The notes under the pieces were generated by a model that had not been told where the DNA came from, did no database searches, and saw nothing but the letters and a program-made list of their open reading frames with translations. Positions 1 to 64,000 of a stretch of DNA of 64,000 nt are shown piece by piece. Every line of letters starts with the position of its first letter. Positions within the stretch are counted from its first letter, which is position 1. Origin of the DNA: Ginglymostoma cirratum (Eukaryota); assembly GCA_024137785.1 (NCBI GenBank), contig JAHRHZ010000018.1, positions 35,566,166 to 35,630,165 on the forward strand, read 5' to 3'. A program made the position numbers and the translations under genes.

Positions 1-13372: not shown

Positions 13373-14199
13373 TTCCATTTCCTTCTGCTCCAACAAAACA
13401 TCACTAACTTCATCAGCCTGCTTTTCCTGTCCTGTTTAGCAGTTTCTCTGTTGGCTCTTTTAAAATGAAAAATATACTAAACGAATTCATGATCGGCATT
13501 TTATAGTTCCTGATTCAGGGCAGGTATAAAGACTTACAGGACTGAAGTAATTGAGGCTTTGAAACCAAAATAGCATAACTAAAGTATTTTAACAAAATTG
13601 AGAGGCGGTGTTAATGTGTAGGGTGAGCACAGAAAGAGTAGCACACTATAAATTCGTAAGCACAAAATGCTGCAATCTAACACTAATTTATTAAATTAAC
13701 CATGTAAAACACTTAAAAATCTTAATGTTGCACAGTTATGGGAGTTACATTTCACATTGCTTAGAAATGTGCATTAAAGGAAGAATCTTAAGAAACTGAG
13801 TAATTGTCAGCAGTTTTATGCACCTCGTGCTACAAGATTGCAAATTGTAAAACATTGGTGGAATTTGAGTTTATATTTGTATATTGTAGAATTTATATTT
13901 GTGCAAAGTGCTGTGAAAAAATAAGATTTTTTTAAAAAATCAAGACTGTTGTAATAGTGATTATATTGTGAACTGGGATGCTGTAAAGCAGGAAATATTA
14001 ACCTAAAATAAGACAAACAAAATACCTAGATCTTCTTGTAAACTGGATGTACTCCCCACCAAATGCTACTTTCCACTGTTCAGTTTACCTAAGTTATGTA
14101 ATTGGATATTTACAAACGCAAATTTATCCATCTTCATTTTTCATTACAGTAATATATATTGTGTTCAGTTGTTGTAAGCTCCGCCTAACATCTGATGGG

Positions 14200-14942
14200 A
14201 TACCAAACCCATGAATCATGAGCTGGGATGTTACTAGGTGCAGGGAGTGGGTAGGAAGGGTGTGGTTGGGTGTTTTGGGAACATAAAATTAGGTGGGATG
14301 TCAGGGGTGGTGTGCTTATTGCCTGCACACCGTTGGTGTTTTATAAGTACCAGGGGAAGGTTGTAGGCAGCCAAGTTCACCTTGGGGCAATTGAGGCATC
14401 TTTGGGCCCATTAAGGGCTACCTTAGAACTTGTTCCAAATGCCGTTGGTATTTTACTTGGGGACTTGGCCACAAGGGGATGCCACTTGTTTGCTCTGGCA
14501 GCCTCCTCAGGAGTGAGCCAAACTGATCGTGCACCTAATAGTCCAGGGAAGACCCAAAACCGCTTTGTGAGACCTGCCGAAATATTCCACTCCCACGCTC
14601 TGTCCTAATGACTAATCCTTGCTTCACCCTTGCCCAACTCACCTAGGCCTGCCTGACTGGTTGCAGTGACTCCCACAATACCATTTGTGCACAGGGGCCT
14701 TCGGTCTCCTGGATGCTCCAGACCAGTTACAGTACTAGAAATGACCACTACTCCTGACAGCACTTAAGCGACTGAAGAGCTATCAACCATCTGATTATCA
14801 GACAGCTCTTCAAGTAGGCCTTATTCCTTAAAGGAGCACTTGTCCCAAATTGAGGCAATTTGTTACCTGATGATCATAAAATGCAGTCCCTGACTCTCCG
14901 TTCAATGGACTGGGCCACTGCTACCCTGAAAAATTTTGGGCA
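14200..14942. mobile_element. Degenerate non-autonomous DNA-transposon-like repeat
   Basis: GC-richer block ending AAAAATTTTGGGC. The CAATTGAGGC..CCCATTAAGGGC and CTGATT motifs resemble the reverse of those in 10826-11460. Confidence 0.4.
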
Positions 14943-15202
14943 ATATGGCTGGCATTGTAATTTCAAATTTGAGCAAATGTTGAGGGCAACCCAAGCCTGA
15001 ACTTACTTTCTCGTTCTTTTGTCAAGTGACCAATCTAAAATGCTCATTCATTCCTTTCTGAGTGGAATCAAATGCCTGAATATGACCCTTATGTACGTAG
15101 CCATTGAAAGTGGTCTACATAAGTGGAACCTAATTGTCAAATTAAGCACGCCATCTTGTGCTGGCATTAAAGCTGCTCTCCTATCTAGACAAAATGTCAC
15201 AT

Positions 15203-15857
15203 GTAGAGAAGGTGGTTACGGTGTTTAGCACGCTTGCCTTCATTGCTCAAACCTTGAGTATGGGAGTTGGGATGGCCTGTTGAGGTTGTACAGATAGTTG
15301 GTGAGGCTTCTTTTGGAGTACTGTATACAGTTCTGGTCACCCTGCTATAGGAAGGATATCATTAATTTGGAGAGGGTTCAGAAAAGATTTACCAGTATGT
15401 TGCTAGGAATGGAAAATTTGCGTTATAAAGATAGGCCGGATGGGCTAGGATACTTTTCAAAGAAGCATAGGAGGTTGAGGGATGACCATGTTGAGGTTTA
15501 TAAAATCATGAGGGGCATTGATAACGTGAATAGCAAGGACCTTTTCCTTAGGATGGGGGATTTCAAAACTGGGGCATGTTTTTAAGGTGAAAGGAGAAAG
15601 ATTTAAAAAGGACATGAGGGGCAACATTTTTTACACACGGAGTGGTTAGTGTGTTGAATGAATCGCCAGAGGAAGTGGTGGATGCAGGTACAGTCACAGT
15701 GTTTAAAAGGAATTTGAATAAGTACATGAATAGTAAAGTTTGGAGGGATGTGGGCCAAATGCAGGCAAGTGGGATTAGTTTGTTTTGGGAACATGGTCGA
15801 TGTGGACTCGTTGGACTGAATGGTCTGTTTCCTTGCTGCATGACTCCATGTCTCTAA
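15203..15857 (+). mobile_element. CR1-clade LINE, 5'-truncated 3' fragment
   Basis: LVRLLLEYCIQFWSPCYRKDIINLERVQKRFTSMLLGM...RRLRDDHVEVYKIMRG is the CR1 ORF2 C-terminus, frameshifted. 3' tail GGACTGAATGGTCTGTTTCCTTGCTGCATGACTCCATG. Confidence 0.92.
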
Positions 15858-18800
15858 ACAAACAGATTAATAGTTTCATTCTCTGTTAATCAGATGGAAC
15901 AAAGGTTATACAAGTATCTATTTTAATATTTAACCCATACTTTAGTTTTCCACATTGCTCTTGTGCACGTATGTTTTCATCTTGACCACTGTTTGGCATG
16001 TCGAGCTGGGATATTGAAGTGTCCCATGAAGAATTTACAGTTTAGGCAGTGGCTACTTCTTGACATAACTATCAGGGGTAGACCTTTTGAGACTGAGTTA
16101 GATTGGAAAATTCTTCACAATACTTTGGGACAATTATTGAGACTTGAAAAGAAAAATTCATTGCATGTTTCTGCAAAAATGTAATCAGTTTTGATTTCGA
16201 TACCAACTCAAAGTTGTGCACTCTTTAAAAAGTGGGATCAAGCATTTCTTGTTAGGACCTGCAATACTTGGAGCATGCAATCTGGTCCAAACAAACTTCA
16301 ACTTCAACATGAGAATTAAAGTTGCTGCGTAAGATGTAAATGTCCCAGCCATCTTTGAAGATATGTGTGTTTGACATATTTCCTACCAGTGCCTTTATAC
16401 TTCCAATGTTTTCCTATTTGTCTCCATGAGGATATGTGCTGTGACAAACAATGCATTAAATTATTTACTTTTATGTAATTGCCAAATGTTTTGTGAGGAA
16501 TACCCTTATTATTAAACTAATACATTTTATTTAATAAACAAATATAAAACAACCTCAGCCTTTCCTCTGCTAAAACGGGGAAGCTATTCCTTCCTGTGCT
16601 TTGTCACTTCAAGAGCAAAAAGCACAATAAAGAAAGTGGAAGGTGAGAACAATAAGGCCAGTTAAGTGGATTATTAATATTGTACTCAAAGTGATATAAA
16701 ATGATACAAAATCAGGACTAGTGTTAAAGGCTGTGTATATTATATTTTATGTACATATACACATTATTTTCATAGCTTACATTAAAATATTGTTGAAAAT
16801 GTACATTATAAATTACTCAGCTGAACTGATTAAAGCAATAAGTAATGAAGTGGCTCTGGCACTTATAGGAATGAGGTTTTAGATCTTTTATACTGGGATT
16901 TAAGAGGCTTTATTTAGAAATCTTCTCAAAGCTAGCCACTGAGTTAGGATTTGAACATTCCATTTTTAAAAAAGTAAACAATAAGTCAAATTTGCTTTTG
17001 AGGCATTTGTTATAGCAGATGGCCTTCTTCAGATTTAAGATGCTTTACAGATGGGAGTTGCAGCAGCTTGCCCTGCCACCGCTACCTCTGTAGTTTGATA
17101 GATGGGTATAAATCTCAACAACCCTTTCTTGACAACCAATTTATAGAATCTGATCTGGTTAAAGACATGTCTTTCATACTCGAGCCACAGGAAATAGGCT
17201 TTTTTTTACAGTCTTGTTATACCCTATCAGATTCTCCTCTTAATGAAATTGGCTTTAATTACACGCTTGTTCCATCTCTCTGTGACCCCTTTAAATGTAC
17301 ATGTGTGAACAGACCCCGGTATTTTCCCCCCACATGAATTCATTAGGAGCCCTGATGGTTCTTAGTCTGACTGACATCTTTATTACTGAATCCAAGTGCA
17401 TAAAATCACCTTGTCACAGTGTCATCATAAAAAAAAAAGCGAAGGTGGTTACTGTGGAGTATTTGAAACGGGACCTAGGACAATCAGTGTATTAAGTCGG
17501 TATCTTAATGGCAGTAAAATCAAATGTGCCAACAACTTCACGACTCCCTGCTGCTGGCTGACAGCATGGTGCAAGATGCTAGGGCTAAACATTCAGTTAA
17601 ACAGTGATTGTGATGAAATGCCACTCCATGCTTAGCACAAAAACTGAACAGGTGTAGAGCTTGGTTTTTCTTTGCGGGCTGCAGGAGTGTCATAGTGAAA
17701 CACATCCTGTGCATTTTATTTATGAGGTATGTTGAAGTGTAAATGAAATCCTACACCAGACTGTGCAGTAAGTTGTGTGCCCATTTATTCAAATCTACTA
17801 CACTACACAACAGCAGTCAATTTTAGGGGATAAAAAACACTTTTTTTTTCAAAATTTGTGGGAAGAGCTATTTCAATTGAATGGCAGTTTTGTTCATGGG
17901 GAAATAATTTTATTTATTAGGGGCCATTTTATGAGATACTAATTGATTGCCAGTAATATCTTGTTACTTAGGACAACTAAATATAAGGGACACTTCTTCA
18001 TTTTTATTACTTAATCATTTATACAGGTGTTGTCACAGAGATGAAATCTATGTACAAGACATGAACAGCAGCAGTTAAAGCACCTGTGCCAATCTAAAAG
18101 TATATTTTTCTTTTTTTGCTAACATTGATTTAAACATTAATGGTTATGATCCCAAATAAGCCTGGTGTCATGGCAGGATTTTCATTTGTAGTTTGCCTTC
18201 TCACTTATTTCCCTTTTCTTTGTGTTTAATTCTTTACCCTCTTTGGTTTCCTTTCCTAACCTAAACACTTAAGATTCAAATTTGGGGTCAAGTTATCATT
18301 GTTTCCCAATTGGCCGGGTTCCCCTTCTAGTCAGTGGAACCTTGGTTATACCACGTAAACAGGAAGACGATCAAAGCCTAAGAAGCATACAAGGCACTCA
18401 AGCCTCTCATTGCTTTTGCTAGTGAAAGTGATAGTAGTAAATCTAGATGGTGGGTGGCTGCTTTTGAATCATCAGTGGTACTGATGTGCTGCGATACAAC
18501 ATGTCACAATCCTATGAGGATGCAGACCTATGGAGCGACTTCATTAGTAACCAATATTGTTGAAAGCTTTTTTATTCCCATTTCTTCATTTGGTTGCAGA
18601 ACTGAAGGGCAAAAAGAAAACCTTTGAACTGTTACTTCCTGCACTCAGTTTCCTCTATTAAATGATTGGAAAACCTAGGTAGGCAGGTCAGATTTATTTT
18701 ATATGGGCTCGTCTTTAGTCCGTGCTGTGATTCTGAAACCATGACCAGTGTCCTTTAATATCAAAAGGTTAACTGTAATTTTTGTCAAATTTACAAAAAG

Positions 18801-21800
18801 AAAAATACGCTGAGAGACTATTACTGTTTGAAAGGCAATAAAGTAAATTATTGCACAGGGAAAGGTGAATTTTACTGTTTTCTGTGATATATCTTGATTT
18901 TTCTGGATATACAGCACATTTTGACTTAACCTACACTGTTTTTTCTAAACAAAATTAGCAAAATGAGGTTGTATTTACAGAAACGACAACACTTCTGGTG
19001 AATGTAACTGAACAGGATTGCACTCTGCAAACTGGCAGGTGCAATAGAGAAAGACTTGTGAACTTTATTTGTAACGGTTCGAGCACTTGATATCCTTCCA
19101 TCAATTGTAGGATGTTGCTTAATTGACATGCAACAGAAATTGAGTAGGTGGGACAGTTAGTGAACAGGGTGAAGAGATAAATCTACTAAGATTCATAACA
19201 TTCTATAAACAGTGGGATTTTACATCAGTCACTTGATCGATTTGAGTTGGTTTATATTTGTTCTTGCATGGAGATGGGATAGAAATCTTGAGCTCTGCTT
19301 AAACTAATTGTTTTTTGTAGTTTGCTGAATTAAAAGTTTGTGTAAACTTTTCACACCGTAATATATTAATATAGGCTATATTTGTTTGTGTCAACTGTGC
19401 TCCTTAATCAGGAATGAAATTAACACCATGACAGCAGTTTGCATCCGACATTAAAATATGATTCAAACATTGTTTTTCTCTGACATGCTGCATTGGTTTG
19501 ATAAAAAATGCATATAGACTTGAGGAGTAATTTTGCAGAACGTTAGAGTAAAACATTGCATTAATGAACTTCAACTCTATTTATGCTATTTTCATCAGCA
19601 TTTGAAAATAAGTAAAGTTGAATTGGAAATTTAAAAATAGAAACAAGAAAGATGATTATTGTCACCATAACTGCCCCCATTCTCAATGCACAGAATACAT
19701 ATCACAGATCTTGACCTGTTACAGATGGGAGATATTTTTTCTTGTCCTTTATGCAAGATTCTTCCAGTCTGCACTTGACCCTTTCTAATTTATCTCTTTC
19801 AGACAATGTGTTCAGTTGCATTGTAGCAAATGTCATTTGCTTTATTGTTGTATTTCAATAGCCACTTTCTTGTCAGGAGAGTAAAGGACTGTGGTATGCT
19901 ATTAAGAGGATTGTGTGACATTATGTCAAATTCTGATGAGTCGTTGCAGTACTTAGCTCCTAGCTTTCCTCTTAACTCTTCTTGCTGTAATTTCTGCACT
20001 TTGCCAAGTTTAACTCTCTGAATTCCAAAAGATCCTTTGCGCCCTTTCATTGATTTTTAATATCGTAATATAACATTGTATTCCATGTCTTTCATTGTAG
20101 CAATTGACACTGTATGTGGAGGTAATTTTAAAAAAATGCATGCGCAATTTTCGAAGAAAAGAAGTGCATTTCTAGAACAGCACATTTCATTTTGTTCCCC
20201 TTTCTGACTGACTGCTTCTCATTCATTGATGCTCTGGAATTTAGTCCTAACCCATTAGAAATCTCAGATACAGCTGTAAAATGCTGTTGTTGCTGGAATA
20301 AAGAAGTGTTCCCTCCTCACCACTATGCCTTAATGCAATGATGATATGTTTGCTCTGGCAGTTGACAAGCCATTGTATCATTTAGATTCCATAATGACAC
20401 CTTGTCACATTGAAATGGTCATGTTTTCCCAAATCATATGTTATAGTGTTGATTCCTGACATACTGTATCATCTAGATGTGCTTTCTTTCCCTTGTCCAA
20501 GTTGAATGCGATTTGGTGCCATTTTCCTATTGACTGATCCATATTTTGGCACCTTGTGTAGAGAGTACAATTAGTTCAAGCAGAAAAGTGAATTACAGTG
20601 TGTTCTTCAAAGCAGAAACGTTAACATTGTAGCTGGATTCTTTCACTGGAGCACAAAAGAATTACAGTGATTACTTTCAGAACTGCTAATCTAAATTCAC
20701 AGAGGGTTGCTCCCTCAGTTTGCAGAATCTTTTCAGAGCAAGAAAAAAATTGCATTTGAATGAGATGGAGAAGGGAATTGATTCATAAGAATGTCTTCAA
20801 ATAACAGTCAGTTCGGATAAAACAACTTGCTAGTTGTAAGTTGCCACATGTCCAAAACTTGGTTGATTCTCAGATGAAAAGCAGTGCTTTTCAAAATCTA
20901 TTGTAAATGTCACTATTTTGAGAATACCTTATGCAATTATTACATTTTTAATTTTTTTTCTTAAATAGCAAGAGTTGTGTTGAAGCTAATTAGTATCCTG
21001 TATCCAGAGAAGAACAGTTAGGAAACCACATAATTCTGAAAAGGGGCTGTATTTTCCTGAGTTTGTGGTTTGCAAGGACACTTCTACTTGCTGAGCAGTA
21101 CTTATTGGTTTGCTTATGTGTTGGAAGATCAAAAATGGAGACAGCCATGCCCGTTTTGTCTAATTTTCCCAATAGAAATTATATTGAAAAATTTGAAAAT
21201 ACAGTCTAAATATGTGCATAGTGCTGCACTGTTTGTCAGGCAAGGTTTACTTAGTTACTATTGATATGTAAGCTGAAACATTTTCCAAAGGTTTTCACAA
21301 TTTAATAGATTATCTCATTTAAAGTGGTCATCCGGTTTGCAAAGTGCATGCCATTTTTATGACTGCATTGACTTGACTTAATATTGTTTTGGCAAATGAC
21401 AAAAGGAGGATTTTGTTTTCTTCCATTTGCTTGCTTCTTTATTGATGACTTGCCACCTTGGGAAGGTATGATGGTCCATGTCATAGGGACCTTCATGACC
21501 ATAGGCAATCCCTGAAGCATAAAGAACTCAGTGATGCCAATTTCTCTTGTTCCCTGCCCAACAAAGTAGGAACAGAATTCACTCAACTGAGGCCAGATAG
21601 TCATCTTGAAGCATTGACCAGCATTTCAGCTAATGCCCTACAGGTCAAAGGGAAAATGGCATATTCAGTGGTCTTTTTAAACCATTTGCCAAACTTGAAG
21701 CTTATCAATAAGCTGTCAAGGCCATACATTTTTGTTCTTATTGCACTTAAAATTGATCAGGAATGCAGAGTTCAGGCCTCTTGTAGAATCTGCAGTGCAC

Positions 21801-23610
21801 TATATATGTTAAAACCTTTAGGAGTCATCAAACTTATTGGGAAATCCAAAAACTTTCAGGTACCAGTGAATAATGTGTTACAATGTACTGCTCATCAATG
21901 GATGTACATGTAACTAATGAGGTTATTTATTATTTTGTTTTGTTTTACTTTTAATCTTGTCCTAAACTTGTTAATCTTTTAATATATTGTCTTGAAACAT
22001 ACAAAAATGTATTCAACGTATTTGGAGATAAAATAGTTCTATTACCTCAAGGTAGATAACGTTCTTATCGCAAGTGGATACCCAGGGGGGAGCTGAGCAA
22101 ATGAAGGAAATAACTAGTTAAGGCAAAACATTAAATCTTGCTATTACTTAGCTGATTGCAGTTTAACCAATAGCAAGTTGAAAATAAAACTGTAAATACA
22201 CCTTTTTTTTGAGTAAAAAATGTCATGCACCTTGCAATTTGTTAATTGCATTTGGTCATTCCTTTAATTCTAGGATTTTATAGTTGTTTTTGGATTTATC
22301 TTCAACAGATTATTGGTTGTCTTCTTCAAACATTATACTGTGTTATAGATTTCTCTTTGTTCATATAAAAAGGTGTTAAAGCATCGAGCTGTTCTTTCTG
22401 TCCAGCTCTGGTGTGATATCAGAGGGACATTCTTTAACCAGACTGCTTGAGTCAAAGACCTTGCCTGCAACAAATTTTCCTTGCAGCCAGTACTTTAATG
22501 AGAGCAGTAATTAATTGATATCTCTCCCATCCCTTGACTACCACTCGGGGCAAAGAGTGGGGATTAAATTTTTCCCAAGTCAACATTAGAGAGAGCTGAA
22601 TGTGCATTGACTTACAACAGCTCTGTGAATTCTTCTAATTTAGAGTACTTACTCTTCCACTTATTACATTGTAATTACTGCTCTCCAATACATTATGTTC
22701 ACAGACTTCAGTTTGAAATTATTAGTGCACTCTCCCTCTCTCCCCTTGAAATTCCATGGCTCTATTAATGTGGGACTGGAACATGTGCAACTATCTATAA
22801 ATTCAGTTGTCAGGTGCTGGTTTTTATTCTGGTCTACAGTTGAATTTAAAATTAGAGGCACTAAAATTCACATTAGCAGCAAGAGCAATGGAATTCTAAA
22901 AACTATATTTAACAAAGAAAACCTTTTCTGTCAGAAAAAAAGCTATTTGGGAGGTTATGATCTTATCCTTTTGTGGGTGAAGAATTGACTTCATTCCATT
23001 TTGTGCTGTCAATGCAAAATTTGATGTCACTCTGCACCGAGCACCGAGATTTGGTTGTGTTTTTCAAATGGGGGTTAATTTGTGTCAATTGAAAAATTAT
23101 TCAATCAATCTTTGGGGATTTTTGTCATTGTACTTTTTTGTTGCAAGTTTCCTATTAGCATTTTGAGACAACTCGCATTTAAATCTCAGAGTCTTAACCA
23201 TGTAATTGCTTCAAGCCTAGCTGTGCCTTGTTTCGCCTAGCATATCTGTTCTTTTAAAATCTTACCCCTGCTTTTTTTTTGAAGCAACAAGGCAGAAACA
23301 ACAGATAATATTCAGATTGCGCAACAGTTAAAAATATGTGCTATGATGCATAGAATTTGAACGAGAGAAATTATATTGTGGAGGGAAGCAGTTGAGACTG
23401 ATTTCTTCTCCCCACCTCCGCGTTCCCCCACCCCCACCTTTAGGTTTTGTTTACCACCTGTCTCAAGCTTTGATAAACCTCTGTCATGCCCTTATGCTGA
23501 TTATGTTCGTGTAGAACAACTTGTATTGACTAACAAATGAATGATGCCTGGTCCCTTGCCTATCAGAAAGCCCCTAAAGAATGTTGTTTTTAATTCAATG
23601 CTTTTCACAG

Positions 23611-24023
23611 GCTTCTCTGCAGAATGTCAGCCAAGGATCGACACATTGATTCGAGCTGCTCATCATACATTAAGACAGAGCCATCCAGCCCTGCTTCACT
23701 GACAGATAGTATCAATCACCACAGTCCAGGTGGCTCCTCAGACGCCAGTGGGAGCTACAGCTCCACTATGAATGGACACCAGAATGGCCTGGACTCTCCC
23801 CCACTCTACACGACGACCAACCTGGGCAGCAACGGTAGCTCCCGTAAACGGTATGACGACTGTTCGAGCACTATAGCTGAAGACTCACAGACCAAGTGTG
23901 AGTACATGTTGAACTCCATGCCCAAAAGGTTGTGTTTGGTCTGTGGCGACATAGCATCAGGATATCATTATGGTGTTGCTTCCTGTGAGGCCTGCAAAGC
24001 ATTCTTCAAGCGCACTATACAAG
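23611..24023 (+). CDS. ESRRG: ERR-gamma coding exon: N-terminal A/B domain plus first C4 zinc finger (413 nt)
   Basis: Acceptor ttttcacag|G at 23610 and donor CAAG|gtaata at 24023. Reads (x)[66 protein letters not shown]...[42 protein letters not shown](G), with ATG at 23624. Has the ERR-type P-box CEACKA and the phospho-SUMO motif IKTEPSSP. The N-terminus matches vertebrate ERR-gamma rather than alpha or beta. Confidence 0.97.
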
Positions 24024-26406
24024 GTAATATTTCTTTCCAATTCTGCCTAACGTTGTTACACTTTTAAGAAAAAGAAAAGTATGCTGTTATGATACATGTT
24101 AGACAAGTACCCCAGCATGTGTACTTAGTTTCAATACCAATGAAACAACTTTACTTTTTTTCAAGTTTCTAATTAATTCATTGATCAACTGAAATTAGAT
24201 CTAGTTACCAGTGGAAAAAATAAGTTTGTTCACTAAATTGTCTGAAGAACTAGCACCTTAAAGTAATCAAACAGTTTACAAATCTTTCCATAGATATATA
24301 TAGAGGCCAACAGTTTCCTCAGGAATAATTGACATTTTTATTATTCGATATTCTATTTAGTAATTTCCACTAATTTTACCAGGAAGCAGCTCATTGTTTT
24401 CAATTAGATCTGTGCAGGAAAGTAACAACTTAAAAGTTCAAAATTGCTTTATCCAATCAATATTTCCCTGTACTTTTGAAAAAAAGTACAGATTTTCTTC
24501 AAAAAAGATGTTGACAGGACTGATTACACTGTCCTTATTCTTTAGCTGTGATTTGTCCATGCTAAAATTTGGCCAATCTTTTGTGGTTCTTAGCAAAAAA
24601 GAACAACTTTATTCTCTCTTTATTTAAATGTTTACCACTTTCTTCAATATAACACTCATTTCTGTTGACTAAAAATTGAAATTGCAATGTAAATATCTTC
24701 CTTTGTGGTAAAACTTGTGCATTTTTTTCCTATCATTCAAGATTAAAATGAACAGTTAATGGTGTGTACAGTAATTAATGACTAGTTAATGATGCATTTG
24801 TAATTAATGATGAGGATAGGAGATTGAAATGTTAAAATAATTTTTGGAAAAACACATTTTTGTAGCATCTTTCTCACAGGTAAGTCTTACAATTAACAAG
24901 TTACCTGCTCCTTCTAACCTTTCATTGATCTAATTTCTGTACAAGGCATTCACATAAATTGTGATGAGATAGAATTATTTTAAAAATAGCATTTATGATT
25001 TACCAGAACCTCGGCCCCGAATAGTTTGTGCATACCTTGCATCATCTGTCAGATATCAATTTGATAGTATCAGCCATATGATTCTAACTTCTTTTGACGT
25101 GAAGTATGATTTCTTATTTAAGCTTATGGTTACATTTAAGATGACTGGAATTTTCTATTTTTGCACAACATTTAGTGCTTACCAGACCTTATAACACATG
25201 TGGCAGCATAATACACAACACAAAGCCATTGCAGCAAAGCTCCTGCTCTCCACTAATACCTGAATCCATTAGATTACTGCATTTGTGGTAGTGCATCACC
25301 ATTTAATTTCTCAGTGTATCTACAGGTAATTAGGTTATAATGGAATCAGTATTTGGTCACTAATTTTGTTTTTTGCTCAGCATCTCCTACCTCTGGCCAC
25401 ATTAGTGTCTACTGTGCTCAGTGATACTGGCCTGTAAGGTGCTCCATCATTGCCCCATATGCTACATTATGCAGACCAATTGCTGTTTCCATTTATGTGG
25501 CTATGAAGGCACTTTTACAGCAAGTTACAGATTGCATCTCACCATAAATGTTTCCATAAATGGACCCCAGTAGATTTTCCTAATTCTTAATATCCTCATT
25601 TAAGCAAATATAAATGAGAGACAGAAAGAATATTTTATTCTAAAAGAAAAATATTAACACTTCTAGACCATACGCCAGTTTTCTGCTGGTGACATTGATG
25701 GTGCTCAGTGTTCAAAAAAAATCAATACATCTTTAAGAATGTTATTTTTTCTTTATGTCTGTAAACATTGTTAAGCATTTTAATGATTAATTTTATTTCC
25801 TGCCTTAGAGATTGTACAATTTTCATCTGCTAAATACAAGTTGAATTGTAACATTTTCTCCTAAGCAGTATGTATATGTGAATAGATTTCTTTCCAGATC
25901 TGTTGTTTTAAACAAGGTTTTACATTGAGTGAGGAGTTTTCAGTGTTTAGTCTCTTAGTGTTCCACTAATCTGTTATTTAATGAGGAAGCATCGGCTCAG
26001 AGAAGGGTAGTCAATATAAATCAGTGTTTACAAAGTGTGATTAACTCTGAAATATTTCATCAGAGCTGCTGTCCCAGGTGGATGCGGTGCTAATTACAGG
26101 GAGTTGCATATGTTTCTAGGGGAATGTGATGGACCCTGAGTACTGCTAACATGTAGTATCAAGGTTACAATTACACTCACTGCCAACCTGCCTTGTCTGC
26201 ACTAGCAATTTATGCACTCTGTGTGATGACCCTCCTCTCCAGAGGACAATAAACAAAATGCATTTTCATTAAGACACTAATGTATTTAACCACAGAGGAC
26301 CAGAGAAGGATGGGGAGGAGGGTAGGAAAGAGAGCAAAGAGAGGGAGGAAGAGTGGGACTGATTTAAGAAATCAGCAGATATCCAAGCTCTGTGTTCTCA
26401 AATTAG

Positions 26407-26667
<261 letters not shown>

Positions 26668-27415
26668 TAAGAAAAGAGCTTTAAATACACATTTTGGGTT
26701 CTACAGTATAATGTAAGATGCAGTAATGTTTCTTTGGATTTTTTTTGTTTTATTAATTACAACTGAATAGAAAAAACTTAATATATTTTAATACTAATAA
26801 ATATAGCATATGCAGTGTTTGCAAATCTGCGCAGGTAAGTTAAATAAATCATATAAACCAGATATATATTTATAGCAATTTGATACGTGCAGCTGGTATA
26901 AAAATCTTTCTTCATTAAAGCTTATTTTATTTTATTCAACGTATTTGAATTGCCTTATTTAGAAGTGATATTTGTTGCAGGTGAGGTACAGTTCATAGTA
27001 TTGAAAAAATGTAAATAATTTTGACTGAAAGTGGTTCATTGGTCTCACTAAACTCATTGATTAATACAACAGCAGAAATTTATGAAAACTGGGTATTTGA
27101 CTTTTTCTCCATATGTTTATTTAAGTATAGAATCTGACTGAAAAAAGAGGCTTCTAGTCAAACAGTGCTCTTCCAATTACAAGGTAGAGAGTTCAAATCC
27201 AGTTTTATTTCAACTTGCTTCTCAATTCCTAGCAGACTTCACCAGACGGAAGATTACCCGTGAAAATGAGACATTCAATCTTGAGCTCGTGGGGGTGGAA
27301 AGATTTTGTGGTGGGAAGGAGTGTAACTGATGCAGTCTAGGCCCCCCCACCTGAGTTTCACCTCTTGACCAATCATTCACAAAGCCGTATTTATTACAGG
27401 CATTGACACAGCCAT

Positions 27416-27439
27416 ACACACACACACACACACACACAC
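27416..27439. repeat. (AC)12 microsatellite
   Basis: Directly visible. Confidence 0.95.
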
Positions 27440-30400
27440 CCTTCCTTGAGCAGCCAACAAGTGACAGAAAATACAAAGAAACTGATGGAAGAACAAAAAC
27501 TTCCAATAAAAAAAATACATTATTGAAATGAACAGTATGTGGAAATTGGAAGGGTAATGCTTCAATGTTTTATACAGTACTGCTAATCCTGACTGCTGCA
27601 AGAGGAGCACTCACTGTACTTTGCAATTAAATGTTAATAGTAATAGCTCTTGAAAGAGAGAGAATCCCCTTTATCACCTTCTACTAGACTGCATTTTAAA
27701 ACCACCACAAATCAAATCCACATGACCTACCTTTTCAAATGTGGCCATCTTTCACAGAATAAATAAATAAGAAATTGAGCTAATCCACTTCAGGTACCAA
27801 ATTGAACAGAAGAGATGGGTCATTTTATAACATAATTCAATTTATTCATGTATCCTGAAATGTTTAATGTCAAGAATTTGCAAAACAAAAATGTTGTGAT
27901 GTGCTGACACAGCTAAAAGGACACTGTCATTCTACTGCGATTGTTGTATGATTTCTTTACCAAGGTTCTCTCCATTCTACCGTGAAAAGTGCACCTTAGT
28001 GCGTGTGGTACTAGTCCAGTCTCAAAAGTATCAATGTATGTAAGGCTAATTCCAAGATACGGTCCTGTCAATTTGCTTCTTACCCGCTATGGCCTTACTG
28101 CAGTCACCATAAAGTCCATTTTAGGATACAATTTAGAGTGACTTTCTATCACTTTATATATATATATGCTTCTTTTCAAGGTTGTATTAAATGTTGGTAA
28201 CTTATCAAGTCTTTGCAACACCCTTTCCCTCTTCCTTTTTTTTAATCCATTTTTGGCTAAAGAAAAACTAATCATGCAGTATAATTGGGTGCTACTCCCT
28301 TTCACATATGGTGCCAGTATTGTACCAGCAAGTGTGGAATTATCCCAGTGGTGTTGTGTTCAGAACAGTAATTGTTCTAATGCAATATGTTCAATCGACA
28401 ATGCAGTATATCCTTTCTTTCAGAAATACAGTTCTTCAAACGTGGAATCAGTAGCTCCTGTTCTCACACAAATGCAGTATAATAACATCTTCAATAGCTC
28501 CTGTTTCTTTGCATCTGCCAAGATATGCCTCTGCCTTTACAGCTGCATCCATTATGCAGGTCTGTTTTAAATGTTTTAACATTTGCTTATGTGCAAGAGT
28601 TTAGATGACAGCTCAGTAATTGATAAGGGAAGTTAGAGACAGGTCTGACGGATGTTGTGCTGGTTTTGATATGGCATCTTTCCCCATGAGCCTTCAGACA
28701 AATAGCAGCCTTTTTGTTCTACTCCCAGCCACCCATATACACATATATCAATATGGCACTCCCATTTGTTGTGATGTGGTTGAATTTGATATTGGGGTGC
28801 TTCCTTACACTTGAAATACTGCTTCAAATAGGCAATTAGAGTGTCCACAATGGAAACCTTGAAAACTCTGACGCCTAATGAAGCACAAATTTGGACGTTG
28901 AACATGAAGGTATTTGAAGTTGGTGGTGCCCTCTGGGGAGATGATTGCCACTTGGGAGCAATCATATAGCTAGGTTACTCCTCCTTTTCTCCCCCGAAAT
29001 GAACTGTTTTTATATTTAGTTTTTTTTTACAGCAACATGGAAGAGAATCTTCATTTTGTCATGTTGATGCCAGCACCTGTTTTCGCAGTGGCTGCTCGTT
29101 CATTTGCCAGTGTTTGAATCAGTTATTTGATTGAAGAACTGTTGTGTTCTTTTAATATTCGTCCACAATTCTTTCCTCACCCCATCTGCTAGTGGAGAGT
29201 AGTTGTGGATCAGCTCGTCTGCAGGTACAGGTTTCACAAGAGGTAACTACAGCCTGCCTGCCAAAGCAAGCCCACTGAGAGCAGCTGTCGAGCCTCCCCT
29301 TTTTGCACTTTACCCTCTGTGGGCCCTTCGGATCTTCCTGGCTGGAGGCATAAATCATCGTCCTGTCACTAGCTTTTGGAGTTTATATTATGGAATGCCT
29401 AAATTCGTATACGGCCATTGGAATGAAAAGGCAGATAATAACTAACTTAAAAAAAATTCTTCTTGTGCATTTTAACAATATTACTTTTTTGTTTTTCAGT
29501 AAAATCTCCAGTAAGGTACAGTATTAGAATTTCTGAAGCTAATTGGGACAATCTGTGCGTTAATTTACTAATTTGCAATTATCGCCTGTTAATACACTAT
29601 TGTGATTCAGGTCATATTACTCAATGGCTGAAAATATTTGCATACCCAAATAGTGATTTGGTTCAGCTGATATTTTGAACAAGTTGATACGTTTCTAGGT
29701 TTTGAATTGGGATTTTCATCCCAGCCACCTGACAAAAACCAGGGAAGCAGGAAGTTAATTCAGCCGGGTGATCTACCCCTGGCGTTTTGCACCTTTCCTG
29801 TTTTCTGATCAAGTAGCAATGACACTTGCCTGAAACTTAATTTGCAGATCAGTCTTTGATTATGTCATTGGCCCCAGTTGTAATTGTAATTCTACAATTG
29901 TGGAAGCAGTTATAGCTTTTCCATCTAGTGAAGACAGAGGAATAGGAACCAGATCCCAAATAAATCTTTTTTAAACTTCCATTGCAAGTTTGGAATCTGC
30001 CAGCACTAGATAAAGCCTCTCTTATCTCGAACTTCTCTCCTTTTTGACCCACCTGAAACCCGCACTTGGTTGCCAGGGACCTTTTGGCATCCATGTTTCC
30101 AGACCCTGTTCATTTACCAGCTGCTATTTTGTCACCCACTTAGGGTGATCACTGACATGTGAACGCAGCCTTGGACTTAAAATCACTCAGCTCTTGCAAT
30201 GCCAAGGGTATGATATTCACCTTGCACTCCACCCATCCGATTCCACTATTGGCTAAAATCAGGACTCCTGTAACTGTGATCATTAAAAGGCTAGTTTTGA
30301 GTGTCGGACTATTGCTCCTATCAGTTGGAGCATGAAGTTACATTAGTGAAGCAGAGCAGTAATGATACTTTATTTGAAAATGCAGCTAATGTGGTCGCTC

Positions 30401-33400
30401 ATGTAACATACTTTAAAGAATGGATGCCACTCTCAGTTGAGCTTATTGTAAACTATACATGTATATTTGATTACTTTTTCATTGTGCCATGTTTGGTAAT
30501 GCAGAAGCACAATCTCCATTTCAGTAAAATGACATTTCAAGCTATACTTTAGAAATTTCTATGAAGCAGAGACCCTAAAATCTCATTTTAATTTAAAAAG
30601 GCACTAGCCATGAATAGCTTCTGACTAAACCAATTTGTGTAGTAAAATACATCAAGGTATTCCAATTACAAATTGATGAAGAAGTAACTGATGTAATATT
30701 TCCGGTCAACCTTTACTTCATCTTTTAGGAAGGTCTTTTCTAAAATATTTAAGCTCATTCACTTATGTTGGTTCATTGCCATTCACTTATGCACGATGTG
30801 CATGTCTATTTTTTTGTTCTCATTAATTAAATTGGAAAGCACATTTGCCTTTATGGAACTCCAAAATCAAAATGTAAATAAGTTTTTTAATAAGAGAATT
30901 TTTTAGTTCTCATTCTTTGACATTTACTTGCTAATTTGTCAGATGCTTTCTGTAATAACAAGCGGCTGGCCTTTTGCATTTCAAGTAGATAAAAACAAAA
31001 GAGAAAAAAAATGCTATGACATATTTTATCATATTGGACAAAAGGAAGATTTTTTTTAACCATTCCAAAGTTGTAAAGTAAGTCCCCAATGATTTTCTAT
31101 TGATCAGGTAAGCATTTCCTGAACATGTTGTACTGTCAGGAGCTAATGGTGATTTTTGTCAAGTGTTGCCTTCTGGGAGCTTGAATACAATTAAGGGGTA
31201 AGTGTTGGTGAATATTTTCGTACCCTTTGGAGGATCTCTAGGGAGGAACTGGCAAGGGACACAAGTCATTTCCAGCTGCACCATATTCTCCACAAGTAGT
31301 TTTTTTTCCCAGCGAAAATAAAACAATGCAGCTTTTGACTGGCAGACTTCCAAAATAACTTCCTCATTTTAATCCCTTCGTGCTGTTTTCCTGCCTAAAG
31401 ATATTTTTATATTTTGTGTCATATGTGAAGTAAGTTGATTATATTCTTTGACCATTTGTCTTTTGTACTTGCACAGTGTTGGAATCTGTTGCTTTGAATG
31501 CCTTATTTCATTGAAATAGGTCTTTTGCTTTAAAGTTTTTAAATCTTCAAAAAGAGCCATTTTGCAGAATAAGCATCCAAATTTACAGCCAATTAGACTA
31601 AAGATTTAGTATTCCTACTGTTGGTTAACAAACGTAACCCCAGAAGAGTATTTTATCGTCCGGTCAATATCAATACTAGTTTTCGTGGTCTCAAGTTTTT
31701 TTGGTTTAAAGTAATCTAAATAATTTGGAAGAGGTGAAGATTCAGTGGCACTATCAGAGACAAGAGGGAATGAATATGTACGACAGCTATCGTATTTTTA
31801 AGTGAACTTCGTAATTGCCATAGCCACCATGCATGCACCTGATTATAAAATATCCATGAGATTCTGAATGCATCTTAGTGAAAGATGGACAAAGCATTAT
31901 TCAATTCAACCATACTTACATTTATGTAGATTGTTGCTTCTGGTTCATGAAATCATGACAAACATAGCAAAACAGCTTTGTAAATAAAGCTCAGAATTAT
32001 GTTTGCAATGATTCTCTGTTAATCTTAACAGATTTTTCTACTATAAATATTTTCATTAATTTTCAGACTGGTGGCATTGATATTGTTTAAAAGATATAGA
32101 ACTTATTTCTGCATAATCTGTTGTCATTTTCATTGATAATTTCCAAAGTGCCAGAACTTTTATTTTCAAAGAAAGGTTAGCCAACTACAGCCTAAAAAGT
32201 TTTTAAATGATATTTTCTGATTATCTTTAGACAAGCAAAGTGATAAATTCGATTGGATTTTTTTATAAACATATTTAAAGCTTGTGCATATGATTTTGGA
32301 TATCCAAATGATAATTACTGAAGGATTTTCCTTCAGTATTTTAAAGAACCAAACACTTTAACAATAGTTAATTTATCATGCAAAAATAAATTCAACTGAA
32401 GCCTCGAAAGCAATTTGCAAATAGCTTTAAGATTCCAAATTTGCATCTTTAAATCTCACTTTGTGCTTCAATTCTTAATAATTCAATTTTTTTAGCAAAT
32501 TCAGTTAAAGAAACGGCAAATGTTGAATTAATGAATGAATTTGCTTTCAATGACATAAATACTTCCTTCTAGAAATGATCAACTCCAGACGTGAAGCTCC
32601 GGCAGCTATTTTTTGTCTTGATATTGAATTGATATTAACCATAGCAAATACAGTAATTATACAACGTATTGACTTTAAACCCATTATATAAGCTAGCAAT
32701 TTTTTCAAATTATGAATATTATCCCAGAATTATGTCATCTATAACAAAAGTGCAAGCCATCACAAATTTAATATGTTCACAGTCAGGTTTTTATTTAAGC
32801 GTTTTGTGTTTTGTACGCTTTGTACACAGAAGCACAGTAGAAACATGCACGTTTTGAATACTGAAGCCACTCAGAAAGCATTAGCGTAAAAGAAGCAATC
32901 ATATCACTGCCTAAAATATTCACCTAAGGCCCACAAGCTGTTTAAATGTCTAATTTGGGCTATATTGGGAGTTGCTAAAGTATGGAGATAAGATTAATCA
33001 TACACAAGCAAGTAAAGCTATGGCTAAGACCTCTCATTCTGCATTCCGAGTGTCAAAATGTTGTCACAAGACACAAATGGAATGTGGCGATCTCTGAATG
33101 GTAATCTTAACATTGGCTCTGGTTAAACACAATCTATGATAGTTTGATTTGAATACCCTGATTACCTCTGAAAAGAATGTTCATTCAAAAGGCATAAACT
33201 GTTTCGGCTTGTATTGCACTAAAACCAACCATTCAGTCCAGGCATAACTTTCTTCCAAGGTAGTGCAATGTACATGCATTTTGTTTTATAACTGCAAATG
33301 CAAAGAAAATATTCTTTTGCATTTTGCTTTCTTAGAATTGAATAGAGACTAACTGTTCCTTACATTATTTGTTAGTACACAACAATTTTGCACAGTATCA

Positions 33401-36400
33401 ACTGCAACATACCACACATAGTTCTCAGTAACCTTTTAAGAAGCTAGGATTAGTAAGTGTAACCGTGAGAAAGCTAAAGAGCAGACAAATGGGTCATGAG
33501 TTAATACGATTTTGATGGCTGCAAGAAAATGCAATACTTTATTGCTTCATACAATAGCTTGTTAGCACAACATAGTCTTCCTTGCCTCTTAAAGCATTAA
33601 CAACTGCAAATGCCTGCAATGCACTCTTGACATCAGCCTGGCTGTAAGTCTCATGGCATGCTCACCAGGGATGAATAGTAGTTGTTGGCATAGCAAACTG
33701 TTTGTGACCTCTTAGCACTCTAGACAGCTGTTAAGACCCTGCCTTTAATAGGCAAGGTTAGCAGAGTGTAGGCTTCTTCTCAATGTACTGACCAGATCCC
33801 CTATTGCATAAAGAGGAGAACAAAAGACTGATGACAGCTCCTGATGTCTGAGCATTTCAAAAGCTGGCTCAAAAGTTCATCATGATAGACTGGATTAGTG
33901 CACATTACAGCATCGTTTGCCAAATATGGATGCAGTATCCTACAAGCATTTCTATGCACATCAGGTTATCCATCATACAAGCTATGCTAGCTGCACCTGG
34001 AAAGATGTTTCTTCTTGTACAGTTATTTTAGATGCCGTGATAAATTCAGCTATTAGAATTTGAAATCGCCCCCTTTTTGCATCTGCATTCTACTGGTCCT
34101 GCTAGGTAATATCATCAAAATTACTCAGGTCAAAATCCAAGTTAATAAAAGTGAGGAAATAATTTTAGGAAATGAAAACTGTTTTAACACATTTAAGGCG
34201 CATCAAATCTGTTTCAAATGTGGCATGATGACAGCTGTTAATGGAAATTAGGGCCCTCCCACTAGAATTACTGGTGATTAGAAAATTCAAAAAACAGTAG
34301 TATACAGACACATAATAATTTATGAATGCTGTTTTATTGAACCTGGTTAGATTATTAATATCATCACACAGGAGTTTAACGTTGGCATTTTGCAGTAGCT
34401 TATTACATTGCATTCTGAACACACTGTGTATTGGGGAATTCTGCAACTGTGCCCATATTCAAACTAAGAAGAAAAAAGATGTCACAGAGGGTCACAAATT
34501 ATGTTCAGGTTTGACAGATTGTAGCCTTGCTTTACAAGAGCAGTAACATCTCATTTGTCACAGTTTGATCAGTAAGTGCGTGAATGCAAGCGGAAGGCTT
34601 TCCATCTCTGCACCAATTTAATAGTTCTGAGGCTGTCACCGGGCTAGAGCCACCTGCCCAAGAATTGCAATACTGATCTGTTTTAATTTAATCGGCCGTC
34701 AATCGGAATGAAATCATAAATCGTCTCCTTTGATTCCTTTGGCAGTATATTCTTTTCAGTGGTATTGCAGTGTTAGAAAAAAAGCAGTTTTTTGAAGGCT
34801 TATGTAGGCAGTATTTAATACCCCTGAAAATCAAAACCTAGTGGACATACCATTGGGATTCTCGCACATTAGATTTGTCTTACAGTATTGCTTCAGCCAC
34901 CAACCGAAAAGAATGCCTGGCCTGGGAATTTACTGAAAATGGCGAAATATATGTGGGGTTATGTGGATTATTTTTTGAGGGGCTGGTGGGGGAAGTAGGC
35001 TGAACAACTGTTTTGTACTAAGGAAACGTACCAATTTTGAATTTGCAAATTTGAGCAACAAAATAAACCCTGACACTTGGATGCCCTACTGACAAACTTA
35101 GTCACCGCACCAGATAAGATAAATGCAACCCAAAGCAGATTTTCCCCTCCCCCATGATGAAAATAGCAAATGACAGCACATGCCCTGAAGGAGGCTGCTG
35201 TCTCTTTAAGTGAGTTTACTAAATGCATTTCAGTTTTGAGAGTGAATGGAGTTAGTCTATTGTACATGTTTAATTCCCTATTAGTCCCCAGTGTTTACTG
35301 CTGTGGCCAAGCTGGGGCACCTGTAAATTGGGTTAAATACAACACATTGTCTAAACATATCACAGTTACAATCATTCACCTCGAATGGTGATAAGAAACC
35401 TCTTGTATTATTGAATCTACAATGGGGAGGCTCTGCAGGCACAGAGATAACAGCTAGTTATTTCTCCTTAAGTAGAAAGAAAAACAGTGGCTTGAGCTTG
35501 CTGTTATGACTGTGACATTAATTATAACTCACTGAATTGTTTTATGCTGCTGGAGTGGTTTTGAGATTAAGCTCGCCCTCCAAGCTCCCGTGCATATGGC
35601 TCTGATTAAAAATATTTGTCATTCAAGAAAACTTTCATTTTCAAGCAGAGATGATGTATTTATTTTTCTCTGTGTAATCTTGCAGTTTTAATTAGTGGCA
35701 CGCCAAAAAAACAGATTGGAATTATTTCAGCCGAGCAATTAAAATGGAATGCTAAGTGAAAGCTATTTCAGGTCCCCTATAGGGATTTAATGTTAACAAT
35801 GTGTACTTTTTCTTTGGTGAATCCTTGATAAGCAGGATGGCTAGACAGCTTTCATTATCATCAGAAGCACTTCATGGTCATTCTTTAGTGTTTGAAAGGA
35901 ATATTTGTTCATTGTAAATGGTCAAATTTTTTCAGGCTTTTGAAATATAATTTACAATTTTTAATTTGATCCAATTTGATTAAATCATTAATTAGCTTGG
36001 AGTTAATTTTCTGGAAAATAAACTGTGCAATAAGGGTTAGCATTATTAAGTTTACTATGCACGAGGTGTAAGTAGCAGGAAATAAGCTGACACAAACACA
36101 GGCAGACATGTTGTTAAACTTGGTGACAACTAACTATAGCATTTTCTGTCATTACCTCTGCAGTCACCCATCGTAGAAAGACACCAGATGGTGTCATTGT
36201 GGTAAAGCACAGAGGAAACAGGATACATTGAGTGATATCACAACAGTTGTGTGTAATAAATAAGCTTATATTGCCAATATTTGGTTTCAGTATGAATACC
36301 AAGTTAGCTCTCCAGTGGTCCAAAATGTTGTGCAGCATTTGGTAGCTATTTTTAATTCAAGAGGGTTTTCTGCTTTGTAGTCAAAAATAAGTTATCTGAA

Positions 36401-39400
36401 ATCAATTAAAATATGCAGTGACACCAAAAGTACTGTATGTATCAGTTCATTTTACTCTTAAAAGACATGCTTAGGCAGCTGAATTTTTTCATGTACCCAT
36501 GCTTCCCACTCAGTGGTAGCAGTTGCAGCCAATTTTGAAGTATTCTTTCCTCTTGAAACACACAGTTTAAAATCTGAAAAATGTTGCAGTAAACTCACTG
36601 GTGATTTTACTGCCGATACTGTTACCCACAGAAACTGTTAGCTGAACCGACTATCTCCTGAGCAGTACCGTTATGCCCTTTAGTACTGTAATCAGACTGC
36701 CAATGCCAATATCAGCTCAGTAGTTGCTGTTTAGAATTTAGTTACCTGGTGAATATGGAGAACTGCCTGTCTGAAATCTCAATTATTTAGCCGCGAAGAA
36801 AATTCTGAGCGTGCATTCATCCACAAGCTCTCGTGTACCAATTTTGTGTGCACCCGAAGTTTTTGTCCTTTAAACATAATTTCTGTCTTGTGCTTCAATT
36901 TGTCATACCCAAGAAAAGCAAATACTTGCTCACAAAGGCTGGCAAAACCCAATATGGACATGAAGGAAATATTAACTGAGGTTTTTCTGAGATACTTCAA
37001 AAGTAATGAAAAGAAGCATTTTGAATCCGTGTTGAGTTCATAAAGAATCATATTGAAAGATTAACATTCCAAAGGCTATTTCTATGTTAATTCTAAAAGT
37101 GCTATTTAAACAGAAGAGTGACAGCAGAATAAGCTTTGGATAATCATTTTGTACAGCTCTTTATCCAATTCACTTTAGCCATAATGGTGTCTGTGTCCAC
37201 AAACATTTTATACAGCTGCATTTTTGTCTCCCAATCCATCCCTAAAACAAAGAGTTTGACAGAAGTTCTACCAGCTGCTCACGATATTAAGTATTTTAAC
37301 TTTGCAACATCTATCCATTCTTTTAAATCGCTGTAAGCATGACATTTCTACAGTGGGAATATTAAAATATAAGCTTTAAAGGATGATTTATAGCGAGTGA
37401 ATACATTTCTGTTTTATTGCTACCCATCCATACTTTAATAGGACAGTCTTGCTGTAACAAAATTAGTAAGTATTGATTGGAGAAGACATATTGAGAATAA
37501 TGGCAGCAACAACCTAGTGGTATAGTGATAAGAATTCAGAGGTTGCAGGTTAGAACCCAAGGGCCACCTGACACTTGACTCCGCCAACCTTGAGTGTGAT
37601 GCATTTTGTCAGTTCCTATCAAGACAACGAGAAAGAAAACCTCACATTGTCTTCAATAGAAGGTAATAAACACATAATCCAAATCTGCCCTTTTGCGACC
37701 ATTTCTTATGTTTTGAAATGAGATTAAATATGGCTTTAGTTTGATCTTGCTATGGCAAGAGGGTAAGTGACCATTAGGGGACTCTTCAGTAAAGGCTGAG
37801 AAAACAAGTTCAGTGGGGAGAAGAGAGATATTACTATCTTCAAATAGAATTGCAGCATTTATTCACTTCTATATGCATGTTTACCAATCTAAAGAAAACA
37901 AAGTAACTTTCCCTGAATGTGTTTTCTCCAACTGGATGGTAGAAAAGAGGTAGTGACACAATGATGTCGCAAATATGTAAACTTTCAGTGAAAAGCATTA
38001 ATGAGGAATGAAAAGAAACAGTCCTGAATGATCAGTCAGAAAAAAACTTCAGTAAATCAACAAAACTCTTCAAGATATTTTTAACAGTCGCCATCTTATT
38101 TTCTCAATGTGGCCAAAGATTAATTTATGCAAATTGAGATTATAACACTTTAAAATTGTAAATTTTTGCATTGTAATGTTTCTAAACAATATTTCTATTG
38201 AAGACTTGTACCTGTTTCCAAAGCCTTGATTGTTTTTATGACTAGCCCAGCTCCCAAGTGGGGATGGTTTGGAAGGCATTGGAAGGGGAGGCGGGGAAAT
38301 ACGAGATAATTGGATTGGACCACTGAGATGAGATGCAGCTCCTAAGGTCTGTCCTTTTCTGTATTTAATATTTAAATTTTGTGGTATTATTTACACTTAA
38401 GAGCAGAATTGATGTTTGTTTGGGTGGTGAAACAGGGTTGGAAGGAGGCATAGGACTTTATCTGCAGTATAGGCTCAGGGGAGAACTATTGCAAGACTGA
38501 AGAAGGAAAACATAGTTCTGGAGTGATGAGGTTATGTAGGCAGTTTCCATTGTAATTGTGAACTCAGGATTAACGATGAAAATAGTTTCTTTTTTAAAAA
38601 AGGTGAGACAACAGAAAGCGGCTTTCACAGACAGAAACTGCATGCAGGGACCAGGGCAGAATTTGCATTTTTTTAGACTGAGTGTTGAAGGAGAGGGTGT
38701 ACAGTTAGGAGGGATTTCCACTTGGAGGCAGTTCTGGTTTTCCCACACAATTACATTCTTCTCAGCTCGGTACATGTGCAGATGCAGGTAAAGCACCACA
38801 TTTTTCAGACAGAATACTCTTTCCCCATTCACTAGAACCTTCCATGCTGCATCATTCAGGCACAATTTCCAAAAGGCACCTGGACAGCAATTGACTCACT
38901 GCAAGCCAGGAGCATCATTCAGCCTCTACTCATCATCCCAAACCACTGCTTCAGATGTCAGATGTCAGGCGAAACACAATGCCGTGAGTTAGTGGGAAAT
39001 CCCTATAGGTTCTCCTGAAGGCTGTCAAAAAGAGAAGAGAAATTCTTTTCCTTATGGATGGTGACAAAAGACTGACAAAGCAGCTTGGACAAGGGTGATG
39101 GAGGTCAGCGCCCATAAGAAAAGATCAAGAGAACCTACCTCCAGTGCAACAAGAGGATCTGCTGTAGTTGGCCAGGGTGTGTAACACTGGCTACAGAATG
39201 CCTCAAGCTCCTGTGAGTTTAAGCTAGCATTGTAGAGTTGCCACTGGAGAGGACCTTAACGCAGGAGGTTGGGTACCAGGTATCTCCATCAGATGCTTGC
39301 TGTGCAGTTAGTGTCCGTCACCTCATTGCAGCTACCAGTGCTGCGTTCCTGGCATCACAATGGCACTGCCTCTTGCAAAGCTGGCAAGATTCACCCTTAA

Positions 39401-39929
39401 AACATAAAGGAGCTACAACACTCAGTAGCTCACACATCAGGTCACTGACTTTATCATAACTGGAAATATGATTCTGTGATTCTACGCACATGTGTTTGAT
39501 GGTGGTTTTCCAAAGACTGATATGAGACAAGGACACAGCCACAAATGATGGCCTTCTGTGCCATGATGGTATCAGTGTGGATACCTCATTTGGACAGGCT
39601 TGTTCACCCATCAGACTTCACCCTGAACATTGTAAGTGTTTAACAGTCACAAGCCAGACTGCATATGACTGCAGCTTATCATTAGCTTAACGGAGAAGCT
39701 TAAACCACTCCCCCCCCCACTCTATAAATGTTTATACAAAGAAATCTCCTGGTTATGAAGGAGCTAAGTAACTCATGAGGTTTCTAGTCACAGGAGTTGG
39801 AGGAAGAAATCTACCCTGCACGGTACATGTCTCATATATGCATTTAGGTTTGTGAACCTCAATTCCCATAATTGAGATAGCACTGGATCTGCCAGAGGGA
39901 AGCATGTCATGAATGTGCATTAATACAAT

Positions 39930-40562
39930 CACAGGCACAATCTTGTTAGCCAAATTAATTGAGGCTATCATGAATTAGTCAGGCACTTACCTTGACAACG
40001 ATGGGTCTCACACTTGGTCAAGTCCCCAGTACAGTGGAAATCCTGGCCAAAGAGCGACTGGTCAATTGGAAGCAGTTGACCGTTGACTGCTGCAGTGCCA
40101 CCAGGGGGCAGTAGCAACCAATAGTCCTGCATCTGGGACAGCAGGTGGGATCAGTCTTGGAGCCTGAGGTAAAGGTTAATGTTGGCAGGGTGGGGACAGT
40201 GGGGAAAGCAAGTAGGCCAAAAGCAAAGGTAGGGGACTAGCTTCCTGTTGACACTCCCTTTGGAACGTCAGGTATTTTGATAGGGCTCCTGGCAAAGCCA
40301 AAGTGATTCAGTGGGAGGCCTTCTTGCGTGGCAAGTGCCCTACTTGATGCTGGGTGAATACCAGTAACTCCAGGCTGGTGTTATAAGCGGTCCTTAAGTG
40401 ACAACATTAACTGCCTAAGGTGGTAACACGTGGGAAGACTGCACTTCACCCTTCCTGAACTTGGTTTTGGTGGCGAGTGTGTGTTCATGAAGGGAGAGTG
40501 GTCTCCAACTTCTCTCATATCCTCTGCCTGTGAATTTGCTTGGCAAACATGAAATTTTTCCC
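39930..40562. mobile_element. Degenerate non-autonomous DNA-transposon-like repeat
   Basis: CCAAATTAATTGAGGC and GTCCTTAAGTGAC..TTAACTGCC motifs, terminal GAAATTTTTCCC. Boundaries approximate. Confidence 0.4.
40098..40111 (+). promoter_or_regulatory. CTCF core motif match CCACCAGGGGGCAG
   Basis: Fits the CCASYAGRKGGCRS consensus; binding untested. Confidence 0.35.
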
Positions 40563-42011
40563 AGGGTTTTTGATATATTGTATAAGTGCCTGTGACTTAT
40601 CAATTTGATATCTTTTTGTCGAAGGATAGTTTGATGAAGCTAACTCTGCGACCACAAGGTTGTGTTTGCCATTGGGAGCTACGATACAGACGACTTGCTC
40701 ATCTGCCTGTGCTTATTTTATTTATTTACATGAAATTTTGCCTGTAAAATGACACTGAATAAAAGACAAAATTCAGATGAAGCCTTTTCAGAAAGGCAAA
40801 ACACAACCAGTGAAATTTTATTTAAATCAGTGTTTTTTTTATGGTCATTTCTTCAGTAAAATGAAAGCTATAAGTGGCCCTGTGGCTAAAATCTAAAACA
40901 GCCTTGTTGTTTATTGGGGTGAGAAGAGGTGATCAACTGACTACATATATATTAATCGATTACAAATTTTTAATTGACTAATGATCATCCATTTGATTAA
41001 AGGTTTGGCTGTCATGTTTGTTTATGCTATTGATATTCATTGTGTTTCACAATTAATCAGTGGTTTAAATTGAAATAATTGCAATCTTCATTAGTATTAA
41101 TTGAATCTCTTCATGCGTTTTGGAAAGTTTTAACCCTTACCCTGCTGAACAGAAATAAATCTGTCACACATGTTCACATGTATCGTTCAAAACTAAAAAA
41201 AAACCTCGTCATTTCCCATCCAGAAGAAAATTTGGCTGTTTATGAAATTCAGAGTGTAAGATAAAATCAGTAATTTCTATGCTAAGAACTTAAGCATTTT
41301 ACCTATGTTGAGTGGAAAAGGAAAACAGTTTAATTAACTAATGGCACCATTGTCAGATTAAATGATGAGGTTGATCCCATCTGGAATTTGTATGGATTTG
41401 CCAGAGAGACTGAGGCACTGGCATGAAGATAGCTGCAGAGGGCTAGAACCGTTTTCATGTTCAGGCCTTTTCAGCCATAAGTTGGGAGAGCTGCCAAGCA
41501 TTCACAAAGTCGACAGCTCCTTGTCAAACCAGGCTGCCGCATAAGCTAGCCACACTGGATACTGATTGTAAAAGAGGAAGATGTGCACGAACTGGGGGCC
41601 CATTCAGTATTTTGCAGGCCACGCAATTGACTGTGCGAAAGTGTAACCAGTGCTGAGCATCCATGGGCAGAGCTTGTATATAACAAAAGTGAAGTTGTCA
41701 CATGAAATGTTATAGATTAGGTCATTGGTTTGTATAAACAACATTGGCAGTTCCTGAACTGCTGTGGCAAAGCCTTGCAGTCCTCAGCAGAGTGGATGTG
41801 GAGACTTGCTGTAGTCTGCCTCAAGCCACACAACCTCACCGTGAGGGAATAACTTTTTGGATAGTTATCATCTATATAGGAGGAGTAGGAGGAAGAGGAG
41901 AAGAAAGACTAAAAAAAACCAAGGAACCTCAACAGTCCTTCTCAGTGAAGGAAATCCCCTCCAAAATATGGGACCTGATTTATACAGATTATATGGTAGA
42001 GATTGTTTGTA

Positions 42012-55030: not shown

Positions 55031-56624
55031 GTGAGGACAACAAATTAATTTATATTATATTGTACAGGATGTCCATTAACATATACAGCTTCAGCACATT
55101 AATTTACAATCTAATGAAACAATGACATGTCTTATCTATTTCAGTATACTCACCCTGCACACATAACCAGTTAAAGAGTTTGCAAACAGATGGGAGTGAT
55201 AATAGGCAAAGCTAATCCAGTCTCCATTTTATAGATCGCCAGAGTTTATTTTTCATCAAGGGTATCTTGGTATACTTTGCGAAAAATGATGTACAGCCAT
55301 GTGGAAATATTTTGAATTGTCCGTATTTTTTTTTCCTGTGCTGTTCAATTAAAAGACAAAGCTTCTTGCAGCAATGCCCTGAAAATGTATTTTATTTTAA
55401 ATTGGAATTTGGTTAGTAAAAGATAGATTGAACATATCAAAGAGATTTTGTTTTATTTTGTGCTTTCCAAAAAGTTCTAAATGTCTTTAAATCGTCATTT
55501 TGTTTGTATTTGTGGCCTCATGGCAGTGATTTAAAATGAGGATTATTAAACAATGTGGAACATTGACAGTATTAAACATATCTGTGGTATGTTTCCTCTG
55601 AGCCTGTAAGCTAACCATAGTGTTAAACTCAAAACACTAGAATGAAGATTACAAATCCTGCATAAGCTGGATATTGTCTTTAAGCTTTTATGATGAGGCT
55701 TTGCCGTCAAGAAAGTGCACGTTAAATATTGTGTGCTTTCTCGCCTTTCTCTTTACGTGACAGTTAACAAAAACTGCAAAGAATAAATATTGTACAAAAT
55801 ATCATTAATGATGCATTGCAAAACTGATTGAATAACTAGATTATTTCTTTTAAGTTGATTAGATTTATATTTTATTGGCAAGTACTTTAAAATCATATGT
55901 GTATGGGCCAATATTAATAATTCTTTTGACCATGAGAAAGATACTGTAATTTTATTGCATGGCTTGTGTGATTTTTGAGCGCAGTTGTGCATAGCCATGG
56001 ACAAGGCAGTGGCTGTTTATATTTTCTGGTATATTTCTTCTATTAACTAATAAATAATTAAGTATAGCTGAAAGCAATTCATGGAATTTCAGCTGTTAGT
56101 TGGACTAGAGCTCACACTTTTACAAGGGTGGTGTAATATACCATATTGATGAAACACTGCCTTCACATTTACATTTCTGTAAATTACATTATATTAATAT
56201 TTTGCAATGAAGTCTTGACCATCAGAATCAAAATTTTAATATATATATCCTAATAACTAAACATGCTTAGTTTTTTTTTCTTGAATGTTTTCCTTAAACA
56301 TTCAGTGTTTAGAATGATAAATTCCTTTAAAGTTTTAATTTTAAATTAAGGAACAAAACTTGGTTTATTTAGTTTATCTGAAAAATTCAAAAAGCAGGTA
56401 TCTGTAATTCTTAAGGGTGTGCACCCTGCAGATTTCCGCACTGAATATATTAAAACATAATATGGTGGATCTTAGGGTAAACAATACTAAGTTTATGGAA
56501 GTGGAGGATAATATATTCAATGGGTAGGCTAGCAGAGTTGGCTATATGGCTAGCATGCAGAATAATGCCAACAGCACAGATTAACTACCTGTTCTGGCTA
56601 AGGAAAGCATGAGGCCAGTCTCTA

Positions 56625-57520
56625 AGGGTATTGAATGAAGAGAGATTAGAAACTTCTCGAGCCTTGGCCATAACTTTTCATCTCTCCCTATAGCTGGAGA
56701 AGGTTTCAGAGGGATGGAGAATTGATGACATTATGCCCACGTTCAAAAAAGGTTGTAAGGATAAGCCCAGTGTCAGTTAAACGTCAGTAGTGGTGAAGCT
56801 TCTAGAAATAATAGAATTAATAGTCTCATGGAAAAAGCAGAGTTGTTTAGAAAGAGCCCTGCATGGATTCCTAAAGGGGAAATTGTGTTTGAATAGCATT
56901 ATGGAGCTTTTAAAAGAGGTACTGGAAAGGTTAAGGGGGGTAACACTGTTGCTGTAGTGTACATGGACTTTGAAAGGTATTTGATACAGTGCCACACAGC
57001 AGACTTGTGAGAAAAGTTGTAACTTATGGAATAAGTGTGCATAATGTTGAGCAGCACACAAGAGGAAGGGCATTGGAGAATAGGCAGAAGAGGTTTACAA
57101 AAAATGGTTCCATACATGAGAAACTTCAGTTATGAGGAAAGATTGGAAAGGTTGCGACTGCTTTTCTTTCAGAGAAGAATGCTGAGAGCTGACAGAAGCT
57201 TTCAAAATCATGTTGGCTCATAAAAGGATTGAGATTGAGGAGGCACAGATTCAAGTGATTTGCAGACATGGCAATAATGATGCGAGAATAAACTTTTTCA
57301 TGCAATGAGTGGTTCAGATCTGGAATGCACTGCTAGGAAACTTGGTGGAGTCAGAGTCTATTGAGATATTCCAGAGGGCATTGGATGATTATTTAAATAG
57401 AAACAATGTGCACAGGTATAGAGAAAGGACAGGAGAATGATGAAATCATAATGACCGTAGGAGGACAGTGCATTCAGGATGGGCTGACTGGCTTCCTTCA
57501 GTCCTGTAGCAATTGTGTCA
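56625..57520 (+). mobile_element. CR1-clade LINE remnant with a large internal deletion
   Basis: Decayed RT motifs (PTFKKGCKDKP, HGFLKG, VYMDFE) join almost directly to the C-terminal region (MRNFSYEERLERLRL..QRRMLRAD, TGGAATGCACTG) and the GGGCTGACTGGCTTCCTTC tail. Confidence 0.85.
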
Positions 57521-58603
57521 TTCCTCATGTTGCCCTGAGAGTGAAGGCAATGTGAAACTACCATTGGCAAACCAAAATGCCAACAAGGAACAGCTCAGGA
57601 TGACTAGTCAATGAGCCATGCGACTTGCCTTCGGACAGAGCACTCACAAATGAACAGTGTTCACTTTTTACTTTGTGAGATGTGACATCATCTTAAGTTT
57701 CCCTAGACTTTATATAAAATTCAGAGGAACTAGCAGTGGATTTTTTTTAAAAAAAAGTCTTGTCCTAAAATACTTTTTAAACAATAAATAAATATTGTAG
57801 TCATATTGCACAATACATTTCCTGTGCCATTGTAGTATTTTTGAAATTTGAATCTTTTCCTTTTGTACACTAATCCAGACAAACAATTAACTGTAATGTC
57901 TGTCTGTCATGCCACTTGACTAAACGCCTCATCTAGTTGTAAAGTACAAAGGTCTATACACAGCTGACTATTGAAGATGTCTGTGGTCATATTTAACTTG
58001 ATATACGTGATTTATGAGATATATGTATAATTCCGCCCCCTCATTAAAATTGCTAGCTAAGGTGTTTAAAGCTTATATTAAAAAAGGTCAGCTTAAAAGG
58101 ACATAAATTTTTTGGTGCCTATTTAGCTTTACTAAATGCTTAATTTCTCTTTTTTAGCAATCCTTTTTCCTCTTTAAGACAACCGAATCTTACTAAGATT
58201 GCGTTGTTCTGTGAGCCATTTATTTTGGCGAGTCTTAGCACTTGCTTATCATTACTCATTATCGAAAAGCTGTTGTGTTAATTTTCTTCAGTTTATTTAA
58301 TTAGCAGCTTATCCAAAAACACAACATTTATAAAATACATGGTCAATTTTCAACTTGTGTCAGGAAGTGCAGTATGTCTTGCACTTGGATGTAGTCTAAG
58401 AGATTTTCTGGATCCTGATTGATTATTTGTGCATAACAAAGCCATTTTGATGAAAATTGGGTTGTATTGATTCTAATTAAGGCAACATTAAATAAGATTT
58501 ACCAAGAGATACTGCTTGCAGCTACTCAATTCCCTGAGTGATGAGGCTGTCGAAACTGACGCAAATGTTTCTCGCTTTCTTTTGCCTGGGCCTTCTATTC
58601 TAG

Positions 58604-58765
58604 TCAACAAGATTGTCTCACACTTGCTTGTGGCTGAGCCAGAGAAGATCTATGCCATGCCTGATCCCACCATTCCGGAGAGTGACATCAAGGCCCTCAC
58701 TACACTGTGTGATCTGGCTGATCGAGAACTAGTGGTCATCATTGGATGGGCAAAGCATATTCCAG
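58604..58765 (+). CDS. ESRRG: ERR-gamma coding exon: ligand-binding domain helices 1-3 (162 nt)
   Basis: Acceptor ctattctag|TC and donor CCAG|gtacag. Reads (F)[53 protein letters not shown](G), containing the nuclear-receptor WAKxIPG signature. Confidence 0.97.
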
Positions 58766-59149
58766 GTACAGAAAGAAAACAAAAAGGTTCATTTTAAAGC
58801 ATGTAGCAAAACTAATTGCACTTCTGCATTTGGTTTCAAAATTTCTACAGTCAAGATACCACAGAAATGATGACATTAGCTGCTTTATTTTTCTGATGAA
58901 AACTCAAGAACGTTCACTATGTTATTACATTATTCAACTATATGAGGACAACAAATCAAGACAGTAATGATTTAAATCAAGATTTCCTAGGGTGGTCTTC
59001 ATTTGTAGGATACTTGTTTTAATGTCTGTCGCCAACTACTTTTAGTTCTGTTTGAGCTAGAAACACCTGAACACATGGACAATGATGTGAAATGTGAGAA
59101 AATATGGCAAGATTGAAAAAAAATCCAATTCTCCCCCTAAGGTTTCAAT

Positions 59150-60283
59150 GGTGAAATCAGAATTTTAGTGATAAGCAGGGACTGTTGTGTTTCCATGCAT
59201 TTGCATCTCACTAATATCCCAACTCAACTCATTTATATGTAGCTCCTCTCCTGAGAAACTAGCCGGTAACAATTCCCAACTTGAAAGAGTGGTTTCCTGG
59301 AGGATGCCTTTCTGGTCCTCCATTTTAATGTACCTTCACCAACATGTTCCTGACAGCGTGCTCCTTCATCCTTTGACCACCAAAGTTAATACCAACAAAC
59401 AACCAGCCTCACCACATTTTTGTGGCTGATGTTGGAATCCCACTTCAGCCGAGGTTCAATGGCATCTATCCCTTATGTGTTTTTGCCAGGTCACTTTGCC
59501 CACAGAGACATAAAGACACTGCATGCATCTACACAGGATGTACCTTACGACGTTTTTTTGGCACACGCTGACTTTGCGCTTACTTCACGGCTGCCAACCT
59601 TTGGTCTGGATTACAAAATGTTTTAGCCAGAGGGCAGGAAGAATGAGAGATTGTGGAGGATGAGCTGCATGAGAGCTAGTGAGTGGAGATGCTGCATGCA
59701 ACCGTGAGGTTGGTAGTCAATGAGTGCTGGTGAGGTTTGAGTGCAGTGACAGAGTAAGAGTGAATGTAAGGTAGCAGAAAGCAGATGGCAGCCTGTACTC
59801 TTGCAGAGTGCAGAAGATCAGTAAATGCTGCCCTGCGTTCTGTCTGACCCTGGAGACAGTGCTGACCCAGTCTGCTATTTTTGGTGCTGTGGCCTCCGCT
59901 GGTGGTCCACTGGGCAGAGGATGTACCTCCCCTCAACCACCCTGTCTACCAGGACCTCCAGGCCACTGACTGGAAAGCAGGGTGCCAGCTTCAACTTCTG
60001 AGATGTTTCGGTTTCATAAGAGGACAGTGTCTGGTAGTTCTTAGTTGTAGCTTTTGAAATGGTGCGCAGCTGGGCTTTAAATTGGTGCCAGCAACCTGCA
60101 CACCCCCAGGTCCTGGCCACATTGGGAGTTTCACCTCTCCTGCACTAGAACAACACCAAAGAGGCCAGTTGTATAATTAATGAGGAGGGGAGCACAAAAT
60201 CGTGAGAGAATGTTCACTGTGAATGGGACACATGCCATGAAACTCTTTCAAAATAACACAACTTAAAAATGGAAAAATCTACC
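59150..60283 (-). mobile_element. PIF/Harbinger-like transposon remnant with a decayed Myb/SANT-like ORF
   Basis: Minus-strand frameshifted peptide KLAPCFPVSGLEVLVDRVVEGRYILCP..RRP...FTDLLHSARV resembles the Myb/SANT-like (trihelix) domain of Harbinger accessory proteins. Right end AAAAATCTACCC is TIR-like; left end uncertain. Confidence 0.55.
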
Positions 60284-60450
60284 CTGTGTTTATGGATGGT
60301 GGGGATGAGAATTTGCGGGGAAGGTGAATCCTATCTCATGACTTAAACAGACTAACCGTTTCGTAATCACTGCCATCTCACCCATTGATATGCGTTAAGG
60401 GAGACACAATGGCATGTGGCTCCACTCAACATCTTATTGTTAAGCAATAA

Positions 60451-60579
60451 GATGAAGAAGGGTCCAGACTTGAAACGTCAGCTTTCCTGCTCCTCTGATG
60501 CTGCCTGGCCTGCTCTGTTTATCCATCTCCACACCTTGTTATCTCAGATTCTCCAGCATCGGCAGTTCCTACTATCTCT
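60451..60579 (+). mobile_element. Short Penelope-like-derived repeat, single arm
   Basis: ATGAAGA-A-GGGTC-CA-GACTT-GAAACGTCAGCTTTCCTGCTCCTCTGATGCTGCC...CCAGCATCGGCAGTTCCTACTATCTCT; several sister copies in the window. Confidence 0.8.
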
Positions 60580-61085
60580 TTTAAGGGGAGTGTTTGTGTC
60601 TAAGGTTGCAACAGCAAAAACCTACTTCATAACTTTCTGAGACTTAATCGGGTTATTAGAAGATCCAACTTTCACTGAGTTTTACTAGGTACTATTTGTT
60701 TTTTTGTAATGAGACAAGACCTGCTGTTTCATTAATCCTTTGCAGACCTGCAGCAATACTTCTGCTTAAATATCATAGAATGGTTACAGCAGGAAAGCAG
60801 GCCATTTGGCCATCGTGTCCGCCCAGATTGCCTTTAAAAGCGACTTACTTCCATTCCCCTGCCTTCTCCTGGTATCCCTGCAAATTCCTTTCCTTCCAAT
60901 CATTGTCACTTCTTTTTAAAAGTCATGTCTGAATCAGCCTTCACAACATTCTAAGGCATTTAATTCCAGATTCCATCCACTCCAGGATAATTTTTCCCCT
61001 CATCACTGCTGCTTCTTTTACTACTCAAATTTAATCAGTGCCTTCTGGTTCATGAACTTTGTGGAAAAAAAATAGTTTCTCTCTA

Positions 61086-61293
61086 AGTAAAAACCGAAAG
61101 AACTGCGGATGCTCTAAATGAGGAACAAAAACAAAGTTCCTGGAAAAGCTCAGTAGGTCTGCAAAGGAAAAGAAGAGTCAACATTTCGGGTCCGGTGACT
61201 CAGTTCTGAGGAAGGGTCACTGGATCTGAAATGTTAACATCTGTTTCCTTCACACAGACCTGCTGAGCTTTTCCAACAATTTTGTTTTTGTTC
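61086..61293. mobile_element. Palindromic mini-element (208 bp) with perfect 14-bp TSD ATAGTTTCTCTCTA
   Basis: TSD at 61072-61085 and 61294-61307. Inverted arms GAACAAAAACAAAGTTCCTGGAAAAGCTCAGTAGGTCTG and CAGACCTGCTGAGCTTTTCCAACAATTTTGTTTTTGTTC. Central GTT-CTGAGGA-A-GGGTC-ACTG-GATCT-GAAATGTT-AAC. Confidence 0.88.
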
Positions 61294-61726
61294 ATAGTTT
61301 CTCTCTATTTGCTCTATCTTAGTCATTTTGAAGCCCTCTACTAAATCTACTCTTAATCTTCTCTTTGTCAAGGGATACAGCCCCAGCATCTCTAGTCAAT
61401 CCATGTAACTGAAGTTTCGCATCCCTGGGTCTGTTCTTTTGAATATTTTCAGTACTTCCTCTCATGCCTTCATCTATGGTGTGGTGGCCAGACCAGATAC
61501 AGTATTCCAGTTAAGGATGAACCAATATTTTATGCATACCCCCTTGGGTCTATATTCTGCAGTCTTGTTTATAAAGCACAGGATCCCAGATGCTTTACAA
61601 TTGCTTTCTCGACCTGCCATGCCCCTTCCAGTGACTCATGTAGCTCTCCCAGGTTGGAGGTGTGCCCCTACATCTCCTGAATTGTCAAAAAACAAGAGAT
61701 ACATTATCAAAAGCTTTCTATTTTAA

Positions 61727-62352
61727 GGGCAGATACAAGAATGACAGATTTCAAAGGGAACAGCATTTATACTGTATGATAAAAGGGTGTTGATCGGTTG
61801 TTAATTTGAATCAAATTGGTTAAATCACAACCATGGAGTAATTGTTGTCCTCCACATTTTTGTTCAATCTGAGAAAGGTGCAATGTCCGGACATGTCCTT
61901 TTTCCTGCAGAATTGCAGGCTGTTCACAATGCAGAGTCCTTGACCAAAGTGTGTTTTGTAAAACTCAGAATGTAATGCCTGAAATTAGATGTCATCCTGT
62001 GTTTGGACAACACTTGTGGAACAACCCCAAATGCGCTAATAATTATACTAACAACCAATATAAGCTTGTTATTAAACTTGCTAGAAGCTACATCCGTACA
62101 TGCTCAAAGACCTGTCTTCTCAAAGATAAAGGAACATATCTAGGCATTGTGCCTTTCCTTTTAATTAAAAAAAAGAACTATGGGTTACATTGATTCCCTC
62201 ATGTATTCTCCATGTGAACCCTCAGCCACTCACAGTCAGCTCTGCAACCAATTAGTGATATAACCTGTTGCTGCCTTTAACATTCTTGCATGTGTCCTGA
62301 TGAGTGCAGGAGAACAAGCTTCTACAGCGTGTCTCCTATTTCAGCAATACTG
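61727..62352 (+). mobile_element. Penelope-like retroelement 3' remnant (GIY-YIG endonuclease tail, inverted terminal arm, hammerhead-like motif)
   Basis: The peptide FGQHLWNNPKCANNYTNNQYKLV resembles the PLE endonuclease C-terminal region. About 61728-61915 is an inverted degenerate copy of about 62110-62300. CTGATGA...AAGCTTC at 62297-62322. Confidence 0.65.
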
Positions 62353-63301
62353 ATGTTTGGAACTATGAAGGAACCCTTAAGAATTGTACCTTTTCTATTT
62401 CTTCTCATTCTTCCTCAAAAAGTAGATCACGTCACATTTTTCTGCATTACATTTTTTGAAGCTTTAACTATCTGCCACAAATTTCACCGTATTGACAAGT
62501 TTTGTGTCATCTGCACATATTTGAAATTACACCCTGGACATCCACGCTTTTGTCATTAATAAATACCAGGAAAAGCAGAGGTCCTCATAGTGAATCCTGT
62601 GAAACAGCAGTTAAGGTTCTCAGATGTGGAGCCCCTTTCCTAGCTCTTCTGCCTCACTATTTGCCTTTGCTGTTTTAAGTCAGTCTATAAAACCTATCTT
62701 TTTGGCCAAGATATTCCTGTCAATCTTAAATCCCCTTATATGGCTTAATGTCAAACTTTATAATCTTCGTGTGGCTGAGCTTGGGACATTTTATGCTTTA
62801 AAGAGGTTATCAACTATGAGTTGTTGCTGTATGAAAATATCTTTGCATTTTGATGCAAGATTTATCCATCAATAAGGCATCATCACTAAATTGGCCCTTT
62901 CCAAGTAAAGTGTTGACAAGTTATTTTTTTTTTAAACTACAGTTGAACATTAAAAGTACACCATTTTTCCATAAGGGAGAAAAACATTTCGGATGACACT
63001 TTAATGAAAAGCACTCCAATTGTCAGGGAAAGTGGTTATGCAGATCAAATATCCCTCTTATAGTCAAACAACGGAAGAGTGACCCAACTTAGTTTCTCTT
63101 GGCTGTGACTTTCTAGAATGAAACAAACCATCTAGTTCCTCAGTAATCGACAATTTGTTCTTGGTGTCACCGAACAATTTGATTCACTCTCTTTAGAACA
63201 CTTATGCTGTGGTGGCAGGGTACAAAAGTATACAATATTGCAAAAGGTCCAAAAGAAACAGAGCTTTTAGTTGAAATAATTTGTAGTGAATTGTAATGAT
63301 A

Positions 63302-63314
63302 TGACCTTTGACCT
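63302..63314 (-). promoter_or_regulatory. Perfect DR1 nuclear-receptor element (AGGTCA-A-AGGTCA on the minus strand)
   Basis: TGACCTTTGACCT is an exact consensus match in unique intronic sequence; function untested. Confidence 0.4.
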
Positions 63315-64000
63315 CATCTTGATTTTTGACTGGTGATCACTGTTGGTTATGTTTCGTACTTGAGTGCTAAGGTCTTGAGCCAGTAAGGCATTATTTGAAG
63401 ATAATATAATTAGTTACGTCTGCATTTAGACACATCTGATATGATTCTAATTTGCAAGTGCCATCAAAATGTGGAAACATCTAAAAATCAAGCAAGGTAT
63501 CTTTTCAGCTGTGTATGCAACAAACAACTTATCAGCAAAGCTAAGAAACAAAATTGCCATTTTGGTGTAACACTTTGAGATTGAGTTGCTTGGTTTTGCA
63601 CTGTTGTGGTCTTTAACAGGTTGTTATTATGACATTTCAAAGGAGCAGTGAATTGGGAATTGGATCCTAAATTAACCCTTGCTGTGCCTTGACTGAAAAC
63701 TCTTCGGGTCTCTGTCATGTTAGCTTTCAGCTTAGTGAGCATACCCTTTACCCTAAAAATAAATGAAGTTAGAAATTTGACGTCCCAGCAATTAGGACTT
63801 TTCTAGATGACAGGTGCCTTTTGTCAAATGCGGGGTAAATATAAAAGAAAAGCACTGTTGAAGATTCACCTGAAAAACTGTGTAGTTTCATTCCTGAATA
63901 TTTCCAAGGCAAGAGACAAATGTGTGTACCGCATTGCCTCTGATGAAATATTATTTAACACTGATCTTGAATTAAGAAATTGGGTTATGATAAAATCAGC

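Follow-up and report, generated by a model that had tools for sequence, protein, structure and literature searches.

A hammerhead-bearing palindrome in an ESRRG intron of Ginglymostoma cirratum read as the stub of an endonuclease-bearing Penelope-like element

A 64,000-nt stretch of the Ginglymostoma cirratum genome (contig JAHRHZ010000018.1, positions 35,566,166 to 35,630,165 of the forward strand; "the window" is this whole stretch) carries a short palindrome with a hammerhead-ribozyme-like core. Is such an insert an element that spreads by itself, or the remnant of something larger? A sequence-only reading had proposed a non-coding, non-autonomous derivative of Penelope-like elements (PLEs) that looks like a MITE but moves through RNA. 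We conclude that the element is almost certainly an insertion of an endonuclease-bearing PLE, a PLE stub. Very probably, it consists of two short hammerhead-bearing PLE pLTR ends, placed head to head within one duplication, likely in one insertion event.

The 208-bp insert (61086-61293) was found as that reading had described it, between the two copies of a perfect 14-bp direct repeat, the left (61072-61085) and right (61294-61307) target-site duplications. The two inverted arms were also recovered, as the segments 61116-61161/61255-61300 (85% identical) and 61177-61199/61216-61238 (83% identical), with the refinement that the palindrome lacks full symmetry: some 35 nt at its left end, here called the tail, are unpartnered. 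We number the element from the C of the hammerhead core box (+1). The left arm (61086-61199, minus strand), an antisense copy of a PLE end that aligns to the ends of ORF-bearing copies, spans from about +11, inside the hammerhead and 5′-truncated, via the body and the tail to about +133. The optional PLE tail of about 35 nt (61086-61122, minus strand, inner limit approximate) occurs in this arm only. The right arm (61200-61293, plus strand) is a sense copy without the tail, from −6, in an initiator-like motif, to about +100. The decayed minimal type I hammerhead (61203-61238, plus strand; assigned from layout, alignment with sister copies and fold prediction) starts at the palindrome centre and lies entirely within the right arm, and the left arm holds a 5′-cut antisense copy. 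The RNA of the insert was predicted to form one long hairpin (−107.5 kcal/mol, z = −11.2), and none of 200 shuffled sequences was equally stable. At one shared position in the family body, 8-11 nt are missing from both arms (61160-61165 and 61250-61256), with different edges; the two gaps lie opposite each other in the hairpin, a hint of a cruciform-related event.

ERR exons were found on the plus strand at about 23,933, 26,479, 54,943 and 58,609, and more exons of the ERR ligand-binding domain downstream, beyond the window. The hinge peptide was nearer to ERR-gamma than to ERR-beta in PDB (E = 0.0015 versus 0.02). Because ERR exons lie on the plus strand on both sides and the hinge peptide favours ERR-gamma, the hammerhead motif lies, as had been proposed, in sense orientation in an ESRRG intron, 3′ of the exon at about 58,609. 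The insertion is an old one: contigs from a related organism (flanks about 5% different) span its left junction, and the window copy shares 80% identity with ORF-linked copies, compared with 90.5% within the ORF-linked group. Among the 15 joints listed, of 93, in contigs of public runs, none was an empty site. The window holds further PLE sequences: a solo, tail-bearing copy from a sister PLE family at 60453-60579, about 600 bp upstream of the element, more sister-family copies at about 3460 (plus strand) and 46970 (minus strand), and fragments of the element's own family or a close relative at 10776-10823 and 49835-49903 (minus strand).

The element belongs to a large repeat family. In the 4.36 Gb of genome searched, a 37-mer from the hammerhead had 2,398 exact matches and a 35-mer from the body had 11,528, with none for either control. 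Scaling by the fraction of sampled copies with a perfect 35-mer match (19 of 90 and 11 of 30) gave about 31,000-55,000 arms genome-wide, a rough and probably low estimate. When the 30 best matches to the element were aligned, the outer ends were sharp, the centre was variable, and about 35 extra bases were present at one end. The family occurs in solo, inverted and kilobases-long forms, and palindromes are a minority beside solo and ORF-bearing copies. For these proportions we used a body-anchored sample of 70 loci from the first 100 places listed, reduced to 69 by removal of one duplicate; all samples are first-listed places on a few contigs, and sampling anchored on an arm inflates the share of inverted copies. 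An adjacent inverted arm was present in 23 of the 69 loci. One pair of near-identical palindromes, 1.6 kb apart in opposite orientation and with shared flanks (L092; G000:C8:10760868 and 10762433), is probably a local inverted duplication.

The family's own ORF was reached through copies extended at the 5′ side; a generic GIY-YIG search gave the sister family. There were 74 pattern matches in 70 loci, 11 of which ran upstream into a common pyrimidine-rich stretch, and 6 of these 11 matched the C-terminus of a GIY-YIG PLE protein. In all 30 loci fetched with the 3′ part of the ORF, element positions of about 115-208 lay downstream on the same strand. The PLE origin that had been proposed is borne out by this presence of element sequence at the ends of RT/GIY-YIG loci (30 of 30 sampled). 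The ORF-linked copies end either before or after the tail, just as the window element's two arms do (right before, left after); 11 of the 30 end with the tail when read by eye. Compared at the level of sequence, both window arms match the terminal sequence of ORF-bearing copies, one with and one without the tail. In tandem units, the tail leads into the ORF. One locus, L162, is a whole 3.2-kb unit with pLTR with tail, ORF and pLTR without tail, within a 12-bp duplication. Kilobase-scale head-to-head inversions of the 3′ part of the ORF were seen in seven loci (L133, L137, L142, L146, L147, L152 and L158); they form the large end of a size series that includes the 208-bp element.

Among three peptides scanned from the family ORF, RVT_1 was above the cut-off in one (L148, E = 6.4e-8), and the GIY-YIG Pfam score was below the cut-off in L132 (16.6 bits) and absent in L141. 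The ORF C-terminus is mostly 52-62% identical to a sister-family protein that passes the GIY-YIG (PF01541) cut-off. The top Atlas matches of the ORF were RVT_1/HTH_animal/DUF8422 clusters (score 0.98), and a PDB search with the ORF gave no matches. The sister family has the same plan of hammerhead, body and tail, located downstream of 29 of 30 GIY-YIG matches, the thirtieth being an N gap. When 30 ORF-linked copies were compared with 70 short copies, the majority base differed at one of 100 columns and another column was strongly skewed. By these two columns, the short copies derive from several masters, belonging to more than one subfamily. ORF-less pLTRs with a promoter may have served as additional templates.

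The 3′ ends were bimodal in the 69 body-anchored loci, at about 95-106 or 129-133. Among the 23 inverted copies, exactly one arm carried the tail in 20, both arms in 1 and neither in 2 (p = 2.4e-4 against 0.5). The tail-bearing arm could be either arm of the palindrome. Among solo copies, 15 of 30 had the tail. Target duplications of 9-16 bp (mode 13) were found in 33 of 51 short insertions, compared with 10 of 400 mismatched flank pairs.

The 5′ ends were counted in 63 loci, after six with an N beside the end had been dropped. Of these ends, 31 were at −8 to −1, 4 at −19 to −9, 12 beyond −19 and 16 inside the element, and just one was near the predicted cleavage site. For sister-family copies mined from flanks, 17 of 42 ends were at −8 to −1 (8 of them exactly at −3) and one was exactly at the family's own cleavage site. 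A TATA-like box precedes the initiator-like A (−4) by 29 nt in 22 of 30 copies, and by 31 nt in 22 of 30 copies of the sister family. The pLTR may hold a TATA promoter, as judged from the motif itself; Drosophila Penelope has been described, in the part of the source covered, as having a TATA-less internal promoter (PMC2377424). A check for an extra cap-derived G gave no clear signal: this base preceded the 5′ end in 9 of 19 and 8 of 14 copies, partly from the inverted arm. Many loose ends were seen before 61203 in contigs of each of the four public runs used; contigs cannot show where an RNA starts. A 3′ splice site preceding the hammerhead, of the kind in Drosophila Penelope, was weighed as a cause of the 5′ pile-up and rejected, because many copies keep the AG with no common upstream exon and the sister family is AG-less.

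These ends suggest how a stub might form. Transcription from the pLTR promoter would begin at the hammerhead's 5′ edge, on the first base of stem I. The PLE protein would make a staggered cut of 9-16 nt, and both cut strands would prime reverse transcription on the uncleaved RNA, from two internal sites located about 100 and 135 nt from its start. The two cDNAs would extend toward the RNA 5′ end and would be joined at the centre via microhomology or filler, so that each arm would be cDNA of the initial 100-135 nt of the PLE transcript, one arm per target strand. The anole PLE protein has been reported to cut and extend both target strands in vitro, with two internal start sites that delimit a tail and with uncleaved RNA as template, in the portion of that report at hand (PMC11167929). 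Assembly of the inverted product at insertion is highly probable. For the detail of transcription start and twin priming, our confidence is slightly better than even. We lean to a similar degree toward taking solo and mirror stubs as complete cDNAs of this initial 100-135 nt of transcript, made by a PLE dimer with a different start site for each strand. The window palindrome and similar stubs have no upstream TATA-like box and no ORF, and because of this the product is likely to be a dead end, which has since decayed neutrally.

A PLE origin could also be combined with another route to the inversion, in which one cDNA or an antisense template folds back or primes itself, with hammerhead stalling as the source of the 5′ pile-up. 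For head-to-head PLE junctions, Arkhipova 2013 favours self-priming on an antisense template, in the text accessible to us (PMC3846280), and some of the inner ends in our sample do cluster at +12 to +19, in stem II. Fold-back, however, would not readily give two 3′ ends that match two RT start sites, one on each arm, as seen in 20 of 23 inverted copies. Stalling would be expected to leave ends 3′ of the structure, not past its last 5′ base, and in both families the ends fall in one common register behind a TATA/initiator pair. We regard this route as unlikely and prefer priming from both cut strands.

The sequence-only reading is supported as to PLE origin and the minimal type I hammerhead. 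Its other part, a separate palindromic family that moves itself, finds no support in the copies: junctions, centres and arm lengths differ in all 23 inverted copies, so no junction or length is common to them, and the tail is found on either arm. A dedicated non-autonomous palindromic RNA element (a MITE-like PLE derivative or one similar to a retrozyme) whose full-length transcript is copied in trans is on these counts very unlikely. Candidates similar to the 208-bp form run into the thousands (5,073 at first look, 40 scored), but they were ordered by their similarity to the query. Among the 30 best matches, a few centres occur more than once, and non-autonomous PLE derivatives are known from the covered parts of PMC8557442 and bioRxiv 10.64898/2026.07.22.740005. 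Against this, identical 3′ ends are found on ORF-bearing copies, and no retrozyme-like tandem arrays were seen among 70 loci except one core triple. This locus, L093 (G000:C8:13624952-13625064), has three tandem 38-bp hammerhead cores inside an inverted insertion and is a candidate for a natural arrangement that could permit dimeric folding.

The minimal type I hammerhead layout with one extra A is present in the window copy exactly as first read: stem I at 61203-61205/61236-61238, core box at 61206-61212, extra A at 61213, stem II at 61214-61218/61223-61227, GAAA at 61228-61231, and UH at 61234-61235. Across 20 motifs from the two families, the CUGANGA and GAAA boxes were unchanged, with N7, loop II and H variable, and the family hammerhead shows the core boxes, the extra base, the G10.1-C11.1 pair and a palindromic loop III. 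All diagnostic features of PLE minimal hammerheads listed in the accessible text of PMC4209133 are present in the family. In the loci fetched for the two families, a hammerhead descriptor gave 190 matches versus none in the reversed sequence. In the 20 motifs, 95.6% of stem cells were paired versus at most 57.5% when slid; in the covariation analysis, both members changed in one of eight pairs, and equally high scores came from 30 of 500 shuffles. An Rfam scan, which had been suggested as a check, gave no hammerhead match for the window element at E ≤ 10, with six unrelated sub-threshold matches.

The window copy has decayed. Compared with sister copies, it has four C-to-T changes, two of them in stem II and one in the palindrome of loop III. 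Its first stem II pair is G-U, there is a second wobble, the loop III palindrome is broken, and stem I has 3 bp. Folded alone, its hammerhead had a predicted stem II probability of about 0.04 versus 1.0 in an undecayed copy. Within the whole window element, the hammerhead fold was predicted to cost 26 kcal/mol, and each of the two stems had a probability of 0.000. The window hammerhead is thus predicted to stay buried in the hairpin, without folding, and cleavage of ESRRG pre-mRNA by it is unlikely. Its sense orientation is probably without consequence for ESRRG, because it is decayed and predicted to be buried. Co-option of this copy for a self-cleaving or regulatory RNA of the intron would agree with its orientation and with the age of the insertion, whose left junction also occurs in contigs of a related organism, but is highly improbable given this fold prediction, the G-U at a stem II pair conserved in the family, the broken loop III palindrome and a divergence greater than typical.

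A DNA-transposon MITE with terminal inverted repeats and a chance likeness to a hammerhead has next to no standing: it would account for inverted arms with a flanking duplication and for the lack of an Rfam match, but the ends are asymmetric, solo and ORF-linked copies occur, the catalytic boxes are retained in both diverged families despite variation at N7, loop II and H, and the RT/GIY-YIG linkage refutes it. The variable length of the duplications (9-16 bp) also supports insertion through RNA, as first proposed, and not by a DNA transposon.

Many features of the stub are already published for PLEs, as far as the covered portions of the sources show: inverted truncated pLTRs, a one-sided tail, variable duplications, and a TATA/initiator pair. 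Pen2a_Av has inverted pLTR insertions with a one-sided tail of 30-40 bp (PMC3846280), and a general scheme is given in PMC8557442. The window element resembles insertions of this type in its head-to-head inverted 5′-truncated copy, a tail confined to one end, a target duplication of variable length, and a TATA plus initiator-like motif in the pLTR (PMC3846280, PMC8557442). It differs in that the entire insertion is two pLTR stubs of 208 bp in total with no ORF, and in a copy number in the tens of thousands. Duplications are also longer here than in the rotifer cases (mode 13 bp versus 8-10 bp; PMC3846280).

With metazoan PLE minimal hammerheads (Cervera and de la Pena 2014, PMC4209133), the motif shares the core boxes, an unpaired base between 9 and 10.1, G10.1-C11.1, a short stem I and a palindromic loop III; unlike them, the window copy is decayed. 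Stem II has 5 bp here, in contrast to 7-8 bp in Schistosoma. The same 2014 report, in the text available, describes single motifs genome-wide and opposite-strand hammerhead pairs 100-700 bp apart, and PLE minimal hammerheads that cleaved weakly and not as monomers; cartilaginous fishes are absent from the portion of its survey that was covered. PAc (Poseidon, Anolis carolinensis; Frangieh et al. 2024, PMC11167929) is, in its features, a similar C-terminal GIY-YIG PLE, and two internal RT start sites 3′ of its hammerhead delimit the tail. According to the covered part of that paper, the PAc ORF starts inside the hammerhead, whereas the ORF here comes after the tail. Animal non-LTR retrozymes, as described in the accessible text of bioRxiv 10.64898/2026.07.22.740005, are likewise non-coding, carry a type I hammerhead and are related to pLTRs; they form head-to-tail tandem units, unlike the head-to-head single insertion with target duplication found here. 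By title and start of abstract, we found no paper on this PLE family in cartilaginous fishes, and a look-up by sequence gave no match; the family may be catalogued already in Dfam, Repbase or supplements.

The single copy in the window is of little importance: it is an ordinary decayed remnant and not a new self-spreading element. The stubs as a class provide in vivo numbers on the poorly understood replication cycle of PLEs: two fixed 3′ ends, a one-tail rule, and 5′ ends at the predicted start, not at the ribozyme cut. This pattern fits and extends the in vitro study, so far as its covered text goes (PMC11167929), and makes twin priming testable. For annotators, it is a caution that palindromes resembling MITEs can, in genomes of this kind, be PLE stubs. 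Stubs also seed many long intronic hairpins, which are candidate substrates for editing or small RNAs. If the mechanism is true, the stubs would document, across the genome and in vivo, both PLE twin priming and the use of an uncleaved-ribozyme template.
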